From Eledone cirrhosa (lineage: Eukaryota), in contig OZ024760.1 of assembly GCA_964016885.1 (NCBI GenBank), positions 12,152,001 through 12,216,000 of the forward strand: DNA of 64,000 nt, given 5' to 3'. Position numbers and translations under genes: made by a program. The notes beneath the pieces are model-generated. The model was not told the DNA's origin. It worked only from the letters and a program-made list of their open reading frames with translations, and searched no databases. Position 1 is the first letter of the stretch, and each line of letters opens with the position of its first letter. Below, piece after piece: positions 1 to 64,000 of the stretch.

Positions 1-105
1 CATTTACCAGTGGTTTCTTGAAAGCAAGCAAATTTGCTTTCAGTCATCAGTGGATTTGCAAAACGTTTTTCAAATCCACTTTCAATAAACACACCAGGAT
101 TTTTT

Positions 106-160
106 CATTCTGATGACTGAAAGCAAATTTGTTAGCTTTCAAGAAACCACTGGTAAAAGA
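106..160 (+). ncRNA. Type I hammerhead-ribozyme-like motif, with an inverted copy at 1-50 on -
   Basis: CTGATGA 110-116, stem II TGAAAGC/GCTTTCA, GAAA 143-146, stem III ACC-act-GGT, GTA triplet 153-155. Stem I is catt/aaag (catt/aatg using the inverted arm). Confidence 0.6.
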
Positions 161-411
161 AATAATTATCTTATGTTGTTTATTACATAACTAAATATAT
201 ATATATATATTTCTTCTGATGAAAAACTAGCGCCCAAAACGTTAAGACCCTCTTCTTGATATTTCAAGCGTTAACTTAATATATTCCTGATGATTTCCTT
301 CGAATGAAACAGTTCTAGTCCTGTAGAAGCCATTTCTATATTAAATATTTATACTCTACTATGTATTGAGTACTCACTGTGGTTACCCCCGATTGAACCC
401 AGGATACACAC

Positions 412-519
<108 letters not shown>

Positions 520-584
520 ATTGACCATTTACAGAAGTCCCACCCATATTAAATTGTAATTGTTGTTTGATTTTGATTACCTAG

Positions 585-1274
585 GTCCCCGCTGTGGAGC
601 AGTAGCAGACAGGTGGTGCCATCTATGTCACCCATACAATACAGTGGTCAACCCAGTTCCAGTTATAAGAAGTCAGGACAGTCATTTGGTCACTCCTCCT
701 CTCAGCGGGCCTCTCTCTCTAATTACCACCACGACAGTCCACTACCTTCTTCTTCTTCGTACAACAACAGGAAGATGTCCCCAAATGCTTCGGGCTATTC
801 GCAGCTGTCTTACCAGTCATCGCATGCTGTCGTTCCTGAAGATACCTTCAGTCGCGTGGCCCTTGGTCGGTCCTATCTACAGAATCACAGACGTTGTACT
901 CTCACCGACCGTTTTAAAATGCTTGAACCGGAGACCTCTTTCCACTTTGATGAAAACATCACTATTGGTATTCATCGAAACTCACAGGTAGCACCTGGGT
1001 CTCCCCAACCTGTTCGACGGGATTTCAATCCCTATGAATTTGTGATGATCCGACAGAAGAACGAAGGAGCAAGGGCCCTCTTTGATCGAGAGGAACTGCG
1101 CCAATATAGCATCATTGATGTGGGCGAGGAGGAGCTTGGCTACAAAGAACTTCGTGTTGTGACTGTGGCCTCTCACGAAAGAGGGGATTACCCTGAACTG
1201 AGCGATGAGGAGTTCCGTAGCTGGTCGCCATCATATGTGGCTACCGAAGATGAGGTACATGGTTACCTTGATAG
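585..1274 (+). CDS. Gene 1 internal exon (upstream exons lie outside the window). Ser/Arg-rich protein, possibly BCLAF1/THRAP3-like
   Basis: Acceptor cctag|G at 584/585, donor AG|gtgagt at 1274/1275, open frame SPLWSSSRQVVPSMSP...CTLTDRFKML...ITIGIHRN...EGARALFDREEL...HGYLDR. Phase 2-2. Confidence 0.85.
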
Positions 1275-1591
1275 GTGAGTAAATGTGATTTTCAACGCAG
1301 TATTCATCAACATCATTATCATCACCATCATCACTACCACCCCCACCATTATCATCATCATCGCTTCCACCACCACCATTAACATCATCATCATCACCAC
1401 TGCCACCATCATCAACATTATCACCCCATCATCATCATTATCATCATCGTTTAACATCTGATTGTGGTATTAGTACAACACCTTACAGAGTGGCCTGGGT
1501 GCTTTTTTGTCATTTCACCAGCAAAGCCTCCTTGCAGGGTTGACTGGGTGCTTTTCATTGTGGTACCAGTATAACCACCTTTATATATATA

Positions 1592-1623
<32 letters not shown>

Positions 1624-1818
1624 CACACACACACAAGCAAGGAAAGGCGGACGTAAAATGATGATGTTGATATGATGACACATGCTCCAATAGTTTCTGT
1701 AAACTAAATTTTATTCACCAGGCATTGGTTAACCTAAGGCTGTAGTAGAAGATACTTGCCTGAGGTGCCATGCTGCGGGAGTGAACCAAACCCGAAACCT
1801 GTCAAGTGACTTCTTTAA

Positions 1819-2373
1819 CTCTTTAGCATTTACATTACTTTATATATACTATTGTATATTCATGGTAAAGGCTTTACCTCACATAATATCTCACATAACA
1901 TTTACATTACTCTATATATACTATTGTATATTCATGGTAAAGGCTTTACCTCACATAATGTCTCACATAACATTACTCTATATATACTATTGTATATTCA
2001 CGGTAAAGGCTTCACCTCACATAATATCTCACATAACATTTACATTACTCTATATATACTATTGTATATTCATGGTAAAGGCTTTACCTCACATAATATC
2101 TCACATAACATTTACATTACTCTATATATACTATTGTATATTCATGGTAAAGGCTTTACCTCACATAATGTCTCACATAACATTACTCTATATATACTAT
2201 TGTATATTCATGGTAAAGGCTTTACTTCACATAATATCGAATCTATGAGATGTTGATATCATTTATTTTGAGAACAATACCTTAATGTTGGATGAGCAGC
2301 CAGTTACAGCTGGTTTGAACAGAAAGAGGTGAGAGAATTCTGGCTTGATACGGTCGGTTTAAATGTTAAAGGG
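1819..2373 (+). mobile_element. piggyBac-type MITE (TTAA TSD) with internal ~72/66-bp tandem array
   Basis: TTAA|CTCTTTAGCATTTA ... TAAATGTTAAAGGG|TTAA. Confidence 0.75.
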
Positions 2374-2402
2374 TTAAACAAACAAATCTCTATATTTTGC
2401 AG

Positions 2403-2486
2403 GCAACGTAAGAAGAGATACGAAGGATCCAGACCCGTATCTAGTCAACGAAGTAGCCATGATCGCTGGACAGGTGAAAGTGGCAG
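2403..2486 (+). CDS. Gene 1 exon (RQRKKRYEGSRPVSSQRSSHDRWTGESG)
   Basis: ttttgcag| acceptor, AG|gtaagt donor, 84 bp, phase 2-2 matches neighbours. Confidence 0.85.
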
Positions 2487-2790
2487 GTAAGTAACCTTTT
2501 TCATGAATTACACCTATTGGTTTCCATGGTAATTGATACATTGATATTGTGATATATATTGATTTGATTCCCTTTAATGGAAATCACTGTGTGGTATTAT
2601 ATATAGATATGTTGATAGTACTAGTGTTATCTCTAGCTGTTGCTTCAGGTAACAAACTCTTGTATCTGATAGAATTTCATTTCAAACTTTATATTTTATA
2701 TTGCTTTCTCTTCTACCTAACTCTCATAAATCTTTTCATACCACAGATGTATTGTTTTATTATACAATATCTATTATATAGATATTGTGC

Positions 2791-2841
<51 letters not shown>

Positions 2842-2911
2842 TATGAGTATAGGTATACATATGTATAAGTATATGTATACATATACATAACTATATGTAT
2901 CTGTGTACTGA

Positions 2912-2942
<31 letters not shown>

Positions 2943-5900
2943 AATGACTTGGTCTTTGAAGACCCGTCCCACCCTTGCTAGCAAGGAAAGCGGACGTTAA
3001 ACGATGATGATGATGATGATGATGACGATATACTAAAGCAACATCACCCTCCATGATTATTCCAAACTAGATTTGTTATAACATTCATTTAAGGAGGTTG
3101 ATACCTTTCACCCACATACACCTGCATATATAATCTTCAGATATATTTGTGTGTGTATGTGTGGTGTCTCTTACCTACAAGGTGTACTTAGGGTTAAATG
3201 AAAGCCCTGTGGGAATTAAACCAAGATTATTATTACCAGGAAGGTGGTACAAGTAAATATAAACACCTAGCCTTTGTTGATGCAAAAATTTGTAATAAAA
3301 ATAATAACAATATTACCAACAGCAATGATCATCAACATTATCACAAGTCAATGGATGTGTAAAATAATTTCAATTGAAACCTTATGATGGAATCTTTCTT
3401 ATCAAAGTCAAAAGAATCAAAAAACCAAATTTCACCTTGTGATTTGACCACATTCAAGTTTGGACAGAAATGTTGCTTTTTCTTTTTTTTTTTATTATCT
3501 GCAATTCCAAATAAATTCATGAAATATTTAAATATTTAAGACTGATTCGCAACATCTCATCTAAATATACCAGAAATATAAAAAAAAAAAAGAAGAAATA
3601 TCCTATTTAACCAAAAAAAAAAACAACTAAAGACTAAAAAAAACAAATATTTTCTTATTTAACCTAAAAACAACAACTAAAGACTAAAAAGAAACAAGCT
3701 AATGATGGAGTTTCTAAGTGGTTCTTGAAACTGCTAGAAATGTCAGTCAAATTGTCATCAAATTACACAATACCATCTTTAAAAAATAAGGAAGAAAATA
3801 TTGACTAAAAAAAAAGATGGGATGTTTATTGTTCCTAGATTTTCCCAGTCTGGAGCAATGTCAGTCATATGTTGTCAGTTCTGAAGTGATAAAATACTAT
3901 TGACTGTGTTACATGATATGTCTAACAACTAGCTTATAATCCCTTTATCTGACCAGCTTGAAACTATTGAGGATCTTAGGATTATGAACCTTGTTAAAAT
4001 ATCCATGTTGCTTAGTCGGATGCTAGTTAAATCTTGGCAGGTGTCAGCCAAAGCAATGACAAGAACAACAACAACATATTGAATATTGCTATAATTGAAA
4101 TGTTAAGACAAACAGAAGCCTGTGTGGACCCAAATACTGATTATTTCTTAATTGCAACACTACAAACCTGCTTCTTTACTTGGACCACTAAATTGCAGGA
4201 CATAAACAAATATTAAAAACTGACACATACACGTTGGAGTACTTTTTATTTTCTGTAACTCCTTTGTAATCCTGTCTCTATTTTTCTACTCCTGAAGAAG
4301 GGCTAAAGCCTGACACATTGAACTTTCTTTCCCCTTTTCCATATAAAGCATGAAACTAAGACTTTTTGTACCTCCTTGAACATTATATATTTATATATTT
4401 TCTCTCCTAACCTCACCCATCAACAGAACAATAGTAAACAAACACGACCTACCAAGACCCACCACACTAAGTACAAATACTCCGCCACAACAAAACACTA
4501 CATTTAACACAATAAAACAAGGTCCACCACAAACAAAATATACACAACAGGCTTCTGTTCAGTTTCTGTCACAAGGCAATAGTTGACCCACGGCTATATC
4601 TAAAATAGAAGACATTTGCCCACTATGCCCCACAGTTGGGGACAGGACCTGCAACGGTGTGGTTTGTGGTTGGGAAGTAAATTCTTTTACCAGTCATTTT
4701 GAAAATCTATTTTTATTTCCATCATATGACTTTTTTTTTTTTAATATCTGAATAATCCAAAACAGACTTTGGGAACTAGATAACAGCTTGGAAAAAACCA
4801 TATGATGATAGTATTGGTGATGACAATGATGATGATAATAATTGTTTCTAATTTAAGCACAAGGCCGTCAGTTTATCGGGTGCTGGACTTCAGTATTGTA
4901 CTGGTATTTTATTTTATCAACTTTCTCCTTCTAGACAATGTTTTACAGCCAGATGTCCTTCCTAATGCCAACCACTTTCAGTTCCCTATCACAACACCTG
5001 ATAATGAATAAATCTGCATACATTAACAACCTACCTACATACAAAAAGACCCTTACATACTAGAAATTCTATTGAAGTAATGAAGTTAAACAAAACTTCA
5101 GAGTTTTTATTAAGTGAGTCTCCTTCATTGAAACCTTGGACAAGATTATTAAGGTTATTGTGCCAGTCCGAAACAAATGAGGTCGTGTAGGTGTCACAAC
5201 AAAAAAAAACACAGTCCACGCTGTAATGTGGCTGTGTAGGTAACACAGTAAAAACCTCCCAGTCCACACTGTAAATGTGGTTGGTGTTAGGAAGGGCATC
5301 CAGCCGTAGAAAACGAGCAAGACAACCAATCTTGCCTCAAGTGGGAAAATTCCCGTCCAAACCCATGCTAGCGTGGAAGATGGACGTTAAACGATGATGA
5401 TGATTGTTTTAACTACTTATAATATTATATTACGAAAATTAGAGACTGCTGTAGATTGTCAAATTGCTGCTGGTTTGGATAATTTTCAAGTTCACTTCTT
5501 TATCAGTCTCTTTGCTAGGTCTTTTGATAGAAACCCAGCCAAAACCACTTCTGGTTCTATGAAAATATACCATTCATTTTAAAGGGTTCCTATTTAAATT
5601 AAAATCTTCCAACATTATTTGATATAAGAACCTTTTACTAAGTTATGTTACAAATACCATTTTAATAATGAAATAATTAATAATTTTAGTAAATCTCTTC
5701 AAGTTCTTCAGCCAAAACCAGCTCTGGTCCTATGAAAATACACCACCCATTTTAAAGGGTCCCCATTTAAATGATCTTTGATATAAAAACATTTTGCTAA
5801 GTTATGTTACAACTTAATAATTAAATAATTAATAGTTTTAGTAAATCCTTCCAAGTTCTTCATTAATTAATTCTAGTACACACATATGACCCCACATACA

Positions 5901-6000
5901 TAGAAAAAACTGCAAAAGAAAAAATACACAACAGGTAATTTTTGAATGATGAATTTTTTAAAGGTTGATACAAATTTTAATGAATATGAACACTAATAGT

Positions 6001-6343
6001 ATTCCAACCGACACCTGTGATATTTCAACCAACACACCTGTGATATTTCAACCAACACACCTGTGATATTTCAACCAACACACCTGTGATATTTAAACCA
6101 ACACACCTGTGATATTTAAACCAACACACCAGCGATATTCCAACCGACGCACCTGTGATATTCCAACCAATGCACCTGTTATATTTTAATCAACACACCT
6201 TTGATATTCCCATCAACGCACCTGTGATATTCCCACCAACGCACCTGTGATATTCCAACCAACGCACCTGTAATATTCCAACCAACGCACCTGTGATATT
6301 CCAACCAATGCACTTGTTATATTTTAATCAACACACCTTTGAT
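6001..6343. repeat. 23-bp minisatellite (caaccaacacacctgtgatattt)
   Basis: Visible tandem copies. Confidence 0.9.
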
Positions 6344-7149
6344 ACAAGACAATACAAAATATTGGTTATTTTAGAATTTTTCTTGACATTTTAAACAAAG
6401 AAAATATTGCAAATAAACCAAACACTAAAAATCTACATTTTTATTTCTTTAAAACACCAAAATAAATTGTATAAAATGATTGAAAATTGAATACATTAAC
6501 TGTGACAATTCTTCAGAAATAATTAGAAAATTAATTAATTGATTGCTATAAAAAAAAAAATATTAAAATGCTAATTAAAAGAAAAAAAAACAACTCTACG
6601 TCAAGCAATTGAATAGAATTTTGCCACAATGAGAAACTCGCAAGTACTCAGCTACTGCTGTTTTTTAACATCTTGTACCACAGGAAACTACATTGGTAAA
6701 GACATTCTTGAAAAGTATAAGACAACATTATGACTTCATTGTATTAAATATTAAGTCTTTTGCTCAAATACTGCAAATTTCCACAACAATCTGTCCACTA
6801 TTAAAGACACTATAAACATTCAAATTAAAAAAAGAAAGAAAACCAAACCACATGAAGCCTTATTAGCAAGATATTGTTGAAAAGTACAAACCATGACTAT
6901 GACTGCATCACATTACAAATGAAAGGTTCCACAGCTCTACTCTAATACTACAAATTTTCTCAATGAGTAAAGCTACTATAAATATATGCAACTATAACCA
7001 AACCTGTCTTTCGATGTTTTCTCTTAAACCATCACAGGTTAAGAGCTGTGCATATCTTTCAAATGAGATTATAATACATCAATTGTGCATCGTAAATAAA
7101 TGGTGAAGGCTAAGGAGATAGGACTTCTACTTCTTCGTCGTCGCATTTG

Positions 7150-7511
7150 CCCACTTATTCCTGAGAGGGTCGTGGAAACATGACTAAGAATTCGCCCAGT
7201 TATTTCTGAGAGGGTCATGGTGATATGAAGTCTTCTTCTTCTTCACCTTCTTGTTCCTGAGAGGGTCGTGGAAATATGAAGTCTTCTTCACCTTCACTCG
7301 CTTGTTCCTGAGAGGGTCGTGGAGATATGACTAAGAATTCACCCACTTATTCCTGAGAGGGTCGTGGAGATATGACTAAGAATTCACCCACTTATTCCTG
7401 AGAGGGTCGTGGAGATATGACTAAGAATTCACCCACTTATTCCTGAGAGGGTCGTGGAGATATGACTAAGAATTCACCCACTTATTCCTGAGAGGGTCGT
7501 GGAGATATGAC
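7150..7511. repeat. ~43-bp tandem array derived from an RTE-like 3' end (ttcctgagagggtcgtgga...)
   Basis: Unit cccacttattcctgagagggtcgtggagatatgactaagaattca. Shares tcctgagagggtcgtgg with 17220. Confidence 0.85.
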
Positions 7512-7686
7512 AAAGGAGGGAGAAGGTTTTATCATTGGAGGAATATTTTATCCGTAACTGCAATGTTTTCGCTGCTGTGTGTTTTTATTCTGTAAGCACC
7601 ATTCCGAAATGTGGCTGCACTTCTGGATTTATTGTCTTCTTGATTTCTTAGCCTTAAGCCCTTATCCCGTTTCTTATTTATCTAAG

Positions 7687-7851
7687 GATGAAGCCATTAA
7701 ATAGCTCTCCACACTACTATGGTGGTGGAATGCCTGCGTACCCCGAATCCAGCCGGGGCCAGTCAAGGGATTGGGAACGGATGGAGCGTGTACAACATAA
7801 CCCTGATGACCTGCGCCATAGTATTAACGCTAGGTTCATAGGATCTCCAAG
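7687..7851 (+). CDS. Gene 1 exon (MKPLNSSPHYYGGG...QHNPDDLRHSINARFIGSPR)
   Basis: ttatttatctaag| acceptor, AG|gtaagt donor, 165 bp open frame, phase 2-2, GC-richer than flanks. Confidence 0.8.
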
Positions 7852-8269
7852 GTAAGTTGCTTCCTTTTAAATACCGTCCATAAAGTAATGGGATTTTGTT
7901 TTTTTTTTCAGTTATAAATACCAATTTTTTAAAAACTTTATCACTTGACCAGAAGTGTGTAAGGAAAGGGTTACAGTTAATTAAATCAAACAGAAATAGG
8001 AATCCCCCCCCTCTCCCCCTTTGGTCATCACTGACCCTGGGTTTCACCTGGAAAGTTAATGATGGGACCCATATTAAAACACCCAAGAAACCTATGAGAT
8101 GCAACCTTGTAGGAAGTCAGCTAAACCTACATCAATAATATATATATATATGTGTGTGTGTTTGTATATATATATATAGTAATAATAATAAATGTAAAGT
8201 CTAAAATCTGAAGAGGGTTCGATACGGATAAATATATATCAAATATATAAGAACCATAGAGCAAATATT

Positions 8270-8386
8270 TATTAAAATAACAGATTAAAGTTTAAGCAAA
8301 GAATCGCTGCTTTCTGAGTTTCAGAAGATCCCGTTAAGGGTGAACGCAGCGATTCTTTGCTTAAACTTTAATCTGTTATTTTAATA
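8270..8386. repeat. Fold-back with ~45-bp arms around a degenerate hammerhead-like centre. A single-arm relative lies at ~58500-58585.
   Basis: tattaaaataacagattaaagtttaagcaaagaatcgctgc and its reverse complement. Centre cagaaga-tccc-gttaa-gggt-gaa. Confidence 0.85.
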
Positions 8387-9904
8387 TATATATATATGTA
8401 TGCATGGTATAACTGGGGTCCCTGCCATTAAAAAAACACACTGAAAACACCTCTTACGAGATACCTCATTGGAGATGAGCTAAACCTACATAGATGTCAG
8501 TTGTAACATCATCAACAATATATATATGAGAGAACTGGGGTCCCTATCATTAAAAAAAAAAAAACCATTGAAGAAACATCTAATGGCATCCAGCCTGTAA
8601 CAACCACAATAATATGTGTGTGACAGCTCACACCTATGTAGGTTTAGCTGGCCTCCAAGGTATATCTCGTTGGAGGAGACCAGGTCCTGGGTGATTCAAT
8701 GATAGGGACCCCAGTCCCTATCATCTCATTTCTACAGCTGAGTAAACTAGAGCAACGTGAAATAAAGTGTCTTGCTCAAGGAAACAACACATCACCCGGT
8801 CCGAGAATTGAACTCACAACCTTTCTATTGCAAGCCCAATGCTCTAACCACTGAGCCATGCGCCTTCACAATAATATATATATATATTAAACATGGTGGG
8901 GCTGGAGTTCCTGTCATTTAAAAAAAACCACCCAAGAAACCTGTGAGATGGAAGCTTGTAAGAGACCAGCTAAACCTATACGGTTGTGAGTTGTAACTAC
9001 AATAATATATATATATGTGTGTGTATATATCATACTTGATAGGACTGGGCCCTCGTTCATGAAGCACCCAAGAAACCCCTTAAGAGATGAACCTTATAAG
9101 AAGCCATCTAAACCGACATAGGTACCAACTAACATTAACAACAATATATATATATGTAATTAGAGTTGAGTTTCAGTTGAAGAGAGAATATTCACTGCTA
9201 ACTTTTAGATATTTGTTAGTCTTGGTTTATGTTTTTGTTTTTTTTACCTCATTTCTTCAAAGACAAACATCTCATTGTGAGGATCACATAATCCAAAACC
9301 TAAACTTGTCGAACCCTTGCTAGAAGGGGGAAAAAAAAACTGATGTTAAATGATGATAGCATTAAGAAGGGCATCCAGCTGTAGAAAACAAGTCAAAATC
9401 AGTCCCATGTGTGCAAATCAAGGGCCTCTGACCTGATCTCTCACAAAGGGACAGCCCGTCCTAGTTAGCATGGAAAATGGATGATAAACGATGATGATGA
9501 AACTAAGACTCTCACTTCTAATCCAAATCTGTTGTATCAGTTTATTATATAAATGGAACACATGTGGGATTGTAAGTATTAAATTGGGCTCCATCAACCC
9601 GGCCATACAACATGTAGCACCTTCAATTTTCTGTTGAATTATTAGCATTTGGAAGAGTGTTTGCCCACCAAAAGCTGCTGCTGCAACTGATATATAAAAA
9701 AAAAATTTAAAATCTGTAGAATTGTTCAACATAAGAAGCCCCTCCTCTTTGGTCATGGCAGACCATAGGGCTGCACCTAGGAAGATCCACATCAAGCTAC
9801 AGGTATGGGCATCGTGCTCTTTTGGAAGACCAACAGTCACCTGTGCATGCAAGTCTCCTCTTTTCTCACCACTGATGTTGTCCAAGGGAAAGGCAAGGGC
9901 TGAC

Positions 9905-12835
9905 ACAGCTTGACACCAGTGACATCACACCTCATACACTATATATTCACAGGTTGGTACCATTGACATCACACCTCATACACTATATATACACAGCTTG
10001 GTACCATTGACATCACACCTCATACACTATATATACACAGCTTGGTACCATTGACATCACACCTCATACACTATATATACACAGCTTGGTACCATTGACA
10101 TCACACCTCATACACTATATATACACAGCTTGGTACCATTGACATCACAACTCATACACTATATATACACAGCTTGGTACCATTGACATCACAACTCATA
10201 CATTATACATAGATTATATATACACAGCTTAGTACCAGAATCATCACACATTACATATACACAGCTTGCTACCAGAATCATCACACATTAAATATACACA
10301 GCTTAGTACCACACATTATATATACACAGCTTAGTACCAGAATCATCACATTATATATATACACAGCTTAGTACCAGAATCATCACACATTATATATACA
10401 CAGCTTAGTACCAGAATCATCACACATTATATATACACAGCTTAGTACCAGAATCATCACACATTATATATACACAGCTTGGTACCAGAATCATCACATT
10501 ATATATATACACAGCTTAGTACCAGAATCATCACACATTATATATACACAGCTTAGTACCAGAATCATCACACATTATATATACACAGCTTAGTACCAGA
10601 ATCATCACACATTATATATACACAGCTTGGTACCAGAATCATCACATTATATATATACACAGCTTAGTACCAGAATCATCACACATTATATATACACAGC
10701 TTAGTACCAGAATCATCACACATTATATATACACAGCTTAGTACCAGAATCATCACACATTATATATACACAGCTTAGTACCAGAATCATCACACATTAT
10801 ATATACACAGCTTAGTACCAGAATCATCACATTATATATATACACAGCTTAGTACCAGAATCATCACACATTATATATATACACAGCTTAGTACCAGAAT
10901 CATCACACATTATATATACACAGCTTAGTACCAGAATCATCACATTATATATATACACAGCTTAGTACCAGAATCATCACACATTATATATACACAGCTT
11001 AGTACCAGAATCATCACACATTACATATACACAGCTTGCTACCAGAATCATCACACATTAAATATACACAGCTTAGTACCACACATTATATATACACAGC
11101 TTAGTACCAGAATCATCACATTATATATACACAGCTTAGTACCAGAATCATCACATTATATATACACAGCTTGGTACCAGAATCATCACATTATATATAC
11201 ACAGCTTAGTACCAGAATCATCACATTATATATACACAGCTTGGTACCAGAATCATCACACATTATATATACACAGCTTGGTACCAGAATCATCACATTA
11301 TATATACACAGCTTGGTACCATAATCATCACATTATATATACACAGCTTGGTACCAGAATCATCACACATTAAATATACACAGCTTGGTACCATAATCAT
11401 CACATTATATATACACAGCTTGGTACCAGAATCATCACATTATATATACACAGCTTGGTACCAGAATCATCACATTATATATACACAGCTTAGTACCAGA
11501 ATCATCACATTATATATACACAGCTTGGTACCAGAATCATCACATTATATATACACAGCTTGGTACCAGAATCATCACATTATATATACACAGCTTGGTA
11601 CCAGAATCATCACATTATATATACACAGCTTAGTACCAGAATCATCACATTATATATACACAGCTTGGTACCAGAATCATCACACATTATATATACACAG
11701 CTTGGTACCAGAATCATCACATTATATATACACAGCTTGGTACCATAATCATCACATTATATATACACAGCTTGGTACCAGAATCATCACACATTAAATA
11801 TACACAGCTTGGTACCATAATCATCACATTATATATACACAGCTTGGTACCAGAATCATCACATTATATATACACAGCTTGGTACCAGAATCATCACACA
11901 TTAAATATACACAGCTTGGTACCATAATCATCACATTATATATACACAGCTTGGTACCAGAATCATCACATTATATATACACAGCTTGGTACCAGAATCA
12001 TCACACATTATATATACACAGCTTGGTACCAGAATCATCACATTATATATACACAGCTTAGTACCAGAATCATCACACATTATATATACACAGCTTGGTA
12101 CCAGAATCATCACATTATATATACACAGCTTGGTACCAGAATCATCACATTATATATACACAGCTTAGTACCAGAATCATCACATTATATATACACAGCT
12201 TGGTACCAGAATCATCACACATTATATATACACAGCTTGGTACCAGAATCATCACATTATATATACACAGCTTGGTACCAGAATCATCACATTATATATA
12301 CACAGCTTAGTACCAGAATCATCACACATTATATATACACAGCTTGGTACCAGAATCATCACATTATATATACACAGCTTAGTACCAGAATCATCACACA
12401 TTATATATACACAGCTTGGTACCAGAATCATCACATTATATATACACAGCTTGGTACCAGAATCATCACATTATATATACACAGGTTGGTACCAAAATCA
12501 TCACACATTATATATACACAGCTTGGTACCAGAATCATCACACATTATATATACACAGCTTGGTACCAGAATCATCACACATTATATATACACAGGTTGC
12601 TACCATTGACATCACATTATATATACATTATATATAATGTTCAAGGTAACGGCAAGGGCCAATGCAGCTTGACCCCAGTGACATCATACCTCATACATAC
12701 ATTATATATACACAGGCTGGTACCAGAGTCATCCCACCTCATATATACATTATACACACATTATATATACACAGCTTGGTACCAGAGTCATTACACCTTA
12801 TATATACACTATTTATACACAGCTTGGTACTTGTG
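9905..12835. repeat. ~2.9-kb 35/37-bp minisatellite (44-bp units at left edge) embedded in a minus-strand SINE
   Basis: Unit acacagcttggtaccagaatcatcac(ac)attatatat, flanked by SINE body at 9870-9930 and 12840-12960. Confidence 0.92.
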
Positions 12836-13179
12836 TCATCACAACTCATTTTATTTCTTCATCTGAGTAGACTGGAAGAATGTGAAGTAAAGTGTCTTGC
12901 TCAAGGACACAACATGCAGTCTGGTCCAGGAATCAAAACTCCACCCTAACATCTGTGAGCCTAACAATGGTAATCTTTAAACCTTTGTCATTCAACTTAG
13001 GATTATATAAAACATACACTGCTGAAATGAGCTGTCATCTCTTATCCTTTACATATTAAGATGTCCAAACCTAAAACTTCCAAGAAATCCATAAAAGAAT
13101 CCCGCTCTACTTTATGATATCCCTCTATTGTTTGTGTTGATTTATGCTTGCTTCTAGCTGTGTTTTTGTTTATCTCTAG

Positions 13180-13241
13180 GAGAAAAATTGGACATGAAGA
13201 AGAGAGTTATATCGCTCGGGAATACACTTCTAAAAGAAGAG
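13180..13241 (+). CDS. Gene 1 exon (RKIGHEEESYIAREYTSKRR)
   Basis: tttgtttatctctag| acceptor, G|gtaaga donor, phase 2 to 1. Confidence 0.75.
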
Positions 13242-14789
13242 GTAAGACCAGAAATGGAGGTCCCATCTTTGCATATTAGAATTTTTGATCGTTTGAAAAG
13301 CCATTGCACTTCTGGAAGTCTTGTATACTCTGATTATAAAGACAGTCTACTCACAAGAACTTTCTGCATGGAATCTCTTGGAAAAATTACCTTATTTTAA
13401 ATGAAGGGAACTTGTTGATCATTCACTGAAAAATTACTTTTAACATCGTATGAATATGGTATTTATAACACATCAGTTCTATATAAAGAGGAAAAAAATA
13501 AATATACCTACATACATACATAAAATATGTTACCAAACACTGTTAGTTATATCATAGTTTACATATGTTTCATCCACCTGGGACTCTTCAGAATTAACCA
13601 AGATATAAATACCTCAACACGTTCATCTCAATTTGCTGGTTATATACATCATTTCATCACTTGCTGAACATGCCAAAAAAAAAAAAAAAAGAAAATTGAA
13701 GAAAAATGAATGGCAAGACATGAATAAGCTTATGGATTCACTGACTTCCATTGCATTGAAAAGGATAAAATGAAAACTGAATATCTAAAAACTAAAAAAA
13801 ACCATGTTGTATGTTATGAACTGAATTATTGGTGATTTAATATGAGAAAAGACAGTTATTGCCAGGGTTAACACATAAAAAAACTATTGTTTATCTAACA
13901 ATTGTAGACTGTTTCATAGGAAATGATTCTACAGTTGAGACAACAACAATGACAGTCTCTCAAAATGCTAGAATGTTTATTCTATTCCATATATATACAA
14001 AAAATTTTAACATCCTACCTTTATGATGAAAAGAAACAGCTATCTATGCAGTTGTTTGACAGGCTAGAAAAGGCAGCCAAATCATTCTCAAGTTTTACCC
14101 TACCAATCTTTAAAAACAAATGGTTGACTATACTGGATAACTCTGTCATGAAAAGGAGAAGATGGGACGGCCTTGGCTGGAACATCTGTCGGACAATGAT
14201 GATGGGACAGCCATGGCTGGAACGTCTGTCGGACAATGATGATGGGACAGCCTTGGCTGGAACGTCTGTCAGACCACGATGAAGATTCACCAAAGATTGC
14301 AAACTGCTGAACATGTAGACAAAAACTGAAGAGTTAACTGTGTTACCTGAATATGACTGCAGGAAATGAGGGAGGGGTATATATAAAAACAACAACAAAG
14401 CTCTTTTTTTTTTTTTTTAAAGGTAAGTTAACTACTGCATGTGAAAAGGTGCAGTGTAACCCACACCTGGTCTCGTTCGGATGACTGCCTAATTGCCATG
14501 AGTTTCTTTGATTAGGACTGATCTGGAACTAAACAACAGTAACATTAAAAATAATTGTTTCTACGTTTGGCACAAAGCAACATTAAAAATAATAACACCA
14601 GCAATAACAGCAACATTAAGAACAACAATAACAACAACGCCAACAGAAATAATTACAACACCACCAGCAATAACAACAACAATACCAGCAACAATAACAA
14701 CAGGAAACAATTTCTACATTTCACCACATTGAAAGAGAAGCTAAACCAATTGTCTACATATTTGGTAAAGCTGCTTTAAAAAACAAAAC

Positions 14790-15145
14790 TACTATACCAC
14801 GGCACCATACAACATTGCTTATACAACAGTACTATATAACATTGCTATACAACAGTACTATATAACTGTGCCATATAACATTACTATATAACATTGCTAT
14901 ACAACAGTACTATATAACAGTGCTATACAACTACTATACAACAGTACTATATAACTGCTATACAACACCACTATATAACTGTGCTATACAACACCACTAT
15001 ATAACCGTGCTATACAACACCACTATATAACCGTGCTATACAACACCACTATATAACTGTGCTATACAACACCACTATATAACTGTGCTATACAACACCA
15101 CTATATAACTGCTATACAACACCACCATACAGCAGTGCTGTACAA
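14790..15145. repeat. 26-bp minisatellite (tatacaacaccactatataactgtgc)
   Basis: Visible tandem copies. Confidence 0.85.
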
Positions 15146-16509
15146 TAATTTGTATGTTATTACCGTACAATAATTCCATGCAATAGAAAATGAGAGAGAT
15201 TGAAAATTAGTATCATCTAAAAATAAAGAAATTTCACCTGTGTACACACACAAACACTTTTATTTATATATATAATATATATTATATATATACTACGGAC
15301 AGGTAAACTGAGAGTAATGACAATTTAATATAGGTTATACAAGTGATGTGTACCAAAAACAGGTGTGACTTATTTCTCTCTACAATATCGTACAGGTATT
15401 TGTGTCAGCCATTCATCTCAGGTGGGGGTCAACTATCTAAAACCAGTGAATGCACAGCTGGCCATTACATTGCAATTACAGACATACTCTGCCACAGATA
15501 TCTCTGATATGGCATGGTTGGACTCGCATGTCTTTGTCCTTTCTTCTCTTCTTTTCTGTCATTTTGGAATATTTCTTATTTTTATTTTATCTGGCTTACG
15601 TTATTTCCATTTCGTCACACTATTTAATATAAGTTATTACAATTGAAAATATTTACACTTATGTGTATATATATATATGTATATTTTTATGTTTATGTGC
15701 ATGTGTATATATACACACACACACACATATATACATACATTATATACTATATCCATTATTAAGTATATTATTCTACATACTGTATCAATAATAATGTTAT
15801 CATCTAATATATTTATTTCCAAATATTTTGTTTCAGCAAAACACAGTTTATTACTGGAAATGAAACTAACTTTGAAGATATTTCCTGTCTTTTTATTGAA
15901 AATATTTTTCATTTTAATTCCTATTCCGTCAAAAACTGATTAGAAATTATAAAATAGTATAGTGTTAGAAAGCTGTGCTCCAGCCTGGTCTTGGTTGTGC
16001 TGACTAAAACAAACTAAAGATGAATAAGTTTAGAAGATTCTGATCTTGGAAATTATTGGTGCAATGTCCTGAATTTTATCCCAGGCTTTGATATCTATTT
16101 AACCCTTTTGATACCAAACTACATGAAATTGCCTGTTGGTTCTATGATAAAAAAAACTTTATTTTAAAGTGATTATATTTATCTAAAAACCTCCCTTCAT
16201 AATTTTATGTAAGAACATTTGTTAAGTTATGCTTTAAATATCATCTTAATAATTGTTTCTACATTTGGCACAAGGGCAGCAATTTGAAGGGAAAGGAAAA
16301 GTCGACCAAATTAACCTCTATCTCTCTCCTCTCCACTTCTCTCTCTCCTCTCCCCTTCTCTCTCTCTCCCCCCATCTCTCTATCTATCTCAATGAGACCA
16401 ATATATACAAGATTCTGTCAATATGACTAAAGAGCCTAGTTATTATCGCCTAGAAGTTTATTAGTTAAAGAAAACTAAAACTAACCTCAAAGCCTGCTTA
16501 ATATTTCAG

Positions 16510-16566
16510 ACTCCAAATATTCCAGAACCTCTACAGATCCTTCTTTAAGTTTTTCCAAGCATTCTG
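16510..16566 (+). CDS. Gene 1 exon (DSKYSRTSTDPSLSFSKHS)
   Basis: atatttcag| acceptor, G|gtgagt donor, phase 1-1. Confidence 0.75.
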
Positions 16567-17220
16567 GTGAGTTTTTCATTCCAGTTCTTTATACAAATTT
16601 AAATATCTCATTTCACTTAACCCTTTTGTTTCTATATTTCTGTTGAAAGACATTGCCTAGGATCTTAGAAATCCTTTTGAAAATAATGAAGAATTTGGAA
16701 GAATTCATTATTAGTCATGTAACCAGAACTTATTGGAACTGCTTTTAACAACAACAACAACAACAATCACAAACAAGTGTATGCACACATTTAACCCTTT
16801 CATTGATTGGCAGTATCGGTAGAGTGCCGGACACCATGCTTTGAAGCATAGAGTTACATCCCTTTATGATCTGAGTTCAAATCCCGCCGAGGTTAACTTT
16901 GCCTTTCATCCTTACGGGGTTGATAAAATAAAGTACCAGTAATGCACTGGGGATAATTGCTGGCCTTGTGCCAAAAATAGAAACAATTATTATATTTCTA
17001 AAGGGTGGTGGATTGATAGAGGGTCGGACGCCACAGAGTTACGCCCCTTTATGATCTGAGTTGACAACCTACCGAGGTTAACTTTGCCTTTCATCCTTAC
17101 GGGGTCCATAAAATAAAGTACCAGTAATGCACTGGGATAATTGCTGGCCTTGTGCCAAAAGTAGAAACAATTATATTTCTAAAGAAAGACACTTTTTCTT
17201 CTCTTCTTTTCCCACTTCTT

Positions 17221-19755
17221 CCTGAGAGGGTCGTGGGGGCTGAGTCCTTAAACACTCCCTCCAGTGGGTCCTGTCACAAGCAACCAGGAGGGTCGTGGGG
17301 GCTGAGTCCTTAAACACTCCCTCCAGTGGGTCCTGTCACAAGCAACCAGGAGGGTCGTGGGGGCTGAGTCCTCAAACACTCCCTCCAGCAGGTCCTGTCA
17401 CAAGCAACCAGGAGGGTCGTGGGGGCTGAGTCCTCAAACACTCCCTCCAGCAGGTCCTGTCACAAGCAACCAGAGGGTCGTGGGGGCTGAGTCCTTAAAC
17501 ACTCCCTCCAGTGGGTCCTGTCACAAGCAACCAGAGGGTCGTGGGGGCTGAGTCCTTAAACACTCCCTCCAGTGGGTCCTGTCACAAGCAACCAGGAGGG
17601 TCGTGGGGGCTGAGTCCTCAAACACTCCCTCCAGCAGGTCCTGTCACAAGCAACCAGGAGGGTCGTGGGGGCTGAGTCCTTAAACACTCCCTCCAGTGGG
17701 TCCTGTCACAAGCAACCAGGAGGGTCGTGGGGGCTGAGTCCTCAAACACTCCCTCCAGTGGGTCCTGTCACAAGCAACCAGGAGGGTCGTGGGGGCTGAG
17801 TCCTCAAACACTCCCTCCAGTGGGTCCTGTCACAAGCAACCAGGAGGGTCGTGGGGGCTGAGTCCTCAAACACTCCCTCCAGTGGGTCCTGTCACAAGCA
17901 ACCAGGAGGGTCGTGGGGGCTGAGTCCTTAAACACTCCCTCCAGTGGGTCCTGTCACAAGCAACCAGGAGGGTCGTGGGGGCTGAGTCCTTAAACACTCC
18001 CTCCAGTGGGTCCTGTCACAAGCAACCAGGAGGGTCGTGGGGGCTGAGTCCTCAAACACTCCCTCCAGCAGGTCCTGTCACAAGCAACCAGAGGGTCGTG
18101 GGGGCTGAGTCCTTAAACACTCCCTCCAGTGGGTCCTGTCACAAGCAACCAGGAGGGTCGTGGGGGCTGAGTCCTCAAACACTCCCTCCAGTGGGTCCTG
18201 TCACAAGCAACCAGGAGGGTCGTGGGGGCTGAGTCCTCAAACACTCCCTCCAGTGGGTCCTGTCACAAGCAACCAGAGGGTCGTGGGGGCTGAGTCCTTA
18301 AACACTCCCTCCAGTGGGTCCTGTCACAAGCAACCAGGAGGGTCGTGGGGGCTGAGTCCTCAAACACTCCCTCCAGTGGGTCCTGTCACAAGCAACCAGA
18401 GGGTCGTGGGGGCTGAGTCCTTAAACACTCCCTCCAGTGGGTCCTGTCACAAGCAACCAGAGGGTCGTGGGGGCTGAGTCCTTAAACACTCCCTCCAGTG
18501 GGCCCTGTCAGAAGCAACCAGGAGGGTCGTGGGGGCTGAGTCCTCAAACACTCCCTCCAGTGGGTCCTGTCACAAGCAACCAGGAGGGTCGTGGGGGCTG
18601 AGTCCTCAAACACTCCCTCCAGTGGGTCCTGTCACAAGCAACCAGGAGGGTCGTGGGGGCTGAGTCCTTAAACACTCCCTCCAGTGGGTCCTGTCACAGG
18701 CAACCAGAGGGTCGTGGGGGCTGAGTCCTCAAACACTCCCTCCAGCAGGTCCTGTCACAAGCAACCAGAGGGTCGTGGGGGCTGAGTCCTCAAACACTCC
18801 CTCCAGTGGGTCCTGTCACAAGCAACCAGAGGGTCGTGGGGGCTGAGTCCTCAAACACTCCCTCCAGTGGGTCCTGTCACAAGCAACCAGGAGGGTCGTG
18901 GGGGCTGAGTCCTCAAACACTCCCTCCAGTGGGTCCTGTCACAAGCAACCAGGAGGGTCGTGGGGGCTGAGTCCTCAAACACTCCCTCCAGTGGGTCCTG
19001 TCACAAGCAACCAGGAGGGTCGTGGGGGCTGAGTCCTTAAACACTCCCTCCAGTGGGTCCTGTCACAGGCAACCAGAGGGTCGTGGGGGCTGAGTCCTCA
19101 AACACTCCCTCCAGCAGGTCCTGTCACAAGCAACCAGAGGGTCGTGGGGGCTGAGTCCTCAAACACTCCCTCCAGTGGGTCCTGTCACAAGCAACCAGAG
19201 GGTCGTGGGGGCTGAGTCCTCAAACACTCCCTCCAGCAGGTCCTGTCACAAGCAACCAGAGGGTCGTGGGGGCTGAGTCCTCAAACACTCCCTCCAGTGG
19301 GTCCTGTCACAAGCAACCAGGAGGGTCGTGGGGGCTGAGTCCTCAAACACTCCCTCCAGTGGGTCCTGTCACAAGCAACCAGAGGGTCGTGGGGGCTGAG
19401 TCCTCAAACACTCCCTCCAGCAGGTCCTGGCACAGGCAACCAGAGGGTCGTGGGGGCTGAGTCCTCAAACACTCCCTCCAGTGGGTCCTGTCACAAGCAA
19501 CCAGAGGGTCGTGGGGGCTGAGTCCTCAAACACTCCCTCCAGTGGGTCTTGTCACAGGCAACCAGGAGGGTCGTGGGGGCTGAGTCCTCAAACACTCCCT
19601 CCAGTGGGTCTTGTCACGGCAACCAGGAGGGTCGTGGGGGCTGAGTCCTCAAACACTCCCTCCAGCAGGCCCTGTCAGAAGCAAGTGTCTCCAATTGATC
19701 TGGATGGATCCCCAAAGGAGACCAGTCTACCTCATGGATGTTATCCAACCATAGG
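17221..19755. repeat. ~2.45-kb GC-rich 61/62-bp satellite running into an RTE-like 3' end
   Basis: Unit gagggtcgtgggggctgagtcctcaaacactccctccagtgggtcctgtcacaagcaacca(g). The adjoining - strand reads WLDNIHE...LETLASDRACWR. Unexpanded copies at 38615-38790 and 39620-39780. Confidence 0.92.
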
Positions 19756-20083
19756 GCAAAATACTTTGTGGCAGATAGTTCTGTCCTTTTACCTTCTGAA
19801 TTCAAATCCTGCCAAGGTTAACTTTGTCTTTCGTCCTTACAGGGGTCAATAAAAAAAAAGTACCAGTAATGCACTGGGGTTGATTAAACCCCACCCCCAC
19901 CCCCCAAATTGCTGGCCTTGTGCCTATAGTAGAAATCTTTATTATTGTTATTGACAGAATCCTTAGAATGACCTAAAGTTATCTATTGTTAGATGTTGGT
20001 CAACGCCAATGTCTTTCTTCCCGCCAACGGTTTTTCTGTTTTATTTAATTATATTTGTCTGTTTATTGAATCTTTCTCCTCAG

Positions 20084-20145
20084 ATAAGTATTCAGATTGG
20101 AAGGATTTACGTGATGTAAACAGTCAAAGCAGGAGTTACTATGCT
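20084..20145 (+). CDS. Gene 1 exon (DKYSDWKDLRDVNSQSRSYYA)
   Basis: tctttctcctcag| acceptor, GCT|gtgagt donor, phase 1 to 0. Confidence 0.75.
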
Positions 20146-20216
20146 GTGAGTCTTCTTCGTTATTTCATTAGTTATTGGAGTAATTACTCAACACATTGGA
20201 AAGCAAATCACTTTAA

Positions 20217-22388
20217 CTCTTTAGCATTTACATTACTCCATATATACTATTGTATTTTCACAGTAAAGGCTTTACCTCACATAATATCTCACATACCATT
20301 TACATTACTCCATATATACTATTGTATTTTCACAGTAAATACTTTACCTCACATAATATCTCACATAACATTTACATTACTCCATATATACTATTGTATT
20401 TTCACAGTAAATACTTTACCTCACATAATATCTCACATAGCATTTACATTACTCTATATATACTATTGTATTTTCACAGTAAAGGCTTTACCTCACATAA
20501 TATCTCACATAACATTTACATTACTCTATATATACTATTGTATTTTCACAGTAAAGGCTTTACCTCACATAATATCTCACATACCATTTACATTACTCTA
20601 TATATACTATTGTATTTTCACAGTAAAGGCTTTACCTCACATAATATCTCACATAACATTTACATTACTCCATATATACTATTGTATTTTCACAGTAAAT
20701 ACTTTACCTCACATAATATCTCACATAGCATTTACATTACTCTATATATACTATTGTATTTTCACAGTAAAGGCTTTACCTCACATAATATCTCACATAA
20801 CATTTACATTACTCTATATATACTATTGTATTTTCACAGTAAAGGCTTTACCTCACATAATATCTCACATACCATTTACATTACTCTATATATACTATTG
20901 TATTTTCACAGTAAAGGCTTTACCTCACATAATATCTCACATAACATTTACATTACTCCATATATACTATTGTATTTTCACAGTAAAGGCTTTACCTCAC
21001 ATAATATCTCACACAACATTTACATTACTCTATATATACTATTGTATTTTCACAGTAAAGACTTTACCTCACATAATATCTCACACAACATTTACAATAC
21101 TCTATATATACTATTGTATTTTCACAGTAAAGACTTTACCTCACATAATATCTCACACAACATTTACAATACTCTATATATACTATTGTATTTTCACAGT
21201 AAAGACTTTACCTCACATAATATCTCACATAACATTTACATTACTCTATATATACTATTGTATTTTCACAGTAAAGACTTTACCTCACATAATATCTCAC
21301 ATAACATTTACATTACTCTATATATACTATTGTATTTTCACAGTAAAGGCTTTACCTCACATAATATCTCACATAACATTTACATTACTCTATATATACT
21401 ATTGTATTTTCACAGTAAAGGCTTTACCTCACATAATATCTCACATACCATTTACATTACTCTATATATACTATTGTATTTTCACAGTAAAGGCTTTACC
21501 TCACATAATATCTCACATAACATTTACATTACTCTATATATACTATTGTATTTTCACAGTAAAGGCTTTACCTCACATAATATCTCACATAACATTTACA
21601 CTACTCTATATATACTATTGTATTTTCACAGTAAAGGCTTTATCTCACATAATATCTCACATAACATTTACATTACTCTATATATACTATTGTATTGTCA
21701 CAGTAAAGGCTTTACCTCACATAATATCTCACATAACATTTACATTACTCTATATATACTATTGTATTTTCACAGTAAAGTCTTTATCTCACATAATATC
21801 TCACATAACATTTACATTACTCTATATATACTATTGTATTTTCACAGTAAAGTCTTTATCTCACATAATATCTCACATAACATTTACATTATATATACTA
21901 TTGTATTTTCACAGTAAAGTCTTTATCTCACATAATATCTCACATAACATTTACATTACTCTATATATACTATTGTATTTTCACAGTAAAGTCTTTATCT
22001 CACATAACATTTACATTACTCTATATATACTATTGTATTGTCACAGTAAAGTCTTTATCTCACATAATATCTCACATAACATTTACATTACTCTATATAT
22101 ACTATTGTATTTTCACAGTAAAGTCTTTATCTCACATAATATCTCACATAACATTTACATTACTCTATATATACTATTGTATTTTCACAGTAAAGTCTTT
22201 ATCTCACATAATATCTCACATAACATTTACATTACTCTATATATACTATTGTATTTTCACAGTAAAGTCTTTATCTCACATAACATTGTATCTATGAGAT
22301 TTTCATATGAGTGGCCAGTTACAGCTGGTTAGAACAGAAAGAGGTGAGGGAATTTTGGCCAGATATGGCCTGTTTAAATGCTAAAGAG
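20217..22388 (+). mobile_element. piggyBac-type MITE with ~2-kb internal 72-bp array
   Basis: TTAA|CTCTTTAGCATTTA ... TAAATGCTAAAGAG|TTAA. The array explains the 779-aa and 555-aa pseudo-ORFs. Confidence 0.8.
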
Positions 22389-22474
22389 TTAATCAATAAT
22401 TATTGAAGAAATCAATAACATATGACTTATTTGATAACTTGTCGTTCAATGTGGTATTTCTATTTATTGATTAG

Positions 22475-22682
22475 CTTGACTCTAAATCTGATGTTAGTCC
22501 ACACCGAGAGAGTGGGCGAAGTTATGGACATGCATCGAATCGGCCAGCTTTATTGAAAACTCCTCCAGTGGGGGTCCGAGGCCGTGCAAGTATCCTGAGG
22601 GGTGGTTTCAGAGCAAGACCCGTTAGTGGAAGGTTTCGCAACCAAATTCGTGGATCATTAAGCAGAAGGGGCCGTGGCAGAG
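22475..22682 (+). CDS. Gene 1 exon with RG/RGG-rich region (LDSKSDVSPHRESGRS...GVRGRASILRGGFRARPVSGRFRNQIRGSLSRRGRGR)
   Basis: tttattgattag| acceptor, G|gtaagg donor, phase 0 to 1, open RG-rich frame. Confidence 0.85.
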
Positions 22683-22718
22683 GTAAGGCTATATATATAT
22701 AAATGTGTGTGTATATAA

Positions 22719-22813
22719 TGGTGTCCCCCAAAAATATATACACGCTTCAACAGCATTCTAATAAATATTACCTGTACAAGTAATGAAAGTGTGTATACAT
22801 TTTTGGGGACACC

Positions 22814-22816
<3 letters not shown>
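22719..22816. mobile_element. Tc1/mariner-type MITE
   Basis: TIRs ggtgtcccccaaaaatatatacac / gtgtatacatttttggggacaccctg in TA context. Confidence 0.65.
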
Positions 22817-22875
<59 letters not shown>

Positions 22876-23274
22876 ATATATGTATGTATTGTTTTTATTC
22901 AACTTACAATTTTTTCCTTCCCTTTCTCTCCTCTCTCTTCCTCCCCACTCTCTCCTGCATTATAATATTACACTCTTCCTCTCTCTCTTGCATTTTGACA
23001 GTATCGGTAGAGAGTCGGACACCATGCTTTGCAGCATAGAGTTACGGCCCTTTATGGTCTAATTTCAAATCCCGCCGAGTTTAACTTTGCCTTTCATCCT
23101 TACAAGTTTGATAAAATAAAGTACCAGTAATGTACTGGGGATAATTGCTGGCCTTGTGCCAAAAGTAGAAACAATTATATTTCTCTCTCTTCCTCTCCTT
23201 CTCTCTTGCATTATAATGTTACTCTCTCTCTCTCTCTCTCAATATAGTAAACCTCTTATTTTATTATTTTCCAG

Positions 23275-23345
23275 TTGGTTCATCCGCCAGTTACAGTTCC
23301 AGTCACTTCCATAAATCTGAAGGGAAAATATCCCACACATCTTAA
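23275..23345 (+). CDS. Gene 1 terminal coding exon (VGSSASYSSSHFHKSEGKISHTS*)
   Basis: ttattttccag| acceptor, phase 1, TAA at 23343-23345, AATAAA at 23395-23400 and ~23490. Confidence 0.75.
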
Positions 23346-26159
23346 ACTGTTTGTTTAACTTTTAATTTTTTTTTTTTTTTTTTTTTCGTTTTTAAATAAA
23401 ATGTTTTTCTTAATAAGCATGGAAAACTGTTAGAGTTGAAATGTGTTTTATATTTTTGCTTTGATTTGTATATTTCTGATTACAAATGGAATAAAAGACA
23501 TCCTAAACAAAGCTGCTTTGATTAATCTTAAAATATTAGTTTTACCTGTGTGTTTTACCTTTGTTTATTTTACTTGAATTGTAATAATGATCTCTGTTGG
23601 CGTTTCTTCACCTAGTGAGGGCATGTGGTCAAGTGGTTAGGGTGTTGGACTCACAATCAATAGGTTGTGGGTTCGATTCCTGGAGCAGGACAAGATAATA
23701 AAGCTAGATACTTTATTTCATGTGGCTCTTTCTATCGGGACTTGCAACTGGCAGATAGTATCAGCAATGTGGCTTTGTGTTGATAAAATGCACCCAGTAC
23801 ACTCTGTAAAGGACATTCTGATATACAAATTATGCCAAACAAAATGTTGAGAGAACTTTGGTTGTTTCGAGGACATGATAACCACCCTACTACTGCCACA
23901 ATAAAATGCACCGAGTACACTCTGTAAAGTGGTTGGAGATAGGAAGTGAATTCAGCTTGACTGGTTACATTACCATGCTTTGCTCATATGATCCATTTCT
24001 ATGACAGGATGTTCTTACTAACCTCTACCACTTGAGATTCCAGCACCAACACCACCAGCACCACTACCACCAGCACCACTACCTCCAACACCAACACCAC
24101 CAGCACCACTACCTCCAACACCACCAACACCACCAGCACCACTACCACTTCACAGGTAAACAAAATCAAAACGATGGGGAGACTGAGGAGGCCACAGAAT
24201 TTGTTATGAAACCGAACTGGTTTGTGTTTTATTTTGGGGGGGGGGGGGGAGTATGACCCTCCTGAAATATAACCTCTTTCAAAACATAATTTCACATCAA
24301 GAATCTAGCAAAACAAGTAAAAAAATAAGTACACACACACATAGATACATGTATATACATATATACACATATATGTGTGTATGTTATATACATATAATAT
24401 ACACATATGTGTGTATGTTATATACATATATACACATATATGTGTGTATGTATGTATGTATATATATATATATATATACATATATACAGTGGCACCTTGA
24501 TTCATTCCCGAAGGCTGTTTGTCAAACATGGTGTAGGAGAGACACAAAAGAAGAAATCAGTCACTGAGGAGGTCACAATATGTGACGAAAGAACTTTGAC
24601 AATATATAAACAACCAGCCTGAAATTTGTAATAAATTGATGTGAAAACCAACAGGTGTGTATGTGTTTTTATTGGCAACATAACCCTCCCAAAGTATAAC
24701 AATATAGATATGGATCCATAACGCCGTAGAGTTTCTACAGGGAGTGGAAGTAAGAAAGAGACATTAAATTAGATTTGACCCCAGTACTGGCAGGATTTTA
24801 CATGACGTATGTATTATTATGGTTAATGAGAGGGCGGTGGATAGACAATAATCGGTGGAGCTTCACACTCATTTCTTGTTAAGTTAATAAGGATCTGGAC
24901 TACATTTGATGTAATTATTAAGAGAGGGTCTGAACAAACCCAAGTGCTGGGTCGATATATCTGACGTTACCCTCTCAACAAATTGCTGGCCTTGTGTCTA
25001 AATTAAGAATATTTGTTCGAATAGAAAATGCAGGGGATTCGCAGAATCGTTAGAGCGTCGGGCGATATAATTTGCGGCTCTTTACCTTCTGAGTTAACAT
25101 CCCAATGAGGTCAACTTTGCCTTTGTCTTTCATTTTTTCTTCGGGCAGAACTGCGGGAGTGTTACCCCTTAGGGAGATGTGTTGAAAGAGCCAGGTTAAC
25201 TTATGGGGGGCTCACTCTTGCGGAATCGGTGGAGGTTCGAAGAAAAAAAAACCTTCTCGACGAGAAAACTATCTGCTGTATATTAGATCGGTATCTCGTG
25301 GTGCTTTAGTACATGATCAAGTAAAAATGTAATCAAAGACATTCTAGCCGTGACCATCCAGTCTTTTTTAATTTTTACATATTTAATGTGAGATGTTATC
25401 TAATAAACTCCGCCACCACCGGTAAAAAAAACTCCAGCGTTATCACTTAGAGTTAGGTCCCTTAGTTAAAATGGCCGTTTTTGCTGAATGCTGTTTATAT
25501 CCTTTCTCCACTGTTGCTCTTTTGGTAGGTTCACGATGTTTTATTTACCTTATTTTCAATTGCCGACTTATGCATACAATTATGGTAGGTCTTTATACAC
25601 CTATATCATAAAATTCCTCGAATGTCGGCCTGTTCTATAGGCTCTGCTGTTTAAATGTCGCCAGTTCTTGGAACCTATGGCTCTATCGTGGTGGCGGTTT
25701 CATATCTGTCTTTATAACAGTTTGTTATCACTGTAGTTTCTTTGTTCCTCTTTCTTCTAGAATATCCTATAATAAAAGTGTTATATTTTTTAAAGGTGGG
25801 AACTGAAGTAAAGTAAATGAACACAATTATAATTGTAGCAAATATTATTTCGGAATGGGCAGTACAGGTATTTTAGAAATACTAAAACATGAAATTATTA
25901 TTTTAATATTTTATTCAGTTGTATAAATAACATTACAAATATGTTTTAAATATATACATAAATAACATTATAAATGCGTAAATAACATTATAAATTGTTG
26001 GCAGTTCGTTCAGAAGAACATTAGAAAGATTAAACATTAAAAAAATGGTAAAGCAAATACTTTTGTTTTTATGTACATTTTGAAAACCTTTTGCTCGAGT
26101 ATTCTACAATAAAACCGTTTATAATTATTTAATATCCTTTGTGTTGTTTTAATATATAA

Positions 26160-28018
26160 ATTCTGTTGTATATTAGTGGTAGTTAATTTGATAATAAATA
26201 CAGAGATATATAATATAGTGGCAGTTTATTTAAACAGACCTGTAGAATTAAACAAATTCTGTTATATATTAGTGGTAGTTAATTTGATAATAAATACACA
26301 TATATATGATATAGTGGCAGTTTATTTAATAATAAATACACATATATATGATATAGTGGCAGTTTATTTAATAATAAATACACATATATATGATATAGTG
26401 GCAGTTTATTTAATAATAAATACACATATATATGATATAGTGGCAGTTTATTTAATAATAAATACTCATATATATGATATAGTGGCAGTATATTTAATAA
26501 TAAATACATATATATATGGTATAGTGGCAGTATATTTAATAATAAATACATATATATGATATAGTGGCAGTTTATTTAATAAATACACATATATATGATA
26601 TAGTGGCAGTTTATTTAATAATAAATACTCATATATATGATATAGTGGCAGTTTATTTAATAATAAATACACATATGATATAGTGGCAGTATATTTAATA
26701 ATAAATACACATATATATGATATAGTGGCAGTTTATTTAATAATAAATACACATATATATGATATAGTGGCAGTTTATTTAATAATAAATACACATATAT
26801 ATGATATAGTGGCAGTTTATTTAATAATAAATACACATATATATGATATAGTGGCAGTTTATTTAATAAATACACATATATATGATATAGTGGCAGTTAA
26901 TTTGATAATAAATACACATATATATGATATAGTGGCAGTTTATTTAATAAATACACATATATATGATATAGTGGCAGTTTATTTAATAATAAATACACAT
27001 ATATATGATATAGTGGCAGTTTATTTAATAATAAATACACATATATATGATATAGTGGCAGTTTATTTAATAATAAATACACATATATATGATATAGTGG
27101 CAGTTTATTTAATAATAAATACACATATATATGATATAGTGGCAGTTTATTTAATAATAAATACACATATATATGATATAGTGGCAGTTTATTTAATAAT
27201 AAATACACATATATATGATATAGTGGCAGTTTATTTAATAATAAATACACATATATATGGTATAGTGGCAGTATATTTAATAATAAATACATATATATGA
27301 TATAGTGGCAGTTTATTTAATAAATACACATATATATGATATAGTGGCAGTTTATTTAATAATAAATACTCATATATATGATATAGTGGCAGTTTATTTA
27401 ATAATAAATACACATATGATATAGTGGCAGTATATTTAATAATAAATACACATATATATGATATAGTGGCAGTTTATTTAATAATAAATACACATATATG
27501 ATATAGTGGCAGTTTATTTAATAATAAATACACATATATATGATATAGTGGCAGTATATTTAATAATAAATACACATATATATGATATAGTGGCAGTTTA
27601 TTTAATAATAAATACACATATATATGATATAGTGGCAGTATATTTAATAATAAATACACATATATATGATATAGTGGCAGTATATTTAATAATAAATACA
27701 CATATATATGGTATAGTGGCAGTATATTTAATAATAAATACACATATATATGATATAGTGGCAGTTTATTTAATAATAAATACACATATATATGATATAG
27801 TGGCAGTTTATTTAATAATAAATACACATATGATATAGTGGCAGTATATTTAATAATAAATACACATATATATGATATAGTGGCAGTTTATTTAATAATA
27901 AATACACATATATATGATATAGTGGCAGTTTATTTAATAAATACACATATATATGATATAGTGGCAGTATATTTAATAATAAATACACATATATATGATA
28001 TAGTGGCAGTTTATTTAA
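26160..28018. repeat. 42-bp AT-rich minisatellite
   Basis: Unit atatagtggcagtttatttaataataaatacacatatatatg. Confidence 0.95.
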
Positions 28019-29055
28019 AGGGAGCTATAGAATTAAACTGTCAACTTCAGAGTTTGGTGCTCGTGGTCGAAACAGACTCTGTTAGTTTCAAAATAACGGT
28101 AAGTTGTGATACTTTCTAAAACATGTTAGATAGAAATTTACTTTGTTTTATGATATATTAATTAAATTAATTAATTAAATAAAATAATTAAATAAAATAA
28201 ATATATTTGTGAAAACCTTTAATTTTTATAAATTCTTTTTCTTTATTGAACAAATCGTGTTTTCTATTTTGTTAAAATGTTAAACAGAAAAAAAAGACGA
28301 AATGTATTGAGTTTATACACTTTAACTGTGTATATATATAGTTTATAGTTATATAGATTGTATATATATATAGTTATATAGACTGTGTATATATATTGTA
28401 TAATTAGTGTGAGTATATAGAACGCTATCTTCCTCAGTTTGTGTATATGCCTGTGTGTATATACACACACACGCCGCTACATGCTGTTCTTTGTGTATAT
28501 ATACTCACTTTGTTTATACACCGCTACGTACCTCAATTTGTGTATATACTTATTGTATAGATACAGTATATATATATACAATACTATATACTTGTGTAAC
28601 CTCTATATATACAGGTAGTGTATACACGCCAACGTGCCTTAGTTAGTTATATATATATACACCACTACACGTTTTGTTTTGTATATATCTACTGTGTATA
28701 AACAGCTATATACTTAGGTAGCCTCTGTATATACACACAGTCTGTGTATATACACTTGGTCTATGTGTATACACGCCAACATGCCTTAGTTTTCTCTCTA
28801 TCTCTCTATATATATATACATACATACACACACCGCTACATACCTTGTTTTGTGTATATATTCTAGTATATACACCCAGTTTATAGGTATACACTACAAG
28901 GTGCCTTAATGTGTGTACATACCGTTTAATTTATATACACACCGCTATAGCCTTTCATTGTGTATATACACTACTATATATTTATGTAGCATCTGTATAT
29001 ACACTTAGTTTGTGTAGATACGGCCATGTGCCTTAGTGAATGTGTACATACGTTG

Positions 29056-29092
<37 letters not shown>

Positions 29093-29104
29093 TATGCCTT
29101 GCTT

Positions 29105-29375
29105 TGTGTATATACACGGCTACATATTTATGTAGCCTCTGTATATACACGGCTATATATTTATGTAGTCTCTGTATATACACTTAGTTTGTATATATAC
29201 ACGGCTATATATTTATGTAGCCTCTGTATGTACACTTAGTTTGTATATATACACGGCTATATATTTATGTAGCCTCTGTATATACACTTAGTTTGTATAT
29301 ATACACGGCTATATATTTATGTAGCCTCTGTATATACACTTAGTTTGTATATATACACGGCTATATATTTATGTA
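29105..29375. repeat. ~52-bp tandem repeat within a degenerate (TA/CA)-rich tract 28300-29490
   Basis: Unit tatatacacggctatatatttatgtagcctctgtatatacacttagtttgta. Confidence 0.8.
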
Positions 29376-29842
29376 TGTGTACCGTTACATACCTTGCTTT
29401 GCGTATATACCCTAGTATATATTTACTGCGTATATACCCTAGTATATACCCTACTATGCATTCTAGTTTCTGTTTATATATATCGCTATATACTTAATAT
29501 TTAACATGTTTCAGTAAACTGCTACAATTGGAAGTAATACAAAGACTTTTCCGCCATGACCATCCAGTCAATATATGGTTTCTTATAATAATAAATATTT
29601 TAATAAAATTCATTGAATATATATTTTTGAAATGATTTCTGTAAATAGTCTGAAAGTAGGGTGAAGCACATGTCACGTACTTTAGACTTTAATATAGCTG
29701 TTTGTTATATTGGGTAAGTGTCTTTTACTATAACTGTAGGCACTGTGTAGGCATAGCCAGTGTGTGTTCTGCCCAGAGCAGTCCTTCAGTTTGTTGTTCC
29801 CGGGTCCCATAAATAATACATATTGCTCTTTATAGATATAGG

Positions 29843-29956
29843 AAAAGAGGCAGGACCCCGACGGCTGAGCTCCGGCCGTTTCGACGGCTAGATTCGAACG
29901 TTCGGATCTAGCTGTCGAAACGGCCGGAGCTCAGCCGTCGGGGTCCTGCCTCTTTT
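29843..29956. repeat. 114-bp GC-rich fold-back palindrome
   Basis: 57-bp arms, no loop (centre aac|gtt at 29899/29900), only two mismatches, both G-U compatible on +. Confidence 0.95.
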
Positions 29957-29974
29957 TTGTGCAGAAATTAAGTT

Positions 29975-30180
29975 TGAGGGCCGGCTGAAAAGTTCATAGG
30001 TTGACTATGAAGGAGTGATGCTAGAGCTGTGAAATCTTGCATGCATTAATTTCAACTCTTCTTATAAATAACTGCATTGTTCTTTTCAAGGGACTATGTT
30101 GAAAAATAAACCTCATGTGGTCATTCCATGAGAGTATCTTGGTTGTATGCTGCTTGTGACCTTTTCAGTTGACCCTCGTA
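29975..30180. mobile_element. mariner-derived MITE
   Basis: TIRs gagggccggctgaaaagttca / cttttcagttgaccctcgta. Confidence 0.6.
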
Positions 30181-30325
30181 TTCAAAAATAACTCCTTGTA
30201 GAATGTTTCCATAAAACTCTGTATATGAAAATGTATTGATATGTTTCATGTTAATACATTTTATTTCAGCACACCAGCCACTATGAATATGTGAAGTTAT
30301 GTTGTAGACATGTTAATGTGTATCA

Positions 30326-30418
30326 ATGAAGAAGCCACAGTTCTTCAAACTCCTGGTTGGACTCAGTTTAGGATTTCTGCTCTTCCAATTCTTTCTTATC
30401 CGTGTCTTTTGGAAAAGG
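30326..30418 (+). CDS. FKTN: Fukutin coding exon 1: type II signal anchor MKKPQFFKLLVGLSLGFLLFQFFLIRVFWKR
   Basis: ATG at 30326, hydrophobic stretch with FLLFQ as in fukutin N-termini, AGG|gtatgt donor. Confidence 0.85.
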
Positions 30419-31614
30419 GTATGTTGTATGTTATTTTTCCTTCCCGTTCTTTTTAAATTTGTATATATTATTTAATGTTACAGTGACCCCCCCCCCCCCC
30501 CCCCGATATTTGCAGAATTTTCCTCAGAACCTAAACCATCATCATCAGGTCGAACTTGCTCGGCTTTCTACGACACGTTTCCTCCATCCATCTCTGTCTC
30601 TCATAGCGTTTGCCAGTTCTTCCGCAGTGCATCCAGTATCATCCTCAAGTTGCTTGACGTATGTCTTGGGACGACCAGCGTTTCTTGCTCCATGAGATGG
30701 ACTCCATAACAACACATAACCTGCTATTTCTTCCTTGCTGCGCCAACCTAACTAATAATTGTTCACTGTAAACCACTGCATTTTTGCATAATCGTATATA
30801 TTTGCTGCGATTTTTTAATGGCTTCTTAACACTAAATTATTAATAATATACTCTATTTGCCGGCCTATATTTTACGTTATGTTTTAACGTTTATAGGCAT
30901 TTTTATGGACCACGTCCAATATTTGCAGTTTTCCACTCTAAGCAGGTCTTCCAGGAATGTAACCCCCGCGAATACCAGGGGACAACTATACTGCATAACC
31001 CTTTTTTTACATGTGGAATAAATCTTTTTTTTTTTCACCAAAATTTTAACCCCTTTATTACCATGGGTGTACCCCAGCATGGCCTCAGCCTATTGGCTGG
31101 AACAGTACTGTAATATTTCTAAAGAAAGACACAGCCTGTGATGTTGAAATAATTTACAAAACAATCAAGACTAGCTATTTTTCTTAATCTCGTGTTTGGA
31201 GGATAGCTTGACAAAGTTTCTTAGGTAAAATTGTCTAGAGTGGCACCCCAACGACTGGTTGTACCAGTAGCACCTCAACGACTGGCTGCCCCAGTAGCAC
31301 CCCAACGACTGGCTGCCCCAGTGGCACCCCAAAATGACTGGCTGCACTAGTTGCGGGAACATATTAGATAACTTTACCTATGTAGATTTATGCAACACTT
31401 GCTAGAAGGGAAAATGGACATTAAATGACAAGTATGGTAACAAAGGGGTTAAATGATTTTTTTTTTTATTGAACTTAATTGAAGGGCGGTGGATTGGCAG
31501 ACACCATGCTTTGCAGTATAGAGTTATGGCCTTTTACGTTCTGTTTTCAAATCCCACTGAGGTTAGCTTTTCCATTCATCCTTATGGGGTTGATAAAATA
31601 AAGTACCAGTAATG

Positions 31615-31864
31615 TGTGTGTGATAGCTCACACTTATGCAGGTTTAGATGGCCTCCTTCAAGGTATATCTCGGGGGTGTCTTGGGTAATTTAATGATAGG
31701 GATCCCAGTCCTATCATCTCATTTCTACAGCTGAGTAAACTGGAGCAACGTGAAATAAAGTGTCTTGCTCAAAGAAACAACACATCACCTGGGTGCGAGA
31801 ATTGAACTCTCAACCTTTCGATTGCAAGCCCAATGCTCTAACCACTAAGCCATGCACCTTCATA
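31615..31864 (-). mobile_element. tRNA-derived SINE family B nested in a family A SINE (other copies 8615-8868, 12845-12960, 32840-33063, 47840-47995)
   Basis: A-box tggcttagtggttagagc, B-box gagttcaattctc, body tgagcaagacactttatttcac. TSD agtaatg at 31608-31614 and 31865-31871. Confidence 0.85.
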
Positions 31865-31972
31865 AGTAATGCACTGGTGTCGATTTAATTGACTTTCCCC
31901 TCCCCCAAAAAATTGTTGGCTTTGTGTCTGTAGTAGAAGCCATTGTTATATCTGTGAAATGTTTATTGGTAG

Positions 31973-32059
31973 AATGATGATCAGAATTTGGTAAATGCTG
32001 CGGACTTGGTGTATTTATCTCAAGAACGACAGTATTCAGAAACAAAGTTCCCAAAAGAG
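31973..32059 (+). CDS. FKTN: Fukutin coding exon 2 (stem region, NDDQNLVNAADLVYLSQERQYSETKFPKE)
   Basis: gtttattggtag| acceptor (in-frame alternative at 31985), GAG|gtgagg donor, phase 0-0. Brings the total to 457 aa, close to vertebrate fukutin. Confidence 0.65.
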
Positions 32060-32145
32060 GTGAGGGTTTTATAAGTTTAGAAAGTGTTGCTTTTAACATT
32101 GAATTGTAATGTTTTGAAAACTATCCTACATTTTTACTTTGTTTT

Positions 32146-32180
<35 letters not shown>

Positions 32181-32182
<2 letters not shown>

Positions 32183-32297
32183 GGAACGAGTAGGACCCCG
32201 ACGGCTGAGCTCAAGCCGTTTCGACGGCTAATTCTGGACCCAGAATTAGCCGTCGAAACGGCTTGAGCTCAGCCATCGGGGGTCCAACTCGTTCCTA
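32181..32297. repeat. 117-bp GC-rich fold-back, same family as 29843-29956
   Basis: Shares aggaccccgacggctgagctc..gccgtttcgacggcta arm, different centre and outer ends. Confidence 0.95.
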
Positions 32298-32458
32298 TTA
32301 CCCACTCTACTACCCTAAGTATTGAGTACTTTGGTGCGTTATGGTCCACCTGGTTCCTTACCACATTTCCTTTGTTATATATATATATATATATATATAT
32401 GATCATTCTACAATCATAGCCAATTATATATAACACTAGCCAATATTTTATTTTCCAG

Positions 32459-32644
32459 GATGTTGCGAAAGTGTTTCTTAGTGTATGTGCTGAGCTGAAA
32501 GTTCCCGTTTTCTTACTTGATGCCGATATTTTGAGCAGCCTTAGTCCTGATGAAGCCTCTCCAGTATCTATTAGTTCTAACTGTCAGTTGGGCTGTCGAC
32601 GGCATGTCACTTTTGGGGTTAACTTCAAGTACTGGGACAGTCAG
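32459..32644 (+). CDS. FKTN: Fukutin coding exon 3 (DVAKVFLSVCAELKVPVFLLDADIL...CQLGC...FGVNFKYWDSQ)
   Basis: ttttccag| acceptor, CAG|gtattt donor, VPVFL(L/I)D motif of fukutin. Confidence 0.9.
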
Positions 32645-33648
32645 GTATTTATCATATCTCACTAATCTACTTTACATATCCTGTTAGGGGCTGTTGTGTG
32701 TTTCGTCATCGTCACCACGTTCATCTTCTCATGTTGGTATGAGTTTGGCCAGGATGTTCTTAGACAATGTTTTACATCCAGACTCCCTTCCTGACACCAA
32801 CCCCTTTTAGTCGCCGCTTACAACACATATGGTGTACTTATTCTATGCAGGTTTAGCTGGCCTCCTCCAAGGTATATCTCGTTGGAGGTGTCTTGGGTAA
32901 TTTAATGATAGGGACCTCAGTCCTGTCATCTCATTTCTACAGCTGAGTAAACTGGAGCAACGTGAAATAAAGTGTCTTGCTCAAGGAAACAACACATCAC
33001 CCGGTCTGAGAATTGAACTCACAACCTTTCGATTGCAAGCCCAATGCTCTAACCACTAAGCCATCATATATATACATATTGATATATTGACAGCTGATGC
33101 CCCTCATAATGTCAATCATATTACACCGAGACCATTTCCATGGCACCAGCACTACTAGCTTCATGTCGATACCATTCAAAGCAAGCAGTGATGTTTGTTT
33201 ATGTCCTGTGTAAACTATACATCCCACAGCTAACCTACTTGATGAAGATGAGAGGTATATATATATATATATATATATCTGTATGTGTGTGTGTATATAT
33301 ATATTTTTATATATATACACACACACACACACACATAATCTTTATCAAGCCTCTTCGGATTTTGGTCTTCATAATTATTAATACGGTGGAGGGTCGGACG
33401 CCATGCTTTCCAGCAAAGAGTTACGGCCCTTTATGGTCTGAGTTCAAATCCCGCCGAGGTTAACTTTGCCTTTCATTCTTACGGGGTTGATAAAGTACCA
33501 GTAATACACTGGGATAATTGCTGGCCTTGTGCCAAAAGTAGAAACAATTATTACTATATATATATATTTATAAGTAATGAAATTTCCGTTGGAAACAGAA
33601 AAGGTCATAGAAGTGAAGAGTGCTCTATGTAAGTATCAGAGCAAAATT

Positions 33649-33829
33649 TAATGTATAAAAATCAATACAATATAATTACCTCATTACCAGAGGTTTCCCG
33701 AATGAGGCGAATACAAAAGAAGCGTCTTCATTCGTTCGTCGAACGAATGAAGACGTTTATTTCGTATTCGCCTCATTCGGGAAACCTCTGGTAATGAGGT
33801 AATTATATTGTATTGATTTTTATACATTA
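33649..33829. repeat. 181-bp fold-back hairpin
   Basis: Arms taatgtataaaaatc...gaggtttcccgaatgaggcgaatac / gtattcgcctcattcgggaaacctctggta...tatacatta with inner hairpin. Confidence 0.95.
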
Positions 33830-34211
33830 TATATATTTATATACATATTCACAGACCGTGATTATGAATAAAGTATGAGATGGCAGCAGGAGAGGTCCCC
33901 CCCACCCCAAAGCCCCATGTACCTATGTTAACATAATTGTTTCTCCTTTTTGGCACAAGGTCAGCAATTATCCCAGTACATTACTGGTACTTTATTTTAT
34001 CAACCCCATAAGGATGAAAGGCAAAGTTAACCTCGGCGGGATTTGAACTCAGATCATAAAGGGCCGTAACTCTTTGCTAGAAAGCATGGCGTCTGACCCT
34101 CCACCGATACTCTGCCTACCCACCGCTCTTATGTTAACATAATGAAGAGTTTTTAGAACTTATCTTGGTGTTTTAATACTTTTTCTTTCTCTCTGTTTTG
34201 TATTTCTGAAG

Positions 34212-34483
34212 GGCATTACTCAAATGTTAATAGAGGATTTCTTCATACATAGTATCAAGCAAGCAGATCCCCGTTATCGACATGACACCATCCCAACTCA
34301 TTTCTTCTTGTACTCACGCAACTCAGACCATCACACCGTTATTCAAGTGGTTATGTTTCATATTCGTCTCGCCACCTATTTCTGGCACGGAGCAATAAGT
34401 CCTCTTTCTCGCCTCAATAGTGTTCTTCCATCTAAAGCATTCACTGACATAGCTTATGGTGTTTATGCCGGAGCATATGAAAA
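34212..34483 (+). CDS. FKTN: Fukutin coding exon 4 (GITQML...DPRY...IPTHF...IQVVMFH...YFWHG...YAGAYEK)
   Basis: ctgaag| acceptor, AA|gtaagt donor, motifs DPR, VVxFH, YxWHG. Confidence 0.92.
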
Positions 34484-34513
34484 GTAAGTCACACATTTTA
34501 TGAACGTTGTCAA

Positions 34514-35026
34514 CCCTTAATCCTCTACATTACTCTATATATACTATTGTATTTTCACAGTAAAGACTTTACCTCACATAACATTTACATTACTCTATAT
34601 ATACTATTGTATTTTCACAGTAAAGGCTTTACCTCACATAACATTTACATTACTCTATATATACTATTGTATTTTCACAGTAAAGACTTTACCTCACATA
34701 ACATTTACATTACTCTATATATACTATTGTATTTTCACAGTAAAGGCTTTACCTCACATAACATTTACATTATTCTATATATACTATTGTATTTTCGTGG
34801 TAAATGCTTTACCTCACATAACATTTACATTACTCTATATACTATTGTATTTTCGTGGTAAATGCTTTATCTCACATAATATCAAATCTGAGATTATGAT
34901 GTTATTTATTTTGAGAACAATATCTTAACATCAGTATGAGTGGCCATAGATTCAATATTATGTGAGCTAATTGTGTCAGATAAAGCATTTACCGTGAAAA
35001 TATAGAGTAATGTAAATGCTAGAGGG
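34514..35026 (+). mobile_element. Same MITE family, 60-bp array, rearranged right end
   Basis: 60-bp units acatttacattactctatatatactattgtattttcacagtaaagactttacctcacata. Right end is an inverted copy of the left end. Confidence 0.65.
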
Positions 35027-35044
35027 ATAAACATCTTAAATAAT

Positions 35045-35230
35045 TGTTTCTACTTTAGGCACAAGGCCAGCAATTACCCAGTGCATTACTGGTACTTTAT
35101 TTTATCGACCCCGTAAGGATGACAGGCAAAGTCAACCTCGGCGGGATTTGAACTCAGATCGTAAAGGGACGTAACTATGCCGGAAAGCATGGCGTCCGAC
35201 CCTCTACCGATACTGCCAATCCACCGCCCT
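35045..35230 (-). mobile_element. tRNA-derived SINE family A, young copy with 17-bp TSD (other copies: 16800-16990, 17004-17170, 19760-19940, 22995-23178, 31485-31945, 33385-33550, 33938-34129, 38960-39086, 43495-43672)
   Basis: B-box gagttcaaatccc, body ctttgcctttcatccttacggggtcgataaaataaagtaccag, TSD taaacatcttaaataat at 35028-35044 and 35231-35247. Confidence 0.88.
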
Positions 35231-35382
35231 TAAACATCTTAAATAATGATTTGTTTCAAAGATATTTTCTCCCAAAACATCAGATGATGTTTTGACTTAA
35301 TTCTTGTGAATTGTTATTACACGGAGTTCTTGCCAATTCCTTTGACATCTGTTTTAAAGTTTCTCGGCTTCTCTTGTTTCAG

Positions 35383-35645
35383 GTTTGAATTGGATGAAGC
35401 ACAGGTTGACAATATGACTGTCTATGTTCCACAACCTCCTGAACAATTTCTAAAACAAATTCCTCAGTCAAGGTTCATTGAGTGCAACAGTACACGTGCC
35501 AGCAAGTTTTCGACTATTTACGGAATAGACAACTCCGAGGCAAGCCAGAAGTTCCAGAGAAAAGCCCGCCAGGTGTTGGCTAAATGCAAACAACTTTTAG
35601 GCAGCTTGGAAATCAGGTTTTGGCTCAGTAGTGGAACATGTTTAG
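35383..35645 (+). CDS. FKTN: Fukutin coding exon 5 (FELDEAQVD...SRFIEC...FWLSSGTCLG)
   Basis: ttgtttcag| acceptor, G|gtaaat donor, SRFIEC and FWLSSGTCLG hallmark motifs. Confidence 0.95.
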
Positions 35646-35799
35646 GTAAATTGTTCTATTTTTCTTGTCATATTATCATCATGTATCTTTTAACTTTAAC
35701 TTCTTATTGAGTCACTACCCCACACCCATCAAATGTTGCACACAGGGCCTTGCCTGGAGTGTTAATGTTTAACTATTTCATTACTATATTTCTAATGAA

Positions 35800-36562
35800 A
35801 GACATGGTCCCAGCATTCCTCCCACTTTTGGACTCCGGACTGGAAGTTGTTTTCCGTAAGTGAGTCAAGGAGCTTCTACGATTCACTCTGGATCTCAGCG
35901 ATGGTGTTACGACGGGGACCTTTGAGCTCCATTTTCAGCTTGGAGAAGAGACGGAAGTCCACAGGTGCTAAATCTGTTGAACAGGGCAGGTGTGGAATTA
36001 GTGATACGATGTTGTTTTGGGTGAGAAACTCACGAGTGAGGAGAACTCAGTGACAGGGTGCTTTGTCGTTGTGAAGAATCCATTTCTTCGCACTCCACAG
36101 ATCTGGTCACTTTCGCTGAATGTCCTCCCTCAAACGTCTCAAAATGTTGCAGTAGAACTCTTGATTGACGGTGTGGCCCTGGAGGGTGAATTCTTGTTGC
36201 ACAATACAGCAGATGTCGAAAAAACAATGTGCATGTTCTTGATTGAGCTGTGGCCCTGTTGTGCCGTCTTCAGTTGTGGAGCATTGCGTATAACCCATTG
36301 CCTTGTCTCTGTAAGCTTGTCAAAGCATGATCAATGCCTTTGTCTAGACTTCCTAAGTTGATCGCAAAATTTCCTGTTGGCTCTTTGTTCCAACTTCCTG
36401 TGCATGACAAAATTGCAGACTACAGCATACACATGATCTCAAAAACACAGCAACGTCACTTGGCATACTGGCGCATGAAGGTCACTGCTAGCTCACAATG
36501 TGTGTTGCCATCTGTTGTCGCGCTACAAAACGAGTCTGGAAACTCTTTGATACCACCTCGTA
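35800..36562 (-). pseudogene. Decayed mariner (DD34D-type) transposase in fukutin intron 5
   Basis: - strand FFDICCIVQQEF...TVNQEFYCNILRRLREDIQRK*PDLW...WILHNDKAPCH...PCSTDLAPVDF..FSKLK with stops. End TACGAGGTGGTATCAAAGAGTTTCC at 36562. Confidence 0.85.
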
Positions 36563-36675
36563 TATATTACCAAATTCTTGGTATAATATATATTACTAAT
36601 TTATTTCTTTGTATTAAAATATAAATCCTCCCTCTTTACATCCCATGAAATCATTGTTCCTTTTCTTTCTTTTAG

Positions 36676-36809
36676 GTTGGTTCCGACAATGTAGTATAAT
36701 TCCTCACAGTAAAGATGTAGATGTCGGTATCTGGATTGAGGATTACAATCCACAGCTGATTCCAACATTCCAAGAGAATGGTTTTGTTCTCAAACACATG
36801 TTTGGTAAA
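36676..36809 (+). CDS. FKTN: Fukutin coding exon 6 ([18 protein letters not shown]...LKHMFGK), LicD-type DxD catalytic motif
   Basis: ttcttttag| acceptor, AAA|gtaagt donor, WxRQC..IPxSKDVD. Confidence 0.95.
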
Positions 36810-36919
36810 GTAAGTATTAATAGAACCACAACTTTAACTTTATTTCATTACGATATATCTAAGGAAAGACACTTGCAATAAATTACAAATAATTTTAAAA
36901 ATTTGGAAGCATTGATTAA

Positions 36920-38424
36920 CCCTTTAGCATTTACATTACTCTATATATACTATTGTATTTTCATGGTAAAGACTTTACCTCACATAACATTTACATTACT
37001 CTATATATACTATTGTATTTTCATGGTAAAGACTTTACCTCACATAGCATTTACATTACTCTATATATACTATTGTATTTTCATGGTAAAGACTTTACCT
37101 CACATAACATTTACAGTACTCTATATATACTATTGTATTTTCATGGTAAAGACTTTACCTCACATAGCATTTACATTACTCTATATATACTATTGTATTT
37201 TCATGGTAAAGACTTTACCTCACATAGCATTTACATTACTCTATATATACTATTGTATTTTCATGGTAAAGACTTTACCTCACATAACATTTACAGTACT
37301 CTATATATACTATTGTATTTTCATGGTAGACTTTACCTCACATAACATTTACATTACTCTATATATACTATTGTATTTTCATGGTAAAGACTTTACCTCA
37401 CATAGCATTTACATTACTCTATATATACTATTGTATTTTCATGGTAAAGACTTTACCTCACATAACATTTACAGTACTCTATATATACTATTGTATTTTC
37501 ATGGTAAAGACTTTACCTCACATAACATTTACATTACTCTATATATACTATTGTATTTTCATGGTAAAGACTTTACCTCACATAGCATTTACATTACTCT
37601 ATATATACTATTGTATTTTCATGGTAAAGACTTTACCTCACATAGCATTTACATTACTCTATATATACTATTGTATTTTCATGGTAAAGACTTTACCTCA
37701 CATAATATTTACATTACTCGATATATACTATTGTATTTTCATGGTAAAGACTTTACCTCACAACATTTACATTACTCTATATATACTATTGTATTTTCAT
37801 GGTAAAGACTTTACCTCACATAACATTTACATTACTCTATATATACTATTGTATTTTCATGGTAAAGACTTTACCTCACATAACATTTACATTACTCTAT
37901 ATATACTATTGTATTTTCATGGTAAAGTCTTTACCTCACATACCATTTACATTACTCTATATATACTATTGTATTTTCATGGTAAAGTCTTTACCTCACA
38001 TACCATTTACATTACTCTATATATACTATTGTATTTTCATGGTAAAGTCTTTACCTCACATAACATTTACATTACTCTATATATACTATTGTATTTTCAT
38101 GGTAAAGTCTTTACCTCACATAACATTTACATTACTCGATATATACTATTGTATTTTCATGGTAAAGACTTTACCTCACATAACATTTACATTACTCTAT
38201 ATATACTATTGTATTTTCATGGTAAAGACTTTACCTCACATACCATTTACATTACTCTATATATACTATTGTATTTTCATGGTAAAGGCTTTATCTTGTG
38301 TAATTATCTCACATAATATCAAATCTGTGTGATTTTGATGTTATATATTTTGAAAACAATACCTTAACATCAGTATGAGGCGAGAGAATTCTGGCCGGTT
38401 ACGATCGGTTTAAATGCTAAAGGG
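36920..38424 (+). mobile_element. piggyBac-type MITE with ~1.35-kb internal 60-bp array
   Basis: TTAA|CCCTTTAGCATTTA ... TAAATGCTAAAGGG|TTAA. Confidence 0.82.
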
Positions 38425-39130
38425 TTAACGTAGAGGACTGTAAAGCATCTTATTCATTCTGGTTTCAAATGAAGTCAACTTTGTCTTTCATCCTTCCAGG
38501 GTTAAAATAAAATACCAGTAAAAAACTGTGGTCAGTAAAAACAACCCTTTTCTCTCCCAAATTTGCTGGTCTTCAGCCTCAATTAGAAATAATTATTAAT
38601 TTGGTGTTATAACCTTCTTCTTTGTCCACTTATTCCTGAGTGGATTGTGGAGGGCCAGACTCCCCCAGTAGGTCCTGTCAGAAGCAACCGTCTCCAACTG
38701 ATCTGGCTAGATCCTCAAGCAAGACCAGCCAAGCTCATGGATGTTATCCAACCATCTTACCCAGGGTCTACCCCTGGGTCTCCTGTTGGTTATAACCTAA
38801 CTTAATAAAATTAAGGTGGAATTTTTTTTTAGATGACTATAAAGGCTTTAAATGAAAGAGTTTTGCATCTTATAACCCGTGGTAGTTCCCCGTGGTTTTG
38901 TATTAAATCGGTTAAACTTCACTACCAAGACTTTCTAGATGTTATTTATTGTCAATAATTGTTTCTACTTTTGGCACAAGGCCAGCAATTACCCAGTACA
39001 TTACTGGTACTTTATTTTATCAACCCTGTAAGGATGAAAGGCAAAGTTAACCTCGGCGGGATTTGAACTCAGACTGGCAAGGGCCGTTGTCAATAATATT
39101 GGTTAATTAATGGATTTTGTTTTGTTTTAG

Positions 39131-39255
39131 ATTTCTGATAGTTACGAGTTGACCTTTGCGGCGGGGGACATCAAGTTAGACATATTTTTCTTTTATGAGG
39201 CACCACAATATATGTGGAATGGTGGCACCCAAGCTAAAACTGGAAAGAAGCTCAA
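39131..39255 (+). CDS. FKTN: Fukutin coding exon 7 (ISDSYELTF...KLDIFFFYE...[15 protein letters not shown])
   Basis: tttgttttag| acceptor, AA|gtaagt donor, KLDxFFFYE and [12 protein letters not shown] motifs. Confidence 0.95.
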
Positions 39256-40582
39256 GTAAGTTTTTTTTGTGAATTTAAAATTCAATATAGCTTAATAAAA
39301 TAAAATTGAAGGACTTAGTCCACACTGTATGATGGTTGTGCTGGTGACACTACAAAAATCACTGACTCCACATTGTAAGTTATTAGTGGTGGCACCACCA
39401 AACAAGCTCCTGGTACACATTGAAGGGAATACAGTCATAGAAAACGAATCTATAATTGAATTGTATAATCATGAAGGGTCTTTGGAGTAACGTTGTTCAA
39501 TAGAGTCACTCCAGGTAGAGTCGCTACTATCCGAATTTAGAAATGACAGCTCCGATACTATGGGCATGTAGTTAGAATGTCTCATGAAAGAATCGCTGGA
39601 CAGATTTTATGGAGAAAACCAACCGGCAGGAGACCCAGGGGTAGACCCTGTGCAAGATGGTTGGATAACATCCAAGAGCTTAGCTGGTCTCACTCGGGAA
39701 TCTAGCCGGATCAGTTGGAGATGGTTGCTTCTGACAGGACCCACTGGGAGGAGTGTTTGCCCCCACAACCCTCTCAGCCTGAAATTAAAAAAAAACCAGA
39801 AAATATTTGAAAATGTTTTTTTTTTTAATTGAACTGTTTATAGTATCTTTATTTCTGGATATATCATTGTGAATATTTGCGGTATTAAAGTAAAGACTTA
39901 AAAATTTAATGTGATGCAGTCATAGTGCTGTTTTATATTTTTCAAGAATGTCTTGCTAATGTGGTTTCTCTGAGGTCAACTTTGCTTTTCATCCATATAA
40001 GGTCAATAAAAGAGTCTAATTTCCCTCTATATTTTTTCTTACTTCCTTTCTGCCACTCTCTCTATCCTTCAATGGAAGACCTGGAGAGGATTACCACATA
40101 TATATAACGGTCATTTTGGAAGCCTTCTTTCTTCTGATGGAGTAGCATCCGAAAAGTTAAGACCCTCTTCCTGCTATATCAAGCGTTAACCTAATATATC
40201 GCTTCCATATACTGTACCGATTGTGTTGTTATTTCTGTTTACCCTTTACACACATATATATATATGTATGTATGCCCAGACGAACTCGTTTTTCTCACTC
40301 TTTAATGTAAAGTGTGCACTTTGCTTTCCTTTTGATTAGTATCTTAATGAAACTAATTTAAAGCATTGAGTGAGTGGGAAATCAATGAAAGGTATATTGA
40401 TCCAATCTGATGACTTTGTTCCAGTGTCATACCTTTTGTAGTCCACAGTGGGGGCTGCTCTCTAAACCTCTTCCATTCTATCCTTTTTGTAGCTGTTATA
40501 AATTAGAAATATGTATTGTAGCATACCAGCGATCCACATTATTTGATATTTGCATACAATGGACATTCTTTTGTTTTTTTAG

Positions 40583-40796
40583 ATACATATTTCCTAAATT
40601 TACTCTCTGCTGGAGTGAATTTTTAGATTTGTGGATCCGAGTTCCATGTGACACGGAAGCATATATAGCAGCAAATTATGGTAAAGATTGGTTCCAACCA
40701 ATCAAAGAATGGGATTGGAAGAAAAGTCCTTCAAATGTTCATGAAAATGGAGTCTGGCCTGTCAATGAATGGGATACTGTAATTCAAACTTTTTAA
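40583..40796 (+). CDS. FKTN: Fukutin terminal exon ([13 protein letters not shown]...ANYGKDW...[10 protein letters not shown]...[13 protein letters not shown])
   Basis: ttttttag| acceptor, TAA at 40794-40796, AATAAA at ~40822 and ~40986. The eight exons sum to 1374 nt = 457 aa + stop. Confidence 0.95.
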
Positions 40797-42163
40797 AGAA
40801 CTCTTTATCAAATTTTATTCCAATAAATTTTAATTCATTTATTCTAGTTTTTTTTTTATTGAATTGAATTATCGTTTAACATCCTGTACTGCTTGGGATG
40901 ACATTAAAAAGTACAAAACAACAAAATGATTGCATCACATTAAAAATTGGTCTTTACTGTAAAATTGCAAATTTTTTCAAGATTTGAATAAAGAAATCAT
41001 ATTAAGTGAAATTTGGAAATATAAATCAGTACTTTGACTGCATCATGTTAAATATGAAAATACTGCAAATTTTCACAATTTGTTCACTAATAAAGATACT
41101 ATGAACATTTGAATTAACAAAACTTTTAAAATATTTTCTGCTAAATCATTACAGGATGGTAAAAATGTAGTTTAATATATAACATGTAGCGTTATCAAGT
41201 GTGTGTTGATGTTGTATCTCTCTAGCTCTCCTCAATATTATAAGTAAATGGGAGCCCACAGAATAGAGGTGTTAAACACGGAGGCTAACGCCTGCGGGTA
41301 GCTAACTCATTGCCGATGGTGGTATGTAGGGAGGTGGTCATAGGGCGAAGGTAACCAGAAGCTATTGAATTGTACAGTGTTTCCACCTCAAAATAATATC
41401 TATCATCGTCTTATCAAGTGTCTCCCTCTCTTTCACTGCCTCCGTTTCTCCCCATCTTTTACTATTATAAGCAAATGGGAGTCCATGCGCTGGTTGCTCC
41501 ATGGTCCTGGTGGGCAGAATAGAGGATGGTGGGGTAGAGGTGTAGGAAGAGCCATTCCTGCTCATACCTGCGGGTAGCCAACTTCATGCCAATGGCGGTC
41601 CTAGGGTGAAGGACACCAGAAGTCTCCACTGCTAAAAAATTATGACATTTCTTTTAATCGGATACACTTTTCTCAGCAGACTTTTTAGCTGGATGCCTTT
41701 CCTAAAACCAACCACTTTACAGTGTGTTTTTATTGTCTCATATTTTTTCTTTCATCCTCCTCATCAATAATGGCAGGGACTTTTCAGTGCTTTTCCACTC
41801 ACAGGGCAGTGAATCATCGTCTGCTTCCTCGAGGCCCTGTGGTCTGTAGTCAGAAAGTGTTGAGATCCTCTTTGAGTCCTTCCATGGCCAGCCACCATTT
41901 CTCTTTCCACCTCCGTATTCATCCTTTGGTGCCACAATCTTATCTTAAATATCTGGTGCATTGTCCGCCAGTTAACCCATGCTCAATGTGAGTTTAGAGG
42001 GCAAAAGAAGCATTTGAAGAGCATGGTTGGCTTGTAGGACCTTCTATGACCAGCTACACCATTATCAGTGCCAGGTTAGCAGGCAAAAGAAGCATTTTAA
42101 AGGCATGTACAGCCAGTGAAGCTATGTTCTAAGCTGGGTTAGAGAGCGAAAGAAGCAGTTTAA

Positions 42164-42292
42164 CCCTTTAACATTCACATTGTTCTTTATATACTGTTGT
42201 AGATTTTCAGAATAATACCTTAACGTAAGTATGGGCAGCTGGTCTGAACAGAAAGAAGTGAGAGAATTCTCGCTGGTTTAAATGGTAAAGGG
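42164..42292 (+). mobile_element. Short array-free copy of the TTAA MITE (others at ~60310-60500, 60609-60746, 63686-63854 on -)
   Basis: TTAA|CCCTTTAACATT ... AATGGTAAAGGG|TTAA with the shared aacagaaagaagtgagagaattct body. Confidence 0.7.
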
Positions 42293-42695
42293 TTAAAGGC
42301 AATGGTGTCTTGTATGTTTAATGGCCCTACCTACGTTCCAAACAACAATCACCTTACAAGTTGCACTGGAGGTACCAGTACTTTATCCCCCTCTCTATCT
42401 CTACCTCCCTCCTACTCCTCATTCTCTCCCTTTTCTTTTGTAACCTCCTTCTCACTTATTCCTTCTCTCTCTCCTCCTCTCTATTATCCTGTCATTCACC
42501 CCCCCCCTTTCCTTTCATCTTAAAGTCATTCTTATCTTTATTCTCTTCCCCAATTTCTTCAAACCAGATAGTGTCATCTTTTCACATCCCAACACATATG
42601 TTTTACGTATTGTATATATATATATAATACATAAAACATATGTATGTATATTTATATACACTTATATGTATAGATATATATATAAAACGTGTATA

Positions 42696-43490
42696 TACAG
42701 GGTGCCGACGACATCTGTTCGCAATTTTCAACTGCTAATTTTATGCAAATTTTTTTACTTCCGTTGTCACTCTTGTCTTCATAAAAACAGTGACTATATT
42801 TCCATTATTTATTTTCAGAATAATTGATTATGAATAATTTTGAACCTCTAAATTTGTGGAAGAAACACGGAGTTATTCTTTGAATCCGCGCCGGGAGGAC
42901 AAATAAGGAAATTTCAAACTTTCTCAGCAACAGCAGGAGAACAGTGTCTCATCCAAAGACGTGCCCAGAGTCATGCAGACAAAGTTTCCAGCGACAACAT
43001 TGGTCTTAGGTGTCGTCAGCAGTCAAGGTGACGTCTTGCCACCTCACTTCTTCCCTGAGGGCCTCAAGCTGAACACCAATGGCTACATCCGCGTTGTGAG
43101 CGAGGTAGTAAAGCCCTGGATCGACCAGATAGCTGCTGGTAGGCCGTACGTGTGGCAGCAAGACTCAGCACCCTGCCATACCATCCAAGCCTGGCTGTCA
43201 GAGAACTTCATCGACCACACTTCACCCGACATCTGGCCTCCCAGCTCGCCTGACTGCAACCCCCTCGACTTCTTTGTGTGGGGTGCAGTGGAAAAAGACA
43301 CCAACAGATCTAGCTGCAATACGAAAGACGATCTGAAGGCCAGGATCACAAGTGCCTTTAGGGGCCTAAGTCGGGGGACATTGACGAAGGCCTGTAGCCG
43401 GTTCCGAAGCCAATGGCGGGTTTATCGAGTGAGATCGAAAGAACAAGTCATGGCGACAAACTGACCCAAGTTTGATAAATATATCTTGCA
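42696..43490 (+). pseudogene. Internally deleted Tc1/mariner-superfamily (maT/DD37D-like) transposon
   Basis: YVWQQDSAPCH...WLSENF...WPPSSPDCNPLDFFVWG in ORF 42961-43464. Left end TACAGGGTG at 42696. Confidence 0.85.
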
Positions 43491-43833
43491 TTTAGGCAGT
43501 ATTGGTAGAGGGTCGGACACCATGCTTTCCAGCATAGTTACGTCCCTTTACGATCTGAGTTCAAATCCCGCCGAGGTTGACTTTGCCTTTCATCCTTACG
43601 GGGTCGATAAAATAAAGTACCAGTAATGCACTGGGTATTTGCTGGCCTTGTGCCTAAAGTAGAAACAATTATTAAGAATGAATAAAAAACACTATTTTAA
43701 CATTTTATTTTGAAGGGGAAATAACCCATAAAAAGGGATTTGAACGAATTATCTTTCTTCGTTAATCATTATGCCAATTGCTTTACCACTGAAAGAAAAC
43801 TGTAATTCGAATATACTACGTACGATATGGTCA

Positions 43834-43925
43834 ATATATATATGTAAAAGGTAAACAGAAATAACAACACGGAAGGGATATATTAGGTTAACGTTTCGGA
43901 CGCTAGTCCTTCATCAGAAGAATGA
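43834..43925 (-). mobile_element. Penelope-like pLTR fragment with intact hammerhead core
   Basis: Reverse strand reads ttctt CTGATGA aGGAC tagc GTCC GAAA CGTTAA, core identical to the 55540 copy. Confidence 0.6.
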
Positions 43926-44639
43926 ATTAGAAATAAGATAAATTGAGCGGATGGGTGGGCTATATATATATATTCTGATGGAAAGTGGGAAAACTCGACG
44001 TAAGGAAGCTGTTAGGACAACAAAATGCCGTTGGGTAAAATATTACCTCGAGGGACAGAGATTAGCGGCTCGATGTGAGTTGACTGGAAGGAAGAGAAGA
44101 TAGGATGGAGGAAATAGAATGTATGAGAGTGAAGAGGTCACAAACATGAAAATATGCTCTCCAGATCTCAACCTTCTGCAGTTTCGACGAATTAATGAGA
44201 TTACTGCGAGAAATAGAAGGCTCGTAACGGAGAAATAAATATCTTTGTTCATATAATGTTTGTGTTGGGTTAGAGAGATGGAGTGGGTCTGATCGGCCCC
44301 ATGTCGTCGCAAGAATATTGGCGTCAATAGAACTGGCCTGTAGAAGGAAAAGATGGGGAACAGTGAGAAAGAATACACTCTTTCTAAGTCATCTTAGCAC
44401 TATATACACACTTTCTAAGTCATCTCAATACTATATACACACTTTCTAAGTCATCTTAGCACTATATACACTCTTTCTAACTCATTTTAGCACTATATAC
44501 ACTCTTTCTAACTCATTTTAGCACTATATACACACTTTCTAAGTCATCTTAGCACTATATACACACTTTCTAATATAACTCAAATCTCTATGACATTCTC
44601 TTATCTCTCTATAAACCTCTTCTGTAGATCTTTATTCTT

Positions 44640-44763
44640 TTTTCGGCGCATGCGTGCTTTAGTAAAATAAATTAAATGGCCGCCCGAAGAACTTCATGTT
44701 TTCCAACGTGAATAAAAAAAAAACGTAAAAAATTTGGATTTTACTAATTTTATGGAGGTAAGT
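44640..44763 (+). promoter_or_regulatory. Candidate Pol II promoter/first exon module (left copy)
   Basis: GCGCATGCG (NRF1-like) 44646-44654, AAATGGCCGCC (YY1-like) 44674-44684, donor GAG|gtaagt at 44757/8. CpG-containing patch in AT-rich DNA. Confidence 0.45.
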
Positions 44764-46095
44764 AAAACTTTTTTTTATGTTGATCAGTTTTATTAAGACA
44801 TTTCCCTCCATGTCAGAAATAATTATTTAAACATTAGTTTTGTTTAGCTTCTGTCACACCCTACATTCTAATCTAATACAACATACCTCTCCCACAAATA
44901 ATGTATTCTTTAGATTATGTAATATATCCTCGTATTTTGTAATCAGTGTTAACTAGATATTGCTTTTAACCAACGTAACATAGAACAAGATTTTTCAAAG
45001 ACCGTATATTCCATATAGATTCTATTTCGACACCTTCATAAAGATTTTGTTGGGGGGTCATTTACATTCTCAGTTTCTTTCTTGAATAAAAAACGTAAAA
45101 AATTTGGATTTTACTTATTTTACGGAGGTAAAGTAAAACTTTATTTTATGTTGATCAGTTTTATTAAAACATTTTCTGTTTATTTCCCTCCATAATGTCA
45201 GAAATAATTATTTAAACATTAGTTTTGTTTAGCTTCTGTCACACCTTTACATTCTAATCTAATACAACACACCTCTCATACAGTCTTAGTTTCTTTATTC
45301 AGAAACTTCATTTACAGTTCCCCCCTTTAGAGATTTACATAGTTGTAGACACTTCATCTACATTCTTAGTTTCTTTAGTGTTACCCCTGTAGGAAAAGGT
45401 TTTCTTGTTTCCTCTATTTAAATGTATATATAATAAAAGACAAAATAGTTTTGTTTAGCTTCTGTCACACCTTACATTCAAATGTAATACAACACACTCC
45501 CCCACAAATAGTTTATTCTTTAGATTGGTAAATAATATATCCTCGTATTTTGTAATCAGAGGTTAACTAGATATCGTTTTTACTTTTAACCTACATAACA
45601 TAGAACCATTTGCATTCTTAGTTTTGGGTCTCTTGCTCAGTCAGCGATTAATTGGAGAAAAAATATAAACGAAATGAATGGAGGTAATTCGTTCGGAATA
45701 GAGATTTTCATAAGGAAATTGTATATGTCTATATGTGTCTTCCTCATAAATGTAGCGGTCCTGGCGTCAGTACGGAGGTAAGTAATCTTTAATTATTCAT
45801 TGGAGAAAAAAATATAAACGAAATGAATGGAGGTAATTCGTTCGGAATAGAGATTTTCATAAGGAAATTGTTAGTGCATTAGACGATGTTTTTAATGAAT
45901 ATAATTGCATAATTTATAGAGAAAAAAAAAGGTTCAGAGGTCGAATCCCTCATCGTCATAATACCACCAATGCGCTAATAATTTTCTTGTAAAAATATCT
46001 TTACTCAGAACCCCAAATTACCTCCCTTCGTTTCGTTTATATTTTTTTTAAACAAAAATTGTGCAAAGTACCTATAAGTATGACTATTTAACTCA

Positions 46096-46260
46096 GTAGA
46101 ATTGCGGCCTTCGAGGTGGCGTGCGAGCTGCGTCTCAGACTACCAGTCAAGGTGACTGACGTTCGATTCGTAGTGGCGTGCGACTGCTAAAAGGGCCTGA
46201 GACTGTCTGGGCCGGTACATAGAGACTGGCCCGTCTCAGACCACCTCGGAGAATGATTTT
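46096..46260 (+). ncRNA. Candidate Pol III-type structured ncRNA (copy L)
   Basis: TATA at 46073, GTAGAATTGCGGC at 46096, B-box-like GTTCGATTC at 46161, terminal stem 46110-46119/46241-46250, 3' hairpin 46197-46239, TTTT at 46257-46260. Confidence 0.45.
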
Positions 46261-46324
46261 GCTAAAAAAAACTTCGATTATCTCCCCTTGGATTTTACCT
46301 CCCTTGATTTTAAGAATTCATTTT

Positions 46325-47085
46325 GATTTTTCGACTTTTCATATAGATTCATTTTGGACACTTTAATAACACACGTTTCATATACATTTTTTTTTTTTCG
46401 ACTTTTCAAAAACACGTTTCATATACATTTTTTTTTTTCGACTTTTCAAAAACACACGTTTTATATAGATTATTTTTTCGACTTTTCAAAAACACGCGTT
46501 TCATATAGATTATTTTTTCGACTTTTCAAAAACACACGTTTTATATAGATTATTTTTTCGACTTTTCAAAAACACATGTTTCATATAGATTATTTTTTCG
46601 ACTTTTCAAAAACACACGCTTCATATACATTTAGACACTTCATCTACATTCTTAGATTTTTTTTTTTTTTTAGACACTTCATTTACATTCTTATTCTTTT
46701 TAGACACTTCATCTACATTCTTAGATTCTTTTTAGACACTTCATCTACATTCTTAGATTTTTTTTTTTTTTAGACACATCTACATTCTTAAATTTTTTTT
46801 TTTTTTTTAGACACTTCATCTACATTCTTAGATTTTTTTTTTTTTAGACACTTCATCTACATTCTTAGATTTTTTTTTTTTTTTTAGACACTTCATCTAC
46901 ATTCTTAGATTTTTTTTTTTTTAGACACTTCATCTACATTCTTAGATTCTTTTTTTTTCAGACACTTCATCTACATTCTTAGATTTTTTTTTTTCTTTAG
47001 ACACTTCATCTACATTCTTAGATTCTTTTTTTTAGACACTTCATCTACATTTTTAGATTTCTTTTAGACACTTCACTTAGATTCT
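46325..47085. repeat. Two adjacent arrays: 40-bp (ttttttcgacttttcaaaaacacacgtttcatatagatta) then ttagacacttcatctacattcttaga-T(n)
   Basis: Periodicity visible at 46441/46481/46521/46561. Variable poly-T spacer in the second array. Confidence 0.88.
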
Positions 47086-47499
47086 TTTTCACATTATTCA
47101 AGGGAAACAACTCATGTTTTTACAGAGTTACCTCCCTTGAATAATAAACCCCCCCCCCCATCTAAGGGAAACAACTCGTTTTTTAAAGAGTTACCTCCCT
47201 TGGATAATAAAAAAAAAAACTCCCCTCTCCTGAAAGAGTTACTTTCGTTTAATGAGAAAAATATGACTTATTGACTTTGAAAGAGTTAATTCCTGTACTA
47301 AAATGTATTCCGAAGGAGGTTTAAGACAGTCGGAATTTCTTTCGAAGACAAGAGCCATTTATATGTCTAGAAGCTTTCTTTTGTCAAAATATTAACACAA
47401 CTAGTATATAATATGTAATAATTTCTTTATTGACAGAGGCTAAAAGCCAATCTATTTTTGTCAAATAAACTGAACACAATTCGTAAATATGTAAACATT

Positions 47500-47620
47500 T
47501 TTTTTTTTATTAACAGACACTTCTTCACTGTTCAGGAAACTTGGACTTGTAAATACTTTCACAATCAAAACCTTCTTTCAGTGGTTGCAGCATGTGATAT
47601 GATTGCAGCTGGGGGGACAT
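47500..47620 (-). other. Orphan 3'-terminal exon (strong acceptor plus polyA signal)
   Basis: - strand ttttttcttatttcatttttcttacag|ATGTCC... with AATAAA at 47511-47506. Confidence 0.45.
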
Positions 47621-48404
47621 CTGTAAGAAAAATGAAATAAGAAAAAACTATGAAAGTCATTTATGTACATTGTCAATAAAAAAAATTAAACTTTCTAAAA
47701 TTCTTCCAGCTTTGTCTTTTACTATAATATATAATAATATACACATAAGGATATATATTTAGAACTTTCTTTCAAATTATTTCTTACAATATATATATAT
47801 ATGCGTATAAAAACATGTATAAATATTTACATGTGTATATGGAGGCACATGGCTTAGTCATTAGAGCATTGGCCTTGCAATCGAAAAGTTGTGAGTTCAA
47901 TTCTCAGACTGGGTGGTTTTTTCCTTGAGCAAGACACTTTATTTCACATTGCTCCAGTTTACTCAGCTGTAGAAATGAGATGATAGAGACCCCAGTCCAC
48001 GGCAAAAAAAAGCACCCAGCTGTAAATAAGGTTGGTGATAGGAAGGGCATCCAGCTGTAGAAATCGAGCCAGAATCAGTTCCCGTCCCACCCTTGCAAGC
48101 AGGGAAAGCGGACGTAAAATGATGATGATGATATATATAGTGAAATTCCGTTATAAATTATATATGTACATATACAGAAACAAGAAAACCTGTTCCTACG
48201 TTGGGTTTATCAAATGTCAAAGCTACTTATAGGGATGTGGTCCAGGTTGTCGCTAGAGGTGTCACAACATACACAGATGAAGGGCCACTCCCACGTTGGG
48301 TTGTCAAGCTGGGAAGGGAAGCACCTTAAGTCCACGACAGTGAGGTTCACGGAAAACTAGATGTGGAGTTGAGGGACGAGTGAAAAGATGCCAGTGTATA
48401 TAAA

Positions 48405-51322
48405 AAAACGAGTTAGAAAGTGTGTATATAGTGTTGAGACGAGTTAGAAAGTGTGTATATAGTGTTGAGACGAGTTAGAAAGTGTGTATATAGTGTTGAG
48501 ATGAGTTAGAAAGTATGTATATAGTATTAAGATGAGTTAGAAAGTGTGTATATAGTATTAAGATGAGTTAGAAAGTATGTATATAGTATTAAGATGAGAT
48601 AGAAAGTGTGTATATAGTGTGTATAAAATGTGTATATAGTGTTAAAATGAGTTAGAAAGTGTGTATATAGTATTAAGATGAGTTAGAAAGTGTGTATATA
48701 GTGTTAAGATGAGTTAGAAAGTGTGTATATAGTATTGAGATGACTTAGAAAGTGTGTATATAGTGTTAAGAGTTAGAAAGTGTGTATATAGTATTAAGAT
48801 GAGTTAGAAAGTATGTATATAGTATTAAGATGAGATAGAAAGTGTGTATAAAATGTGTATATAGTGTTAAAATGAGTTAGAAAGTGTGTATATAGTGTTA
48901 AGATGAGTTAGAAAGTGTGTATATAGTATTAAGATGAGTTAGAAAGTGTGTATATAGTGTTAAGATGAGTTAGAAAGTGTGTATATAGTATTAAGATGAG
49001 TTAGAAAGTGTGTATATAGTGTTAAGATGAGTTAGAAAGTGTGTATATAGTATTAAGATGAGTTAGAAAGTGTGTATATAGTATTAAGATGAGTTAGAAA
49101 GTGTGTATATAGTATTAAGATGAGTTAGAAAGTGTGTATATAGTGTTAAGATGAGTTAGAAAGTGTGTATATAGTATTAAGATGAGTTAGAAAGTGTGTA
49201 TATAGTGTTAAGATGAGTTAGAAAGTGTGTATATAGTATTAAGATGAGTTAGAAAGTATGTATATAGTATTAAGATGAGATAGAAAGTGTGTATAAAGTG
49301 TGTATATAGTGTTAAAATGACTTAGAAAGTGTGTATATAGTGTTAAGATGAGTTAGAAAGTGTGTATATAGTGTTAAGATGAGTTAGAAAGTATGTATAT
49401 AGTGTTAAGAGGAGTTAGAAAGTGTGTATATAGTATTAAGATGAGTTAGAAAGTGTGTATATAGTATTAAGATGAGTTAGAAAGTGTGTATATAGTATTA
49501 AGATGAGTTAGAAAGTGTGTATATAGTATTAAGATGAGTTAGAAAGTATGTATATAGTATTAAGATGAGTTAGAAAGTGTGTATATAGTGTTAAGATGAG
49601 TTAGAAAGTGTGTATATAGTATTAAGATGAGATAGAAAGTGTGTATAAAATGTGTATATAGTGTTAAAATGAGTTAGAAAGTGTGTATATAGTGTTAAGA
49701 TGAGTTAGAAAGTGTGTATATAGTATTAAGATGAGTTAGAAAGTGTGTATATAGTGTTAAGATGAGTTAGAAAGTGTGTATATAGTATTAAGATGAGTTA
49801 GAAAGTGTGTATATAGTATTAAGATGAGTTAGAAAGTGTGTATATAGTATTAAGATGAGTTAGAAAGTGTGTATATAGTGTTAAGATGAGTTAGAAAGTG
49901 TGTATATAGTATTAAGATGAGTTAGAAAGTATGTATATAGTATTAAGATGAGATAGAAAGTGTGTATAAAATGTGTATATAGTGTTAAAATGAGTTAGAA
50001 AGTGTGTATATAGTGTTAAGATGAGTTAGAAAGTGTGTATATAGTATTAAGATGAGTTAGAAAGTATGTATATAGTATTAAGATGAGATAGAAAGTGTGT
50101 ATAAAATGTGTATATAGTGTTAAAATGAGTTAGAAAGTGTGTATATAGTGTTAAGATGAGTTAGAAAGTGTGTATATAGTATTAAGATGAGTTAGAAAGT
50201 GTGTATATAGTATTAAGATGAGTTAGAAAGTGTGTATATAGTATTAAGATGAGTTAGAAAGTGTGTATATAGTGTTAAGATGAGTTAGAAAGTGTGTATA
50301 TAGTATTAAGATGAGTTAGAAAGTATGTATATAGTGTTAAGATGAGTTAGAAAGTGTGTATATAGTATTAAGATGAGTTAGAAAGTATGTATATAGTATT
50401 AAGATGAGTTAGAAAGTGTGTATATAGTGTTAAGATGAGTTAGAAAGTGTGTATATAGTGTTAAAATGACTTAGAAAGTGTGTATATAGTGTTAAGATGA
50501 GTTAGAAAGTGTGTATATAGTGTTAAGATGAGTTAGAAAGTATGTATATAGTGTTAAGAGGAGTTAGAAAGTGTGTATATAGTGTTAAGATGAGTTAGAA
50601 AGTGTGTATATAGTGTTAAGAGGAGTTAGAAAGTGTGTATATAGTATTAAGATGAGTTAGAAAGTGTGTATATAGTATTGAGATGAGTTAGAAAGTGTGT
50701 ATATAGTATTAAGATGAGTTAGAAAGTGTGTATATAGTATTAAGATGAGTTAGAAAGTGTGTATATAGTATTAAGATGACTTAGAAAGTGTGTATATAGT
50801 GTTGAGATGAGTTAGAAAGTGTGTATATAGTGTTAAGATGAGTTAGAAAGTGTGTATATAGTATTAAGATGAGTTAGAAAGTGTGTATATAGTATTAAGA
50901 TGACTTAGAAAGTGTGTATATAGTGTTGAGATGAGTTAGAAAGTGTGTATATAGTGTTGAGATGAGTTAGAAAGTGTGTATATAGTATTAAGATGAGTTA
51001 GAAAGTGTGTATATAGTATTGAGATGAGTTAGAAAGTGTGTATATAGTATTGAGATGACTTAGAAAGTGTGTATATAGTGTTGAGATGAGTTAGAAAGTG
51101 TGTATATAGTGTTAAGACGACTTAGAAAGTGTGTATATAGTATTAAGAGGAGTTAGAAAGTGTGTATATAGTGTTAAGAGGAGTTAGAAAGTGTGTATAT
51201 AGTGCTAAGATGACATAGAAAGTGTGTATATAGTGTTAAGAGGAGTTAGAAAGTGTGTATATAGTGTTAAGATGACATAGAAAGTGTGTATATAGTGTTG
51301 AGATGACTTAGAAAGTGTGTAT
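48405..51322. repeat. ~2.9-kb 31-bp satellite. Same unit at 52050-52530 and inverted at 44375-44572.
   Basis: Unit gagttagaaagtgtgtatatagtattaagat. Confidence 0.95.
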
Positions 51323-51370
51323 AAATGCCGTTATAAATTATATATGTACATATACAATAATACATGTATG

Positions 51371-51401
<31 letters not shown>

Positions 51402-51862
51402 ACAAGAAAACCTGTTCCTACGTTGGGACTATCAAATGTAAAAGCTACTTATAGGTAATAGGGGTGTGGTCCGGGGGGCCACCAGGCAGCAGGTTGCCGT
51501 TAGAGAAGGTGTCACAACATACACAGACGAAGGGCCTACCCCCCAAGCTGGGAAGGGAAACCTGGTGACCAGCACCTTAAGTCCACGACAGTGAGGTTCA
51601 CAGATAAGGGAACACAAGATGTGGAGTTGAGGGGACGAGTGTATATAAAGAAACTAAGAATGTAAATGAGGATATTTTATTTAGCAACTTACATAATCTA
51701 AAGAATACATTATTTGTGGGAGAGGTGTGTTGTATTAGATTAGAATGTAGGGTGTGACAGAAGCTAAACAAGACTAATGTTTAAATAATTATTTCTGACA
51801 TTATGGAGGGAAATAAACAGAAAATGTCTTAATAAAACTGACCAACATAAAATAAAGTTTTA

Positions 51863-51980
51863 CTTTACCTCCATAAAATTAGTAAAATACAAATTTTTTA
51901 CGTTTTTTATTCACGTTGGAAAAGATGAAGTTCTTCGGGCGGCCATTTAATTTATTTTACTAAAGCACGCATGCGCAGAA
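51863..51980 (-). promoter_or_regulatory. Candidate Pol II promoter/first exon module (inverted right copy)
   Basis: Reverse complement of the left module: TGCGCATGCG, AAATGGCCGCC, donor GAG|gtaaag at 51869/8. Confidence 0.45.
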
Positions 51981-52749
51981 AATAGAATAAAGATCTACAG
52001 AAGAGGTTTATAGAGAGATAAGAGAATGTCAGAGAGATTTGAGTTATATTAGAAAGTGTGTATATAGTGCTAAGATGACTTAGAAAGTGTGTATATAGTG
52101 CTAAGATGAGTTAGAAAGTGTGTATATAGTGCTAAGATGACTTAGAAAGTGTGTATATAGTATTGAGATGACTTAGAAAGTGTGTATATAGTGCTAAGAT
52201 GACTTAGAAAGTGTGTATATAGTGCTAAGATGACTTAGAAAGTGTGTATATAGTGCTAAGATGAGTTAGAAAGTGTGTATATAGTGCTAAGATGACTTAG
52301 AAAGTGTGTATATAGTGTTGAGACGACTTAGAAAGTGTGTATATATAGTCTCTTGATGACTTAGTAAGAGTGTATATAGTGTTGAGACGACTTAGAAAGT
52401 GTGTATATAATGTCGAAATGTGTATAGTGTATATAATGTCGAAGTGTGTATAGTGTCGAGATGGCTTAGTATGTATGTATATAGTGTTGAGACGACTTAG
52501 TGTGTATATATAGTTGAGATGGCTTAGAAGAGGTAACACTATTTGTAAGTGTAGCTTTTTTTTAGTTTAAAAGAAAGTGTGTATATAATAACATGTATGT
52601 GTATAGAGAGAAGGTTTAGTGTCATATATTATACAGCAAAGAAAACATTACATGAAGAAATAAATATCCAAAGTGATTTTCTTTCTTAACCGGAAAATCG
52701 ATTGAGAAGAGTTATATAAAGGGGAGATAACTCTAATCAAATTTACACT

Positions 52750-52907
52750 AAAAAAATCGATTGTTCGGAGGCCAGCCTGCAAATAGTCCCAGCTTCATAA
52801 GCCAGGAAGACCTCGTAACGATTCGAACTCCAGACACATAGAATGGTCACGCCATACATAAGTAGACGACAAAGTCGGAACAGCTACGCGCATCGCCGCA
52901 ATTCTAC
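52750..52907 (-). ncRNA. Candidate Pol III-type structured ncRNA (copy R)
   Basis: TATA at 52930, GTAGAATTGCGGC at 52907, B-box-like GAGTTCGAATC 52830-52820, 3' hairpin gaggtc..tcctggctt/aagctggga..ggcctc, T7 at 52756-52750. Confidence 0.45.
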
Positions 52908-53529
52908 CGACTAGAATTAGTATAATTATAGCTAACATTTTATTTATTTAAAAAAAATATATATAGAAACGGAACGAAAGCAAGATAACACGCCTCAAAA
53001 TATATTCCGTGTTAACTCACTCATTCCGTTTCTATATATAAATTAATTTAGAAACTACTAGTATTTATATATGCTGAACAATTAATATGTTAAATAAATA
53101 TGTTTCTGTAAATAAAAATGTTTATTTATCACCGGGTTTCCTTGTTAAATGTCTCTCCCTCGATAGGATACCGGTCTATCGCAGGATTAACTACTGTACT
53201 GGAGCAACACAAAACAAAGTATTTTCTTTTAAAAGAACATTTGAGTGTGTTGGCTGTTAACTACACAGGAAGAAGTATACAGCAGATTTCTTCCAGAGAA
53301 AGCTTTTCACAAAGTCCCCTATTCCATTATCTGGAGCAAATGTGACAGGCGAGGTTTTATTGGCCGTAGCAGATCCTATGAGATGTTTACATCCGTAAGC
53401 TCCTTATTTCGCCATCTGACCTGGGTTTAAATAACTAACGTTTATCATGGTTTAGATATAATATATGTAAATGATTTTATGGATACAATTTGAGTGGCCG
53501 AATCTATATATGTATGTACATATATATCA

Positions 53530-55245
53530 TCATCAGTTTTAACATCCATTTTTCCACGCTTGCATGGGTTGGACGGGTTCTTCTCAGGACGGCGAGATCC
53601 TCTGTGATTTGAGATCAACTCTCATAACCTCTGCCCAGGTATTGCTTAGTCTACCTTTACTGCAGCTTCATTCCACTGGTACTTCTTCACTCAACGATTA
53701 TTGTCCATACCAACACAGTCTTCTCTCCTGCACATCGCCTCAGATTCACTCTTAACTCGTCAAACTCTTCCTTTCTCTAACACTTACATTGCACACCCAA
53801 CAAAGCATGGTTCCATCTTCCCTTAAGTCACAGACATCATGCAATTGTCCTTTTGTATACAGGGAGAAACTATTGTGGGAGTAGCTCTCTAAACCTCTTC
53901 AATCCTATCTTTTGTTTGTTGCAAATACATGCCATACTGGCCTTGCTAAACCTATATTTAACTGAAAGGTCACTTACCTTCCAAACGCTCCATCTCCATA
54001 TTTTATAGACTTAAATCCTCCATCTATATATTTTCGTGTGTATCTTGTTCTCTTTTATGAGATGAGATGGCTGGCTGGCTGGTTTCCTGAAATTTGTCTT
54101 GAAGATGGCAAATCCTTGAACCATAACTATAGCCGCCATGAATTCCTCTGATTCCTACCTGCTAGTGCCTCACATGTCTATTAAAGTCATCTGCCAGGAT
54201 GATGAAGTCATCTTTATCAATACCTGAAGTTGTAAAAGTTCATAGAACCTGTCCTTATTTAGTCCTGCCTGTGGAGCATAGGTAGATGTAATTGTCATCA
54301 GTCTATTTCCCTACAGTTAATCTAAGCTCAACTAACTCTATTATCACCTTATCTATCAATTTCTCAGCTCGTAAAATGCCTACACCTCCTCACCTATTGT
54401 CATTTCCTATCCAGTAAAACTTGCTGTTTGCCTGTCAATAGTCTTGCTGCATCTCCCCTCTTGTATCATGGCATATATCCTCCTCTCTAGCAGTTCCACA
54501 ATTTCACCAGATTTACCTTTCAGGGTCCCAGTCCTGAGATTTGTACTTTGCCAGTTATTATTTCCTTAGGTAGAAGTTCTATGTATCTGAAAGGGGAAAA
54601 GAGTCATACATATAGATATGTATACACACACACTCCTATATATGGCGGCTGCCAACTCGTTTTTCGAGTACGGCCACTACTTTATATCCATGTAGGAGAA
54701 CTCCTACCGATGTGCTGAACGAGTGTGACTCTTTAGTCCAGCCAGCGACTTGAAAACTCTGGTACAAACACTACACTTGTGACAATTATTGACACATAGT
54801 GCTGGGCCCATGGTACCATATGTCGACAAGTGCAGAGAGAGCTCCAGATATAAAGCAATGCCTGTGCCGTGAAGCTTTTATAGTGAGCAAAGGCATTGCA
54901 CAAAGCCAGTCCCACTCTCTTAACCAAGAGGATATTTACCAAAAAGAAGAACAAGTCAACATCATTGGATACCATCAGGGTTGCAGGTGTTATATCAGAG
55001 TTTTCCTTCTAGAATTCTGCCTTGACAAAGGCTAAGGGGTCATCTCTCCCGGTGGTTTTGGATGGCCATTGACTCTTAAGAGCTCCTTTGCCCTTTGACA
55101 GGTTTTGTTTTTAGTCCCGCAGGATGTCCAAAGTCACCCTCCTCACCAAGAAACCTTGGTGGGGTTGCCAGTTTAGTCGCCAACGACCCGACCATGACAC
55201 AGGTTGCACTGGGATACATGTTACCAGTAGCACCACCTGGTGACC
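53530..55245 (-). mobile_element. RTE-clade LINE relic: putative 5'UTR, APE endonuclease remnant and C-terminal/3' tail, RT core deleted
   Basis: - strand GTLKGKSGEIVELL, FYWIGN..GGVGIL, TYAPQAGL, IILADDFNRHV, GIHGGYSYGSR (54110-54540), MLCWVCNV and QERRLCWYG (53700-53815), (ATG)n tail at ~53530. Confidence 0.8.
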
Positions 55246-55530
55246 TGACATACTCCTATATATACACATATGTATACACACACTCAGATATATATAATAT
55301 ATCCTACTATCTTTGTACCCACAAACTCTACTTCATATACTCAAATGAAGAAACAATTTTCCAGTGTTACTATATTTGTTGCTTTTTAAATCATCTTTAT
55401 TGAAAAAAAATATAACTTTTCACCAAGAAAACCACTGACGAGGTCAGCTGAAAAATTAATTTAAACTCTTATTAATAAATGCATTCTTTCTTTTTATAAA
55501 TTAGGTAGAAAAATAAACTTCATTTGTTCA

Positions 55531-55660
55531 TTCTTTCTTCTGATGAAGGACTAGCGTCCGAAACGTTAAGACCCTCTTCCTGCTATATCCAGCGTTAACT
55601 TAATATATACCTTCTATATACTGTACCGATTGTGTTGTTATTTCTGTTTACGTTTTACAT
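55531..55660 (+). mobile_element. Penelope-like pLTR fragment with minimal hammerhead core
   Basis: tctt-CTGATGA-a-GGAC-tagc-GTCC-GAAA-CGTT-aaga with palindromic stem III (ACGT). Same family at 43834-43925 (-), 40125-40260 (+, decayed) and 211-285 (+, decayed). Confidence 0.65.
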
Positions 55661-55669
55661 ATATACATC

Positions 55670-56020
55670 GAAGCTGAAGCATATAGACAATATGCCTCCA
55701 CACCCTCCCACTGTAAAGTGGTCATGAAGGTGCCACGGCTAAAAAGCACCCGGCCCACACTGTAAAGTGGACATGTAGGCGCCATGGAAAAAAAGCACCC
55801 AGCACTCACTGTAAATGAGATTGCTGTTAGGAAGGGCATCCAGCTGTAGAAATCAAGCCAGAATCAGTTCCTGTATGAGCAAGGAACTAATTCTGGTCAG
55901 CAAACCAAAAATTTCCCATATGAGCAAGACAAGGTCAGCTGACTGGACACTGCCCACAACAGGGCAACCCGTCTAACCCATGCTAGTGTGGAAGAACGGA
56001 CGTAAAATGGTGATGATGAC
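55670..56020 (+). mobile_element. SINE 3' module with RTE-like (ATG)n tail (copies 5180-5405, 9360-9500, 48010-48130, 56420-56640 -, 61295-61545 -, 62775-63080, 63085-63310 -)
   Basis: cacactgtaaagtgg...ttaggaagggcatccagctgtagaaa...aacccatgctagtgtggaagaacggacgtaaaa-(tga)n. Confidence 0.8.
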
Positions 56021-56604
56021 TTTTTGTTTTGCGAGATTTTTTATCTGAAAACGTGTGTTGAAACAAATATTGTTATACTTTGGGAGGGTCAAGTTGCCAA
56101 TAGAAACACACGCATCTGTTGGATTTCAATTCAATTTACTATAAATTTCCGGTTGATTCAATAACTGGAAGGCTGTTTATATATTGACAGAGCTCTTTTG
56201 TCACACATTCTGTGACATGCTCAGAAAATGACTAAGGACTGCAAAGTCTGAAGAAGACCCGACATGCGGCATACAATGTGACCTGACCCCTTCCACTACC
56301 ACACCCTTAGTTATTCTCAACACCACTACTTCACGTCACCCCACCCACACACACCTAACAGTGTTAATGATTTACACATTAATGACATCATTCCAAATTA
56401 GTAGTAGTAGTACTTAACTCATCATCACTGTTTTATGTCCATGCTAGCATGGGTTAGACGAGTTGTCCTGTTGTGGGCAATGCCAGACCTGCTGACAATG
56501 TCTTGCTCACACACAACTATTTTGGCTAGTTTTGCTACAGCTAGATACTCTTCCTAATGCCAACCTCATTTACAGTGTGGACTGAGTGCTTTTTGTTGTG
56601 ACAC

Positions 56605-56793
56605 CTACACAACCTCTTTACAGTGGCAAGGGGTGAGGGCATGCTGATTTTCTTCATACAAATCAGACTCAACCGGTTGATTTCTAAATTCCATCACAGT
56701 CGAAGTCCTGTTTTCCCTGTTGTGGGAATTTATCTCCTCGCAGATTTTGCATCCATCTATAGTAAAATGAGACACCACCGAGTCATCGAAAGC
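56605..56793 (-). CDS. Gene 3 probable terminal coding exon (AFDDSVVSHFTIDGCKICEE...ALTPCHCKEVV*)
   Basis: tttgaatattgcag| acceptor, phase 0, stop TAG at 56607-56605. The six exons give 300 in-frame codons. Confidence 0.7.
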   Translation of the reverse strand, partial: AFDDSVVSHFTIDGCKICEEINSHNRENRTSTVMEFRNQPVESDLYEENQHALTPCHCKEVV

Positions 56794-56861
56794 CTGCAAT
56801 ATTCAAACAGAAATAAACATACTGAAATTTATTGAGGAAACAAAAAATTGTATTTACTGTC

Positions 56862-57275
56862 ATGGCAACGGAAGTGTCATTATGAGAGGCTGGTGAATGA
56901 GGAGATGGTGAGGGAGAAAGATAGCCTGCCCTGGGTGGACCCAACAGAGGGGCCAGTTGCACAAACGTGTAAGGAAGGGATGGGTAAAATCCAATCCTCT
57001 GTCCTAAATGCAAATTATGGGTACACAAGAGATGTAGTGGGATCTCAGATAGGCTAGAAAACAATGTAGCACATGCCCTCATTGATGCTGAAAAGAAAAC
57101 AGCATGGAAGTGTCTTTATGAGACTGATGCATGGGAAGAAGATAGCTTACTAGCAGGTAGACCCAACAAAGGGACCTGCAGAACCAAGTGAGTGGCAGTG
57201 TAGTAAGGTAATTAAGGATATGAAGACAGGCAAAGCAGCAGGGTCATTGGGAATAGTTGCTGAAAGTCTGGAATG
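56862..57275 (+). mobile_element. RTE-clade LINE fragment (pre-RT region)
   Basis: HYERLVNEE...PTEGP and IKDMKTGKAAGSLGIVAESL, matching the MKxGKAxGPxGIxxE motif. Confidence 0.75.
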
Positions 57276-57403
57276 GTAGGTAACACCATAACCACCCACA
57301 ATTGCTTCTGACAGGATCCGCAGGGTGTTTGAGGACTCTGCCTCCACAACCCTCCCAGGATTAAGTGAAGAGGAGAAGGAGAAGGAGAAGAAGCAACACA
57401 TAC

Positions 57404-57641
57404 CTTGATATGTCCCTTGACCGAGGTTTTATAGTCATACCTGCTTTGAGGTATGAGAGCACCATCCAATGTTTTGTTAATTTCATGAAATTTATTCTTT
57501 GCCGTCTGTTCATCTACTTTAATGAGATAGCAGTGTGCCAGCCATAAGTCAATCTCTATAGTTATATAATGTTTTGAGTTGGTCTCCGTCATTATTTTCG
57601 CTGCAAATTCCAGATTTTTAAAAGATCTTTTCATATCTCCC
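57404..57641 (-). CDS. Gene 3 exon (MGDMKRSFKNLEFAAKIM...LWLAHCYL...KTSVKGHIK)
   Basis: aattattacag| acceptor, AAG|gtatgt donor, phase 2 to 0, TPR-like helices. Confidence 0.82.
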
Positions 57642-57844
57642 CTGTAATAATTAACAATATTAGACAGTTGGAATTGCATCAGAAGGTTTGTAAGGCTTTT
57701 GTAATCCTTACCCCCTTTTCCTATTAGTTACTCCCCACTAAAACACACACACATATAATCCTTGCATTCATCCAAAGTTCCATTCCAATTGCCCATTAAT
57801 ACTAATGAGTGAGCTGTTCCCAGGAAAGTCTCCAGACATCTAAA

Positions 57845-58000
57845 GAAGTCCCTGGTATTCCACTGCCACTAGTCTCAAATAACTACATTCTCCTTCATTG
57901 CTGCTCACATCAAGGACAACCAATTTAGCTTTCAAGTCCAGGTAAACCGCTTTTACCTTTAAATCCAGGCCTTTCCGAAAGAGCACTGCTACACCAGAGA
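57845..58000 (-). mobile_element. Tx1/L1-like endonuclease fragment
   Basis: SGVAVLFRKGLDLKVKAVYLD..KLVVLDV...LRLVAV, resembling GVAILF...GRL..LD...RLVNVY. Confidence 0.55.
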
Positions 58001-58224
58001 AATCCAGGCCAACTGCAAGAAAGAAAGGCTTTGAGGTCATCTAGGAACAGAGCCAGTGAGCAGAGAAATATAGGCTTTGTGGTCATTTAGGAACAGAGCC
58101 AGTGACCAGAGAAATCCAGGCCAACTGCAAGAAATATAGGCTTTGTAGTCGTCCGACCATCTACCGATTCTGCCAATCCACTGCCCTACAACTAGTAGTA
58201 ATAATAATAACAATAGTTTCTTAC

Positions 58225-58336
58225 ATCCTGATATAGATCTTTCCTTTAACCAAGAATATCCTAGCATAATTGATATGTCCGATACAAAATTCCCTTTGGA
58301 TTTTTTCTGTGACCTCCAGATTCTTCAGACTGCCTT
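58225..58336 (-). CDS. Gene 3 exon (EGSLKNLEVTEKIQREFCIGHINYARIFLVKGKIYIR)
   Basis: cttctttatag| acceptor, AT|gtaaga donor, phase 1 to 2. Confidence 0.8.
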
Positions 58337-59219
58337 CTATAAAGAAGCAAAGTTATTGAAACTGTGTTACTATAATATAAATATATATATATCATCATCA
58401 TTTTACGTCCACTTTTCCCTGCTTGCAGTAATAATATAGTTATAATAATTATGAAGACCAAAATTCAAAGAGGGCTTGATAAAGATTATATATATAACCT
58501 GTAGAGCAAATATTTATTATTAGTACCGATTAAAGTTTAAACAAGGAATCGCTGCTTTCACCCTATTAAGGGATCTACTGAAACTGTTTCAAACTTTCTT
58601 ATTAATTCTGAAGATTTCCAATTACTGAATTGTATAATTAATTAATAATTAGTTAATTGTTAACTATAATCAATAAGATGGCTGAAACATTTGTTAATTA
58701 AAATATGATATAATCAGCAGTGTTTGGTTTTATTTTCAATATATCATCATCATCATATATATGTGAATGTATGTATTATATATTTAGTAATATATTGTAT
58801 GTTTATTTAAAAACCTTTTGGAGGCCTTTTGTTATGAATTTAAGGTAGTGATGATAGTCACATACTCAGCTTCAGCAAAGACAAAGGGGAATAACCGACG
58901 TGTTTCTTGCTGTTTAGCGGTTATCAAGGTTATATACTTCTCTGGATTTGCTATGAGCTGTAGAAGCTGGATTCTTATAAAATTCCAATGTTTAAAACCT
59001 GTTTAAACTCATTAACATACAGAGCGATGTCGGCCCAGCAACAGTTAGAAAGTGTTGGCGCTCTGAAATAGCGATGTATATATGAATGTACATATTGTAT
59101 GTTCATTTGAAGGCCTTTCACTATGAATTGAAGCTAGTGACTATAGTCTATATATAGAGAGAGAGAATACGGAAAATGAAAAGTTCAGTGTAGGGGTTAA
59201 AGTATCTTTTATTAACAAA

Positions 59220-59288
59220 GCTGTGAAACATATTTCAATAACAATTGTGGCTACATGATTGGTCAGTTACGTGATCTCATCAGACAGC
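59220..59288 (-). ncRNA. Type I hammerhead-like motif with long stem II loop
   Basis: Reverse strand: GCTGT-CTGATGA-gatcac...gttatt-GAAA-tatgtttc-ACAGC. Perfect 5-bp stem I and near-palindromic stem III. Confidence 0.55.
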
Positions 59289-59453
59289 ATCTTTATGTAA
59301 TAAAGTTACGTTTCCGAAGCAATCCAATCTAAAGACAAGGGAACAGACAAAAGTGATGTTTTCATAACTTACATCGTTATTTACTGATTGGTGTGTTACA
59401 TACGCAACCTTGTTTAGCCAACATATTTACCATACGTATATGTATTTTTTAAA

Positions 59454-59535
59454 AATATAGAAATGGCTTCTATAGGACTAGAACTGTTTCCTTCGAAAGA
59501 AACAGTTCTAGTCCTGTAAAAGCCATTTCTATATT
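59454..59535. repeat. Fold-back of a pLTR-like fragment (family of 287-410)
   Basis: aatatagaaatggcttctataggactagaactgtttc / gaaacagttctagtcctgtaaaagccatttctatatt. Right arm and tail match 306-410. Confidence 0.9.
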
Positions 59536-59606
59536 ACAAATGTTATACTCTGTTATGTATTGAGTACCTTACTTACTGTAGTTACCCCCCCGATTGAACC
59601 CGGGAT

Positions 59607-59643
<37 letters not shown>

Positions 59644-59837
59644 ATCAGCATCATCATCATACATGTTTGTTTTTATATATATATATATATAACACAAGTT
59701 CTTTTTCTTATTGAGTCCCTACATCACACCTTGATATAACTGTCATTGACATAACTGATATAACACACCTTGATATAACTGTCATTGACCTCAGCTTGTT
59801 GAAGGATGGTGAAAGATGGTAAAAGGGGAGTTCTTAC

Positions 59838-59975
59838 CATGATGTTTCCTTAAATCAGACTCTATATCAGCAATGTAACACATGGGCACGATCAAACGTT
59901 GATTTGCAATTTTAATTTCTTTCAGTTTCTTCAGAGAGAGTGTGTAATATTCTAATGCCTTTTTTAGATTCCTTT
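59838..59975 (-). CDS. Gene 3 exon (QRNLKKALEYYTLSLKKL...PMCYIADIESDLRKHH)
   Basis: gaactcag| acceptor, G|gtaaga donor, phase 1-1, KALEYY..SL TPR helix B. Confidence 0.82.
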
Positions 59976-60824
59976 CTGAGTTCATTAATTAAAAGAAAGG
60001 ATAAAGATTAGAAAAAGAGCAGCAAATAGGCAAAAGTCATTAGAACATTGGATAGGATGGTTTACAGTAATCATTAAGGCTCTCTACACTCAGAATACAA
60101 ATATTGCCAAAGTCAACTTTGCCTTTCATCTTTACGTGGTCAACAAAATAAAATACTATATCTCTTTCTCAATTCCTTTCTCGTTCTATGGAAGAAATTG
60201 TCTGCATTCACGTCTAAAGATTGGATGGGCTCCACCAAGTTTTAAATGTTCAAGACTATACAACTCAATAAGGAAGTCCTTACAAGAAATGTTACCACAC
60301 CACACCATAGTATTTACATTACTTTATATATACTATTGTATTTTCATGGTAAAGGCTTTACCTTACATCGAATCTACAAGATTTTGATGTTATTTATTTT
60401 GAGAACAATATCTTAACGTAAGTATGAGTGGCCAGTTATGGCTGGTTAAAATAGAAAAAGGTGAGAGAATTCTGGCTGGGTATGGCTGGTTTAAATGCGT
60501 GAAAGCCAATAGCAATAGAATAGCGTAAAGACTTTCATAAGCCTCGAGGTTTGTCAGGGTAGAGCTTATTCTGGTCTACAAAGCATTAAAAGAAAAGGGC
60601 CAGTTTAACCCTTCAGTATTTACCTTACACTATATTTATTATTGTATTTTTACAGTAAAGGCTTTACCTCACATAATATGAAATCTGAGATTTTGATATT
60701 ATTTATTTTGAGAAAAATACCTTAACATCAGTATGAGTGGCCAGTAGCTATTTAGTTAACTTTCGCTCCTCTGAAAAGAATATAGAAGAAAAAAAAGAAG
60801 TGAATATAAAAAAGAGAGACTTAC

Positions 60825-60938
60825 GCTGATATTTTATCCAGCCCAATGTAGATGCTACAATACCACATGTCGGGTGGTTTGAAAATTTGCGATTTTCAAA
60901 CAAACTTTTGGCAATGGCAAGACCTCTGTCAGTTTTAC
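60825..60938 (-). CDS. Gene 3 exon (GKTDRGLAIAKSLFENRKFSNHPTCGIVASTLGWIKYQ)
   Basis: cattatag| acceptor, C|gtaagt donor, phase 1-1, HP..G...STLG TPR-like pattern. Confidence 0.8.
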
Positions 60939-62252
60939 CTATAATGTATGATATATATATAAGCAAGTATTGCACTAAAAAAAAAAATAAAATGTGAAAG
61001 AGATTGTGCATTTATTTACTTAAACACATGTTTCTGTGTCTATTATACAGTGTCTACATATACTGACTACAATATATATTGTGCAATCATATGCAATATT
61101 TAATTATTTATCACACTTCATCAGAAAGCCTATAGTAGTGGAAGTCAACTATTCACTACGTGGTAGAGTTCATCATCATTTTACATCCGCTTTTCCCTAC
61201 TTGCAAGGGAAGGACGGGTCCTATAAAGCACGGCATCTTTCCATTCATCATGGTCCTTTGTCATCTCCTCCATGAGCTTCAACATTATATTATATTCATC
61301 ACCATCATCGTTTAATATCTATCTTCCATGCTAGCATGGGTTGGACGGTTTTGTGCCACCGTGTCTCGCTCGTACAGAACTGTTTTTGGCAGGTTTTCTA
61401 TGGCTGGATGCCCTTCCTAACACCAACCATATTTACAGTGTGGACTGGAAGCCTTTTTATTATGTCTCCTACACGACCACTTTACAGTGTGGACCGGGTG
61501 CTTTTTGTCATGTCACCTACACAACCACTTTACAGTGGATGGAAGTGGGAGGATGGAGTAGGGTGTGTGGGGTGGTGTGTATATTGGGTTAAGAGGTGCC
61601 TACTGACTGTAGGTTTAAGTTTGTATGCAAGGGAAGGTGGGTCTTTTGTATAACTGCATAGCGCCAAAGATCTCAATCCAGTGACATTGTCTTAGAGAGT
61701 TGTAAGAGAAACACAAACATAAGGACAACTTTCGTTCTTTGGCTCTCTGCTGTGGGTTGCTGATGTTTTTATGCATTAAAGACAGTACATCTCACTACAG
61801 TACGTTAATAGCTAAGAGGAATAGTTATTAGGGAAGAAAACAACAAAAAACAGAGATGATAACGAACAGAAAATAGATAGAAGAAAAAAAACATACTGAT
61901 AGAGAGGGGCAAACACAAAACAGTAGTACATATAAGTTGCAGTAACCAATGGGAGAGAGGGAGATGTTAAAAAGGAGATTGAACGTAAGCCCTGAATCCG
62001 TATTAACAGCATGAGAGAGACCGAAGAGAAAAACGTCTGGTCATAGCGAGAACAGGCGCAAAGAGGGAGCGACGAAGAGGGAAAACGGGAGTGAGAAAAC
62101 GGAAGAGAATAAGTGAGTGGCGGAGAGAGGGAAAGGGACAGAGGAGGGAGGAAAAGAGTTAAGCTAAAAAGGCAAAACTTAAGTCCAAAACCAGAATTAA
62201 AAACAAGTGAGATAGGGAGAATAGAACGGAGGTCACAGCTATAAATAAATAA

Positions 62253-62300
<48 letters not shown>

Positions 62301-62687
62301 TAAAATAACAGATTTGGATTTTAGTCTTCATCATTTATTATTATTACTATATATAAAAAAATATATATATAAAGTAAAGCATGTCCATAGAATTATTTGA
62401 TAATATATATACATCATTTCTTCTCCCAATTAGCATAATTAACCACACAAAAAATCAATTAGACCAGGCTATAAGTTTAAAGGCACCTATGAAGAAACAG
62501 TAAATAAATATACGATAGCAGCATCTTCAAGGCCAACCGCTATAGAATATTTACCCAACATTTCAACAGCACGTGGAAATTAATTAAATATACGGTCAAC
62601 CATACACAATTAGGTATAAAATTAAAGTAAGAAATGCTTATATACATACCAGGATTAAATCACTAAATCCCGACCCATATCCTGGTC

Positions 62688-62721
<34 letters not shown>

Positions 62722-63424
62722 GACCATGACCTCTGGTGTCATGCAGTAATACAGAAGACCCGACTCCCCACGAGCCGAAGCTGAAGCATATAGACAATAT
62801 GCCCCCACTTCAAAGTGGTCGTGGAAGTGTCACGACAAAAAGCACCCGGCCCACACTGTAAAGTGGTTATGTAGGCGCCACAGGAAAAAAGCACCCAGCA
62901 CTCACTGTAAATCAGATTGGTGTTAGGAAGGGCATTCAGCTGTAGAAATCAAGCCAGAATCAGTTCCTGTATGAGCAAGGAACTAATTCTGGTCAGCAAA
63001 CCAAAAATTTCCCACAACAGGACAACCAGTCTAACTGATGCTAGTGTGGAAGAACGGACGTAAAACAGTGATGATGATGATATATATCATCATCATCATC
63101 ATTGTTTAACATCCATCTTCCATGCTAGCATGGGTTAGACGGTTATGTTCCATTTGATACGGGAATGGTCGGGAGATTGTGTCTCGCTCGTATGGAAATG
63201 TCTCTGGCAGGTTTTTCACAGCTGTATGCTCTTCCTAACACCAACCACATTCACAGAGTGGACTGGGAGCCTTTGTACCATGTCTCCTACACGACCACCT
63301 TACAGTGTGTATATATATATATATGGTATATATTTTTCAGGTCTTGTCTACTGGCATAGTATGGAATATTACAAAGTTGCAGAAAGTGTTTTGTTTTTGT
63401 TTTTTTAAATTTAATTTTAATTAC

Positions 63425-63534
63425 CCAAACATATGGAGTTGTAAGATTCGATATTCTTGATGAAAAATAAATAATACATTATTTCATCATCTTTATCAGC
63501 TTCCGTTATTAGTGTATTTGCCTCTTCACAATAC
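63425..63534 (-). CDS. Gene 3 (TPR-repeat protein) internal exon (YCEEANTLITEADKDDEIMYYLFFIKNIESYNSICL). Gene continues beyond the window end.
   Basis: On - strand: ttttgttgtctccacag| acceptor, G|gtaatt donor, phase 2 to 1. Confidence 0.7.
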
Positions 63535-64000
63535 CTGTGGAGACAACAAAATAAATAATTACTTTATCAAATGTAACAATGTCAGAATGATAAACACGCA
63601 AACATATTTATCTTTATTTGATCTCGCATTACATTCAGATAGATTTGAAGATCTGCTCAGCCTACAACAACAAATACTCTCGGGTCCCTTTAGCATCTAA
63701 ACCGGCCAGAATCATCTCACCTCTTTCTGTTCAAACTGGCCATAATCAGTTGTTCATACTGATGTTAAGGTATTGCTCTCAAAATAAATAACATCAAAAT
63801 CACGTAGCTTTGATATTACAAGAGTAAACATACAGCAATGTAAATGTTAAAGGGTTAAATTCTTATAGGTGTGTGTGAGGGGGGGGGGGAATCAGTAACT
63901 GTACAGTGTAGGGTCGTAAATATGGGATTTCGTATAATGTTCTTTTTTTGTCATATATAATGGGGTTTTTTAATGTAAAATAAAATTATTATTAGATTCT

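Follow-up and report, generated by a model that had tools for sequence, protein, structure and literature searches.

Two facing GC-rich islands in Eledone cirrhosa come from a family with about 200 members that probably encodes folded, Pol III-type RNAs

In the 64,000-nt stretch of Eledone cirrhosa DNA analyzed here (the window), two GC-rich islands face each other, and the question is whether they are genes of a selected small-RNA family or two decaying SINE copies. A sequence-only reading had favored the former, based on an ordered set of shared elements. Both islands were confirmed as real and homologous (Table 1). An upstream TTCGTT(T/C)CGTTT plus T tract was present at both, and TATAA(G/T)TA begins 23 nt before the G of the 13-mer GTAGAATTGCGGC (46073/46096 and 52930/52907). 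The B-box motifs and T runs were also found, with TTATCTCCCCTT 21 and 26 nt past the first T of the run. The order of TGGCGTG was not matched as described: in copy A it stands before the tgcg..agctg block and again after the B box, in copy B between the two.

Table 1. Positions of the two islands, their elements and surrounding repeats in the window
Feature	Position	Strand	Remark
Copy A, intact predicted RNA gene, A subfamily	46096..46260	+	invariant leader 46096-46108
TATA-like box TATAAGTA of copy A	46073..46080	+	23 nt upstream of leader; -31/-24 if start is G at 46104
Upstream element of copy A, TTACCTCCCTT and TCGTTTCGTTT	46018..46038	+	
Inverted partner of upstream element of A	45814..45838	-	imperfect inverted repeat with 46016-46041
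Degenerate A-box-like TGGCGTGCGAG of copy A	46117..46127	+	offset appears to match near-consensus A box of D-type relatives
B box GTTCGATTC of copy A	46161..46169	+	on 3' strand of long hairpin
T4 run of copy A, predicted Pol III terminator	46257..46260	+	directly past closing stem
TTAYCTCCCYT motif, two copies downstream of A	46278..46305	+	
40-bp and 37-bp satellite arrays, then short inverted repeats of same motif	46337..47201	+	within duplicon travelling with A-type genes
31-bp satellite array, long, between copies A and B	48410..51323	-	
31-bp satellite and unique block downstream of B	51690..52409	-	inverted copy of 44373-44950, upstream of A
Downstream TTATCTCCCCTT of copy B	52719..52730	-	
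Copy B, B1 subfamily, two deletions within the gene	52750..52907	-	
B box GTTCGAATC of copy B	52820..52828	-	
TATA-like box TATAATTA of copy B	52923..52930	-	
Upstream element of copy B, TTATCTTGCT and TTCGTTCCGTTT	52967..52988	-	

The 13-mer leader occurred twice in the window, both times exactly, where 0.58 occurrences were expected even allowing two mismatches. Genome-wide, it occurred 193 times, compared with 8 for the reversed control. The promoter-plus-leader pattern gave 226 genome matches against 11 for a control, although some 20 among the first 100 in the list appear to be chance hits. Both islands are members of a family of about 200 copies on small chromosomes of this octopod genome. 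A further 110 or so relatives, more distant, have only the leader and box layout in common with it. These counts and all comparisons below derive from a single genome; the copies are mutually related, so that the counts are not independent. The A-type 3' motif had 53 genome matches, and D-type relatives were found in tandem arrays with a unit of 6.2-7.2 kb. Family units are set among satellites on repeat-rich small chromosomes. The downstream DNA is strongly strand-skewed.

The promoter was compared among 92 distinct copies. A TATA-like box lay exactly 23 nt before the leader in 86 of them, while the spacer sequence drifts, and CATAA replaced TATAA in 34. For 21 A copies, mean identity was 0.91 in the TATA box versus 0.62 in the spacer, 0.98 in the leader region, 0.84 in the body and 0.63-0.67 in the flanks. 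The leader was the most conserved part and was present even in D-type genes. It is preceded in most copies by TCAGT or TTAGT, which in copy A is an initiator-like TCAGT (46093-46097). The B box (GWTCRANNC) was detected in 59 distinct copies including both window copies; the remaining 33, the youngest A subfamily among them, had no consensus B box. An A box near +12 was near consensus in the D type and degenerate, at equal offset, in A, B and C. Four T residues were found no more than 22 nt from the closing stem in 79/80 intact copies, compared with 0.15 for random 24-nt stretches, a statistic inflated by the T-rich downstream flank. The T4 run was lost in several D-type arrays.

The leader is able to pair with the 3' end of the RNA, which favors a start only 23-25 nt past the TATA box, and for copy A we infer a start between 46096 and 46104. 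The U6 genes of this genome have a longer TATA-to-start distance of 28 nt. With these genes the family shares only a distal upstream motif, TTAYYTCCCTT, which occurred once in 70 kb of background and was found at -265, -271 and -288 of three U6 loci. The U6 proximal element ATGC(A/T)AAT near -75 was absent upstream of A and B by inspection. A variant of the distal motif precedes a vault-like locus.

The intact copies have a common predicted fold, in which a closing stem holds a long irregular hairpin bearing the B box and a bulged 3' hairpin, followed by oligo-T. In the consensus fold 94% of cells were paired and both sides had changed in 6/49 pairs; RNAalifold, unprompted, recovered 38 pairs. 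Substitutions were counted pairwise along a minimum spanning tree, which is cruder than tree-based counting of events, and this revealed 0.79 differences per site in stems versus 1.40 at unpaired positions (p 3e-4) and a strand-specific excess of Watson-Crick-to-GU over Watson-Crick-to-AC changes (31 versus 8, p 1.5e-4). Where a stem pair had changed on one side only, pairing survived in 31 of 62 cases, which is significant at kappa 2 (p 2.5e-4) but not at kappa of 8 or more. The loops suggest a kappa of about 1.7. The closing stem was kept in A1, A2, B1 and B3, with pair types differing at four consecutive positions. A covariance model built from A copies matched C- and B-type copies and zero U6, 7SK, SRP or vault loci. 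In intact copies, the predicted fold is maintained by compensatory changes and a G-U bias. The earlier statement that the fold is kept in both islands was borne out for copy A (z -3.79) but not for copy B (z +0.42).

Compared with intact B-type genes, copy B is missing about 11 nt behind the leader and about 28 nt close to the 3' end. The deletions took away half of the 3' hairpin as well as the closing stem, and copy B is probably a pseudogene. The two 3' hairpins had been described as unrelated in sequence. This was not the case, as the 3' hairpin of intact B-type copies can be aligned with that of A, and the apparent difference is a deletion effect because the closing stem of copy B was lost. 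The description as two matched, facing genes also has to be revised, since the islands are just two of about 200 members, the minus copy is deleted and the arrangement is common. A convergent partner was found for 11 of 33 sampled members, while two thirds had none within about 8 kb. The facing orientation is a common by-product of inverted duplication.

Known RNA classes were searched for. The sequence-only reading had recognized neither a tRNA cloverleaf nor a known family, and Rfam and ARAGORN gave no match at the islands. Relatives likewise gave no match beyond simple-repeat miRNA noise and one weak match off the gene. A tRNA was ruled out (no cloverleaf or RF00005 match), and so was a vault RNA (no RF00006 match at the islands, the vault loci of this genome lying elsewhere). 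The vault-family matches, 14 over the cut-off on C3, are about 90 nt long and have their box motif at the 3' end. For 7SK, neither an RF00100 match nor similarity to the single 7SK locus on C2 was found, and the U6 genes form separate loci from which the family is distinct. An SRP/Alu origin, prompted by the shared GTGGCGTGC, was rejected, as local alignment to the SRP RNA of this genome gave p 0.19-0.97 against shuffles. Y RNA (RF00019) had no match in Rfam scans of the window. A spliced-leader RNA was rejected by inspection (no conserved donor or Sm site). An endogenous virus was also rejected: the promoter pattern had no match in viral contigs and no viral-type ORFs were seen. The metagenomes searched gave a single chance match in unrelated coding-like DNA, and leader spellings in literature text led to unrelated papers only. 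Titles and abstract openings of cephalopod and octopus Pol III literature contained nothing relevant. Six family motifs were absent from the three supplement files of PMC9699675 searched, a match among its miRNA tables being possible. As far as sequence comparison reaches, the family is uncatalogued and has no traceable ancestor.

The upstream flank was kept at 30/30 body-motif loci fetched (of 53), which indicates that the family spread as DNA duplicons and not as a SINE, likely by duplication of multi-kilobase blocks. An improbable but conceivable alternative makes the gene either cargo carried by a non-autonomous rolling-circle transposon (Helentron/HINE-like) or one of its structural parts, with the fold serving DNA transposition or the RNA serving the element. 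Young A1 copies, found on six chromosomes, have a block in common that starts at about -360 to -395, and short inverted repeats AAGGGAGA(C/T)AACTC flank internal 40/37-bp satellite arrays, which fits in part the HINE arrangement of subTIR, IR and central repeats outlined in the available sections of PMC7492417 and PMC4067079. The defined termini and TT insertion of such elements were not found, however: left ends run into several shared extensions and right ends branch into different shared blocks, the ends being ragged among the 11-27 copies compared. Within the unit, similarity is higher in the gene and promoter (0.95-0.99) than in the downstream blocks (0.82-0.94). The motif shared with U6 upstream regions also argues against a transposon, and the fixed TATA spacing and the G-U bias suit an RNA better than DNA hairpins. 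No protein gene was recognized inside gene pairs or D-type units, the frames listed holding LINE-like and repeat pieces only, and no zinc-finger arrays were seen in the part of the fetched loci inspected. Terminal inverted repeats of one transposon were rejected, as the arm ends vary.

A function of a Pol III RNA through base pairing of its invariant leader, for example with antisense copies of the abundant tRNA-derived SINE of this genome (4.5SH-like) or as a processed small-RNA strand, differs from our preferred reading solely in function, and we regard it as quite unlikely. The conservation of the leader even in D-type genes would suit it, and the leader is similar to part of an older SINE subfamily. 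For its first 18 nt, pairing with the antisense SINE gave -18 to -21 kcal/mol, compared with a shuffled mean near -13, but this comparison is post hoc and the best shuffles reach similar energy. Whole-body SINE similarity was not significant for 6/7 representatives, and the leader may be kept as a DNA start-site element, of which 8/13 nt may be untranscribed. Very unlikely is a reading of the islands as SINE copies in decay, or as passengers carried neutrally by macrosatellite-like duplications, that yield no selected RNA. Many copies are deleted or truncated, the B copy of the window included, the units lie among satellites, and gene conversion could homogenize copies without selection. Against this stand the lack of flank-free copies, the small number of A-type 3' motif matches, stem conservation with double changes and G-U excess, and CpG retention (observed/expected 1.08 versus 0.44); the family also had no significant similarity to the SINE copies of the window. 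Least credible is a Pol II promoter with an initiator at TCAGT, driving long non-coding transcripts through the satellites and double-stranded RNA from convergent pairs. The TCAGT/TTAGT sequence, the convergent partners and the strand skew downstream would be in line with it. In contrast, the TATA-to-initiator distance would be just 22 nt, the closed fold ending in T4 would be left unexplained, and the majority of sampled members stand without a partner.

Judged on sequence evidence, the islands are rather likely members of an octopod family of folded, probably Pol III-transcribed RNAs of 155-200 nt, spread by multi-kilobase block duplication. The earlier proposal of a selected Pol III-type family instead of decaying SINEs holds at the family level, given promoter spacing, covariation, G-U bias and the lack of flank-free copies. 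The TATA-like box would place TBP/TFIIIB, aided by the U6-shared upstream motif and the internal A/B boxes. Pol III would start inside the leader and stop at the T run, and the 5' and 3' ends would then pair, leaving the long G-U-rich irregular hairpin and the bulged 3' hairpin. On this reading copy A would be active, and copy B a derivative that is dead or impaired.

Adenovirus VA RNAs and EBV EBERs fold with paired ends. The predicted RNAs resemble them in a length of about 160 nt, paired ends, an oligo-T end and the combination of internal boxes with an upstream TATA-like element that PMC7279448 describes in its accessible part, but Rfam gave no match, viral contigs lacked the promoter pattern and no viral genes lie near the islands. 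With vault RNA (RF00006) they have in common panhandle closure, a hybrid promoter and clustered copies; the vault loci differ in length and box position and are unmatched by the A covariance model. Short inverted motifs beside internal satellites recall HINEs as described in PMC7492417 and PMC4067079, whereas here the most conserved part is a promoter-bearing structured gene without defined termini. By analogy, the best reading is a lineage-specific Pol III RNA organized like rodent 4.5SH or ape snaR. According to the excerpted text of PMC10137851, 4.5SH is 94 nt long, derives from B1/7SL and has hundreds of copies, each in a multi-kilobase repeat; it is likewise lineage-restricted and has A/B boxes and a TATA-like box at -31/-24, as here if the start is the +9 G. 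In contrast to 4.5SH with its single tandem unit, the family has longer RNAs, no ancestor found, divergent subfamilies and dispersed or inverted duplicons, only the D-type arrays being tandem. The snaR RNAs, in the available part of PMC3045588, are about 117 nt, Alu-derived and contain an oligo-A tract. They are highly structured Pol III RNAs that evolve fast, carry a B box, end in oligo-U and have spread within mosaic duplicons through segmental duplication. The likeness is one of organization; expression and NF90 binding are established for snaR (PMC3045588).

If transcribed, the RNA might, at somewhat less than even chances, act on double-stranded-RNA-binding proteins as their ligand or decoy, much as snaR does on NF90. 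The octopod lineage is known for massive RNA editing, and RNA-level regulation is a central open question in octopods. It would be a long shot that octopods evolved some 300 Pol III genes of the A, B, C and D types, a superfamily whose abundant G-U-rich RNAs tune enzymes of double-stranded RNA such as ADAR, or use the invariant leader as a guide against the commonest SINE of the genome, as an invertebrate counterpart of 4.5SH and snaR. Such RNAs, 155-200 nt long and probably lacking poly(A), would fall between miRNA and mRNA libraries and would therefore be missed; northern blots could test the family directly from its subfamily sequences. The lineage-specific multicopy Pol III RNAs described in the available parts of PMC10137851 and PMC3045588 (4.5SH, snaR) are mammalian and SINE-derived. 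If our reading is true, this larger, structurally selected family without a traceable ancestor would be a new class of abundant octopod RNA.

Two facing islands in the window, copy A on the plus strand and copy B on the minus strand, had been described in a sequence-only reading, and both islands and most of the motifs listed for them were found where it placed them. The element order proposed as common to both does not hold for TGGCGTG, whose place differs between copies A and B. The islands lie about 5 kb beyond the last fukutin-like exon, amid satellites, on chromosome C21 (12152001-12216000) of a 3.0 Gb genome. A fukutin exon of the window matches the proteins of Octopus vulgaris and Argonauta hians at 85% identity, and no other match exceeds 76%, which identifies the animal as an octopod. 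As that reading had suggested, promoter plus leader were counted genome-wide. The leader, the 13-mer opening both islands, gave 193 matches (control 8), and the TATA-spacer-leader pattern 226 (control 11). Forty loci fetched from the 13-mer list comprised 33 A-, B- or C-type members, one D-type member and six chance or SINE matches. Family members lie chiefly on C12-C27, with a few on C6-C10 and C14.

Subfamilies A1, A2, B1, B2 and B3 and one divergent C copy could be told apart. Without the leader, A, B1 and C bodies aligned with each other at scores above all shuffles. Trained on 21 A copies, a covariance model recovered C (42 bits) and the B types (16-41 bits); it missed the window's own copy B and matched none of seven supplied U6, 7SK, SRP and vault loci. 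The D type gave 110 matches (control 0) and lies on C22 in many tandem arrays, whose non-coding units are 6.2-7.2 kb long. It has the family leader and, at -23, a TA-rich box, and its A and B boxes are better. Alignment detected no homology of its body to the family bodies, it folds weakly (z -0.59), and T4, the predicted oligo-T terminator, is missing from some arrays. We count the D type as no more than a probable relative.

The TATA-like box starts exactly 23 nt before the leader (-23) in 86 of 92 distinct promoter-plus-body sequences, which include one chance SINE match. The B box consensus is present in 59 of these copies, and CATAA replaces TATAA in 34. Identity among the 21 A copies was 0.91 in the TATA-like box, 0.62 in the spacer behind it, 0.98 in the leader region, 0.84 in the body and 0.63-0.67 in the flanks. 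The TATA-leader spacing is kept while the spacer letters drift. In U6 genes of the same genome TATA lies at -28, and thus the family start would fall within the 13-mer, 5-8 nt in. If the RNA began at G +9 of the 13-mer, the box would sit at -31/-24, where it is reported to lie in 4.5SH and 4.5SI (PMC10137851). In most subfamilies, however, the leader is predicted to pair with the 3' end, and this modelled pairing favours an earlier start.

In 70 kb of background there is a single TTAYYTCCCTT, yet three U6 loci (L061, L062 and L063) carry this motif, at -265, -271 and -288, and it recurs around family genes. It was not found near 7SK or SRP starts of the same genome. Because it is rare in background, yet lies near U6 loci and family genes, the motif is probably a site for a host factor. 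The same U6 upstream regions carry ATGC(A/T)AAT near -75; in this animal, TTAYYTCCCTT appears to be the distal snRNA promoter element and ATGC(A/T)AAT the proximal one.

The fold had been thought kept in both islands. This was confirmed for copy A (z -3.79), whereas copy B has no advantage over its shuffles (z +0.42), because it has lost the 5' strand of the closing stem and roughly 28 nt close to the 3' end. The supposedly unrelated 3' hairpins proved homologous between A and B once intact B-type copies were aligned. The alignments cover intact members only (deleted copies omitted, 10/31 A-bin and 22/38 B-bin sequences). Over 21 A sequences, a 49-pair structure was 94% paired, with six pairs altered on both sides; its shuffle test is inflated by the relatedness of the A copies, as the tool warns. 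Given no structure beforehand, RNAalifold regained the closing stem, the lower long hairpin and the 3' hairpin from the A sequences. On B types it recovered the long hairpin and the upper 3' hairpin, and it did not recover the closing stem because the alignment is gapped there. At matching positions this stem reads CG-GC-AT-GC in A1, CG-GT-CG-GC in A2, CG-GC-CG-GC in B1 and GT-TA-GC-CG in B3; the B2 and C rows require a bulge and are out of register there. Changes among A copies were counted between neighbours on a minimum spanning tree whose nodes are the existing sequences, giving 0.79 differences per site in stems versus 1.40 at unpaired positions (p 3e-4). Double changes in stems kept the pair in six cases and lost it in one. 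Single changes kept it in 31/62, which is significant for kappa 2-4 and not for kappa 8 or more. Switches between Watson-Crick and G-U pairs numbered 31, against 8 between Watson-Crick and A-C, and from this excess the folded strand of A is the plus strand. A z of -2.9 or lower was obtained for 10/15 representatives, the others being B1b, A1b, B2b, D and the window's copy B.

The upstream flank is kept in all 30 loci fetched by the A-body motif (of 53), 27 of them with an intact promoter. Therefore, the family likely moves as DNA, and the kept flank in 30/30 loci does not agree with a SINE. Comparison also did not place the family among tRNA, vault, 7SK or SRP-derived RNAs, nor its promoter in the U6 type. 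Young A1 copies on several chromosomes have about 360-395 nt upstream in common, followed by satellites and further blocks. Duplicon ends are ragged and branching, and identity is 0.95-0.99 in gene plus promoter versus 0.82-0.94 in downstream blocks. Convergent pairs, which account for 11/33 sampled members, frequently form the two arms of an inverted duplication of kilobase size. The family may have been carried by rolling-circle transposition; short inverted motifs beside satellites recall HINE elements, but element termini were not found. A block with GCGCATGCG and ATGGCCGCC, which we take to resemble NRF1 and YY1 sites, travels with the duplicons.

Two post hoc leads on the leader are weak. 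An older subfamily of the abundant tRNA-derived SINE carries TAGAGTTACGGCCCTT, which is close to the leader. The leader AGAATTGCG is also complementary, over 9 nt, to the 3' end of the 5p arm of this genome's miR-219 (L230:1501-1572, minus strand), with no seed match; this complementarity is broken in most D-type copies.

Coordinates of features in the window and at other loci of the genome
Feature	Location	Remark
Fukutin gene exons	window 35288-35710, 40401-40796	
Arms of inverted duplication	window 44373-44950, 51690-52409	
Block with GCGCATGCG and ATGGCCGCC	window 44645-44685, 51935-51975	
Relic of mariner-type transposase frame	window 42907-43464	label by inspection
Abundant tRNA-derived SINE	window 43500-43690; also L230, L110, L133	
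Second SINE family, tRNA-like heads	window 31790-31859, 33006-33063, 47835-48130	two exceed Rfam tRNA cut-off
D-type examples	C22, e.g. L136:1720-1879, L192-L196, L201	
HDV-like ribozyme match (Rfam, weak)	L131:6190-6257 (-)	32.7 bits, below cut-off; 1.5 kb downstream of C-type copy
Candidate mollusc vault RNA genes	C3:221183987-221251257 (L096-L100)	14 Rfam vault-family matches over cut-off; TATA boxes and T runs present
SRP RNA genes, tandem array	C12:42105147-42134272	about 21 genes
U6 tandem array	C19	

The family had no match in Rfam and none in the literature searched. In agreement with the proposal of a selected, unannotated small-RNA family, promoter and structure evidence in this single genome supports its being selected, and we regard it as rather probable that its members are Pol III structured RNA genes. 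The layout works like that of 4.5SH and snaR, and the promoter layout is like that of VA/EBER. By this analogy, and given the long imperfect helices, the likeliest role of the predicted RNA, if it is transcribed, would be to bind double-stranded-RNA proteins.
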